Positions 1 to 64,000 of a stretch of 64,000 nucleotides of DNA are shown here, in pieces. The stretch lies in NCBI GenBank assembly GCA_965644295.1, contig CBFFRP010000419.1:186001-250000 (forward strand), read 5' to 3'. Below the pieces are notes generated by a model, which searched no databases, was not told the origin of the DNA, and worked only from the letters and a program-made list of their open reading frames with translations. Position 1 is the first letter of the stretch, and every line of letters begins with the position of its first letter. The position numbers were made by a program, and so were the translations under genes. The stretch comes from Paraphysomonas bandaiensis. Lineage: Eukaryota; Protista; Chrysophyceae.

Positions 1-1070
1 TAGACAATAGGTCTGGTTACTCCATAACGCTTCCGTTAATAACACATTTAACAGGATTTGGCAATACGGTGGAAAGACAAAGCAAGAATTTGTTATATCT
101 ATCATTTCTGCATTTTGGACCACTGAAGCATTGGTATGGTGTCAGTTCAGTCACGTGGATGTAAAATACAAAAGTATGAACAAGGTTTAATAACCGGAAG
201 GGGCCTATGAGTTCCCTATTTATTGCTAGATACATGACGGTTATTGCTCAAGAAGATCTGTGTGTCGAATGCATATCTATGAAGGGTAGCTGTGATAATA
301 TGAATCGGAAGCCTTATTAAACCGAATCAAATGTTTGAATTGTCTGGTCACATTAATTATGATATAACTACCTCATCAAGTAGTTGAGATCTCGTCAGAA
401 ATTATTTACTAATTGCAACTATTAATATCCACTATTTACGTCTACGTCTTAGCCCTATATATTATATATTATATATTTTATAACTATATATATAATATGC
501 ATAAATACTATACAGGTGAATACAACAAGATACAATCAAAAAGTACTGCCTGAATCATCATCAGACTATACAAGATATGCCCTTATGTGATTGGTTTTAA
601 CGTTCATTGCTATTATACTATTAGGTTTTATTCTATGAACGTTTCACTTGTAGTTCTATATTTAATAGCTAACACGAGATATAACTTTCATTAAAAAACA
701 TATCTAACAGTATATCTTAATTGCAACCATAATGACATAATAGCATATTTCATTACGAGTAGATAATAGTACTCTACTAGGTGTGGTGCTGTTCATACCA
801 AAATTCAATGAATTACTACTGCCACGTGTTGACAACATTTTTTCTACGCTAGCAAGCCGTGTGTCTCACGATTAATAACAGTTGCAATAAATACGCTACG
901 TAATGCAGACGTCTGTTGTTAAAACTTGTTAACAACAAATCTATTATTACAGAATCTGACCAGAGTACTATAACATACTACGTTAGCAGCCAGCCAAAAA
1001 GAATCATAACTAGTGGTCCAACGAGAATATATCATAATATATTAATCATGTTATAAATCGCCGAACGAAT

Positions 1071-3266
1071 CTACTGTTTCCCTTCCTCCTTCTTCTTCTC
1101 AGTGTACTCGGCCTCAGTCGCATCCTTATCATCCTTGGGGGCCTCTCCCTCAGCAGAAGCCTCTCCATCTCCACCCTTTTTGTACATGGCCTCACCAATC
1201 TTCATGGAGGCTGCACTTAAAGCAGCAGACTTCTCCTTGATAACTTCTAGGTCAGAGGTACTATCGAGTGCCTTAGCTTCCTCAAGTGCCTTCTCAATCT
1301 CAGCCTTGGTATCAGCATCAACCTTATCTGAGTGTTCTGACAAGTTCTTCCCAACAGAGTGAATGAGGCTACAAACAAATAGTTAAACAAAGAAATATCT
1401 CCATTTACTTCACACATACCTGTCGAGTTCATTTCTGGCCTCGACCGACTCTCTTCTCTTCTGATCTGCTGCCTGGTTGGCCTCGGCGTCCTTGATCATG
1501 TCTTCAATAGCAGACTCCGAGAGACCACCACTGCTCTGGATGACAATGCGTTGCTCTTTGTTGGTAGCCTTGTCTTTGGCACTGACATGGAGAATACCAT
1601 CGGCATCAATGTCGAAAGACACTTCAATCTGTGGCATACCGCGGGGGGCAGGAGGGATACCTAGTCGACAAATTAAAACATATACTCTATTCAAAACAAT
1701 CTACTCACCAACAAGCTCAAATTCGCCAAGCTTCTTATTATCAGCGGCCATCTCTCTCTCTCCCTGCAGAACGGTAATCTGGACCTGGGTCTGGCTGTCA
1801 GCAGCAGTGGAGAAAGTCTGAGTCTTCTTGGTGGGAATGGTAGTGTTACGGTTAATTAAGCGAGTGAAGACGCCTCCAAGAGTTTCAAGGCCGAGAGAAA
1901 GTGGGGTAACATCAAGGAGAAGGATGTCCTTGACATCTCCGCGGAGGACACCACCCTGGATAGCAGCTCCCATAGCAACAACCTCATCAGGGTTAACTCC
2001 CTTAGAGGGTTTGCGGCCAAAGAACTGCTCCACAGTTTCTTGTACCTTAGGCATGCGAGTCATACCACCTACAAGTAGAACCTCTCCGAGCTCATCCTTC
2101 TTTACGCCAGAGTCCTTCAAACAGTTCTTGCAAGGACCAACAGTCTTCTGAACCAAGTGGTCTACAAGAGATTCAAATTTGGCCTTTGTGAGGCGAACGT
2201 TCATATGCTTGGGGCCAGTGGCATCGGCAGTGATGAAGGGAAGAGAAACCTCAGTTGCTGCAAGTCCATCAAGTTCTCTCTTAGCCTTCTCAGCAGCCTC
2301 ACGAAGGCGCTGCATAGCGAGGGCATCATTGCTAAGATCAAGTCCAGTATCACGCCTGAAAATAATTAGAATTATGATATCGATATAAACAAATAAAAAC
2401 AACTTACTTGAACTCAGACAGCAGATGCTGGAGAAGAACTTCATCGAAATCCTCTCCTCCGAGGAGTGTATCACCATTGGTGGCCTTAACCTCGAAAACA
2501 CCCCCATTGATCTCCAAAATGGAAATATCAAAAGTTCCTCCTCCAAGATCGAAAACAGCAATGACCTTGCCGTCAGCCTTATCGAGTCCATACGCGAGGG
2601 CAGCAGCAGTGGGCTCGTTGATGATACGCATCACTTCGAGACCAGCAATCTTACCGGCATCCTTAGTGGCCTGTCTCTGGGAATCATTGAAGTAGGCAGG
2701 CACAGTGATGACGGCCTTGGAAACAGGGCGTCCAAGGAAGCCTTCAGCAGTCTCCTTCATCTTTCCCAGGACCATGGAACCGATCTGGGAAGGGGAGTAC
2801 TTGTTGCCCTGGCTCTCGACCCAGCAATCGGAGCTACTATCGGCTTTCACTAACTTGTAAGGAACTAACTTCTGAATGTCTTTGACAATAGGATCGTCAA
2901 AAGAACGACCAATAAGTCTCTTGACGGCATATAATGTGTTGGTGGGGTTGGTAACGGCTTGGCGACGGGCAGCGAGACCGACAAGACGCTGACCATCATT
3001 GGTGAATGCAACTACGGAAGGAGTGGTTCTAGCTCCCTCTGCATTCTCAATAACTCTCGCCGACTTGCCCTCCATAACAGAGACACATGAGTTTGTGGTA
3101 CCTAAATCAATTCCTATAATATCGCCAGCATCAGCTGCAGAGACGACAGATGACCTGGTGTATGACCGGGTGGCAAACCCCTGCATAAATATCGCTTAGA
3201 CAACTCCATCAGAGGCATCCAACACACTCATACCTTTGGAAATCTCGAGATAGTTCTGGATAACAT
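1071..3266 (-). CDS. HSPA9: Mitochondrial Hsp70 (mortalin/Ssc1-like), 5 exons
   Basis: ATG at 3266 gives the presequence-like [11 protein letters not shown]|GFATRSY. Hsp70 motifs [33 protein letters not shown] are present, plus mitochondrial/alphaproteobacterial-type DCWVE and YSPSQIG; there is no C-terminal EEVD. GT-AG introns at about 3181-3233, 2358-2408, 1662-1707 and 1369-1419. Confidence 0.95.
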
Positions 3267-3717
3267 GTTTATAACACTAAACGATGATGCTAGACAATAG
3301 AATGATGCAATTGTGGAATAGAACACTACTGTGCAATGATGCCATAAAATTTAATGGTCATAAACAGCTGAACTGTCTACCATATACAGTCATATACGCT
3401 GGTATACGGCGGTATATACATAGAAGGAGATTGTCACACATGTCTTCGCTGACAATCTAGAACAAGTACACAGTGTATTCTCCTGTATTCTTGAAGATGT
3501 GATATTTTTCTTGGAAATTTCTGCTCGTTGTACTGGGAGAGGATTAGAATACAGTGGTATACGGTGGTATACAGCGGGACGGTTAGTGTGTGGTGGTGTG
3601 TGGAGATGGACAGAGAGCTCATCTAGTTATGAGCTCTATACACACTGATCTTTGCATCTATATAGACATTTCAAGCTAGTCAAACTCCTACACTTTCTCA
3701 GTTAACAAGAAATCATA

Positions 3718-4523
3718 ATGGACAACGTAGCAGAGCAAGCAGATTTGGAATTTATTGCATCCACCGTTCCATACTACCCGTTTCATGGAGTTCCTCGGTT
3801 CTACGATATATCTGGTATGTTAGCTAATCCAGATGCTTTCCAGGTGTGTGAGCTAATTATTAGAAATTTTATATTCTCACATACTCTTAGCGCTGCATCG
3901 ATATATTTGTTAAGAAATACAAGGATCTTCAAGTTGATTTCATTGCTGGATTAGATGCCAGAGGATTCATCTATGGCCCACCTCTTGCTCTTGCCCTGAA
4001 GAAACCGTTCGTTATGATTAGAAAAGCTGGTAAACTTCCTAATGCAACTACTGGTGCAGAGTACTTTAAAGAGTACAAGGGTGCCAGTGCAACTGGTGGG
4101 GATACTCTCTGCATGCCTCGCAATGTTGTTGCCCCAGGCTCCCGTATTCTTGTTATTGACGATCTTATGGCCACTGGGGTAAGTAGTAATGATCTGATTT
4201 TGAATGAACTCACGGTTTTGTAGGGCACTCTTATTGCAGCCTGTGATTTATTGACCTCTGTTGGTGCTGAGGTTTGGATAGTAAGATGTCTCACCTAATG
4301 AAATGTAATACTCGTGGTCTGTAGATTGTTGAATGTGCTGTTATTGTTGAGCTGAAGGCCCTTGGTGGTGTGGACAAACTCAAGGCGAAGCATCCTACTG
4401 CCAACGTATGTACATTGCTTATTGTATATGTATATCGTGCTCAATATGCACTGACAGGTATGGAGTCTTTTGGATGAGAGTATGCTCCAGCTGGAGGGTG
4501 TTGTAGAGGAAGATAGAGCTTAG
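3718..4523 (+). CDS. APRT: Adenine phosphoribosyltransferase, 5 exons
   Basis: Motifs FYDISGML, GLDARGF, IRKAGKLP and the PRPP-binding VIDDLMATG|GT. Introns at about 3844-3890, 4179-4223, 4272-4324 and 4406-4457; stop TAG at 4521-4523. Confidence 0.93.
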
Positions 4524-4928
4524 ATGTTGTCTTTCGTCTTGTCCTTCAGCCTGCGAGTAACTATGTATGATTGATGAGGCAGCTTCATTTCAGTAGTGCT
4601 TGATGAAGTAGCTGTACGTTCTTTACTCTAGTAACGCTGAAAATGGGAACAGGATATGGATTGTTGTGAGTGGAAGTTCATGAGATAATCAAATAACAAT
4701 TAGTGCATTCTGCAGTTTTCGTGTACTTGAGGGATGGATATTGGATATTAGTGACGCCTTTGTATTCCTTTGTTCTATACACATCTGAGATGTTGATACT
4801 AGATAGTAGATAACCACTTCATACTGCCCAGTAACTCTAATAATACTTAAAAGCTACATATCACAACTCATTATTACACTTCAATCCGCACGACTAACTA
4901 TGTTTGTTCTTTCGATATTTCTGCCGTA

Positions 4929-6193
4929 CTACGTGCTATTGATAATGGTATCAACTGCTTTCACAACAGCTTTCTCATCTCTATAAGATGCACATGACAT
5001 ATGTGCCTTCAGCTCTAATGCTTCGGTAAGGGCTCGTTCCCACATTCCACTCGAGTACTCCGTAGCTGTCATCTCTATGCATGCATTTCGTTCGGTCATA
5101 TACAACTGCAAGTATTTTTCTTCCGGCCAACAGGAACGACTCACATATACCAACGGTGTACCGTTAGAGAGGCACTCACTCATAAAGCCATATCCAAGCT
5201 TCCCAAGAGCAACATCCGCAATTGAGATTAGATCGGGAACTACGCAGTCAAACCCTATTGATTTAAACCGCGAGGATGGCATATCAGTCTCAGTGGCACC
5301 GAGAACAAGACAAACCCAGCCGGATGGAAGGTAGCTGTCCTTTAGACTCCATTGAGCTGTATGACCTCCGAACCCAAGAAGGAGCACCTTGGAGGAACTA
5401 TCCAGGCCAAGTGCACTCCGTGTGCTACGTGCTTGGCATTCAGATATTCCGGCAATTAAAGGTCCGATAACTAGCCTGCTAGAATTAAAACCGTTGGGTA
5501 GAGGGGTGGCGCCAGGGAGTTGAATATACATGTCAGCACAGGAGTAATCCGCTGCACAGCATTCAATCATATTGGCGTATTTCTCGATTGTAGAAGTATC
5601 CAGACTACCCTTAACTTCCTCTAGCATCTCCAAATAACAGAAATCCCACGTGAAGTTTGATAAAATACAGACTTTACAGCCAGCAATATTCCCTGCTCTG
5701 CAAGCTATTGGCGTCGCATCAGATATGACAATTTCGCACCCAATCTCTTTAAGAAAATTCACTTCGGCATTAAGTAAATCAGAGTGCTGTATGTGTACAC
5801 TGTCGTAATATCGTTGAAGAGTGGCGACACCGTCAATACACAAGGGGCCGTTTTGTACAGCTCCCCCATCAAGTACTCTGTGATGTACAGTGAATCTTCC
5901 GTTACATATTCCGCTCATAGCATCTATGAATATATTGGAGTCAAGAGATGACACTGTATCCACAGTATACCCCTCATGGAGCAAGTGTCTCAGTGTATGT
6001 ACTGCCCGTGTAGCATGACCTATCGATACATATGAGCTCTTCACTGTCAGAGTGTAGCTGTATAATGGCGTTTACGTATATATCTATCTATATGTATGTA
6101 TGTATGTATGTGTATGTATGTATAGTGCACACACGCATGGAGCATATACACACCTAGCCCGTGACCGGTTACGTAATAGCACACCCTTGGCAT
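4929..6193 (-). CDS. GT-B glycosyltransferase-like protein matching the N-terminal domain of plant L-arabinokinase (ARA1), with no kinase domain
   Basis: Splicing out intron 6020-6153 gives MPRVCYYVTGHGLG|HATR. Further motifs ISDATP, SNFTWDF, LLLGFGG, PDLI..ADVALGKLGYG..SECL and YVSRSCWPEE match the ARA1 N-terminal domain. Confidence 0.8.
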
Positions 6194-7530
6194 GGGGAGT
6201 GGATTGAAGGTGAAGCGGTGCTCTGTTAGATAACTTGACGTGATGATGTGCTGATGATAATATATACACACATATATGCAACTCACCTCCTCTGTACATA
6301 TGCATCTCTCTATACGTATATGTATACACTATAGGAGCAAGCAATGTATTCTGCGCGGTATACCGGTATACGTGTACAGTAGCAGCAGTTGGACACCCTC
6401 CTGATCACACTCTGTCCATCATGATTGCAGTATCATCATTGCATTGCTACGATCAACGAGTAACTGCACTGCAATGATGGTGTAAATGGTGGTCGTGTTC
6501 TATGCGATAAGCAGCTTATCCTGAGGATATACAAGATATGATGCTTCAATCTGTAGCGTTAACAGGAGCATAGAACAGTATTAAGTGTGACTAGTTTTTG
6601 GCTGAATGGGTGATATGTCACCACCGTAGTGGAGTATTTGCACCGGAGTTAGAAATTTAAGAGATTGCGAGCAGTTCAATCAAGATTTCTACCCCGAAAT
6701 CTTTGACTCATTCGGTCACAGGATGCGCAGTTGCTGTGCACATCGATGCAACTAATTATCACATGTATTATCATATCATTGCTGTATGCCCTAACCAATG
6801 ATTCGCAATTCCGTGAAGAAAGAGCCACGCGTATTTGCATATATACACTAAGTAAAGAAATTGCAGATAGATTGAAGAAGTATTTTATTTTTCCCTATCG
6901 AGGCTCGTTTTATGGCGAGGCCGTCCCTGACCATATCAACCATCAAACCAAATATTGCTCGTATTGAAGTTGCCAATGTGCCTACGGAAGCCAGAGATAA
7001 GCTAGGTGTTAAGTAATAAGTAATATAATAAAAGAGTATATATATAAAACATAAAGTATAAAGTACTTGGTGTTTATATGATGCTGTACGCCCTATCATG
7101 AGGACCAAATATCCTTTCTTTCTTAAGTTTCTATGATAAACCTATGTAGAAATTAGATTCAATGCAGATATTCCTTCTAAATATAGTGACGTATTAAATG
7201 CTGAGGATTAAAATTGCCAACGGAATAGTTGTTTTAAGGAAATAAAGTGCTTGTCATGTGCATATTATGAATTATTGATATGCGGAAGTACCTATTTTCT
7301 ACATTGATAATTATTGTTCTATGACTACAAGAGTTGGCGCAAAATAATATAACCATTAATTAAGTACTTCGTGCATTTATATTGTATGAGCCACGCATGA
7401 TACATATTGAATGCTTCATGCAGTATGTATTGGCCACACTATCTACAGAACCGGTGTGGTAGAACCACACTTCACTGTACAAGATGTATAACTGACGACT
7501 AAAAATATTATATGAAGCCAATACCATATA

Positions 7531-7824
7531 TCAAGATTTAGAGTCCGCCTCAGTTAATGCTTCTTTGCGTGCTTTGTTTCTTCGGGCTAATAACCGCAGA
7601 GCTTTGGCTTTCTCTGACTCAGGCATATCTGCCCAATTGGGAATTCTAGACATCGTTCCGTCACTATTAAGAATGATTGGGCCTAGCTTGTCAAATTTAA
7701 TTGATCCATCTGATGATTCTGTAGCATCATCAGTCAAATTCTGTTGATTTCCATTGTCATGAGGGGCATCTTCCAATAAAGGGACATCGCTCGCATTGGT
7801 TGGCTCAGTAGACTCGCTTTCCAT
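7531..7824 (-). CDS. Small conserved hypothetical protein (97 aa), family often labelled 'fungal specific transcription factor'-like
   Basis: Intronless ORF with the recognisable motif LGPIILNSDGTMSRIPNW..M.E.E...ALRLLARRN..R. Confidence 0.7.
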   Translation of the reverse strand: MESESTEPTNASDVPLLEDAPHDNGNQQNLTDDATESSDGSIKFDKLGPIILNSDGTMSRIPNWADMPESEKAKALRLLARRNKARKEALTEADSKS

Positions 7825-9104
7825 TAATTAAACTCGCTATAAACTTGTTTGGATATTAAGATAGTGCTGAGGTATGAGAGAATGACTCAGATACGTGAGT
7901 TGATCAATGGTGAGTGGAGTATGAGGGGAATTGACTGTCTTCTCTGTTAATATATCAAGCCACTGATAGTTGTGCGTGTTTTTCCATATGATACGAGCAC
8001 TGTATCAGTGTATACCAGGATATACAGTCCTTCTCGAACCTGATGTGTGTCGAACATCTATACTTGCTCTAATTTACAACAAAATACACAATTTTATGCA
8101 AAAAAATATATTTTTTATTAAAAATACTCTATTTTATACCACGAAATACTCTACTTTCCGAAAAATACTCGCGGGCCCGAGATCCTGCAACAAGAACGCA
8201 TCATTGCCCTCATAACTTCCATCAGACCAGACCTGTGCATTGCTATTGCACATCTGGGCTCAACACTACAATGATCACCAGTACTCTGTTGTGACGATGT
8301 ATCCTTATCACATGAACAATTGATGCGCAATGTGCTGTGCAAAGATTAGCAATACAACACTAGATATATATGGACAGATTGGCATCATCTTCATGTAGTA
8401 TTGTACAAAGGAGTCGAATCTGCAAATGACATCTAAATCTTTTAATTATTATTCATCTCAATTCTCGAGCATGGCACTGTATATATATTCCGATGTATTT
8501 AGTTTGCTGTTGTATCTTATTAGGGACTCGAATAGATTCATTGAAATAAAATACCAAAATTAAATAGCAGTGGCTAGAATATGTACACATTGGTGTTGGT
8601 GGGTGTTACTCTTCCCTGATTTGTGGGCGTCAATTCATTTGTATTCCATTACTATGCCCTATACTTCAGTATTAAATTTACAGAGCTTTAAAGTACTATG
8701 TCTATATACTACTGTTTTTCATATTACCCTTCGTTCTTCATAAATAATACAGCTCAATGTTGGAGTGCCATACGTGTTTTAACATTAAACGCTTCTGTCA
8801 TAACAATTACAGTAACACCAAGAAGATGTAGTACAGTGGCACCGACAGAATACTAAATTTTCTCTTCAACCTTCCCCTTCTTTCAGTTAGTATCGCAGAA
8901 GTACTACGATGTTATGTATCATATTGAATGATGTACACGCATGTAGCATTTTGTCAGAATTGTATGGGAGTTGTAATCGTATTATGTGTATTCTATTTTA
9001 GGTACAATATGTCATAGTCACATTCAAATATAAACATATTGAACCTAATATAGTTTACGGCAATTACAATGAAATGACGAGATATCATTGCATGGAATAA
9101 GGCT

Positions 9105-9310
9105 AGTGAAAGTCTTATTATTTAGCAATAGGCGTTAAGAACTTGCACCAATATAGTGGCTAGTTGAATGCTAGACATACTAGTTAGACCTCTAACCCTA
9201 ACCCTAATCGAATAGTTTGGGCCATAACTAATCAGCACAAATTTTATTATCCTACTATTTAGCGCTACAGAAGCTGCTTGTGCGTCGCCGCAAGCACCAA
9301 GGTGCGACCA
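9105..9310. repeat. Dispersed repeat family B, copy 1
   Basis: AAGTCTT.TTATTTAGCAATAGGCGTTAA...TGCACCAAT recurs at about 48280-48335. TTATCCTACTATTTT.GCGC recurs inverted at about 42453-42471, and AAGCACCAAGGTGC recurs inverted at about 60510-60525. Confidence 0.7.
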
Positions 9311-9574
9311 CTTCCGTTCTTAGTGTTGTTTGTGAGATTCGCCCTGCTCGTGTGGCTTAGGACTCACTGGCGCGTGTTGTCCGGGGGTCTCCCCTTGGGA
9401 TAAGGTTCCACCAGGTTCTGAGGTACAGGGTTCTGCATTAGGGTCCTGGGTCCTGAGTGTACCGAGCACTAGATGTGTGTGCTGAGAGGTGGATGGTGTG
9501 ATGGAATAAGGCTGGTACATTGATATGGAATTCCTTCAGCCTAGGGATAATAGATAATAAGTATTAATAAGGAG

Positions 9575-9700
9575 CAGGGATGCGTATCAATTAATTGTCA
9601 ATTTATTGACGCAGGTTGTAGCCAATTATATTTGCAATTATTACCTGCTGTCTCAAATTCAATTATTGCAATTAATTGAAATTATTTAGTACTAAACTAC
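9575..9700 (+). mobile_element. hAT-like element end (family A), starting CAGGGATGCGTA
   Basis: About 125 bp of similarity to 42350-42450 (same strand) and 60367-60472 (inverted). The start resembles the TIR of the 37892-38525 element. Confidence 0.65.
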
Positions 9701-10250
9701 ATTACCAGCAGATATAGCTACTTCAACTGCCATATCAATCCTGAGGTGACGGTTCATGCGTAATAACAGAAGTAATTCTAAATGCAAGTCAGTCACAACA
9801 ATCTTAGCTCTTAGCTCTACTGAACAACTTTCAACCGTATTGGTTGTGCTTCATGCTTCATAATTCTAATTACTCGTAAATAGAAATGAGCAATGCGTTG
9901 ATAAAAGAGTTTTTTAATTCATAGGTGCTATCAGCCAGAGGTATCAGATCGTCAACCTACAAAAATAGTTATGTATTTCTATTTTCTATTCATAATTCAT
10001 ACCTACAAGATATTAGATAAAACTTTATTCTTTGCGCTGTGGAGTGATTATTAGTGCCTAGTTTTGTGGCGCTTGCGGTGGTGTACACTATTTTAAATGA
10101 TAATATGTGATAAATTCACAACTAACGCAGCCGTTATTAATAAGGGGGTGTTGATAATACTTGGAGAATATAATTATAAAGCAATCTCAGTTAACAGGTG
10201 GCATACGCGACCATGGCGGTATCGAATTTGCTTTTCATGCATGTTTATTT

Positions 10251-12088
10251 CTATGCAGCGATAGGGTTGGCAGAACAAAAGATCTTAAACGCAGAGTCAG
10301 CAAAATCATCATCATCGTCGTCATCATCGTCGTCGTCATCATCGTCGTCGTCACCATCATCGTCACCAGGATTTTGGGGAGCACCGTACCAACCGTCATA
10401 TGTGCTCCCGCAAGCAGCACATGGCATCTCACAGTCGCTGCTGCTGAGGGGATTTGTGGCCGTTCCTTTCTCGACACAGTATCCCGTACAATCGTCGTAC
10501 ACGACGTCAATCTCGTAACCCTCATTGCATGTAATACAATCAGAACTTGAACCAATATTTGCACCATCCGAATTATATCCGCAAGAGGCACAGGCACCTT
10601 CGCCTTGATAACACGATGTGCCTTCCAGCGACTCGGTTGCGCACGATGCCTCACATGTGGTTGTCTCTTGTTGGTCATGGTATGGCCAACCGCACTGAGC
10701 GCATGGATACACGCAATCGCTTTGAGCAATAGTGTTTGTTGCAGTTCCTTCTGGAACACAATACCCAGTACAGTCGCCATATACAACGTCGATCTCGAAC
10801 CCATCTGGACAGGAAATACAATCGGCACTGCCTGAGACAGCAACGGCGTCTACACAAATAGAACATTACTTGTACATGAGAAAAGCAGAAAAAGCTTACC
10901 ATCGTTAAATCCGCAGCGTGTGCATGCGCCATAAGTAGAGTCACCGTTAAAGCAAGTTGACGAATGAGAGTACTTATCGCAGTCAGAGCATGAATTATCA
11001 GCAGGGTCATCACTTTCCCTATCATCGTCACCATCATCATCCATAAAACACTTATCCGTTGGGATAATAAACGAACTATAAAAATGTATTAAAAATGAAC
11101 ACAGATAAGTTGAAAACATACTAGGCTTCATTAGTGCAGGAGGAATCATAGTATCCCGTTTGCTCCACATCTAAACAAAGTTACAAGTCACTCTGATATG
11201 AAAATCGCACATGTACACTTACAGTCGTCACAATCAGATGCGTCCAAATAGATTGATTCATAGTCAGAAAAGGAAATGCAGGTGTTAGGTGCTAAAGAGT
11301 TATAGGAGAAGTACTGGGTGTTGTCACATTGGCTACCCGGATTAGAGTCAGTAAAGTAGACTAAACCATCATCGGATTTAGATGGATACGTGGTGAGGTA
11401 CTCAACTTTATAGGAAAAGCCAGTATAAGGGAAAAATGAGTTAAAGCATTCGTCCCAATAATCAAAGTAGAGTTCGTTTTCTACCAGGTCAGTCACGCGA
11501 GTAGGGATGCCGCGGCAGTCGTGACCATCGTAGTCCAGCTGTACAAGCACCTAGATGAATACCACAATGACACACGTCACATTCATCATACTCTGTAATA
11601 TATAATATTACCTTGTCCTTCTTTGCTGTCTTCATGAGGTAAGAAGTGCCATCCTTCAGATTGAAGCAATGATTGACTAAGCTTCCAAAGCCTAAATATT
11701 TGGTCGAACACGAGGAATCGCTGTAAAACGAATACCCAACAAAGTTATCTCTAACTCTGAGTCCACGAAGAGATGAAGATTGTTCATCAAAATCAGTTGT
11801 CTCAAGTAGAGAACGAGAGTCGGATTTGGTATGATGGTTTGCCTTAATATGTTTGGCTTTATGAACCTTCTCACTGAATGGTGCGACACGATCACGAATA
11901 GATTTCATTACATGAGTATCTTTAATTGATTTTTTATTCTTTGTAATTTTATTCAAACCATTTGCGCGTGTTTTTAATACATGGTTTGATGGGGTGTGGT
12001 GAGTGGCGGGGTGCTTGGATTCAATCTCATTATGAGAGGCCGATATAGTGGCTAGAAGAGAGAATGTTAAGAGGGATTTGTATATCAT
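10251..12088 (-). CDS. Secreted cysteine-rich protein with poly-Asp tracts, about 5 exons
   Basis: Signal peptide MIYKSLLTFSLLATISA, then a basic His/Lys-rich segment, Cys-rich exons (CxxC repeats) joined by short GT-AG introns, and a poly-Asp run before the stop at 10251. Confidence 0.7.
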
Positions 12089-12686
12089 ATCACTGAGTGG
12101 GTAGGAAGTAATATGGAGGAGTGTGGGTTGGTTAAACTATAACTATGATATGAGTGTACATACAGACCAGTACAGTACACAGCCATCACTATAGTTGGAC
12201 ACGTACAACTCCTGCTGTGTCATGATGCGCACGAGATATCGATGAAGGGTATCTTGTTCCCTTATGAAGAACTTCATATAGCGAGTATCCTAAAGAAGTT
12301 CTTTCAGTTTCATTTCTTTGAAGAGAAAATTCTGACTGATAGAGTCGGTTGATCCCATTTTAATCATTATCAGGCGGTTTGTCCCAATTAATACGAAGTG
12401 GATTCTGATACTGTACAAGAAAGAAACTGTAGAAGTGTGTACATACATACAGCAGCAGTATACGCAAGATGTATGCCTGTACAGTACATACATGTATGTA
12501 TATATACGTACATACTAACTGAAACATTTCGATTAATACTCTCAGTGTTCACCTACCTGTACAGTGTTCCTCTACCTGCCTGCCTCTATATACAGACATT
12601 ACGCCTCTAGTTGTCACACTCATGCAGTGGTTGTATATATATATCCACGTTAACCACACTGTAAACTAACTCCTCAGTGTTATCCC

Positions 12687-15600
12687 ATGGATTTAATTGA
12701 TTCAGGAGTTGAATACGGTGGATGGGACCCTAGTTCTATATTTGGTGCTCCTGATTATTCCTCTCAACAGCAGCAGCAGCAGCAGCTATCGAGTGATATG
12801 TATGATGCCGATTCATTACACTCACATCATCATATTGAAAGAGATCGTGAAGACGATGACGTGTATGGAGAGAATTATCAGACTGATGGACACCAAAACA
12901 AGCCACTTAAGACTAAAGTAGCACCTCATCGGTTTGAAAAGGATACGGATGTTTTTGATAATAGAGACTCTGGCAAGTCTCCTCCGCGGATTAATAACTT
13001 CCTCGATGGTGGTCGGGTCGACAACGACTCACTCAAGCGTCTACATCCTGCTGATGTAGACGAAAGTAGCAATAAATCTACTTTTTCAGCTCCGCAACAT
13101 AGACTGCCATATGGTAGTAAGGATGTAATGGGTGGTGTGAAAGGTAGTAATCCTACTGATATCTCACCGAGGGATGACACTGAAGGTTTGGTTTCGTGTA
13201 TTGAGTTTTTCTTAATTGGATAATACGATATGTGGATTTTAGACGCTAATGACGCTGCAGGTTCTGCATCTGCTTTCATCAAAGGTAACGATATAGCAGA
13301 TAGTGCTGACAGTCGCACTCGGCAGCAAATATTTTTACAGGCAGGTGATGAGAGCAACCGAAGTCCTCCTGAACAAGAAGTCACGAATCAGCTACAGGAT
13401 GATCAGAGTCTTCCTGAGCAAGATGACACGAGTCAGCTACAGGATGATCAGAGTCTTCCTGAGCAAGATGACACGAGTCAGCAACAAGATGATCAGAGTC
13501 TTCCTGAGCAAGATGACACGAGTCAGCTACAAGATGATCAGAGTCTTCCTGAGCAAGATGACACGAGTCAGCAACAAGATGATCAGAGTCTTCCTGAGCA
13601 AGATGACACGAATCAGCAACAAGATGATCAGAGTCTTCCTGAGCAAGATGACACGAATCAGCAACAAGATGATCAGAGTCTTCCTGACCATGAAGATTCG
13701 GAACTGTTACCACCTGATCCGTGTGATCAGAGTCTTCCTGACCATGAAGATACGGAACAGCTACAAGATGATCGGAGTAACCGACTTCATGCTGAACTAG
13801 AAAATACGGAACAGCTACAAGATGGCCGGAATGGCCAGAGCCAGCAGAATGGGCGAGTATCTCCCCGTAAAGATTCAACCTCATATGTCCTTGATGGACA
13901 GGTCTCTTTACAACAAAGAATGCCCCCACAGTTACATCACCGCGATGCTCCTTCTACAGGGGAGGGTCGTAGCGCACAGAATGAGTCGTTGTCGCGCTTT
14001 GCGTGTACGACCATTCAACGTATGTACAGGGGACACCTTGGGCGGAAAAAGGCTGCCAAAGTGGAGCTAAAGATTGAGCGAGAACGACTGCGCAGTAAGC
14101 AGAGAAAGATCTCCGAATCATCTCGTCTATCATCTCACCTGCCTATTGATACTATACAGGACTATCCGGAAGACTTTGAAGTCACTATCCACAAGGCGAA
14201 AAAACGATATCCAGTTTCATTGTCTCCCCAATCTCCCGTTGCGGCAAGAAAGAAACCCCCTCCTCCTCCCCGGAGAAATGTAATCAGCTCCCATCAGAAG
14301 CCTGAAATTTTGTGTGATAAGTCTTCTGGCGGCGATGTTACCCCACAACTGACAATTCACACTGGGCAGACGTCTAGTCGGGATGATGTCGACGTACCCC
14401 ATTTTACTCCTCAGAAGCATCGCACCCCTGGTAATATACCGACTACGAGTCGTAGCGAACTTGAATCACCACGGCTACAGAGCAGCTCGAAGGAGCACGA
14501 TGATTACATTGACGACGATCTTGATGAGGAAATAGCTCATATTGATAGATTGTTTACCCAAGCCTGCGATGTTTTTGATCGTAGCGAGGATAGTATGGAC
14601 GATCATAATGAAAGGATGTCTTTTGGCGATGATATTGCTGAGGATAGTCTTTGTAGTGGAGAAAACGAATCTAACTTTGGGGAAGACAGTTTGGAAGAAG
14701 GTTACTTAAAGCCAACAGTAGGATCCAGCAAAACAGTTCAACCTGCTCCAATATCAGATAGAAGCTCCAGTTCTAGTAAGGATACTGATAAACATATGTA
14801 CAAGAGTAATTCAAACGCCAAGGAGCCAGTGCGCAGCCACAACGCAATACCGACGATTACAGAGCTACGAAAAATTCATAATGTGGATGCCCATGTGCCG
14901 AAAGAGGTTCACTCTGCTCGATCGGGTATGTAATTTGTTGTGGTGGAGCTTCTGTCGTGTACATATTCCATGCATTGTGTTCCAAAGTTAGGCCATCATA
15001 CTGTGTTGATTGTTTTGTTCAAACTTTATATGTTTCCGAACTTCAGGCATTAGTATGCAGCCATCGTCATCGCGGTCTGCTGCATCTCAAGACGAGAGTG
15101 TAGCTAGTCGTCATGTGTCACACCCGAACCAAGCGCTCAGAGGCAACCGATTCAACGCTGCCGCGCTGGCGAGGTATGCAATAAATGTTTACGAAGCTAT
15201 GAAATGTTATGATTCTTGTATGGTAGGCGTCACGCAGCGGCGATGGCTATACAGAGAGTATTCCGCGGCCACTGTGCGAGAAGACAGGCTGTTGTCAGGA
15301 AAGAGAAAATGAAAAATCGGTTAGTGGATTGCTGTGGTTAAAAATTTTCCGTCATGTATATGTAATTCAGATTTGCTTGTCCGAACTGCGGTATGCTGGA
15401 ACAAGGGGGAATGTACTGCAAACGATGTGGACGCAAAACGATTGTAGAGGGTGGATCGAATCGATCTCAGATTTCGAATAAAAAGCAAAAGAAGTCAGCA
15501 AGAAGGTAATGAAATGCCGTAATATTGTGTCATGGGCCGTACATGTATATAATGCTTGAACTATAACCACACCTAATATATTTCAGTGAGTCTTCCTTGA

Positions 15601-16826
15601 GTGAAGATGCTCCTGCTGAGAAAATTGTTGAATCAAGAAGGCGAAGTAAACGTCAGACACGCAATAAAGGGCGAATGGATGACGACGATGCTATACGCCA
15701 GCTAGAAAATGACCTCAATATATTGCACAATGGACACAATAAGTCTAGCCAAAATGAAGTCGACCACAAGGGTAAGGATGCTAGTAACAGAGGTGATAAA
15801 CCAACCCGTCGTGACGGGAAGAACGGATGTAAGAGGAAATCTGCCGACGTCCGAGGTACAGTGGGGAATGATAATGACCCCAGCCGTAGAGAAAAAGGGA
15901 AGAAAGAGCACGGGAACAGTGTGCTCAATGTTAACGTTGAAGTCGATGAACAGTGCAACTCCCCTGTCAAGAGCTCCAGTAGTAAACCAACACGACAGAA
16001 AAAGCAGCAGAGCTCCAAGTTAGCTCACCCCAGTGATGGGCCATCTAAATTCAAAGACAGTGAACGACAAAAGAAACCAACACAATTTAAACATGAAAGT
16101 AGTGACTCTGTTCCTGAACAAAAGCGATTTTTTTCAAAGGGAAATTCTGGTGTGCTCTCTCCAATTCAGGAGATTACCACGGGTAGTGGGATGGGTAGCG
16201 AAAAATCGACTCCGGTTAGTAAGAAATCGAAGAAGACTGGATTCAAGAAGGCAGGAGTAGCCAGTGAAATCCCTTTACCTTTTCAAGTTCAGTCAAGCAC
16301 CTCTGATGCTTCTCATTGCAATAGCGGTTACAGTGAAAACAATGGGTACTTGGTGGAGTTCGATAGACGAGCCCACGGAGGGGGTAAAAAGGGCAGGCGT
16401 GACTCGAGACCTCCATTGATGCCCCATGAGATAGGTAAAAGTGATAGTCAAAGTGCTGTGACGGCTGGAGGGTATGCAGAGATACATAGTGCTGAGTATG
16501 AAGAGAGTTGTAGTCTTCCAGCACTGTCTGCGCATAAGTCTCACAACACCAGAAGAGTACACTCTAAGCCTCAACGGGCCCCTAGTTCAGATCAGATAGA
16601 AAAAAGTCAAGACCAGAAGCGATTCCACAGTACTCAGTCTGCTCCTCCCCGTATGAAGAACGAGGATGATTTTATTCATCTTCCACCTCCAGTTCGACGA
16701 AGTCATGACTACGGAGATTTGCCTATAGAACATGTACTTGGTAATCCTAAGGTACGAAATAGTAGCGTCATGCGTAAAGGAGTCAAGATTGACCGCAAAA
16801 ACAATAAAATTCCGAAACGTAAATAG
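12687..16826 (+). CDS. Large, mostly low-complexity protein with an IQ calmodulin-binding motif and 15-aa tandem repeats (multi-exon; might be two genes)
   Basis: Long ORFs 12687-13223, 13230-14933 and 15597-16826 are linked by plausible short introns. IQ motif ACTTIQRMYRGHLGRK near 14000-14048. Confidence 0.6.
13383..13830 (+). repeat. Coding 45-bp minisatellite: 7 near-perfect and about 3 degenerate units
   Basis: Unit GATGATCAGAGTCTTCCTGAGCAAGATGACACGAGTCAGCTACAG encodes T(S/N)Q(L/Q)QDDQSLPEQDD. Confidence 0.95.
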
Positions 16827-18361
16827 ATGAAGTATTGATGTCATACTGGCTGTTCCCAATAATGGGAGAAGTGTGTGATGTGATGTGCATGTAGCTTCGA
16901 TAATGGTATTTATCATAGACTATCGTGGTATTTTATAATTAAATTTGTTAATATTGCTGTACTTTTCTGATACAATTGTTTGTTATATATTTGTGGAATC
17001 ACCTATTGTAGATGATCATGTAAAAGCTGAGCGTATGTGTATAAAACTACGATGGTAGTATAACAGTATTTATGGAGGTTTTCTTCCCCGCTGGTATGTC
17101 TTTGAGGGACATAGCAACTAAGCTAATATACCTCTCACTTAGAATTTACACTACTACACTTGAATATTTCGAAGCAGTTGAATCTCTGCAATCACCATTT
17201 ATATGCTATGTATCTAGACGATCGTTGTTGAGGTGCTCAGTTTTTGTTCTTTGCCAACGATATTTGACATTGCTGTATTAGTCTCTTACGTGCCGAGGTT
17301 AGAGTGTATATTAGCCCTTAATTGACTGTCACACACAAGTATGATTAATAAAATGATAACATGACTGTGTGCACATACATCCAAACTTCTGATAATGGGT
17401 TTGTATCTATAATCAGTAGCTATACATCTTAAGAAGCTATACATAATTTAGCCAGCCTATTAATTAATTAATAACAACATAATTAATTTGTATATAGTTG
17501 AGGAGCAAAATACTTTTCTTGTTGGTGAGTAGTAGTTATGATTAGCAAGTATATATATGTTTATGAATCTAGATAATAGTGTTATGTATTAAATGTACAG
17601 TGATGACATTGTATACAAGTATCATGAATACACTAGATACATATTATACTGTGAGTAAAACTATTGAAACAAAGTTTTCATTATTTAACTTATGCTTTTT
17701 AAGTTATTATTCATTGAAATGATACAACATCACAGAAGTGATCTACTTTTGATATTAAAACTTTGAAAATACCGTTAAAAACTTCAACTTTAACATTCAA
17801 TATGTGACAAATTTCAAAGTAAAAAATAATTTTAACATACTGGCAATATTCAGCGCATACACACCTACAACTATAGCACTTATCTAAAATTTGACCGGGA
17901 AGCGGCCAATTGACCGCCTATGTATTGGGTTCTCTTTAAGCTCAAGGATAATAGAAGCATGAATCCTGTAAATAATTACGATTACGAAAATAAGGAAGAA
18001 CTAGCAATCATGATATTAATCATAGTTTACTTGTATTTAATCGATTATTTTACCATTTCTTTTGTACTGAGGACTCATTTTGTAGTAAAATGGGCACTGG
18101 TGTGTGTTGTCTGCCGCGTAAACCGGTATATCGTTTACAGGTATACCAACTAGTGCACAACCAACGAATTGTATCAAAGAGCATAGTCAGGAAATAATTC
18201 TTAATTGCGTACAAAGAGTTTGGTATATTGATTACAGACAACCGGAGTACTAGCACAGGAAACTGCACCATTTTATCCTACTTAAAACACTACCCAACAA
18301 GTCTGAACATAATTTACTACGTTAGTAGATTCGTGGTGTGTTGTTTATTGGTAGCACTCTC

Positions 18362-20189
18362 CTACATATTTCTATATTCGGAATCAAAAGCACGAATTCT
18401 ACTAAAGATTTCGGCCTTCAAATCTTCAGCGCACTTTCTAACGCGATCAGGCACAGCTTTCTTGAATGTGAGCTGATTTTCAATCGGCGAACCCGGCACG
18501 ACATCCGTCAAAACCAGTTCACCCTTATATGTCTTTTTCTTGCTCGCTTCTCCACTAATATCATCCACAACAATTTCAATCTTTAGGGTGATATTAAAGT
18601 CATAAAGATGTCTCTTTTTGCCTCTAGTTAAAATGATTTGGGCGTCTCCATTGATTGTCTTCACCTCAGACACGCGTCCTTGCATGGCGGCGAGACTAGA
18701 AGCCATATTCTGGATGCTAGCCATGGCGTCGTCCTTGTCAGAGTGCGCGCCTATACTCTTGAGAGCGTCCGAGATTGCATCCGGTGAGCCCATATCTCCT
18801 GGAAGTGATACAGAGGCGCCTGCACACATATCGCGAAGCCGGTCTTTCACAAACTGTGTGGTGTCCCTCTCCTCCCAAGTCCCAGCAGAATTCCAACTGG
18901 AAGCACCAACAGAAGAAGCATTATCACTAGAAGCAATTGGAGCACTTGTTGAAGTTGCTTCCGATGCGCCCACAGCCTTGGGGGTGATGTCGCCAATGAG
19001 CTTACTTTCTTCTGTAGGTAACTGCCTCTTAAAATAGCAATATCCCTTACTCGTTGTCTCGCTGATGATTTTGCTGCAGGATAATAACATTATCACATAG
19101 AAAACATGCTGCTACAATACACTGCACCATACCTATCTTCTTCGTCATACTCGTCGTCGTTCTCTTCCTGCTTAGGGGCCCTCTTAATGGGTTTCGGGAT
19201 GGACTCCTTTCTCTTTGCCTTCTCTGCCTTTTCTCTTTCCTTCTTCTCCTTTTCCTGAGCTTCCTTCCTGGCTTTCTTCCAATCCTCAAAAGATATCTCA
19301 GTATCGTCACCTGTGGTATTCAAATATTACGTGCTCAACAGCCGTTCGTACGAGGGAAGTGCATGGGCGAATACCCATTCAGTACGAATAATATGCAAAA
19401 TCACACCTTCCTTTCTCCTCTTCAATTTGTCCTGCACCCATTCGTCCTGCAACCTTTCTTCTTCTTCTCTCTCCCTCCTGAGCTTAGCCTGCCGTTCCGC
19501 TTCCTTGTCTTCGTACATGTTTCCTATCACAATGGATCACAACGTATGTACAATGCTAAGCAACAATGTCTACCTTTCGCGAACATATTCGACATGGCAG
19601 CTTTTTCTCGCTGCTTTTGCTCTTTCAGTGCTTTCATAACTTCTATCAGCTCTTTCTTAGCCGCATTGTTAGTAGATTCTAATGCCAAAATGCGATTTAG
19701 GCCGGCCTTGCTCTCTTCAAGTGATCCAGTGCGGTGTAGGGCCACGGAGCGACGATAGAGTGCTTTGATGTTATCCGGATCAGATTTCAATACTTCATTA
19801 GAGCTGCTTATCACTCCTGACCAGTTCTCCTCCTTAACCATAACCATTGCAAGATTTCCATGTAATGAAACTAACAGTGTTTTCATTTCTTGAAACTTTT
19901 CCATAGTTACAGTGTCTGTTGGAGGAGTGATACTCTTATGAGGGTTCAATAGTTTAATAGCGCTCTCATACTGATCCTTTGCAGCCTTCAGATCACTTTT
20001 CTTAAAAGAAATATTACCAGATTCTTTCATATCAATTGCCATACTGAGACTGTCATGAAAATTATGTTGTGGCTCTGTTTGAGTGTCTGAAGTATCAGCT
20101 GCAGACTCCTCATCAGATATATCATCAAATCTAGAGTAATCATTCGCATCTTGTCGGTTTGATGGGGAGTCACAATCGTTATCAGACAT
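18362..20189 (-). CDS. Hsp90 co-chaperone-like fusion: TPR clamp + coiled coil + Aha1 N-terminal domain, 4 exons
   Basis: FKBP/Cyp40-type TPRs (MKESGN, LHGNLA, NIKALYRR). The C-terminal exon has SSWNSAGTWEERD and GKKRHLYDFNI, typical of Aha1_N. Introns at about 19527-19572, 19313-19410 and 19079-19131. Confidence 0.8.
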
Positions 20190-20802
20190 CTTTCTTTACT
20201 GGAACGCAAAGAGGCGATGAGGAACTTGTGGTATGAAGATGTGATGCAATGGATTATGCTTGTAATGTGATGTAGTTTTACTATATGGACTTTCTAGATT
20301 ATTCGCTCTCTATGGATTTCCATACACACCTGTGTGTGGTCGTTAGTTCCTTGGATAAATTTTCCAATATTTGTGATTCGAGAATATAAAATATGGACTT
20401 TTTGGAGTCGTTTCAAGTTTTTTTTTGTTGGAGTGAAGTGTGTGTTGTTTTTTGTGTGGTGTGGTATGGGCATCACTTGTGTTTGATGATGCTGTACAGC
20501 ACTTGTACAGCAGGTTTTTGTTGATGCGCATGTAGCCCGTTCATGGTGTTGCCTATCCGTATATGGTGTAACCCGTCGTCTATAGCCGTACATTAGTGTA
20601 GCCCGTATCCAGTTGTGCTCTCATTCACCCATTCACACACTCTATATCGTGTATATATGTATGTATGTACGTGTATATGTGTATATATATTCCTGTTCAT
20701 TGACATACACACTCACAGCACACACCATTATATCAATCCATTAATTACACTCATATATTATCGAGTTGGAATAACCACCAACCAAATCCTATCATCTCAC
20801 CA

Positions 20803-21296
20803 ATGCCGCACTACAAGCAGATCATCATGTGTCTCCCTAAGTTCCCTCCCAGTGAACTGGTCGGTATGTTTAGACGACATGCAAAAAAAATATTTGAACA
20901 TGGTATATAATACATATACACTGATAGTGTGTGCTAACAATTGTTAAGGAGGGATACTCCGATCTATTGAGAATCACGGGGTGCGTGAGTTACCTGAAAG
21001 AACTACCAGGTGGGTGGGGTCCCTTTTAGTGGATTGTGTATGTAGAATATATATATATAACGTGTGTGTACAGGCGTTTCGCAGATAGAGAAGGAAAGAA
21101 AACATTTTTGGACGCACGCTATGTTACTGTGTCTATGGACATATCGCCAGCAGGACTATCTGACATTGAAAAAATGTTGACAACTGAAGATGGAATATTA
21201 CGAGTATTCACGCACAGGCAGAAAACTGCTGCCGATCGATTGGAAACTAAGGGCTTTAACCAACCCTACCCCGACATACCTTTTCCCAAGTTTTAA
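20803..21296 (+). CDS. MRPS6: Mitochondrial ribosomal protein bS6m, 3 exons
   Basis: Spliced product MPHYKQIIM...EHG|GILRSIENHGVRELP...ARYVTVSMDISP..LS.IEK.L..EDGILR fits the S6 family pattern. Confidence 0.82.
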
Positions 21297-21561
21297 ATAA
21301 TAATGTCTGTACTGGCTTGTTTTTATTTTTCCTTGTGTTTTATTGTAGTCGTTAAGGGGCAAGTCAATACTTTCAGTAGAGTAGATTCGACTTTTCAAAC
21401 TCCACTCATACTTCGAACTTACCTTAAGCTAATGCAGTTCGCTAGCTTATCTTAAGCAGCAAAGTATAAGTAGCTTTCATTCTAAGCCGCAATATCGACA
21501 AATCTGATTAGTTACGACGAGGCCAATATACACTTATCCTCATTTTATCTCAATAAAAGCG

Positions 21562-21750
21562 TTTTTTGACCTGATATTGGCTCAACAGAGCGCTCATATT
21601 AGCACCGGGCAAATATAGACATTCAACTTCAATACTCGGTTCAACAGAAACTCACTTCTATCTTAATTATATGATAATGACAGTCATATGTACGTGATTT
21701 CATTATTGTGCACAATTATGGAGAAAACACAATCATCATGAGTTTGACAT
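21562..21750 (+). repeat. Dispersed repeat family C, copy 1
   Basis: TTGGCTCAACAGA.CGCTCATATTAGCACCG...TTCAACTTCAATA.TCGGTTCAACAGAA recurs in the same orientation at about 45155-45343. Confidence 0.8.
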
Positions 21751-22212
21751 AGGGCCTCTAAACATAGAATTATGGAAGGCTATCTTTCATACTAATTGGA
21801 CAAGTACAAACAAAGAAATTGATTTTGTCAGTCTATATTATACATAATTCATTATTAGGATACAAATTGCTGAATCAAAAGTTAAGCAAGTGACATCGAT
21901 ATATTGCACGCAACACCACGCAATAAAGTCCATGATAATCATATCTGCTTTGGTGTTATAATAAGTAGACATCTATACTATTGTACACATCATATCAAAA
22001 TTGTTTGCTGGCCACGAACAACCTCTATCTTGAAATACGCACAAGGTATCCACACGCCAGTCCAAGAGCCGGCTAACTACTCGATTCAATAGCTTGATCA
22101 CAGAGTGCTGTCACAGGAATACACCTAAGCAAAAGTCAAAAATATCCAAATCAACAAAATTACAAAGCAATATACAAAGGAAGGTATCAACATCATATGC
22201 GTATGAGGGAAA

Positions 22213-24210
22213 CTAGCTCCTGATGCCAGTATATACATATATATGAGCATGTTTACCCACCGCCCATAGGTCTTGATATACACGCCTCTTCCTGGAACCT
22301 ATGCGAGTAGCCGCGCACGGCTCCTGCGCTGGGGTAGTTTTTGAGGCTACCACAGATCCCCTGCTACCTGTCTGTTGATGCCTCTGTAATGGAATATGCC
22401 GCTGTTCATCAGCAGTCGTTGTGACGGTTGCTAATGGTTTCGGTGGAGTGTGGACCGCACCGATAGAACTTGGGCTCTGTCGCGGTTTACCGCGCCAGCT
22501 CCCCGGTCTACCTCGGCTACCAGTACGCATGTGCTTGGGTCGTCCTGCCCCTGATCCCGCATTCCGCCCTAGTACTAGCCGATCAAACTCCTCCTTACCC
22601 AGAAAACTCAGAAGGTCTTTGTAATGTTGCCGTTCACAGACCAGTGCAAAATCCCTGTCAATAACGAAATCCTCCGCTCGAGATTCTCTTTCTCTCCCTC
22701 CTCCAGCCCCGTCAGTGGGGACAGGCGAGGCACGTTCACTAGTAGCACTAGCACCGTCGCACAGCACTGAGCTCACCCCCGACCTACCGCTGCGCTTTGA
22801 GGAGGAATCAAACTCCTCTTCATCACTACCCCAATCTATTTCTTCCCCGGGCCCTTCTCGCTCTACCCACTTCTGAAGCCCTCGGTCAAAACGCATGCTC
22901 AAAGGCTTTTCGCCCTCCTCACTCTGGCGCCCGATCAACTCCGCTCCTATGTTGACGACTACGTCACCCGGTGTGATCACTCGCATGGAACTATGATGAC
23001 CTCCCCTAGTTGCAATGACAGGAGGGACAGTACCTACTTTAGGAGACTGTGTGGTAAGTTTGAAACCGAAGTCCTCCCCAACCTCAAAACCATCGTCCCA
23101 ATTCTCTTCCTCTTCTTGTGGCACAGTGACTTCTTCCGTCGAAGGCGTACCGATAGATGTGGGCATATCGGTAGTAGGTGGACTCAGCGCCTCTGCCACA
23201 CCGCTCAGTGCTGATGACGTAAGGGGCCCGTCACTCATACTATCCATGGAAAGAGTACTTACTGTCACTGTACCCCGCCCAATAGCTGAGGGTTTCAGAA
23301 GGCCTAGCCCCTCCAAATCCTCCGGGCGGATTAGTTGGGGTCCTGCGCCAGTGGATGGGGCAGGCAGCAAGTTCTTGAGAAAAGCTGTCACTTTGCTCCC
23401 TTGCGCGGTATCCGCGGACTTACCCCCTTGGTCGAGAGTAGATGGTAGGTGCAGTTGTAGATGGGACCGTGCCTCTCCGGTGGTGTTGTCATCAAAATCA
23501 TCATCCCAGTTATCGTCGTCGTCTTCCAGTCCGTCGTCTCTACGAACGTTTGAATTACTTGGAAGTGTCTCCAGACCCACATTACTATCTGAGTCAAAAC
23601 CAGACATATCTAACTCATCATCATCACCGTGATTAGCAAGAGAGACCTTTAGTTGTGTTGCTTTCGGATGCACTTCCTCCTCCTCATCCCAATCACCCTC
23701 TGACTCCGAAACTGCGTTCACAAGACCACTGATTTCATCGTCCTCAATAACCTTACTGGTAGGAGAATTAACAGCTCTAGCGGTGTCACTAAATATAAAG
23801 CTTCCTTTATTTTTATCCATTCCTGGTGCCAAGGGAAAAGGCTTCTTGTCTTCTGCACTGGCGAATCCAAACTCTTGATCCCATCCGCAAGAACTATTTT
23901 CAGATGACTCGAACCCAGTCATATCCACATCAGCCGACCCACATCCCTCTGCTAACTCCCATTTCTGATCATCAGGATTAAATATCATCCCTGAATCATG
24001 GATATCATCCACAGTAATTCCAAACTGAGCCAGGTCAGAAAGACGCACGAGCACCAGCTCATGATCTGGGCGTTTGCGAATAAGACTGAAACTAGAGCTT
24101 AATTCAGGTGTTGAGGGGTTGAATTCCTCCCCGAATTCAAAGTCTTTCTCTGTTAGATGGGTATCTGCGTCTTCGAAGCTGGAGAGTTTTAATTTAATGG
24201 GTTCATTCAT
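22213..24210 (-). CDS. Acidic protein with Byr4/Bfa1-like motifs
   Basis: 665-aa ORF with repeated (E/D)NWDD.F motifs, two M.F....QKW motifs and a C-terminal EDFVIDRDF...CERQH segment. A short terminal intron near 22220-22260 is possible. Confidence 0.55.
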   Translation of the reverse strand: MNEPIKLKLSSFEDADTHLTEKDFEFGEEFNPSTPELSSSFSLIRKRPDHELVLVRLSDLAQFGITVDDIHDSGMIFNPDDQKWELAEGCGSADVDMTGFESSENSSCGWDQEFGFASAEDKKPFPLAPGMDKNKGSFIFSDTARAVNSPTSKVIEDDEISGLVNAVSESEGDWDEEEEVHPKATQLKVSLANHGDDDELDMSGFDSDSNVGLETLPSNSNVRRDDGLEDDDDNWDDDFDDNTTGEARSHLQLHLPSTLDQGGKSADTAQGSKVTAFLKNLLPAPSTGAGPQLIRPEDLEGLGLLKPSAIGRGTVTVSTLSMDSMSDGPLTSSALSGVAEALSPPTTDMPTSIGTPSTEEVTVPQEEEENWDDGFEVGEDFGFKLTTQSPKVGTVPPVIATRGGHHSSMRVITPGDVVVNIGAELIGRQSEEGEKPLSMRFDRGLQKWVEREGPGEEIDWGSDEEEFDSSSKRSGRSGVSSVLCDGASATSERASPVPTDGAGGGRERESRAEDFVIDRDFALVCERQHYKDLLSFLGKEEFDRLVLGRNAGSGAGRPKHMRTGSRGRPGSWRGKPRQSPSSIGAVHTPPKPLATVTTTADEQRHIPLQRHQQTGSRGSVVASKTTPAQEPCAATRIGSRKRRVYQDLWAVGKHAHIYVYTGIRS

Positions 24211-25187
24211 GTTACGTATGTATATGTATATGTGTGTGCTGTTATGTTATTATTTATATTAATTTAACTAGTATTGGAGGGAGTAATGAGCATACTATAC
24301 TGTCCACCCCTCGGGTAATAGTAAGACGTGGTGTAGATCACTGTTGTAGATGTTGCTTAGTTTAATGTTACATATGGAGAGATGGGGCGGAAGTTAGACT
24401 GCTGCGCATCTCTATATACTGCTTCGTATATACTGCACTTATACATAGTATCCGTACACTACGAACTACTTCGTAACTCAATATACAGCAGTTCGTACAT
24501 ACAAAGTAGTTTTGATTGCAACGCATACACTCTATTCGGTATTCTTATAACTTCAACACTTGGACGTAGTTTTTCTGTGGTTTCTAGTGTAGAAAACCTC
24601 TGCTTCTGGAGTCGAAAGTCGAATAAAACGAATACTACGCAGATACAAAGTACCGTAGTATGTAACCAATAGTGGAGCTGTATACCATGGTATACCGGCC
24701 CGTATATGGTAGACAGACGGAATTGTCTTTCTTCTTGCTAGAATTGGATTCATATTGAACGAAGTGCACTGTATATATATATATATATTGAAAGGATGAT
24801 CTGATGGTATCAGTAGGAGTTGATTAGCGGACGTGTAGTGGAAGTGGCCATCGAGGTAATGTCGAGAAGATGAGTTGATCTGAAAGAAATCGAAAATATA
24901 AGAGACAGAGAGGTAAATCGTTTCATCTGTAGCCCTTAGATTACGAAGATATTGCATCATAAGTGTGCATCATAGGTTGGTGCAAGTTGAGTTATACAAA
25001 CAATATGAAGATTGAATGGATGTGCTGTTCTTTTATGAGTAACACTATGTGCTCATATGCGACTATACAATGAGATTCTCCACTCTGAACGTTATCACGT
25101 ATTTCATGTAGATATAGTACGTTTATGGCTATCATGTTGTGCCTCATTCCGAGAGCATGCCCTAGTAAAGTGTTCGTGTTGACTAAA

Positions 25188-25291
25188 CAGGGCCTGGTAA
25201 CCGTTAATGGTAATGGCAATAATGAGCCATTAAAGGTAATGCCATTACAATTGCCTGAAACTGCACTATCGTTAATGGTTACCATGCCCTG
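25188..25291. mobile_element. 104-bp hAT-type MITE
   Basis: 20-bp TIRs CAGGGCCTGGTAACCGTTAA and CAGGGCATGGTAACCATTAA (18/20). Flanks GACTAAA and GACTGAA form an imperfect TSD with a 1-nt register ambiguity. Confidence 0.75.
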
Positions 25292-25659
25292 GACTGAACT
25301 AAGCAATGTATAGGCGTAATATTAGCGTGTGGCGCCAGACAAGCGTCAGCTAGATCTACACTATACTTGCATGGTTCATACATGATTATGAAGGCTCGAA
25401 CATTCTGGGGGTGGAGGGCTCGCGCTCAACAACTTGTAGTCATGTGACTATAATAGGCGGTGGAGTCTACTTCATTTATATTGCACGCGCTTGATACTGA
25501 TTATGTGGGCAATATATACACTTTCCTTCAAGTCAAAGTGCGTTTCAATTTACAAATAATGTTGTTTTTCCCTATACCAGTGTTTACCTCTTTCATCTGT
25601 AGACGAAATAGAGTAATATACTTACAACTATATAATCACAGAAAAGTTAAACTTATCAG

Positions 25660-25953
25660 TGTTGGAAATTGCTCATTTTAAGCTAGATCACAGAGAGAAT
25701 TTGTCGTAAGACTAGATAGATTTATTAATAACGTTTACACGAAGTTGTGATAAACAACACTAACTCATTTTGATCCACGCATAATATCCTACATTTGCGC
25801 ACCTCTCGTTACTGAACATATCTTGAAAGATCAAACTATTTCAGTTTCTCAATATCATCACAGCATTTGTACATCACTATATTTCACTGTATTCTTGTAC
25901 ATTGTCTTCAAGTCACATACTGAATATACTAGAATAAGATCAATATTCTAATA
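25660..25953 (-). mobile_element. Solo Copia-type LTR (294 bp) with 5-bp TSD ATCAG
   Basis: Plus strand reads TGTTGGAAAT...TATTCTAATA, flanked by ATCAG at 25655-25659 and 25954-25958. Homologous to the LTRs adjoining gag at 47440 and 52157. Confidence 0.92.
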
Positions 25954-26457
25954 ATCAGACCAAACATGAGTCGAATAAAGTCAAATTTAGCCAGGAATAC
26001 CAAAGCACTATATTAATGTTGGTGACTGATGTGTTGACAATGACATTACTACAACATCAAAACCTTACTATTTCCCCTGTTATATAATTCAGGGAGTGCT
26101 GTGCATTACGCACTCAGTTTAGTCACCTATTAATAGTAGGGAAAACATGAATGGATTTCTCATTTCTCATATCCATTTAAAATTTAAATATGATCATTGC
26201 TAGATGTTCTAACAAACTTGTTTTAAGGTTGGGAAATGATTGTTACACAACCGCAATTTTGCTCAGTTAATCGGAGTTCGATATTATTATGTTTAGTACA
26301 TACAAGATGTCAACATGAAATCTGCAGACCACCACACAACTGTACACTATGTATAAGTAGTCATATGTAATTGAGTACGCTCGTACAAACTAACTGATAA
26401 TGTCAAAATAATAGTGTTACATTTATTACTGTGCTAGAATGAAATCATCCAAGGTTA

Positions 26458-27030
26458 CTACAACCCGAGGCTAATTAGCCACTTCTTCAAACGCAAACAG
26501 TAATTTCCATCGACTTCTAGCCTTCCTGTGCAGATACGCACTTCCTTTCCGTCGCAAACTTTTGACATTTCGTCTCTCAATACCTAATATCAATAAATCA
26601 AGTATAGAATGGCACAAAATAGAGCACTACTCACATGCACATCTCCTCCACACCTACGGAGCAGGGTGACCACCTTAGTTCTGCCATTCTTAATATCGGT
26701 GTAGACAGGAAGTGAGTTGCCGACTATCGTGCGATCGACCTATCGCAAAAAAGGTAAGCATAGTAAAGGTGACTACGATACATCACTGACAGTGAAGGGG
26801 TAGTCTGGGCTTGTATCAGGCTTTTTACTCCAACCAGCTTCCGTGATCATCGAAGACTCATGTACAGGGGGAAACTTCAATCCTAACGATGTAAAATCAA
26901 TATCTGAAGGGTATGGAGGTCTTTGAGAAGCATGGATGACGGGAAATGACTTCTTATCCTTTCGCAATTTAGGAGGAGCCCCTCTTCTGGGCAGTAGTTT
27001 AGACAGAGAAATAGCTGGCCTTCTAAACAT
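26458..27030 (-). CDS. MRPL49: Mitochondrial ribosomal protein mL49 (Img2), 3 exons
   Basis: Presequence MFRRPAISLSK, then spliced YPFT|VDRT.VGNSLPVYTDIKNGRTKVVTLLRRCGGDVH|...LEVDGNY...LKKWLISLGL*. Confidence 0.88.
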
Positions 27031-27422
27031 TTGTATCGATAATTATCACTACAGCAGTGCCTGTAATAAGAATGAAATTTAATTAATAATTGAAATAATA
27101 AGGCAATTCACTGGCAGAGATAATAAATCTGATGATAGGTTCTTGCTATGAGCTTATGTTAGTGGAGTGCACCTGTAATTAACCATACCCATACAACATA
27201 CACGTATAATATATTGTATGTACTGCAGAACTCCATATATATAACCTCCAGTATGACAAGTTATACAGCAGTATACGTATATGCACCCACCAGTCGCAAC
27301 ACACAAAGGAATGTCACTCACGAGCAGCAGCATTGTAGCACACACAACACCACATCCAACATCACATATTTTGTCCTCAAAAAAACACTTTCGTAAAAAA
27401 AGCTGACGGAATTGTCTCGGAA

Positions 27423-30400
27423 ATGGCTAATTATAGTACTACAATCGTACGCATGCTACCAAAAGCACAGAATATATGGGGCGGAAATTCTGTAAAATTG
27501 CTTATGAAGGTCTTGTGTATGGTGCAGTGTGTGTATCCCGTCATATCGTATCCCATCATACACTGTACAAGTCTGACAATGATATGATTCATAGTACTCC
27601 ATAATTAATAGACAGATTGTTAGCTACCTCTGTCGATACTAGTTGAAGGAGATATCTATCTCCTGCCTATTTGAGCAATTGGTAGAATTAACGTGAGTGG
27701 GATAGTCCGGATATTTGACGTAGTTGATATTTGCACAGGTAATAGTGTAATATGACTCAAGAAATCCCCGTTACCATCGAATGGTTTGAGTCAAATTGTT
27801 CTTTGCTAGAAAAAAATCTCTCTGTTGGTATGAATGGTGCTCTATAGTTATAATAGTGTTATATATGTCCCCATAGATTTAAGCGACCCTGTCAGTCATT
27901 TAGGAGTACTGAGAACATGGGTTGATTGGGTCGAGGTAATATTAACACCTTATTCGTCCGTCTTATTTACGTGTATGACTTTCATTGTAGGGAAATAGTG
28001 ATAGTCAGGAGTGTGTTGTGTATTTTTACGATGTTTCTTTACTAAAAATCGTGACCTCATTACTGACTAGAAAATATCAAAACAACGATACTCACATTGC
28101 TGCTGTGAAAGATTTTTTATTCTATGTGTCGGCTAGTTTAGGTAAACAGTTACTGGAGTATGGCGAGGTAAGCTTTTTCGTGAATTGTTTGATAAGCACT
28201 AATAAATTGCGTAGTATGTCACTGAGATCCTACTCGTACTTTTTAACCCACGGCAGCCATTCTATCTGAAGTATGGCTATCCTGAGGTGAGAGGTACACA
28301 TAGCGTGCGTCCGATATTGATGAATATATATACAGCACAGTTCTGTAGACTCACAGCAGGCTTTGGCGAATACCTCGAAGAATGTGAGGTGGCAGGAAAG
28401 TCTGGGAGTAGGAGACTGCATAGACGGGTTAGCCCCAGGTGGCATGTGGGAAATCGTAATCATAGATGAGGTGTCCCCCGTCGGCACAGAGTTCTATGTG
28501 ACATGGTCCTCCGGTGAACAAGAGTGGCTATCGGCTGACAACCTTAACCGGGTGGCCAGGTTTGGCACACGGACTGGTGTGTATTCAGGAGAAGGGTCCC
28601 CTCCTCCCCCCCCTCCCGTTAATACGGGGCCTGATGAGAGCTCCACGATGGCCTCCTGGAGAGCCAGAGTGCAGTGTGGGGACCTTATAGATGCAAAGGA
28701 CAAGACCGGTATTTGGTATCAGGCTTGTGTCATGGAGACTAGGGAAGTGGAATGCAGAATGGAGGAGGAAGAGAAAGCTAATGCCAACACTGCGAAAACT
28801 GGTGACCGTGTCCTGGATGTGGAGCGAGAGGCAGTGGAAATAATGAAGGAAGAACTTTTTGCAATGCAAGCCAAAAATGCACAAGATATTGCTACTCCAG
28901 GACCAAGTTATGCTGGCGGGGCAGTGTCTAACGCTGACTTACCCCCTCCTGTTCCTGATCGAGAGGGTAAATATGAGAACAATGGTGGCAGCCCAGTGGA
29001 CATCACCCCTCCGCCCCCCCCTTCTTCCTCACCCATGCTAGTGTCTGATATAGTTATAAAAACTTATGCTCGGGTAGCATACTTGGGATGGTTAGAGTGG
29101 TCTGATGACTGGATCGACCTCAGTGCAGAGGCTGGGCGGGTGGCTCCTCTTAACACATTCTCTCATGGGGCAAGGGGCGAATACTTTGTAAGAGAGGAGA
29201 TAAAGCATGTGGCTGGTTTATGGGAGAAGCGTGCAGCATCTGTGGACCCGGATATGGATGGAAATATATGTTTTGCCTTTTCCTGCTGTCCCGCATTAGT
29301 GTCTCCTGTGTTTGCAGATATGGTGCAGCGCTTCGGAGAAGGCAGGGGTTTTTTCCATATGCTTCTCCTTTTGAGGAACCAGCAACAGGTGTCACTGGCG
29401 TGTTTATTAAAGCTCCTTATCTGCATTGGAGGAACTGCTGAGGTTCTGTCTCACCAATTGCTCAAAGGAAATGTTAGTGATGGCGGGTTGCAGGGAGACG
29501 GATCGTTTTGTGGAAATTTTTGCCACGAATTCATTGTTGCAGGACGTGAATCTCTGACAATTTTGCTGACTTCGCAGTCCCATCTCAGATCGACTAACAC
29601 TGATGTGATAGAGCAAGTGCTTCTTGCTATGGAGAGTATTATGATGGCAACTATTCCTGACCGCATGCAATCCGCGCAGCAGCTTGATCTGATCTGGTTC
29701 ACCATGAGCCGTAGCTGCATACGCTCCCCGTACCTCAATAGGCGACTGGGTGGGCTCAAAATGCTAACTGACCTTGTACAGCGGTCTGAAACTCACAGTC
29801 AACATCCGTCAGGCATTCGTATAACTCGAAGTCCAGCCCCAACATCTAGTGGCACTGTCACAACTGGACCTGGACTGGAGATGGTGTCATACACTGTTGT
29901 GAGGCCCTGCTCATATGACCCTGAAAGCCTGTGCAAAGTAATTGCCGAACATGTCATCATACCATCATTGTTTGTTGGAGAGACTGCCCATGAGGCTCTA
30001 ATGCAACGAAGCACTGAAATTCTTAAGTTTATGGCACGGCATAGACATTTTGGTGAAAGTGATGTGCGTTTGCTTTGGGAAACAGGGTATGGAAACAAGG
30101 TTGCTCCTGCACTCCAGGCCCTTGGTGATCTTGTCCCGAAAGCCCTTGATACCTCTGCACTCTCTGTTTTGGCACAGGAGATCGATGCCATTCCCAGCAA
30201 AGAGGTTACTCCTGCGATAGTCGATATGCTTGCTGCTATTGCAATGAGGTGTCGGGATGTTCTCATGAGGACTTGTCCGGCTACGAACGAGGCCAACATA
30301 AATGCTACACCCCCATCTGATAGCTGTAGCATCAGTAACGCTTCGGATACAACAATCGCGATGTTGTTGCATGATCAGTGTCTGCGCATCTTGTGGGGAT

Positions 30401-33400
30401 GGGCTGAGGATGGGGCAGGGGTCCTGGATGATGTATTCAGCAAATGTGTTTCCAAGATAGAGGCAGTGTTGGAGTTGGGATGTAGCCAAGGAGTCGCTTT
30501 GGGGGCAGGGAACAACTTTCCTTGGTCCATGCAGTGGGAGAGAGGCCACAATATACTTGATTATGCTGTAACCGCAATCAAGAGAGGAAAGTCTGTGAAC
30601 TTGGCGATAAAAACTATTAGGGCATCTGTACTAGCGTGGTTAAAAGATGATTCGGATATATTTGACTTATCTTGCGAAGGAACGACTTTGCCGTTCACAC
30701 AACCCCTCCGCTGCAAGGTGGCAGAGTATTTGGAAGGCGAGTTTGGCATATTGGAGGCTGTGACTACAGTTGTCATACATCTCAAGAAACTTTTTAATGA
30801 AGTTTCCCGAGATATTGCAAGACAAGCTCATGACTGTGGAAACTCCACATCGATTGCACAGCTTCATGCGGCGCTGAATGAAATGCGTGTTGGGGACTCC
30901 CGAAATGGATATAAGTCGCAGCTCGAAGCATGTTTTGATTTCATTCACTTCTTTTTGCGCTGTTCTTCAGAAATATGTCTGGGCTTTGATGCTATTCAGG
31001 ATATATGGAATATGGTGCTATTAAAAGCCGTGACACCCCAAGAACGAGACCTGGTGTTCGGATTTCTCTCCCGACTGCTTGTCAATCGGGCGGGACTGCG
31101 CCAACAATCTACCCGCAGCAGCGCACTTGGTAACATTGGGATGGAGGAGAAAGTCGACAGTGGTAGAGAAGGCTCCAGCGTCACTCATATTGCATCGAAG
31201 TTTCAACGTCGTGTATGCTTCTGTGCCACGGATACTGTGGGAGATATATTTCGAGGCTTGCTCTGTCGAGATGAATTCATCAGCAGTGAACACTTAAGCC
31301 CGCAGGGATTCCTGTGCATGGAGAAGTTCTTCAGGTGGATATGTTCTTCCAAGGGATATATAACGGACCTATCGGTGGGTGTTGTAAAACACTTTATATA
31401 TAATGTTGTAATTGTATTGTGCTCACAGGGAAAGGACGGTGGATTTGTGTTACATAAGTCCTTGTCAATGATTGATGAGTGGGAAGTATTTCTTAAGGTA
31501 ATTTAATGAGTGCTGAATGTAAGACGTAGTTCAATATTTTTGTGTTATGTAGGTTTTAATGATGTGTCGGGATGACAAGGTGGCCAGCTCAGCGGTTAAG
31601 TTTCTTACAATGTTTCCGCAGCGGTTAGCGGACCATCTTGTGTGGGAGGGCGACCTAGAGTCAGTGCGGCATATGATGCTCAGTAGGTGCATGTCTGAGT
31701 TAGGAGATCTTAGGAATGAGACAATGTCTTCATTTGAGGGAGATGGATCAGTTGATATTGTAATAGCAGACAAAAAAAGGCTATACCGTACTCTCATGTT
31801 TCTTAATGCTATCCTCGACGAATCAATGGCTGATGCAGGCCGTCGGGTGAAGCCTCACTCTGGCCATTATATGAGTAAGACACTAACAGTCAGGATACAA
31901 GGTGGGCAGAAGGGCAATAGCACCGTGACAGTCAACTCGAACGACTCCGTAGAGGACTTCATGCATCAGGTGGCAAGTGCTGTTGACAAGCAGCTTTCTC
32001 AGGTAAAGCTCTTCCGTAACGGCGCTGAAATGGTGGTGGGGAGCTGTCGGCGCACAGTTCAGCAAATAGGGCTAAGCTCAAATGAAGTAATCCTTGTGGC
32101 AGAGAGGCCAGCTCCAGCACAGAAACAGAATACTGAACGGGATACTACTGACACAGATACGGCCTCGCTCCCCACATCGAGTAAACCGTATCAATGTTCG
32201 CTGAAGTCTCTACCAGCTGTTGTATTATCCAACACGCCGGAGTACCTTGAAATATTATTCTCTTTGTCTGATATCACCACTGGCTCGCTCTGTGATGACA
32301 TATGGGGCCTTATAACTCGGCTTCCAACATCTCCATGTGTGCTGCAAGGGTGGCGGGATGTGATTTCTGGGTCCTGCGATACAAATTCATCATCCAGAAT
32401 GCCGATAGATTTGTTTGGGCTACACTCTGACAGCTTGTCCTGCTCCGCCACAGTTAGCGGAAAAAGAATTCGCGTAACGAAGAGCCTTTCTCGCCTTCTT
32501 TACAACATGCAAGTGGTTGCCCTTTTTCTTCACGCTGATTCAGATGATAGCACGCCGATGTGCACTGAAGAGGAAGACAATAACTGGGTGACAATGTTTT
32601 TTGCAATGGGAGGTGTTGTAGCCGTAGCGGATGCCATCGGATATATATCTTTTCAGCTGGATCGGTACCTTGAGCGTGAAAGTGTGTACCCCTGTTGTGG
32701 AGTGACACCTAAGCTTCTATTATGCGCGAGTAATCTCGCAACGAAGATGTTCCGTAGCATCATGATTCGAAATGCTGTATGTTTTCGTGGTGATTTCGTA
32801 ATTCAGCTACATGACTTGCTGAAGGTTATTACCCGTCAAGGGAAGAATATTTCTTCAAACAAAAATAGTGCACCCATATCTGTAAATGCGAATGCGAATT
32901 TCTCTGGGCCAACTAGCGCTGGTGTTTGCGAAGAAGATAGCGCCAGCGAAGTGGTCGTATGCGGTGACTCGGAAGATGCCTGTTTAGTACAGCGCACACA
33001 GGATGAGATATTTGCCTCGGAATGGGGGAATAGACTGAACTTGTGTCTTAGTATGAGCACTGATGATCCTGTCGGGGGCGCTGTGAATCTATGTGAGATT
33101 CAGCATCTTGTATGTCGACTCTTGTATTCATGGAGACAATTCAGCTTAGAATCTACATTCTACCTAGACGACTCCTGTGGTGCTGTGCTATCCCAGCGAC
33201 AGGCTGTGCAGGCGGCACAAGATGAACACCTCAATGTCCTCTGCAACTGTTTCGTTATATGGTTATCGGCTGTGACGCTGAATCCTGACGTGGTGTATAG
33301 TGTGGTATACAAGGACAATGAAGAGGATGGGAAAAGTGGAGAGAGTCCAACACTTGTGCCGAGCACTACCTTTCTAAAGTCGCTTCTGATAGGCTATCAG

Positions 33401-36400
33401 TTGTTGGACCTCAAGCCGGACAGTGTCATGAAGAAGTCTTACCTGGCGTCTCTCACTAGTACTGTGGCAGTGGAAGGCATTTTTGCTGTTGTGCGAATGT
33501 CTTTCTTCTGCGGCGAAAGGAGGCAAGATATACGTAACTGCGGATCATCACTCTCTCCCTGTGAGCACCTCTTGGGTACCCTTATGCGTGCTATACTTCA
33601 CCTCAAACCATCTATATTCGTGCGTGAAGCAGATGAGGACGTGCGGACCGCGCCGGAGGGAATGGAATTATCAGCTGACGCTCTATTTGCTCTATCATCT
33701 CGTCTGATGTCTTTACGCCCCGCAGTTGGATTGGGTGTACCTCAAGAAGGGGTGCTGAATATATGTGAAGGTATCTTCTCGGAGCTCAACAGGGCTGTGT
33801 TTGTCTTCAGTCATGCCAAACGCCCGTGTAGTGCTTTGTACAAGGTTACATCGGGTCTGCGGTATATCAGTGGGACCATCGGTTTGTTGGTGAACCTGGC
33901 ATCTGAACAGCCCAGTGTTCTCTCTGCACTTTACGAAAGCGGAATTGTGCGCTTTGTGATATTTTCCTGTGTTGGTATTGTACCTCGCCATGAAATCACA
34001 CTGAACGTACTCTGTGATAATGCAGATAGTGGGTGAGTAGTATATGATGCCGTGATGTGCATTATGAGTTAATGATATGCAGGCGGCAAGCATACAATGC
34101 TCTGCGGATGTACTTCTCAAACACCAGAATTGTCCAGAGCATCGCAGACACCGTCCATGATGCTCATGCTACATTGGATATTCCGTCGGAGTGGTTCTTT
34201 AATCCTGAGCGTGACATGCGGTCAAACACTGGATATGTAGGACTGAAAAATATGGGCTGCACTTGTTACATGAACAGGTAGTACTCATACCACACTTATA
34301 TCATCGGATAACTGTTTTCCATGTAGTCTGTTGCAAATATTGTACATGATGCCCAGTGTACGTCGAGGCATCCTTCAGGCGAAAACGACAGAGGATGAGG
34401 AAGCGCAGCGTGACGACCTCGTATATCAGCTAAAGAACATGTTTGGGTTCTTGAGGCACAGTACCCGTCGAGCATTTAGTCCTGACAGCTGGGTATATGC
34501 CTACAAAGACGAGACCGGCCTCGCGCCAATTAACGTCGTTCAGCAGCAGGATGCCCAGGAGTTTTTACAAGTACTTTGTGAAAGGGTGGAAGGGGTGCTG
34601 CTCGTGAAAAATGACCAGGGGTCGGCGCCCCTGATGCAATGTGCATTCGGGGGCAGATTATGCGATCAGATGCTCAAAAATGACGGGGATGGGTTTCCCT
34701 CCGATGTGCGAGAGAAAGAAGAGGAATTTGTATGCATATCCCTGGATGTGAGGGGCACGAAGGGATTGGAAAACAGTCTCAATAAGTTTGTGTCAGGAGA
34801 AACAATATCTGATTTCTTATGGGAGGAAGGTCATCCGCGTGTGAATATTATCAAGAGGCAGTGTCTAAGTGAGTTATCTGACAGTGTGATATTTCACTTG
34901 AAGCGTTTTGAGCTGAATTTCGACACCTTTCTTCGGGAAAAAGTGAACGATGAATTTCCCTTTCCGTCATCCTTAGACCTTTTTCCATATAGCAAAGAGG
35001 GACTGGCAGGTGTCCCTCTAAATCAGTCGGAGAAGCCTGAGGGCTACTACCAGTTCGAACTTAGCGCAGTTGTAGTGCACACTGGCACGACCGACTCCGG
35101 CCACTACTTTTCTTATATAAGAGAGAGTGTTGAGGATGCCAAAGAAAGGCAGTGGAGGGAGGCACAATGTTTTGGTACTGAGGTCGTGCCAAACGATGAG
35201 GTCGAACGGCGCTGGATTGAGTTCGATGATTCTGAGGTTCGACCGTTTTCCGATGTCAATATCCCTGCAGAGTGCTTTGGTGGGACCACAATGCAGCATG
35301 AGTATGTCGTCTCCAGTCAAACGTGGTCATTCAACAACATCCCTAATCCAAAGAGCGCCTACATGCTAGTTTACACCCGCATCAATTCCAAATTCTCTTC
35401 GCATGCTACGATGGACGATCTGCTTTCTCTCCCACCTGCACCAGTGGTTCTCGATAACCAGACACACCTTCTGTCGCATCGCGTCTACTCTTCTGCACAT
35501 ATGGAGTTTATTGCCTCACTTTACGACAAGTTGCTCGACACTTCTCAACTGCTGGTGCAAAATGAAGAGAAGAAACATTTCCTACATAATGTGCGCAGAT
35601 TTCTCTCTTTTGTCATCGATTTTGCAGCCAGATCTTCCAATCAGAGTGCCACCAAGCTGTTTGAGGACGGGTGTGACAGAATCCTTGCAGTGTTGGAGTA
35701 TCTGCAGTCATCATCAATGATCACAGATTCTGGTATGATTCAATCGAAATTGAAGAAGAGTAGTACGATGCAGAGTGCCGACTGGGCGGCCCCTTTAGAT
35801 TCAGGAGACCAGATGGATGCTGAGGGAGAGCATTCCGCTTCGTCGAACGGACGACTCCCTAGCCCTGTTACTTCTTGTGAAGATCTAGAGATGGAAGAGG
35901 GCGGAGAAGATAGTATTGGTATTATAGGAGACACAGTATGTGACGACGATGACGTCCATGTTCAGAAGTCCTATGATGCCGCATCGGCACCTCTTTTTTG
36001 TGTTGAGGTGTGCACGGCCCTGCTTTCTGACTTGCTAGTAGAGGACGGGAAGGCCATTCGCGCCCTCTTATTTGCGCCTGAAAAAAATATTCGCATGAGC
36101 TTCGCACGACTGCTGCATAAGGCTATAGTACTTCTCCTCGAAAAGGACCCAATTGCAGCCCCTAGTATTTTGAGTGTCCCTGACTACATCATGAAAACAG
36201 ACGTCATGAGCCCCTTTTCTGCTCAGGATATTCCGCAACCAACATCCACGCAGGATAGTGCGGAGCCTGCAAATGTATCTGTTTGCGTATCTCTTCTACT
36301 GCTTCTTACTCGCAATAGCCTATTCCTTGCTACGGGAGAGCAATGGCGGCGAGCGAACGCACATACCTGGCTTCTCTCCTCTCTGTCATGCCACCCACTT

Positions 36401-37558
36401 CTGTGTACTTTTTTTGTCAAGAGAGAGGTAGTCATGCAGCTTGTGGACTTGTTCTTGGCTGAATCGAGCCCACTTTGTGGTGAGCTATATCCTCCTGCTA
36501 CCCGGAAGAGGGCCCCCACCAGCTATGTCTCCCTGATTTATGACAAGGATGGCAAGCTTCCGTCCAGTGCCCAGTACATTCCAGACTGGACACACCTCAT
36601 GGAAGCCCTTGCCAACCTCGTGTGTTCCGTGGAAAACAGCACCATTCATTCCACTCAGGTTCGGAAGGAAAATGCGTCAGTGCTTGACCTCTTCAGTCGT
36701 CGCTGCGCTCGGAGCAGGATGTTAATTACCCATGCTCTGAAACAAGCAAGATACTGCCGAGATGTCAATCGCATTATAGCCCATGAAGTTCGTGACGATC
36801 TCACCTTCACTAACGATGTAGCAGAAGCACTAGTGGAGAGCATATCATTTGCCTCCAATGATGCCACGGCTCATCTATTCCGCAGTCTGGAGGCATTTTT
36901 GCTGGTTGAGGACGGATACCAAATGCATCGTGCAAGCGTACTACTTGACGGAGAAAGCGGTTTGCTGGTCCTTATGAAGAGCAACACTTTGAGCAAACCA
37001 ACTTTCGTGTGCATACTAATGCATTCACTTTTCAGTGTCGCCCTAAAAGTTCAATCTCTGCGCTCCTGCCTGTCTGTGAATCGTGCTAAGATATCTGAGT
37101 GGGCTCCATGGGTTCTCAAATTCTGTTTTCAGTTTTGCGAGAGATCACGGAAGGAAGCACAGATGCAGGAGACGTCTGATCAGACCAGATCTGGGAATAC
37201 AGGCGTAGTCAAAACGAAAACGGGACCGTTCATTGAAGTGTATGGGGAGTTGGAGGAGCATCGCACAAGCACATGGCTAGAACGGGCCGAGAGAACCTTT
37301 TTGCTGGTGCAGAGGGTGCTCCAGGAAATGGGAGAGGTACCAGACACTCTCATACCCCATGATGCTTTCGAGGAGGATTACTCTAGTCTTGGTACTACGG
37401 CAGACACCGCGATGAACCTTAACGATGATAACTTTCCTGCACTCATTGACGAAGTTCTCAGTCGTTCAGAAATGGAACACCACACAGAAATGCTTAGTCG
37501 CTCCTCAGCAACCGCTATGTCAGACGAAGACATTGCACGCTACCTGAGCAAAATGTAG
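27423..37558 (+). CDS. Large ubiquitin-specific protease, USP9X/USP24/USP34-like, multi-exon
   Basis: Cys box GYVGLKNMGCTCYMN|S (intron at about 34278-34326), QQDAQEF, His box VVHTGTTDSGHYFSYI, WIEFDD and SAYMLVY. Also SPYLNRRLGGL as in USP9X/34, a Ubl-like segment near 31880-32110 and N-terminal Tudor/MBT-like motifs. The start codon at 27423 and the first small exons are tentative. Confidence 0.88.
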
Positions 37559-37891
37559 AGTATATATTAGTGCTTTGGGACACAGCTAGTGAGTATCGAT
37601 TTATACCCTGCTGTTTGGCATGTGTTCAGTTCTTGTTTAGTCCCATATGTGGTTAGCGTTCTATTCTAATGTTTAAGAGTGTGTGTTTACTTATTACTCT
37701 CTCATTGTAGACGAACATGGGTTGTTGGGTGATGTTTTTATTCTCATCATAGCGATAACTAATAGTATCAATATAATTAATTCTGAATCTTAGTTGTGTT
37801 GCAGATTATATGAATATAAAAGCTTTATAGTATGAAGCTCAAGTAGCAAAATTTTATACCAGCTCATCATGTTGTGTTATGTGATAACTAC

Positions 37892-38525
37892 CAGGGCTGC
37901 GTAACTACTAATTGAATCTCAATAAATTGTAATTGCATAGAATATACGTCATAATTGCAACTATAATTGCTCGCTGGAAGGTTGCAATTACTTGACAATT
38001 ATTTACTATATAGTCTAAGGACATAATATTTGAATTAGAAGTTGGTAAACATTAAGGACGTTGGCCACCTATTGTCCTTAATGTCCATCAACCTTCATGG
38101 ATATTATAAGGCTATTATAATGGGAAGGTTGGCCTCTCATTATAAATTTCTTTACCTTTTGAAAGCTACTGTTTGTTTGAATGGTCGATTACATGTCTTT
38201 CCTCTCGATCTTGAGCTACAAGACTAAGTTCAGCTCGATCCATAGCGTAATACCCTTCTAGTTTGAAGATAATCTCTAAGTTGTTTGACAATCATGTTCT
38301 TACCGACCTGTCTTACAGGACACTGCACGATTGAAGTTCTTGCGCTTTAATAGACTTCTGTGGAATGCAAGTACAGTTGAAGATGCTATTTGAGCATGTA
38401 ACAACTAATTTAATTATACAATAATTGGCAATTAAATAGCGATTATAATTGCGTGAGCTATAACTAGTAATTGCTATTTAATTGGTAAAAGACATTACAT
38501 TGCAATTATTTGTTACCGAGCCCTG
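37892..38525. mobile_element. Non-autonomous hAT element (634 bp)
   Basis: TIRs CAGGGCTGCGTAAC and CAGGGCTCGGTAAC (12/14). 8-bp TSD ATAACTAC (37884-37891) and ATAACTAT (38526-38533). Confidence 0.85.
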
Positions 38526-38685
38526 ATAACTATGCGTAAGGCGGCGTGGGGAAAAAGCTCCGGGAGTGTATGATCCGTCTGTGAAGATTGCTTGGTAAGT
38601 ATCAGGGTCGACATCGTAACACACTATGATATTATATATATGCTGCATGCAAGTATCAAGCACCGAGGTCACCGAAAGAGCACGA

Positions 38686-38845
38686 CTTAGTAACTACCGC
38701 AGCTTGCTTCATATCGAAGCACAATCTGATATTGTTGAGAGGCTCTTTAGTCGTGCAAAGTTGATTATAACACCTGAGTGTCGAAACATATGAATCCAAT
38801 GACATTCCTACGAGCCAATTACATGCTCTGGAATGCTAATACCTT
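38686..38845 (+). pseudogene. hAT transposase C-terminal dimerisation-domain remnant
   Basis: Translates as NYRSLLHIEAQSDIVERLFSRAKLIITPECR, then after a frameshift HMNPMTFLRANYMLWNA, matching the hAT S..VERLFS motif. Confidence 0.8.
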
Positions 38846-39219
38846 TCATATATATGAAGCCTTGCAAGAAGATCCTGCTGTGCCAGTGGAAGACGAGAAG
38901 AATGATGATGATGTGTAGAAGATAGTTTTTGTTGGAGCCGAATATTGAATGTCTATATTGTCCTGGTGCTAAAGTGAGCGTTACCGATTCAGGTAAAAAC
39001 ACTTTTTAGATAAAATGGGATGAACTACTTTATTTACTACAATTCAAGGTTAATGAGAAGATTACTTGTCTTAATGACATAGTATAGACGTATAGACATA
39101 TATTGGCGCAAAACAAATCTCATGGATATTAGCACACCATTTACGCACTGTCAGAAATATGTGGGACTCCTAGTAGCGTACTACGTACATCAACATTTTT
39201 ACAAACAACATATATAACA

Positions 39220-40002
39220 TCAATTTTTCGCTCCAGATTTTTTTTTTAATAATAGCTCTCTCTCTTTTTCTTCTTTCTCACGTGCTTCCCTTTCAATTTG
39301 TTCCACCATGTCCCCCTTTCTCTGAAGGATCTTTCCCAAGACCTCATTGGTACGGGATGTGGTTGGGGAAACATAGTGTTGTCCACCTATCTGCCTCGCT
39401 TCCCTCACGAGTTGCAAAGCCTGCTCCCGATTACCCTTTGATATTGATTGAACAGCCGCCGCTCGGTACACCTGCGTATTCACTTGTCCACAATGTAAAC
39501 CAGCCCTTTCCAATTCGATCGCCCTAAGGTTAGTTTCTAGGGCAGAACGTGAATCCCCAGTTATATTCTGCAACTTGGCAATGTTACGAAGGTTCATAGG
39601 AATTTCTGGACGAAGGTCACGTGCGCGCCGCGCATGCTCAAATGCCTCCCTGTAGTGCCCCTGCCTAGCATGCAGCGCACCCAAATTCATGTGAAGTGTG
39701 GGTTGTTCATCAACCAAAATCGTAGCCTTTTTAAGCTCCTTAGCTCCACGCGACGGATCGCCTTGTTTGGCCATATGCAACGCCAAATCATTTCGGATCA
39801 TGACATCTCCAGGAGAGCAATCTACAGCCCGCCGATAGTGGTGCATCGCTCTGTCGTTATTACCCTCTGATGCTACAATAGCTGCCAGATACTGATTGTA
39901 TTTCGGCATTGTCGGGTTGGATTGCAGTTTATTCTCGTAAAAATCAACTGCAAATTGTGTGTGCGCATTTCGAGTGCGTTTACTCTGTTGGTTAACACTC
40001 AT
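39220..40002 (-). CDS. TPR-repeat protein (260 aa, intronless)
   Basis: Several TPR-like helices (AMHHYRRAVDCSP, LHMNLGALHARQGHYREAFEHARRARDLRP) and a C-terminal coiled coil. Confidence 0.8.
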   Translation of the reverse strand: MSVNQQSKRTRNAHTQFAVDFYENKLQSNPTMPKYNQYLAAIVASEGNNDRAMHHYRRAVDCSPGDVMIRNDLALHMAKQGDPSRGAKELKKATILVDEQPTLHMNLGALHARQGHYREAFEHARRARDLRPEIPMNLRNIAKLQNITGDSRSALETNLRAIELERAGLHCGQVNTQVYRAAAVQSISKGNREQALQLVREARQIGGQHYVSPTTSRTNEVLGKILQRKGDMVEQIEREAREKEEKERELLLKKKSGAKN

Positions 40003-40674
40003 AGTGGAAAGTATCAGTTAAGTGATGAGTAGATATCAGAGACACTCTCAGCGCTGAGTGTTCATCAGACTAAATATATATGTATGTATATATGAGGGCC
40101 TGCAAGATGAGAATGGCTGAAAAAATTAACTCAAATAACTTCAAACAAAGTATGGCATAGGGATATATCCACCGGTAGAGTGAGAGGGTCGCTTGGTGCT
40201 TCTGTTATATGAGTGTTAAGAGTGGGTGCAACTGGTACGTGTGTATACATATACATATATATACATACATACATATACATACACTGCTACAGTCAGCTGC
40301 TCGTGCTGTGCTCCTAACTGCTGGAGCGCTGACCGTATATACTGATACAATACGGCTGAAGTAAAATACCGTCACTGCCAGGATACGAGGCCTGTTCTTG
40401 TGGTGTAGGAATTCCCAGTACTAGTCCCACCAACCTGCCATCGTATGTGACATGGGAATACACAATTATATGGTTGCGCTGTGAACTCCCCGTACTTCCC
40501 GTGTCCTTCACCATGTAGCCGGGATATGTGTTCGTGCGTGTCGTCGTATGTCTACTGACGTGAGTGGGGATGATATGAAGATGATCCATTCAACTCGACT
40601 CTCTCACTATCATTATAATTCGCTCTGTTGGTAGCATAGTTAGTAGACAGATAACACTAACAATCTACGCTCCA

Positions 40675-41674
40675 ATGGGCTGTGCTAATACCAAACACGA
40701 TGTGGTGAAGAAGAAACCAGTGGGGTTCAGTGTGTCGAGCACTAATTCTGATCTCACAGATATCAATGTCAGCGTCCCTGATCCCTTCAGATCATATTAC
40801 AAAGTAACTGATATCATATTCGAGAAAGGGCACAGGAAGTTATGCCGAGGGATTAGTAGAACACGTAATGATGTAGTCATAGAGTGTACCAACCTTAAGG
40901 CATATCAGTCTGAGGGCTTCACTGAGATAGATTATTACAACCGATTAGATATTCTTCGCCAGATTGATCACGAATGTACACCTAAAGTTCTAGATTTCTT
41001 CGACGGGTCTCAAACTAACAAGATTGTCTTTGAGTATGTGCCTGGCAGGGATTTGAAGTATATCTTGAAGACGAAGGGTCCACTGCCATCAAAGGTAGGC
41101 ATATATATTTTTTTAATGTGTCAATGTTTTAACGTATATTCTGATATAGATCGTCAAATTAATTGCACTGGCTATCATATCAGTTCTGAAGTATCTTCAC
41201 AAAAACGGAATTATTCACCGCAACATTTCGACGACTAACATAATACTGGCATCTTTCGCCACTTTAAGCGACCAGAGTAAGATAAAAGTTGTTGGTTTTA
41301 CAAGACCAGCTAGTGTGCCCCGAACGAGGGATGGAATTGTTGAACCAAGACTACTACCAGTGCAACTGAAAGATACCGACACCTCCAGCGCCCCAGAGCT
41401 CTGCATGGCTGACCACGGTCCAGCGGTGGATTTATTTTCCTTAGGCGCTGTCATCTATGAATCAGTGACTGGTTCACCACCAGACACAGATGACCTCATT
41501 TTCGGACTAGAATGGTCCTCAGAGCAGCTGGTTGCTTGGAGATTGCAGGTTGGTAATATAAGCAGTAATATTCACTGTATGTAAAAGCTCATGTAGGAGC
41601 TGGTTGTCGGACTACTTTCAAAGGACCCTCTGAAGCGTCCGAGTCTCAAGGCGGCCGAAAAATATTTTTGCTAA
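40675..41674 (+). CDS. N-myristoylated/palmitoylated protein kinase-like protein, probable pseudokinase, 3 exons
   Basis: MGC N-terminus; kinase-fold motifs IVFEYVPGRDL, YLHKNGIIHRNI, APE, VDLFSLG and DPLKRP. Introns at about 41095-41149 and 41549-41596. Confidence 0.8.
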
Positions 41675-42349
41675 TTATGGAAATAACCGAAACTTGTTGA
41701 GGGGACTTATTCTTTACGTTGCCGAAATAGGCAAAACTGTAATAGTTATTGCTACCTATAGTGTAGCGTATGCTGTTGAATGGAAATCATTACATACATG
41801 AAACTCATTGCGAAGGATGTAGTATATTTTATGTGCATACTATTTCAATTATCATGCACGTTTTAAATTACCAAAATATTCTTTTTTTGATATTGGAGTT
41901 CGTATATATTTAATTAAAAATACGAAGCCGGTATTTAAATCGGAGTTTGATGGAATGGAGTTATCAATTATCAAGACTATTCTTGTACTATTATTTGCGA
42001 ATATCTCGATAGTCTTTGTCTAAGAAAAGTGTATTTTGTCATTCGAAAGTGACTTCATTATTACATTTCAACCATTGGGGAAGGAGCTATGATGAGTTGA
42101 CTTCAAAAGAAAATCATCTAACACCACTTCAAGTTATATTCCATCCTTCTTCTAATGTAGACGATCATAATGATGTCAGTAGACGAGATCAATCATCAAA
42201 ACCAAGACTTCGAGAATTCAAATTTACAGGAGAGTTCCAAATTGTTCCAATGCCTCATTTAATGCTGAACCCAGTAATCCATTCCTTCCAGGGTTTGGGA
42301 CAAGTCGTGATTATCATACACACAGTATTCGAGTCAGTTGAATTAGCAG

Positions 42350-42570
42350 GCAGGGTTGCGTAACAATTAATTGTCTATTAGTTGACGCAGGATTTTTATA
42401 ATTGAAATTATTATTATTACTTGCTGTCTCAATTAATTGATACTAAACTACAGCGCAAAATAGTAGGATAATATCAGATTTAAGCACTAGTTAGATAAAT
42501 TGCTTTACTACAGTAGTTCTGACTCGTACACGTCACTTGCTACTAATGAGACATTCACTGCTACCTACTA
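42350..42570. repeat. Family A hAT-like end followed by an inverted family B repeat
   Basis: CAGGGTTGCGTAACAATTAATTGTC...TACTAAACTAC matches 9575-9700. The sequence after it matches 9105-9270 inverted and about 60590-60640. Confidence 0.65.
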
Positions 42571-42943
42571 CCCATATATGGTACACTTGCGTTGTTTGCG
42601 AAGTGATTAAAGGAATGTTGACTAAGTAAGGAATATAGTAACACTACTAGGTATACATAGATGTATTATGAGGTGAAACTAGTGTTGGTGTAGTGTGTAT
42701 ATCGTATGAGTAGAGTTGTGGTAAAGAAATTATGTTGAGTAAGTCATAACCTTAGTGCAGTAATCGAAAAACTGACTACGTTGAACCCTACTCAGAATCA
42801 AACTTTGGCATCATGGGTAAAAACTGAAGTTAGTTATCTGTAATGCCGCTCAAACAACACAATAACTGCAATGAGCTTGGGCATCTAGATAAAACAGTCT
42901 ACCTACCAACACCCATTACACTTGGAGATATGAATACAAATAT

Positions 42944-43701
42944 CTACTCTAGTCGAGTGAATCTGGTAACCATAGTGCACTGCTCCCCTTCATCAAGTCT
43001 GTCTCCAATCCAGGTCTACTCGTACGGACATGAGTGTCAGGCGTTTAAACGAAAAAACGAGGAAGTGAAACACTTACCATTTTGATTGTATCGCTGTCCT
43101 CCATGGTCCTGACGTGTTTGACAACTATATTCTTGGTATTGTCAGTGGGTATCGCCTGCACATGTAATTCCTGGTTTTCTTCCACAATCCACGCCTTAAA
43201 ATGAAAGGTTTTCCCCTCATCCTCCGCTTCTACAGATTCAGCGGATGATTCATCTGCGGCAACTTTGAGTTTCAGTACAGATGGAGTGGAGCCACTCCCA
43301 AAATCTTTAATGATTTCAAGCTTATCTTCTGTTAAAATAATTTTCTGATTCATTTTCAAAAACATTTTAGGAGCCTGTGAAAAAGCAGTGTTAATTCCAC
43401 TCCATATCCGTCATAATCTTACAATTAATCGAATCGCGTATGGCTTTCGCATAAACTTTAACCATCCGTCGAAATTCTCTTCTTCACACTGATTCCAGTA
43501 TCCGTTCATTTGTTCTTTCCAGCTCTGTGGGGTGTTTGATTTTGTAGCAGCTTTCTTGAGGACATAATTCTCACGCACTTGTCTCTTGGAGTACATGTTA
43601 AACATAACTATCACTGTTACAACCCCTATCATATAGAAGGGCACCACAAAATCAATAGCTCCATTCAAATCGAACGCGGGATAATGCATTGCCGAGTCCA
43701 T
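42944..43701 (-). CDS. Membrane-anchored FABP/lipocalin (calycin)-like protein, 3 exons
   Basis: N-terminal hydrophobic helix FVVPFYMIGVVTVIVMF, then MNGYWNQCEEENFDGWLKFM (FABP G-x-W...ENFD signature), beta-strand-like segments and the end CTMVTRFTRLE*. Confidence 0.6.
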
Positions 43702-44107
43702 CGCGGTTGTGTGCTCCCTATTAAGTGTCGTGCTATGGATGGATGTGTATTTAATTAAGTGCTGTAGGTATACCGTGTACCGTGTACAGCAGCATGTGTA
43801 GGCTAGTTTCTTCTCTGGTACCGTGGCAAACTTGGCCATCAAATGGTATACAGGTATACAGGTATACTGCGTTATACGCATGTATATCCACTTGTACTGC
43901 TGTAGGAACAAAAATTCTCGTGGAAATGTTTTCGGTACACTGCAGAAGAGCAGAGCAGACATAGTGCTGTATATGCACATATGCATATATATATATAGGA
44001 ACAGGAACAGAGTATAGAGTACAGTGTATGTAGAGCAGGATATATATACACAGCTCATAACACACTCTATCATCCAGTACCAATATACATTTATACCTCT
44101 ATTGGCA

Positions 44108-44885
44108 ATGTCAATCGAGAAAGAACCCTCTGAATCCCCCACTGATGTTTCCAGAAACAAATCATTGCGTTGGCGGACACTCAAGTCTGCTCTAGCCCCC
44201 GGGCTTAACATCACTAACTCCACGGATTTCCCTGTGTTGTTTGTACTCTCTCAGCTGTCACCACTGCACTGGTGTCGGATTGAACCAGGGGAGACAAAGC
44301 ATGTACCGTGTGGGCGTGTATTATTTACAGCGAGTGCGGAGGTGTATGATGAGAGCACAGTGCCCACTGCCGCCGGGTATATATACACGCGTATAATCTG
44401 AGCTCATACTGCACATTCATATAGATTTAACTATATTTGTAGTAATGAATTGATTGGTAAATATCGATAGAAGCGCGTATATTGACGTATATTGTGAAAT
44501 ATGTATCTAAGATTGCGATTTGTATCAACACAGTGATTGAAAGATATAAAACATCTGAATAGATGTGGTTAGATATTGATATATTGGTATATATATGGTG
44601 TAATATATATACTAGCATATATCTTTCATGCTTGTCTAATCTTTCTTTACTTGCAGAGTGGCTGCCCGTATTGCCGGAATCGTTGCGGCGACATTATTGA
44701 CAGGTGGGCTTGTTGGAGTGGGAATCGTCGGTACAGCTAGTGCTTTCACTAGTTTCAGACCATGTCACGTTCACGGTATATTTGCTGATGGTGGAACCCT
44801 TCTTGTTTCTAGTCAAATGAGCGAGCACAATATTCCGAGGCTATCCATTACACGTCTTGCACAGGGTGAATCACTTCACCTTTAG
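44108..44885 (+). CDS. Hypothetical protein with a glycine-rich hydrophobic segment, 2 exons
   Basis: MSIEKEP...LSQLSPLHW..IEPGET....GRVLFT is joined across a GT-AG intron (about 44376-44656) to VAARIAGIVAATLLTGGLVGVGIVG...HL*. Confidence 0.6.
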
Positions 44886-45154
44886 AAGTGCAGTAAGTTT
44901 TGTACGAAACCTCTCTCTATTTAGCTATTATTTAACGTTGCAAATATTTTTATGATGACGTATTGCTTTCATTAATATGACTTAATAATTCATATTATCT
45001 TTGAATATTATGCAAAATGTTATTTACTGATGTCAGTAGCCGGTCAGTTGTAGGTCATTACCCGCACTGTAATTAATCTGTGTTACCAAAATATCGTTAT
45101 TAATAGAATATCATAACGTCAATCACATCGGATTATGTCCAATTTTTTCTCAAA

Positions 45155-45343
45155 TTGGACCTCATTTTGGCTCAACAGAACGCTCATATTAGCACCGAGC
45201 ATACATATATAGACGTTCAACTTCAATATTCGGTTCAACAGAAGCTTTCTTCTATCTTGATTATGATATTGGCAGTCCTCTGTACTAGCTATGTGATTTC
45301 ATTATATTACACATTTGTAGAGAAGCCACAGTGATGAGTCAAC
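45155..45343 (+). repeat. Dispersed repeat family C, copy 2
   Basis: Direct-repeat match to about 21562-21750. Confidence 0.8.
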
Positions 45344-45357
45344 TATCCAAAGCTTAA

Positions 45358-45647
45358 TGGAAATTGCTCATTTTAAGCTAGATCACTGAGAGAATTTGTC
45401 GTAAGACTAGATAGATTTATTAATATCGTTTACACGAAATTGTGATAACCAACACTAACTCATTTTAATCCATGCATAATATCCTACGTATGCGAACCTC
45501 GCGTTACTGAACATATCTTGAAAGATCAAACTATTTCAGTTTCTCAATATCATCATAGAATTTGTACACCACTATATTTCACTGTATTCTCGTACATTGT
45601 CTTCAAGTAACATACTGAATATACTAGAATAAGATCCATATTTTAAT
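45358..45647 (-). mobile_element. Copia-type LTR copy with eroded ends
   Basis: Closely similar along its length to the solo LTR at 25660-25953. Confidence 0.88.
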
Positions 45648-45680
45648 CCTTCGACTGCTGTATAAGGTCATATTGATCTC

Positions 45681-45744
45681 TGCCCCATTCTGAGCGCGTA
45701 CTTAGGTAGAGCCGGGTGGGTACTAACTAATACTTGATTTATGT
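45681..45744 (+). mobile_element. Left-end fragment of the TGCCCCAT MITE
   Basis: TGCCCCATTCTGAGCGCGTACTTAGGTAGAGCCGGGTGGG is identical to the start of 53611-53896. Confidence 0.85.
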
Positions 45745-45745
45745 G

Positions 45746-46403
45746 TGGAGACCTTTGGTAATCTTTTTCCATCGCTTGAGTAATGACAACACCTCTCAAT
45801 CGATTTTGATACGCTGCGTCCCATACGTATCTTTTGTTTTATACCGCTGGAAACAAACTCCCGTGTCTCCCAGTCGATATAATTATACTTTTTACTGGGT
45901 TGTAACTTCAGTTCACTATAGTCGAGTGACCGCCGCGGAAGCACCTCCATCACCCCGCTGCACAACAAAAGAAGAATAAAGGATTGTATCTCCTGTAGTT
46001 GTTCCATACTCAATTGTTTGACGTACATTAGTTTCATAATTTTTGGTTTCATTTGCGTGTGTATTCGGACCATCTCGGTAAAATCTACCCAATTGGCAGA
46101 TTCGCGATCGGTTTTAGTTTGTTCTTTTTGTTTTGCATTGTAAATTTCAATATCTTCTTGCATGAGTCTACTATATATGTCATTACCCGTGAGTATATAA
46201 AGGGCCGAACACGTCGTTTTACGTCCACTGATGTTTGGAATCCGTGTAATATAATCTATCAGTTGCTTTGTTTTATTTTGTATGTTGTCTTTACTAATAC
46301 CCGTCGCATTCAATGCGGAATTTATGAGTGACACGTACGTACGTACCGAACTGTCAGCCAATTTGGGTCGGTTTAAAAGAATAGTTTGTTTAATTGAATT
46401 CAT
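45746..46403 (-). pseudogene. OLV11-like tyrosine recombinase of Polinton-like viruses/virophages; frameshifted and truncated
   Basis: Motifs RPKLADSSVRTYVS, RKTTCSAL, YN...KEQTKT..E.ANWV, LQEIQSFILL, PRRSLDY and NYID. Past a 1-nt deletion near 45851 another frame continues FQRYKTKDTYGTQRIKID*EVLSLLKRW. The catalytic HxxR/Tyr region is missing. Confidence 0.8.
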
Positions 46404-46419
46404 TGCTTTTTATTAAACG

Positions 46420-46887
46420 TCATATAAAAATACGACGCAACCATTCATACAAAACCAAAATTTGAATTAGTTTTGCCTTTAGCACAATTCCACACATGCC
46501 ACGTGATTTCCATACATACATTTCCAGAATCATTCGAATCTTGGTTGATTTCGGAATGAGTTCACACAGTGGGATTTCAGCCGTGATTTTTTCTTTGTCG
46601 GTTCCCAACACCCCAATTTTGGTGTAGTCGGGAATCGGTTTGCGAAATGTTTTTACCACGGGCACCCGTATTGTGATCGTGTTTGGTTTCAAGTCGTGAG
46701 ATTTTAGTATTGGTTGATAATCCAAATCACTAAAACGTGCCTCCAAATATTCGTCCAATACTCTAAACGCACGATATTCAATCGATTCAGAGGAAACCTG
46801 CAATTGAAGTTTTCTAAAATCCTTACCGCTGTCATATAAATCCGATGCTGCATTTGCAACTTTGAGTTTTAAAGGCATGGCGATCAT
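46420..46887 (-). CDS. Virus-like ORF, putative OB-fold ssDNA-binding protein (NCLDV DUF2738/T7 gp2.5-like)
   Basis: Intronless, ending 16 bp upstream of the recombinase ATG. The C-terminal LIPKSTKIRMILEMYVWKSRGMCGIVLKAKLIQI resembles the W..(F/C)G.....Q strand pair of this SSB family. Confidence 0.45.
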   Translation of the reverse strand: MIAMPLKLKVANAASDLYDSGKDFRKLQLQVSSESIEYRAFRVLDEYLEARFSDLDYQPILKSHDLKPNTITIRVPVVKTFRKPIPDYTKIGVLGTDKEKITAEIPLCELIPKSTKIRMILEMYVWKSRGMCGIVLKAKLIQILVLYEWLRRIFI

Positions 46888-46959
46888 ACAGAAACCCAGT
46901 CGTTTGAGTGAATGGACTGTTCGACCAACGTTTAATAATCAAACGTTATGCATCGAAAT

Positions 46960-47440
46960 CCTGTAGTTCCTTCAGCAGTAGTTCGAACCGTAGTATGTAG
47001 TCCTTCGCAGTCTCCTCCGGACGCATCCGAAAGGAACCATACTGAGTTAACAGATCACTTTTATTCTGTTCTGCTTCTTAAAACTCATCAATCATCACAT
47101 GCGTTTTGAATCTGTTACTACCACTCCCATCAGCCTTGAACCCTCTATGCAAGAGATGGAATTTACGCAGCGCCTTCGGAGAATGCTGCACTGCTTCCCT
47201 GCAGTAAGAATACGCTATGGCGTTCGCCTTTCAATACCTCTTTACAGCCTGTCTGTACGCCTTCTCCTCCATTAACGTAAGTGGCTGTTCCCCGAAGTCA
47301 CTTTCCTTAGGTGGCAGTTCCACCGCTACTTCACTCTGCTTCTTTCTCATGAGCAATGTCTCAAAATCCTCAATCCATTGTTCAAGGTTATTCTCGTTGA
47401 ACTGCGGAAATGCTCCTCTATCCTCCTCGCTCGCTACCAT
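46960..47440 (-). pseudogene. Truncated Copia gag, copy 1, with PBS at 47428-47439
   Basis: Inverted copy of 52451-52951 with stops and a deletion. It encodes MVASEEDRGAFPQF...FRMRPEETAKDY.LRFELLLKELQ. Confidence 0.85.
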
Positions 47441-47739
47441 GTTGGAAAACGCTCATTTTTACTTAGATCAAAAAGAGATTTAGTTGTTAGACTAGATAGA
47501 ATTATTATAATCGTTTACACGAATTGTGATAAACAACACAAACTCGTTTAGCACCATGCATAAATCACTACTTATGTAGACCTTTCGCTACTAAACATAT
47601 CTTGAACGAGCAAACTATTTCAGTTTCTCAATATAATAACAGCATCTACACATCACCATACTTGACTGTATTCTCGTACATTGTCTTCAAGTACCACACT
47701 GAATATACTAGGATCTAGGATACAATCCATATTCTAATA
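47440..47739 (-). mobile_element. Copia 5' LTR, copy 1 (300 bp)
   Basis: Element strand reads TATTAGAATA...TTTCCAACA, immediately followed by TGGTAGCGAGCG. Inverted near-copy of 52157-52451. Confidence 0.9.
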
Positions 47740-47964
47740 GGGGGCGATAACAATATATTGCCAGCAAAAATAAATAATAATAATATTTTAAAGACCAATA
47801 TTGATATATATTGGGCGCTAAAAATGGCTCGATTGGTAGTTAGTATAGGTTACAACATGACGAAAACCCAATAAAGCAAAATGTAGCAACTAGTACTCTC
47901 AAAGTGTTCTAACTCTTTGTCACTGTCATTCTCGGCATGATCGGACGGTCCATCATCGATGACC

Positions 47965-48190
47965 TGTAGCAGTCTACAAGTGCTTGTTGAAGCGAAGGAA
48001 CAGCAGAAGTTCGAGGCGTCGTGGGGTCATTATTCCTTGTCACAAGTGTGTCATGATTATCTTGGCTCTGCTGAACAAACGCCTCACAACGTTAGCTTGA
48101 CTGAACATGTGCTTGTTGGTCGATTGATACTGAGTGTCAAGTTGTTGTCGCAACTTCTTGCTGGCTCTGTGGCTTTCAAATGCAGCAGCA
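47965..48190 (-). pseudogene. Second hAT transposase C-terminal remnant
   Basis: Minus strand reads QYQSTNKHMFSQANVVRRLFSRAKIIMTHL*QGIMTPRRLELLLFLRFNKHL*TA, homologous to 38686-38845, with two in-frame stops. Confidence 0.8.
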
Positions 48191-48717
48191 TTGTTTCTTC
48201 CATATGCTACTTCGACGGCAAAATGGTTTGATCAAAACACATTATGAGCAGAGATGGAGAATCCACTGGAACTATATTGGAAGTCTTTTATTTAGCAATA
48301 GGCGTTAAAAGCCTGCACCAATTTAGTAGCTGATGACAGGAAGCTATTGGGCAAATATGCACCATTTTCCAGCAATTTTACGTGTATCCATCGTTTGGGC
48401 TCTGAGTGTGTGTGTGTGTATATGTGTGTATGTTGTATTTGTGTGTGTGTGTGTGCAAGGGAGGTCATGATTTGGTGATGATGAGGAAAAATATACGAGT
48501 GTTGATTTGCAACAAGATACGACATTCTTGTCGGTAGGTACGTACAGAAGGACATATCCAAAATATGCAATCTGAGAAAGCTGGAAGTGTGTAGCAGTGT
48601 GTGTAATATAGTTGTGTGTTAAAAGATTGCATACATTAGTGGTTGGTATATTGAAATAAGAGATATATTTAACTCGCCTACGATATCTAACTCCTTATTA
48701 AAGAGTGAAGGAGAGAT

Positions 48718-51700
48718 ATGCTGGGCTTGTATTTGAACCAAATCATCTTTTTATTAGCTGGTCTGATGACTGTGAAGGCTACTACTGAAATAATTCCTGG
48801 TCAAACATTAGTACTGACTTATGACGAATATGTGAACTACAATTACTTTATTAATTTATCAAACACGAGCCTTGAGGTGTTAGTGAACGGCTTTACCTCC
48901 GATGAGGACCTGAGTGGCACGATAGTGACCATGTATGCCTCTGTGGGAGCAGACAATGTCCCAACCACAGATGATTACGATATCAAATGTGATTCCAGTA
49001 CTTTCACTTCATCTGGGTCATCACCGTCAACTCTTGATTGTCGCCTCTCGGGACTTTATCTGAGTGGCCAGGACGTGGTTAATATAATGTTCCATGCGGG
49101 ATCTGACGGGATTAGTGGTGACTATGTCGGGCGGGAAATGAGCATTACTACCACATTTTCACCAGATAACTTGCAAGCAACAAATGAGTGGGAGCTTAAT
49201 CAACAATTAACTTTTCATTATGCCGAAGGTGGACAATACCTGTTTGAAATCAGTCTTCCTTCAGATCATGTGGATGAAGGGTTAATTCTCTATGGAATCA
49301 GTAAGTTTCGAATTGCATGTAGAAATCAATGATTAATAACTATATCGGTAAGGTAATGATGAGGACCTCTCTTTTCTACCTGCCACTGTATATATTGGGC
49401 TGGGGTGGGTTCCCTCGTCGTCAGAATATGACATTAAGTGTGATAAATTAACTTACACCGAGGGCACCGCTAGCTCTTCAACACTTGACTGCCGCCTCAG
49501 CCTGGAGTCACTACAGTCACACACGAAAGTGTATGTTCTTTTTAGCATGGGATCAGACGGCCAATCAGATACTTACTTCCAACGCTCGGCAACTCTTGAG
49601 GTCTCACAATATACCCAGTATTATACTGCTAATATAGGAGAGCCGGTGACCATACAGTACAGCGAAAGTGGGACGCAATATGTATATGTAGACCTGACTG
49701 ACTTGCCATTGTACAATGATTTATTTTTATACGGCTCTACTGATGACGTGGACTTGACACACGTCATTGCAGAAGTGTACCTCGGATTTAATGGGAGGTA
49801 AATCTTATAAAGTTATTCCTGTGTACCGGTATTTTAGAGTATTATATGTATGTCCAGATGCTTGTACACATTTCTATGCGATACCCCCAGCCTCTGTTAC
49901 TGATAATGTGTAACAGGGTTCCTTCAACGCAGTCGTATGACGTGCGCTGCGATCGTGACGACTACAGCACTCACGGTGCGACGTCCTCCACTCTCGACTG
50001 CCGTGTGTCATCGACAACATTGAAAGGTGTAAAATCAATCACGATGTACGTGTACGCTCTCGATGACGGCTTATCGTACAAATACCTTCTGCGCGAGATG
50101 TCGTTTACATTTAAATATAATCCTGCCATTTTTGCTCTGGTGCCCGGTGAACCAACTATTGTTTCGTATTGCGAAGGCTACACATATTTATCTGTAGATG
50201 TATCCAACCGATCCGCTAGCGAAGAACTGATCATTCATGGCAGTACGTCTGATACAGATATTACGTATGTACTCAACACATTCTATATTGGATACGACTG
50301 GATGCCTACGTCAACTTCCGCCTACAACTCGAAATGTGAACGTTCTTCTTATGAATGGTATGGTGCTTCGCCAAACACGCTTGACTGCCGTATATCCATC
50401 GCTGATTTAAGTGACCATAATACAGTGTACATTCTAATGTATTCATCTCATGATACAAATTATTTGTTGCGTGATATGACGATCACTGCATCCTTCCACC
50501 AAGCAGCCTACGACTTAGTTGTTGACGAACCACTAGTTATCGATTATGCAGAATCAACCACATACATCATATCGATGGATATATCGAATAGACCAGAGGA
50601 TAGTGATTTATTCATTACCGGGATTACCTCTGATGACGATTTGACCACGGTGTTAGCTTCTCTATACTTTGGGCTGGATGGTCGACTGCCTTACTCCAAT
50701 TCATACGACTTCATGTGTGACCACACCAGCTACACTACCTACGGTGCATCTACCGATACTCTCGACTGCCGTATTTCTCGATTTTCGTTGGAAGGACATA
50801 CTTCGATAACGATTAAATTGTACACTCAGAGCGATTCGTCATCTTATAGCTATTTTCAGCGTCAAATGACTCTGTCTGCGACGTATCAGTCGTCTGTATT
50901 TGAATTACTTCCGGGTACACCACTGGTTGTGGACTACGCTGAATTGGGATGGTATTCTATTACTCTTAATGCAGCCGCTGTGCCATCCGACAGCGAAGTG
51001 CTAATTACTGGTACCACTGATGACACGGATTTGAGCACTGCTATCGCAAAACTCTATATCGCATTTGATTGGATGCCTACGGGCTCCTCTGGGTATGATA
51101 TTTTGTGTACTCCGTCGACTTACACATCGTCCGGTGCCTCGCCATCGGCGTTGAATTGTCGTCTTCCACGTGAATATATTGACGACTGCACCTCTGTAAA
51201 CATCCTTATGTACACGTACTCCGATGACACTTCTACAACTTATTTACATCGATCAATGCAACTAACAGCTATGTACTCTCCCATTATTACTACGCTGCTA
51301 CCCAACGTTCCTCAAACTCTCTTCTATGCCGAAGAGTCATCTTACTCTTTCGTTTTGGATGTGTCTACGCGAGAGTCAACATGGGATGTGTTGTTGACTG
51401 GCTATACTGAAGATACAGACATTAGCAATGTGATAGTCAGTTTATACATGGGTTTTGGTGGTCGAATCCCAACGACTTCAGCGTATGACCTAAAGTGCGA
51501 TCGCAACACGGAGAGTGTATATGGAGGCTCCTCTGCAACACTAGATTGCGATCTTTTAGCGGAACAGTTAGAAGGATACACCAAGATAAATATCCTCGCT
51601 GTGTCGCTGTCAGATGGCCTCTCGACTGAGTATTACCAGCGCGAAATGCCCCTGCAGGCAATATATCCGCAAATTGCCAACGCAACTCGAAGCTCTCTCT

Positions 51701-51900
51701 GGCACCCCCCGCAGTACCCTCCAGAATCCTCCAGTACCTCTGCTTCTGCAAGCAGGAATGCGCCGAAGCTGTTGTGGGGAGGTGCTGTTGTGGCCGCTGT
51801 AGTAGGCATAGGTGCGCTGGTTGCTATGTTTTTGACTCGCCAACAAAGTATTAAGGATTATTCCATGAGCTATTCACTACTGAATCAAGAAACTGTGTGA
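48718..51900 (+). CDS. Type-I membrane surface protein with seven ~130-aa repeats, 3 exons
   Basis: Signal peptide; introns 49301-49352 and 49798-49916 restore the frame. Seven repeats of G.T.D.DL..V...Y.G...P....YD..C-x16-C are followed by a Ser/Pro stalk, a TM helix (GGAVVAAVVGIGALVAMFL) and a short tail. Confidence 0.88.
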
Positions 51901-52017
51901 GCACTAAACACTCCTGTGGCTACTTCGCTGTTAATTGGGCCAATTTACAATGTATTGGCAATTAATTATACATCATATCTATTTCATACTGCAACCTTGC
52001 AACTTCGAGTGTGATCG

Positions 52018-52156
52018 CGCTCCATACTGAGCGCGTACTTAGGTAGAGCCAGGTGGGGGCCGGGTGGGTACCTAACTAATACTTGATTATGTCCCACACG
52101 TTATTTGCTAGATACCGACTGAACCCAGCTAGCTACATCATTATCACACAGTATTC
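52018..52156 (+). mobile_element. Left half of the TGCCCCAT MITE, interrupted by the Copia insertion
   Basis: Matches about 53611-53749 and stops exactly where the LTR starts at 52157. Confidence 0.85.
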
Positions 52157-52451
52157 TATTAGAATATGGATTTTATCCTAGTATATTCAATGTGGTACTT
52201 GAAGACAATGTACGAGAATACAGTCAAGTATAGTGATGTGTAGATGCTGCTATTATATTGAGAAAACTGAAATAGTTTGCTCGTTCAAGATATGTTTAGT
52301 AGCGAAAGGTCTACATAAGTAGTGATTTATGCATGGTGCTAAACGAGTTTGTGTTGTTTATCACAATTCGTGTAAACGATTATAATTAAGTCTATCTAGT
52401 CTAACAACTAAATCTCTCTTTGATCGAAGTAAGGATGAGCGTTTTCCAACA
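52157..52451 (+). mobile_element. Copia 5' LTR, copy 2 (295 bp)
   Basis: TATTAGAATA...TTTTCCAACA followed by the PBS-like TGGTAGCGAGCG at 52452-52463. Confidence 0.9.
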
Positions 52452-53455
52452 TGGTAGCGAGCGAGGAGGATAGAGGAGCATTTCCGCAGTTCAACGAGAA
52501 TAACCTTGAACAATGGATTGAGGATTTTGAGACATTCCTCATGAGAAAGAAGCAGAGTGAAGTAGCGGTGGAACTGCCACTTAAGGAAAGTGACTTCGGG
52601 GAACAGCCACTCACGTTAATGGGAGGAGAAGACGTACAGACAGGCTGTAAAGAGGTATTGAAAGGCGAACGCCATAGCGTATTCTTACTGCAGGGAAGCA
52701 GTGCAGCATTCTCCGAAGGCGCTGAGTAAATTCCATCTCTTGCATAAAGGGTTCAAGGCTGATGGGAGTGGTAGTAACAGATTCAAAACGCATGTGATGA
52801 TTGATGAGTTGAAGAAATGTTTTGCTGGAAAGAAAGCAGAACAGAATGAAAGTGATCTGTTAACTCAGTATGGTTCCTTTCGGATGCGTCCGGAGGAGAC
52901 TGCGAAGGACTACACACTACGGTTCGAACTCCTGCTGAAGGAACTACAGGAGCAGCAGCAGGACATATCGGAGTTGTTTGCTGAATGAGGAATATGGTCA
53001 ATTGCGAGTTGGGTTATATTTGATGGATGATGATGTTGATTATGTAACGTTATCACGAAAAATTGAACGCTATGATGATACCATGGCTGGGAAAGAAGCG
53101 TTAGAGAAGAAGCGCAAAAGAGTGGAGGAGTTGAACTTCATCGATAAAGGGAAATGGTCTCGAAAAGAGCAGGATCAGCGCAAGAAGAGCAGCGGTAGGA
53201 AGAAGAAGCCGAGGAAGAAGGATAAAGAAATATCTGGACAGCGACCTGGGAGTGCAGAATACACAGATTGCAGAAAGTACAAGTCAATGGAACATCTTGC
53301 TGCTGATTGTCCAAAGATATGAAGAAAAAGTCTACTCGAGGAGGAGAGATTGATGGACGTAAGCCAGATAAGAGGTTATTGACAGTGGAGAACATTCGAC
53401 GAGGAGAACCGCTTGACTTATCTGATGACGACGAAGCAAACATGATAGAGCATGA
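52451..53455 (+). pseudogene. Copia gag, copy 2, frameshifted; no pol
   Basis: Across frames it shows the UBN2/gag_2-type FRMRPEETAKDYTLRFELLLKELQ, then LNEEYGQL, and a degenerate zinc knuckle CRKYKSMEHLAADC. No protease, integrase or RT follows. Confidence 0.85.
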
Positions 53456-53610
53456 AGAGTATATAACATGTCATAATTCTCTAGCTACAGGAAGCTACAT
53501 GCGCCATTTAAGAAAACTACTTCTTATTACACGCTCTCCCTAGGTCCACATGACCACACACACCTCACGATGAACATACTACAACAACACATTGTCCCAT
53601 GCATCATAAG

Positions 53611-53896
53611 TGCCCCATTCTGAGCGCGTACTTAGGTAGAGCCGGGTGGGGGCCGGGAGGGTACCTAACTAATACTTGATTATGTCCCACACGTTATTAT
53701 CTAGCTACCTACTGAACCCAACTAGCTACATCATTATCACACGGTATTCAGCGCTGAATATGCAGTGAGACCCCGAGTGGGGAACCGCTGAACTCTGAGC
53801 AATGTGTACATAGGTAGAGGTGCGCTGTCGCAACACTCAGCAGCACCCACTAGGGGGGGCGCACGCAGTGATTATTTACGCTGTCAGTATGGGGCA
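53611..53896. mobile_element. 286-bp MITE with 13-bp TIRs
   Basis: TIRs TGCCCCATTCTGA and TGCCCCATACTGA (12/13). Partial copies lie at 45681 and 52018. No clear TSD. Confidence 0.8.
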
Positions 53897-54315
53897 ATCT
53901 CCATGGTGCAAGTGATCTAACTTCATCACCAGGACTTTGAAACTTCAATAATATGAATTTCAGGGTTTGGGTCACATTGTGTTTATCAGGATATTATGTG
54001 CCTTATATCATACACACATCATTCAATCAGTTGTACTATTAAGCGTATTGTATATAAATGTGATGTTGATGCAAATTAAGGCAATATAAATCCTTTTGTG
54101 TGGCTACAACGGTTTACATTCATCATCACACATATGAAACTATTTATGTACTTCATCCTTTCACGTGACATAAAAGATGCTAGATTAGTATAGTTAATAA
54201 TTATTTATATTTTATATGATATACTTTTGTAGCCGTGGATATGGTAGTCTTTGTCAAGCAGCGTGGTGCGATCTTAATGACTAGCACTAAATATGGAATC
54301 TACGCAAGTATTTAT

Positions 54316-54617
54316 TTGGAAATTGCTCATTCTTAACTAGATCCCAGAGAGAATTTGTCGTTAGACTAGATAGATTAATTAATATCGTTTACACGAATTG
54401 TGACAAACAACACAATCTCATTTTGCTCCATACATAATATCCTACATATGTGAACTTCTCGTTACTAAACACTAAACATATCTTGAAAGATCAAACTATT
54501 TCAGTTTCTCAATATCATCACAGCATGTATGTGTACATCACTATATTTCACTGTATTCTCGTACATTGTCTTCAAGTGACACACTGAATATACTATAATA
54601 TAATCCATATTCTAATA
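54316..54617 (-). mobile_element. Solo Copia-type LTR copy
   Basis: TTGGAAATTGCTCATT...TATTCTAATA, closely similar to 25660-25953. No clean TSD. Confidence 0.88.
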
Positions 54618-55055
54618 GAATAACGAGACAGCTATTAGGATTCAGCGTAATACATGATTGTATCTGTGAGTTATAATGTTCAATGAAATATATCATGAAC
54701 TGAATTAGAGAGAGTATCTGTCGAAGATACATGATCGTCATCATTATCAGTCACAATTCTAACTATTCCGTTGTGCAAGATAGTTATATTCTATATTGTT
54801 ATTCATAATTCTCACTCTACTGTGTTCATTGCTTACACTCTAATAATCACAACATTGTTTACTATTATAAAGATCAATTCTTTATTACAACAATAGTCCT
54901 ATATGTTAGTACGGATTGTTGGGTCGGTTTAATAGTGGTGAGACGCTATCTAACAATAGTATTGCAATATATTGTTCCCTAGCCCTGGCATAGAGAGCCT
55001 CAAAATACAACATCTACTTTGGATAATTACGAATTACAAACAGCTATGACAGAAG

Positions 55056-56803
55056 TCATGCAGACGACAACTCAGCCCTTTTTTCTTGAATTTTTGCAAT
55101 CGTTCCGAATTCCAAAAACTCGTCAATCATCTCACCACATTTCGCTCCAATGCCATCGATTTTCATCTTACCTTTCGAAACAGCTTTTCCACTTGTGATT
55201 GGCTCATGGTGCTGTCGAACAGCAGCCGCTGCCTACATTTCCATAAAATAAATACACTACCAATATAGGCGGCTGACATACATACTTTTCTATAAGTATT
55301 TCCAGCTTGACTGTTTCCAGTTTTAAAATAGACCTCACTAAGCTCTGACAAAGCTGCCACAATTCTACAAGTCATCCAAAACAATATAAGACAAAATAGA
55401 GTACATCCTGGGCGTAATACCCCTCATTGGCTGCACATTTAGTTCCAGTTTTGCTGGTCTCTGTGCGCGCTGCAACGGCCTTGACTGTACCGAACATCTC
55501 TTCAGCCATGCCTACCAGAATTATCCCAGAATTAATTCACCACGTACTCTAAAAAAGTTCTGTTTTTTTAATTACCTAGTAACTCTTGGCCAGAGGCAGC
55601 AGGATTATTCATAAGTAGTGTCCCCAGTTTTACCCTGGCCTCATGGTCAGCCTCGGGAATGTTCAGTCCTTCATCCCGCGCCATATCCACGAAGCGCGAA
55701 ACTGCTGCCTTTTTACCATTCACACTATGCATGTCCAGGTCATCAAACAATCCGGCCGCTCTGGTGGTATCAATGGTGGGCTGAAAGGATGCCTCCGCCG
55801 CTATTTCCTCTGCAAATAGTACACTGTTATGTCAATATGTAGGCGAAAAATGAGACAAGTTGAGACAGCGTATGAAGCGAAAGACGCAATTATAGGTACC
55901 TTCAGTTTTGGCGTGGTCTCGCCAAGTCAGCCTCTCGACGGTGTTTGCAGGGGCTTTAAAGTAACAGCGCACGAAAGTTCCCAATTCATCGTTGAATGCT
56001 CCATTGCAGCTTACTTGCTTTTCACCTTTGATAGACTCTGCATAATACAGTAAGGATGTTACGGAATACAGTAGAGCGTTTGACCACCACACCACACAAT
56101 AAGTATAAAGACTTCACACGTACCGAGTTTGAGTTTTCCCTTGCAACCCGGTTGCGGACAAGGAGGTAGGGCGCCATTGATTTCTCCATCGACACATCTG
56201 CGCACCAGTTCCGTCTACCGATATATTAGACGTCATCTAGGAATATTTATGTCTAACCTTGGTGCCAGTAATGTGCTGATTATTCCACCGCATGTAATCC
56301 TTCAACTCATCTAGTGTCTTAGCTTTATACTTGGCATACACGTTTTGCTCTGCCTCACTCAAGTCATCAAGGGCATCGCCCTGGCCAAAGACCCCACGTG
56401 AGCAATGCACAATTAATACAAGATATCCCCACCCGTGCTTTCTTCGCTTCAGAACCTCCTCTACCTTCAGCTTTCCGCTTCAATGTATCTTGTGGTCTCA
56501 TTATAGTCTCTCGCAGCAGATCCATCTGCTCATCACTAACCCCATCCATCTCAAGATTATTAAAGAATTCTTCTGGATCAACCTTCTTTGGAATAGTAAA
56601 ACAATTGACATGTACCCATGACGTCATGTTGATACTATCATCCGTTACTCGATGTGTGCCTATTCTCAACTCATCTTTATTAATTTTCGATTTACACTAA
56701 TAACAAAACCATTTAAATGTATTGCATATTCATGATGTTGAATACATACCTTTTTGCATGTTGATCGACCGGATTTAGCAGGTTCTACGCTATATGTTGC
56801 CAT
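55056..56803 (-). CDS. PARP-type zinc finger + PADR1 (Zn3) + Pol X N-terminal HhH (8-kDa-like) protein, about 8 exons
   Basis: Spliced product contains YSVEPAKSGRSTCKK|CK...LRIG...WVHVNC (zf-PARP), GTK|TELVRRCVDG..NGALPPCPQPGC...VSCNG...VRC (PADR1) and GNTYRK|VAAAV...ITSGK...KIDGIGAKCGEMIDEFLEFGTIAKIQE (HHH_8). Stop at 55056. Confidence 0.82.
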
Positions 56804-57341
56804 GGCTTCTCTGTTGTAAAGTAGCTTCGTTTATAATGATGATCATAAGCAACCATTTGGCCTGAATGTAGAAACAATAATTTCAGTTAACTGAATAATC
56901 TTGCCTGTTAAAGATACCGTTTCTCGAGAGAGAGAACAGCTTTTCTTCAACTCAACAACTGAAAGTACGTGGGAACCCTTTGAAGATAGCCCTTCTGGAG
57001 AGAATACGGTAAGCAATACATTATATTTCCATCTATCTGTACGTACATACACGACAGGTTACGTACTTAACAGGCGTGTTGTAGTGGTTAAAATAAACAC
57101 AGGCATGAACCACTTATCGCATGAGCCTCTACAGGCCCCATGAGATTAACTCCATATCAATTATGTAATTATTAAAATTATATAATGATCTCCTCATATG
57201 AGACACCTGTACATTAATACCTAAAGGAATGAGCACTGTAGTGAGGTCAAAGGTGTTAAACAAGCTACGGTCTCGAATTGTCTCTGTGGATGCAGTAGAT
57301 GAAGGTTTTTTATACCTGTTTTATTATTATTGTATAAATAT

Positions 57342-58718
57342 ATGGATATGACAGTGTCTCTTATTCGTATGATATCATCCAGCTATAGTGAATATCCCAA
57401 TTCTGAACACAGTGGCTCACCTTCTTCGAACTGTGGGAGTGAGTCGGGTGAAGAAAGTAGACAACTTGCCTTCACTCCACCTCGCAGTCGGGGTAATTCG
57501 AAAGAAGAGTTTCAACTGGTCGAATATGATGTCATTCGCTGTATCTGTGCCTGGTGCGTATAATTGATTGCTAGTCACAATGTGTTGACCTTTACGTAGT
57601 ATCGCCTTGCAAGTGCAAAAATCTGTTGAAGACAAGTATGTACCCTCTGTACAGTATGAATGCTTTAACAAACCGTACACCAATGCCATGGATATTGACC
57701 CCTCGGTACGATTGTTGCAGTTAATGGTTATGGCTTTAATATTTGCTGGTAGGAGTACTCATTGGAAGCTATCCAGTTTATCTTTACGATTATACACAAA
57801 GAGAGCCAGATGGAGTATGAGTGCATGATAATTACCCTAATCTACTTAGAACGATTGGCACGTCTGACCAACAATGCATTCCGGGTCTGCGAATTGAATT
57901 GGCGGTACATACTATTTACCTGCATGATGCTGGCCAGCAAGATATGGGACGATTTTGCTATGATTAATGGCGAATATGCAACGATTTTTACAAATTTGAA
58001 GCTGTCTCTGATAAATCAATTAGAGCTTGAGGCACTGAAAATATTCAACTTCTCCCTTGCAGTTAGCAATGTCGAGTACACCAGTTACCACGCGAAGATA
58101 CAGGATTTGGTCGCCGCAGCCAAAGTTAAGATGGTACATGATCGCCTTGCAGTAGATTATTTCATGGCATCTGATGAAGTTGAAGTGGAGAGTATTGATA
58201 GTTATAGTTGGCCCGCATCTGCAGAGTCTTCTGCTAAATTTCCAGGCACCTTGCACAAAAATGAGAGTGCTAAAACCACCATGAGTAGCGAGGATATTTC
58301 CGAACAAAGCAGTTTTCAGGAACGACTTCATCGTTCTCATGCTGTTCAGCCATGTACTCGATCAAATATCCCTAGCTCATGTGAGAATGAGGATGATGAG
58401 AAGTTAGAGACCGATATGACAGTTGTTCAACGCAGTGCTGCATCTGATAGCTGTCTCCTTAACCTAAAGCCGAAAAATACTGCCGCTACTGTTAATATGT
58501 GCAAAGTTGCGTCTGTCCGGAGGACACTGGAGGGAATGTTACACGCATGTCGTAAATCTTTCTCTCTTTTGCCGAAGGATTCTGCTAAAGTCCATCCCGG
58601 CAATTTACCAGTAAACAGAACTGGTTGTAGAATCTGTTTAAACCGTGAACGGACAAGTTGTGAGTGTGATACCGAGCGCCCTTCCCTAAAGAGCATGACC
58701 ATAAGTGTATATCACTAG
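57342..58718 (+). CDS. Cyclin Y-like cyclin, 3 exons
   Basis: Cyclin box ECMIITLIYLERL...NWRYILFTCMMLASKIWDD...INQLELE.L. Introns at about 57554-57599 and 57707-57752. Confidence 0.85.
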
Positions 58719-60366
58719 ATACCCTCCCCATACCAACCTATAGAAGATTTTATTTATGCGGACGCGTTTCAACGATTATTGCTTTGTTTTCTGAGGCATA
58801 TGTCAATGTGTCAGGAGTGTACCTTAACCTGGGCAAATATTGATCAATTTCTACTGTGTAGACAAAGTGTGACATTGGCATGTGTCAATTTGAAGATGAT
58901 AATATTTTATTGGCGATGATGGACAGTGCTTTCTTATAATGATGATAGACCCCTTAATATTCTATATTAATCCGTCATATGGTGTCATTCATTGCTGCGT
59001 ACAAACGTATCACGTATTGCTTATATATATATATATACATTGTATGTACCATATTTGAATTATTATATTTATATTTATATTAGAAAAATGTTTTTTTTCG
59101 CTGCTTTATTATTAGCTTGCTGTACGAAATATTCCGTGTTAACTAATACATATTGTGTAAAGTTGTTATGTAGATGTCGTGAGTTCGTTTACTTTTTACA
59201 TGGCCAGCTCGAGAAGCTGTGATAGCGCGGGGGTTTGTCGGCCACTATAGTACATAAGCGTGAAAAAATGTAGTTGCATGGGGCTTTTGTTGACATTCAA
59301 TCCCTGTTGGCGCAACTGACTCCAGCGCTGTGTGTATGATACTAAGCATACATTCGTGGTAAGCACGATGTGACCCTAACCATTAATTTTTTCAGTGCGT
59401 ACATTAGGAAATATTATTCACCATAGACAATTTGGTTGAAAATTTATTACCAAAACTGGTGGAATAACCTAGTCACTTAGTCACTATAGTCAAAGTAATA
59501 AATGACTCTATCTAGTAAATTTTTTGTATTAAACGTAGTCGTTCTTCTTTCCATTGATTATACACTGTGACTGTCTAAGATACCAGCTCACAGCTCACAC
59601 CACGCAACGTATGAACGATAGCTATATATATAGTGAGTGCTATTGGGAAGAGAGGTTGATAAAGCTGTCGATATAACACACTCTATGATCTGCAGGACAT
59701 CTCTAGATATTTATTTGCTATATAACAGCGCTTATCTTCCTTCACCACTTCTTTTCTGAATATACACTTTATTGCAGGCTATGTAAAACACATTTATAGC
59801 TCTCTACATAACTTAATTATATATCCGTAGGGGACATTGATGCGAAGCACATGTTGAGCTCCACCAAGCTTGGCTAGCCTACAATGCAGCGAGGACCATC
59901 ATAAACGATGAACCCGCCAATGTCATGGCCCTCAAGAGATTGTGGAACGGCACCGGACTTGGTCAACGAGAAGCTATCCAATTATCAATAATATGGGAAT
60001 GCGAAGATGAAATGTGATTTTATTGCATGATGTTGTGCACAATAATATCTTTATAGGAATTAAAATATGTTTTCTTTATAATAGTAGGATGATGAATATA
60101 TATATATATATATAAGATACGACGGACTAGCTCAGAGTGTCAACACAGCGCAGCGTTTGATTGATGATGATAGCAGCTGGTGGAAGCGAGCACACCTTAG
60201 CATGAGCAAACTCGATACAGCAGCATGAAGCACTTGTGTGTCAGAACTATAAGTTTGAAAGAATATTTAGTAGAGCTAAAATTGTTATGACTCCTCGGCC
60301 TGATAACAACTTATGTTTTTACGTGCTGCTCCGTTTGTATATAGCTAGCTATAATATACGTACGTA

Positions 60367-60640
60367 GATTAATTGCAATTTCAATTGAAGTAATTGAAAT
60401 TTGGGACAACAAGTAATAACTGCAATTTTAATTGACTACAACCTGCGCCAATTAAGTGACTACGCATCCGGGCTAGTTCACCTTAAGAGGACAGAGAGCT
60501 AAAGTTGTTGCACCTTGGTGCTTACGTAACGCCAACGAGTATGATATTATCATAGTAAATGACTTGTCAGTTAAATTGTTTTGCTACATTAGTTCTGACT
60601 CTTACACCTATTTTTCTAATAATAAGACAATCGCTATGTT
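60367..60640 (-). repeat. Inverted family A end plus inverted family B repeat
   Basis: Reverse-complement similarity to 9575-9690, 9290-9310 and about 9105-9140. Confidence 0.6.
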
Positions 60641-60972
60641 GCAAAGCTATAGCTACAGCCACAAGTTGATAATAAGCGGTAGTGTTATTATTAGTTTTGT
60701 TTTATCAGGAGATATTTGTGATAGTAATGACTACTTGCATTATAATTTGTCAAGTATCACAGACTACAAAATACTGTGTGTAGCATTATACATTATAATA
60801 ATGTTATTATGATGTATATATTGAATTTATAATTGTATGCGTCGTTTAATTCTTACGGTAGCCCTCTACCATTTCACAACCCCAAATTCAAATAATTTCA
60901 GTATACTTTTCTGGTAGGGGTACACTTGTTGTGTGTAGCAATTATTGAAATTTGTTTTTGAGTTTTAGTATA

Positions 60973-61383
60973 AAGTCGAGGTAATACCAAAACCTGGTAA
61001 AGCGATTTCACCAGGTTTCATATCTAAGTATTGAGTTATTATTTTACTGTAATTTGTAGCTGAGAGGTTAAAGATAAAGAAAAAGTTGCAATTATAGTTG
61101 TTATTAGCAATTATTATTGCGTTACAAGTTGGCCCTGCCACGACTTGTGTTTTGTAATATCATATTCTCATATAGCTGCATTTGCCTCTTGAGATTGCAA
61201 ACGCTCCAACCGAATAGCCTGGCTTTGGATACAATGCATACGCATAAAGCTATCTTCACCACTACTACTACTTACAGTAGTAGTATTAGTACTTATTGTG
61301 CATAGTTATACCCTTTTCCGACCATCACCAAAAATTTCACCAGGTTTTACATCAAAACCCAGGTTTTGGTATTACCTCGACTA
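60973..61383. mobile_element. hAT-type MITE (411 bp)
   Basis: Perfect 24-bp inverted repeat AGTCGAGGTAATACCAAAACCTGG at 60974-60997 and 61359-61382. 8-bp TSD TTAGTATA/TTAGTACA; subterminal TTTCACCAGGTTT repeats. Confidence 0.88.
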
Positions 61384-62603
61384 TTAGTACAAGTTATTGC
61401 TATTCCGTAAATGTACATGGATACTATTAAATACTTTGATTTCATTTGTTTTATTAATAATGTTAATCAGGTAACATCTATTTTCTCTTACAGGAGCAAA
61501 CTACAAAGAGCTATACATTTTATTATATAATATATATTACGTTTTTACAACAATATTATGTTGTCATGAGGATAAGCTTCAGGGATATATATGGAGTTTC
61601 GTCCCTCCTGTCCAAATATTATAAAACTTTGGCTATTCGTCCTCGTTTCGAAACTTTAAGGACGATATAACTTCCTTATCCCTTCGTCAATGCTTAAGTA
61701 ATTTTTTTCAGTTTTATTCTAAAAAATAAAATCTTCGTCAGTTTGAACTTTTACAATAGCGTCATTATCGATATTATATATATATATAGGTTGTTTTCTA
61801 AATACAAATGTCAATATATTAAAGCGAAGTTTTGAATTGCTGATATTATGTTGGTAACTTGTAGCTTGTAGGTCATGTCGTGGCATATAGTGATGGAGGA
61901 TGTCTCAGGCCTAATATAACATATAACTCACTCTTATGTCGCCCTTTTTGAACTCTCGCAGAATAGAACTTTCCTCCCATCAATGCCTACACATCACAGC
62001 CCCACAATACTACTCGGACACGATATATCACACCGGCGCTCCCATAACATGTCACCCCACCTTGGCCTCCGTTGGACACTCTGGGAGTCGGCTGCGGACA
62101 CACATGCAACTTGGTGGAGGAGGAAAGAACCCTCAGATTGAAACAGTAAGAATAACGACTACGTACTATTGCGATTTCAGTGTCACGTCCATCTTTGAAA
62201 AATACTGCATTCGTATTGAATAGCATAAATAATATGTAATATTGACAAGAGATCAATTATATTAAGTTATAAACAACTGATAATAAGCTAATAAGTATTG
62301 ACTGAATAGTAGAGTAATTAATTGAAAGTACCGAGTAGAATATTTTACAATATAGTGCCATAATACTTTCTACGCATAATAAATGTTTATTCGCCCTAAT
62401 GATCTACAATACAATATATATATCGTTAAACATGTAGTATTCATACCAATTCTCGGTTTTGTCGAGCTTTATATGCAGAAGCAATACTACAACCAAACCT
62501 CGTATATTAACAAGTAACGAATGCTTAATAAGTATATTATCTTTCACGCAAATAATATATCATTCATTTCTATTAAACTATATACACTACAAATAAACTC
62601 ACT

Positions 62604-63293
62604 TTAAGCAGGTAGTTCATTTTCTGGTTGCTCTTTATTATACTTGTTGCGATAGTGATCTCTTAAGTTGTCATACTTCTCGTATATAACCACCCTCTTC
62701 ACATCGTGCTCATCGTCCATTAGGCGCACTTGCTCGTCCATAAGAGTAGAAAAGTCTGTATCAACTTTTCTTAGCGACTCATATAAGGGCCATGTCACGC
62801 AGAATCGTACTATTGACGTCATTGAAACAAAAAATGCGCCATAAATGACAACAAAGTACCAACGTTTCAGTGTTGTCACAACGTTGCTAGACAAGTCGTC
62901 AGTATCGTCCAAGTAATCCAGAAAACGTTGTTGTCTAATAAGCAATCCTATAGCTATACCAAGTCCGGCAAGAGACATGACCACAGCCACATAACCAGAT
63001 GGAATAATAGCACAGCGACAGCTCGACATCGAAATTGCAGCAAAGCTAAGAAACGAAACGACGAGCAAAAGAGATCCTAGTGTTATAGCTGCCCAGCCAA
63101 TCCACGTTGTTTCTGTCTTCTCTGGGTGGTTACCAATCTCAATTTTTAAAAATATACCGAATATCAGTAATACACATCCAATACTGAAATCAACTACATT
63201 AAGAGCCATTATGCCAAACTTACCCACACAATTAGAGCATTTATCACAGCATGATAATGTGGACATTTTCTTGTATGTCTTTAGCTTCGTCAT
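62604..63293 (-). CDS. Tetraspanin-like 4-TM protein (229 aa, intronless)
   Basis: Four hydrophobic segments with the tetraspanin-like N...F.IG..L...G pattern in TM1, juxtamembrane Cys and a C-terminal coiled coil. The ORF-track start at 63668 only reads through the microsatellite. Confidence 0.7.
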   Translation of the reverse strand: MTKLKTYKKMSTLSCCDKCSNCVGKFGIMALNVVDFSIGCVLLIFGIFLKIEIGNHPEKTETTWIGWAAITLGSLLLVVSFLSFAAISMSSCRCAIIPSGYVAVVMSLAGLGIAIGLLIRQQRFLDYLDDTDDLSSNVVTTLKRWYFVVIYGAFFVSMTSIVRFCVTWPLYESLRKVDTDFSTLMDEQVRLMDDEHDVKRVVIYEKYDNLRDHYRNKYNKEQPENELPA

Positions 63294-63348
63294 GGCTTCA
63301 GTGCTGAGTAATGTCTGTTCAAGATGATGAGGATTGAATAGTAGTAGC

Positions 63349-63605
63349 ATGTATGTATGTATGTATGTATGTATGTATGTATGTATGTGTGTATGTATGT
63401 ATGTATGTATGTATGTATGTATGTATGTATGTATGTATGTATGTATGTATGTATGTATGTATGTATGTATGTATGTATGTATGTATGTATGTATGTATGT
63501 ATGTATGTATGCATGTATGTATGTATGTATGTATGTATGTATGTATGTATGTATGTATGTATGTATGTATGTATGTATGTATGTATGTATGTATGTATGT
63601 ATGTA
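63349..63605. repeat. (ATGT)n microsatellite, about 64 units
   Basis: Near-perfect tetranucleotide array with two substitutions. Confidence 0.98.
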
Positions 63606-64000
63606 GGCAGGTACAATTGCTATCTTTTTTAGGTGTATTTTTTTGCCAATCAAACACAGTTTACTCAAGAAAAGGGGTAGTATTTGCTTGGTATTTTAGA
63701 AATCGTCGTAATCTCGAGTAGTGGGACGCGAACATCTCTGCTGTCCGTCACAGCATCTAGCACGTGAGGTAAACTGAAAGTATAGTTTTATAGCTATCGC
63801 TTGTATATCTGAAGAACGACCAGCCAGTGCGCCGAAGATAGACATTAACATATTTGTATATATCCATAATATTGCTACTCATATAGCTATAATTCATCTG
63901 CAAGGAGTGTATTGTATTAGGTCATCCTTCGCTACCCCTTGTGTGAATGGATGGTTAATCTACTGTTAAACCACTAGATCTATAAAAGCAGTTCTGCTGA

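What the first reader, a model, noticed from the sequence alone, without database searches (positions are those of the whole stretch)
45746..46957. Endogenous Polinton-like virus/virophage fragment (OLV11-type tyrosine recombinase plus putative SSB) fused to a Copia gag
Seen: two intronless, co-oriented ORFs only 16 bp apart, unlike the spacing of the host genes. One has the motif series RP.L..SS..TY.S, RKT..SAL, Q.KT.....NW, PRRS.DY and, after a 1-nt frameshift, F..YKT..TYG.Q. Known: this series is typical of OLV11-like tyrosine recombinases used as integrases by Polinton-like viruses and some virophages. Inference: this is a decayed piece of an integrated PLV. It directly abuts a truncated Copia gag at about 46960 and is cut at the other end by a MITE fragment, which suggests PLV infection of this lineage and perhaps intact copies elsewhere in the genome.
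Basis: partly seen in the sequence, partly recalled or inferred. Interest (0 to 1): 0.8.

Follow-up and report, generated by a model that had tools for sequence, protein, structure and literature searches.

The report
Broken small-virus integrase relic in protist
This is a 1.2-kb broken scrap of viral DNA, likely from a small integrating DNA virus, stuck between pieces of jumping genes in what is likely a golden-alga-type protist; it keeps a cut-off recombinase gene and a likely DNA-binding gene, and such viral remains are ordinary in these protists.

Summary
Window 46403→45749 (minus strand) holds the first three quarters of a ~295-aa tyrosine recombinase family found on virophage- and Polinton-like contigs. 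It has a frameshift and a stop, and a MITE piece cuts it off before the conserved R-H/K and Tyr. It is 89% identical over 130 aa to a Paraphysomonas-labelled protein; single-strand DNA binding is only a language-model lead. Public contigs span the MITE joint fully and the gag joint by 18-25 letters. One run has the same MITE joint with an unbroken gene start and no gag, so the gag join is likely a later deletion, not a working fusion. Two runs hold a longer recombinase copy. No capsid, ATPase or terminal repeat is linked, so virophage, PLV or mriyavirus-like donor cannot be told apart. Endogenous viruses of this kind are documented in chrysophytes, so this is a new example of a known thing.

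The parts
45358..45647 (-). LTR of a related Copia-type subfamily with damaged ends; a neighbour, not the partner of the gag LTR
   Evidence: 92% to the solo LTR at 25663-25952 (which has a 5-bp target duplication CTGAT), only 79.5% to the LTR at 47440-47739; no shared target duplication seen
45681..45744 (+). 5' piece of a MITE that replaces the 3' end of the recombinase gene
   Evidence: Matches 53611-53685 and 52012-52092; full copy 53611-53896 has 20-nt terminal inverted repeats; joint crossed by contigs of runs X9 and X10
45749..46403 (-). OLV11-like tyrosine recombinase pseudogene: frameshift near 45853, stop at 45796-45798, C-terminal quarter missing
   Evidence: 494 relatives at E<=0.001; family profile positions 2-219 of 293, E 2.8e-68 read through with X at the breaks; full-length relative P0003 folds like Cre/Xer
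46404..46419 (.). 16-bp AT-rich spacer between the two viral genes
   Evidence: Sequence
46420..46958 (-). Second viral-type gene, likely of the DUF2738/DUF5871 (SSB-like) kind; first ~9 codons lost, stop at 46946-46948, frameshift near 46866-46869
   Evidence: 89% over 130 aa and 56% over 43 aa to P0001 in two frames; atlas look-alikes DUF2738/DUF5871/Pox_I3 clusters at 0.87-0.91; unbroken start seen in runs X9 and X11
46959..47440 (-). 5' part of a Copia-type gag, two stops, joined to the second viral gene at one shared base
   Evidence: 94% over 803 nt (with LTR) to a second copy at 52156-52951, whose gag matches PF14223 at E 6.7e-4, below the curated cut-off
47430..47439 (-). Primer-binding-type site TGGTAGCGAG directly after the LTR end
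   Evidence: Sequence; likeness to the initiator tRNA-Met site of Copia elements is recalled, not tested
47440..47739 (-). 5' LTR of the Copia-type element
   Evidence: 95.6% to the LTR of the second gag copy; family of five copies in the window

Best explanation
A 1.2-kb two-gene fragment with a broken tyrosine recombinase lies between a MITE piece and a Copia-type gag, and it is likely the dead remnant of a small integrating DNA virus of the virophage/Polinton-like kind. Inferred history: (1) the virus entered the host chromosome, probably through its own recombinase acting on a circular genome, as proposed for OLV11-like enzymes in PMC4642659 (inferred; no attachment site seen). (2) At least two related copies arose (shown in run X3). 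(3) In one copy a MITE-linked rearrangement removed the recombinase 3' end with its catalytic R-H/K and Tyr (joint shown; mechanism inferred). (4) Later, in the window's lineage, a deletion joined the middle of a neighbouring Copia gag to codon ~10 of the second gene and removed what lay between (joint shown; order inferred from run X9). (5) Point lesions accumulated (shown). The copy in the window cannot make an active integrase or a gag fusion protein.
For: Family of ~290-310-aa proteins, nearest full-length relative 49% identical over 217 aa; 12 of 51 members match Pfam Phage_integrase; P0003 model pLDDT 96 matches XerA/Cre and a Qinghai Lake virophage protein (32% identity) and an Aureococcus virus protein, the latter virus named as an OLV11-like carrier in PMC4642659. 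25 of 30 atlas hits fall in the set whose top three clusters (0.98) are 94-100% viral, commonest Preplasmiviricota. Relatives sit on IMG/VR contigs of 7-27 kb; 4 of the 9 loci had an ORF above the Pox_A32 cut-off among those scanned, and L004/L005 (one virus) carry Sputnik-type major and minor capsid genes. CpG observed/expected is 1.38 in the fragment; 0 of 50 other same-size stretches of the window reach it (mean 0.78). Contigs cross the joints and show a longer copy. Chrysophytes carry 33-104 capsid genes per genome (PMC10120064), and Paraphysomonas vestita transcriptomes hold PLV capsid genes (PMC7805220).
Against: No capsid, ATPase, polymerase or terminal repeat is linked to the fragment, and no genome was held to look for them. 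The relatives with known context are distant (P0010 and P0179 are 36-37% identical) and do not group with the window's protein; its nearest kin (P0003/P0154, P0007/P0017) have no context. The second gene's look-alikes are mostly labelled Nucleocytoviricota, and no homolog of it was found in the held stretches of the 9 loci (single-sequence test). Fold relatives also occur in giant viruses, and two loci (L007, L008) are short contigs in giant-virus bins.
Confidence: 0.7

Rival explanations
1. The donor was a PLV-sized relative of mriyaviruses and giant viruses that carries a tyrosine recombinase, such as cluster VC134; this would explain a nucleocytovirus-type SSB next to the integrase.
For: Atlas look-alikes of the second gene are DUF2738/DUF5871 clusters, commonest label Nucleocytoviricota. 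Gamadviruses encode a T7-like SSB (PMC11253617). VC134 members are 20-30 kb, mriyavirus-like, and 60% encode a YR (bioRxiv 10.64898/2026.06.19.733378, section 6). A DUF2738/5871 gene is listed in a figure legend that covers PLVs and the dwarf virus Phaglo-G (10.1101/2022.07.28.501842).
Against: The atlas scores are 0.87-0.91 with recognition below its threshold, and taxa rest on few members. The recombinase look-alikes are labelled Preplasmiviricota. Whether VC134 recombinases are of this family was not tested.
Confidence: 0.15
2. The fragment comes from a giant virus genome inserted in the host.
For: Fold relatives of the recombinase occur in Hokovirus, Heterosigma, Aureococcus, Tetraselmis and Pyramimonas viruses; SSB-like look-alikes are nucleocytoviral; L007/L008 lie in giant-virus bins.
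Against: Those giant-virus proteins are 17-25% identical, whereas sequence relatives at 30-50% are ~295-aa proteins, many on contigs of up to 20-28 kb. No other viral gene was noticed among the window's long ORFs by eye (not scanned systematically).
Confidence: 0.08
3. LTR-gag-SSB-recombinase-LTR is one chimeric retroelement (a Copia that captured viral genes, or a DIRS/Ngaro-like element).
For: Two same-direction LTRs flank the 2.4-kb block, and the gag frame runs in frame into the second gene.
Against: The LTRs are 79.5% alike while each is 92-96% alike to other copies, and no target duplication flanks the block. Gag has two stops and a stop follows four codons after the joint. Run X9 has the cassette without gag. 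The second gag copy continues as ordinary gag. No reverse transcriptase gene was seen in the block.
Confidence: 0.03
4. The block is an assembly chimera, or its lesions are assembly errors.
For: PMC10120064 reports that many stops in protist endogenous viruses are assembly artefacts. The gag joint is crossed by only 18-25 letters on the gag side, under the tool's 31-letter rule, and no single contig spans the whole block.
Against: X10 record 1 covers 45700-46053 with 1 difference and no gap, so it carries the MITE joint, the stop and the frameshift; X9 record 20 covers 45700-46959. Contigs in X1, X3 and X8 run across 46959 with 0-1 differences. One of these runs may be the source of the window.
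Confidence: 0.04

Closest known systems
OLV11-like tyrosine recombinases of PLVs and Organic Lake group virophages (Yutin et al. 2015, PMC4642659)
   Same: Same fold class and size; fold matches to a Qinghai Lake virophage and an Aureococcus virus protein; relatives on virophage/PLV-like contigs. That paper also reports a Copia-like insertion disrupting the recombinase of an integrated PLV.
   Different: The window copy lacks the catalytic C-terminal quarter. OLV11 or PgVV ORF3 themselves were not available for direct alignment.
Endogenous PLVs and virophages of chrysophytes (Bellas et al. 2023, PMC10120064; Bellas and Sommaruga 2021, PMC7805220)
   Same: Host group, YR integrase, closeness to LTR retrotransposons; PLV capsid genes in Paraphysomonas vestita transcriptomes.
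   Different: Those are typically 15-30 kb with capsid genes and often TIRs; this is a 1.2-kb relic whose lesions recur in an independent contig.
EMALE virophages interrupted by Ngaro retrotransposons in Cafeteria (Hackl et al. 2021, PMC8547959)
   Same: Virus DNA nested with retrotransposons in a heterotrophic stramenopile.
   Different: Here the retroelement is Copia-type with LTRs, the recombinase is the viral one, and the join is a deletion scar, not a clean insertion.
Mriyaviruses and mriyavirus-like PLV-sized clusters such as VC134 (PMC11253617; bioRxiv 10.64898/2026.06.19.733378)
   Same: T7-like SSB in gamadviruses; YR in 60% of VC134.
   Different: No HUH, VLTF or Mriya48 gene here; mriyaviruses proper lack integration genes.

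Membership tests
Tyrosine recombinase superfamily | Core-binding plus catalytic fold like Cre/Xer/Int | tested here: met
   Model of full-length relative P0003 (pLDDT 96) matches XerA and Cre at E 6e-5 to 1e-4, TM up to 0.61; 12 of 51 members hit PF00589. The window protein itself was not folded.
Tyrosine recombinase superfamily | Complete catalytic set R...K...(H)xxR...H/W...Y | tested here: not met
   The window copy keeps PRRS and YKT but ends at profile position 219; the family's R257, M281-G-H and Y292 (P0003 numbering) are absent. Relatives have them.
OLV11-like recombinases | Direct sequence similarity to OLV11 or PgVV ORF3 | not testable with these tools
   No named OLV11/PgVV sequence came back from any search.
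OLV11-like recombinases | Occurrence in virophages, PLVs and Aureococcus virus | tested here: met
   Fold hits to Qinghai Lake virophage (E 7.6e-10, 32%) and Aureococcus virus (E 1.1e-9); relative on a contig with Sputnik-type capsids.
Polinton-like virus / virophage | Linked major and minor capsid genes and A32-like ATPase | tested here: inconclusive
   None in the 1.2-kb fragment or seen among the window's long ORFs; longer copies could not be read beyond 30 letters; no genome held.
Polinton-like virus / virophage | 15-30 kb element with terminal repeats | tested here: not met
   Both ends of this copy are replaced by transposon DNA; no terminal repeats around it. Says nothing about other copies.
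DUF2738/DUF5871 (SSB-like) proteins | Profile match to PF10927 or PF19196 | tested here: not met
   No such Pfam hit for the window ORF or P0001 at E up to 1 and 5; only language-model look-alikes.
DUF2738/DUF5871 (SSB-like) proteins | OB fold like T7 gp2.5 | tested here: inconclusive
   Single-sequence model had pLDDT 46; its fold search gave 0 hits at E<=0.001 and is meaningless; no PDB sequence hit.
Ty1/Copia LTR retrotransposon (flanking piece) | LTR with 5-bp target duplication, primer site, Copia-type gag | tested here: met
   Solo LTR with CTGAT duplication, TGG-starting site after the LTR; PF14223 at E 6.7e-4, under the cut-off, on the second copy. Pol gene order not testable, pol is absent.
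DIRS/Ngaro/Crypton | Recombinase of the DIRS/Crypton type within an RT-bearing or intron-bearing element with split or inverted repeats | tested here: not met
   Relatives are stand-alone ~295-aa viral-type proteins; no RT or introns in the block; flanking LTRs are Copia-type and unpaired. No DIRS or Crypton sequence was aligned directly.

The most novel reading that the evidence does not exclude
The relic marks an undescribed mosaic small virus of Paraphysomonas-like flagellates that pairs a virophage/PLV-type integrase with a giant-virus/mriyavirus-type SSB. Longer copies, with an unbroken second gene that is on record as a transcript-derived protein, still sit in these genomes and would give a first host for a YR-bearing mriyavirus-like group.
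Probability: 0.15. Interest if true: 0.55.

Novelty: new member of a known kind. Interest (0 to 1): 0.27.

Why it matters
It adds one more chrysophyte lineage with endogenous small DNA virus DNA and shows, across public runs, stages in the dismantling of such an insertion by a MITE and a Copia element. It points to a longer copy worth assembling, since endogenous virophages and PLVs may protect flagellates from giant viruses. It changes no established view unless the longer copy proves to be a new virus type.

Tried and rejected
A word-based search of the recombinase limited to 322-2000-aa proteins found none among 238 candidates; the length band was wrong for this family. Close-relative scans of viral contigs found nothing useful for the window proteins, P0001, P0003 or P0007 (the single hit L001 is a 17-residue match and was dropped). 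Both metagenome scans were empty. Alignments were too divergent for the locus finder. tblastn of P0003 against the phage collection gave no match. Pfam, PHROGs and PDB sequence searches named neither window protein. PF10927 was sought in 2 of 5 handles (3 not held) with no match and no control ringing, which shows nothing. The SSB model was too poor to use. The tree is the quick version, 64 rows, deep branches open; it does not assign virophage or PLV. No RNA holder was listed among the runs; X11 is flagged probably DNA. In X6 the stretch 46819-46925 had little cover; nothing is concluded from that. Rfam gave 2 chance-level hits in 45000-55000. A hAT-like reading of 47850-48230 got no Pfam support. 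Searches of earlier findings by sequence, by words, and by place with words were empty; the two notes on this genome concern Gypsy elements. Literature searches. None listed a paper on this element; 'Paraphysomonas' had 0 hits in 3 supplement files of PMC10120064. Supplements of the bioRxiv preprints, which could show which genome carries DUF2738, were not seen.

Full report
Setting. The window is eukaryotic, with intron-split genes such as a mitochondrial-type Hsp70 and a ubiquitin protease recognised by eye. No genome is held. The host is inferred to be a Paraphysomonas-like chrysophyte, because the only homolog of the second gene is a EukProt protein labelled with taxid 36769, the genus Paraphysomonas. 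No host marker gene was tested.

The recombinase. A search of 1.84 billion representatives with the first 183 residues found 494 relatives at E<=0.001, mostly 285-320 aa. Read through with X at its breaks, the window protein is 49% identical over 217 aa to the full-length P0003 and 97% over 201 aa to P0152, and covers positions 2-219 of a 293-position family profile. The family keeps R158-R159, K191, R257 and Y292 in P0003 numbering; the last two lie beyond the cut. Twelve of 51 members match Pfam Phage_integrase. A P0003 model (pLDDT 96) matches XerA and Cre and, among viral models, proteins of Qinghai Lake virophage, Aureococcus virus and several giant viruses. PMC4642659 (passages) defines OLV11-like recombinases as shared by PLVs, Organic Lake group virophages, PgVV and Aureococcus virus, so the family assignment is well supported though OLV11 itself was not aligned.

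Context of relatives. Three of the 8 viral-contig scans gave loci with full-length relatives, 9 loci in all, on contigs of 7-27 kb. Selected ORFs were scanned: L002, L006, L008 and L009 have an A32-like ATPase above the Pfam cut-off; L004/L005, one virus, have Sputnik-type major and minor capsid genes; L003 and L010 share a 572-580-aa ORF without a Pfam match and have a weak adenain-like protease hit. L007 and L008 are short contigs in giant-virus bins. None of these groups with the window protein in a quick tree of 64 rows; its starred neighbours P0003/P0154 and P0007/P0017 have no known context. The donor class is therefore open.

The second gene. It matches P0001 in two frames, 56% over 43 aa and 89% over 130 aa, so the gene runs from 46958 to 46420 with a stop and a frameshift. 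Pfam, PHROGs and PDB do not name it. The atlas lists DUF2738, DUF5871 and Pox_I3 clusters at 0.87-0.91, commonest label Nucleocytoviricota, with recognition below its threshold. SSB is thus a lead. T7-like SSBs are described for gamadviruses and four giant-virus families (PMC11253617, passages). A DUF2738/5871 gene appears in a legend covering PLVs and a dwarf virus of Phaeocystis (10.1101/2022.07.28.501842, passages and section 12; the figure was not seen, so which genome has it is unknown). No homolog was found in the held stretches of the 9 loci.

The flanks. At 45749 the recombinase gives way to the first ~64 bases of a MITE whose full copy at 53611-53896 has 20-nt inverted ends. At 46959 the second gene meets a gag piece that follows an LTR and a primer-type site; a 94% identical LTR-gag copy lies at 52156-52951 and goes on as gag. 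The LTR family is Copia-like: a solo copy has a 5-bp target duplication and gag weakly matches PF14223. The LTR at 45358-45647 is only 79.5% like the gag LTR, so the two are not a pair. The joint is in mid-gag, not at an LTR end, which fits a deletion. It is in frame, but gag has two stops and another follows four codons later. The fragment has CpG o/e 1.38, reached by 0 of 50 other stretches, and 39% GC against 45-49% in two host coding stretches.

Reads. Seven of the 23 listed runs were laid, all as contigs. X10 record 1 covers 45700-46053 with one difference and no gap, so the MITE joint, the stop and the frameshift are not peculiar to this assembly. X9 record 20 (1421 bases) has the same MITE joint and stop, lacks the frameshifts, and at 46959 continues into letters that by my hand translation give the start of P0001 instead of gag; X11 shows the same continuation. 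The gag joint is crossed in X1, X3 and X8 with 0-1 differences but only 18-25 letters on the gag side, short of the tool's 31-letter rule. X3 record 12 and X11 record 9 continue past 45749 into other letters (214 and 100 bases) that read open in the recombinase frame over the 30 letters shown, and both lack the stop. In X3 two versions of 45909-46053 and of 46706-46824 each have depth 78-89, like the flanks (78-83), which suggests two loci rather than two alleles; contig depth is a rough measure. So a longer copy exists; whether it is whole is unknown.

Mechanism. Shown: the gene content, the lesions, the MITE joint, the longer copy. Inferred: integration by the viral recombinase through a circular form (as proposed in PMC4642659), the order MITE cut first and gag deletion later, and inactivity of this copy, which follows from loss of the catalytic tyrosine.

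Prior knowledge. PMC10120064 (passages) reports 33-104 capsid genes per chrysophyte genome, virophages among them, frequent nearby retrotransposons, and a warning on false stops. PMC7805220 (passages) found three PLV capsid genes in Paraphysomonas vestita transcriptomes. PMC8547959 (passages) describes retrotransposons nested in virophages. bioRxiv 10.64898/2026.06.19.733378 (passages and section 6) describes mriyavirus-like clusters, VC134 with YR in 60%; 10.64898/2026.10.13.758929 (passages) stresses mosaicism. Eight searches listed no paper on this element.

Verdict. Real, correctly read in the main, and a new member of a known kind. Interest 0.27. The open point of value is the identity of the longer copy.

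Noticed in passing
window 46275, run X11 record 9: The contig with the longer recombinase copy ends at 46275 in 21 A letters on the + strand, antisense to the gene. It could be a polyadenylated antisense RNA or a retro-inserted tail; the run is flagged probably DNA.
   Followed up: no
window 52012-53896: A second LTR-gag copy sits between a partial and a whole copy of the same MITE (138-nt direct repeat, 93%); the LTR starts where the first MITE copy stops.
   Followed up: partly
window 25663-25952, 45358-45647, 47440-47739, 52152-52449, 54316-54622: Five copies of a ~300-bp LTR family in two subfamilies; all start TATT or similar rather than the usual TG, and contig depth suggests very many copies in the genome.
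   Followed up: partly
window 48709-51900 (+): A long secreted-looking gene with repeated Ser/Thr/Tyr/Asp-rich modules ending in an LDCR-like motif and a C-terminal membrane segment; not searched.
   Followed up: no
window 47850-48230: Short frames that look by eye like a decayed hAT transposase; Pfam gave no support.
   Followed up: partly
window 45155-45330 and 21565-21731: Another dispersed repeat (79% alike) next to the LTR; with the rest it makes 45100-48250 a cluster of mobile-element debris.
   Followed up: no
L003:3876-5618 and L010:4781-6499: Related 572-580-aa ORFs next to an adenain-like protease on 25-27-kb viral contigs, probably capsid proteins, with no Pfam match.
   Followed up: partly
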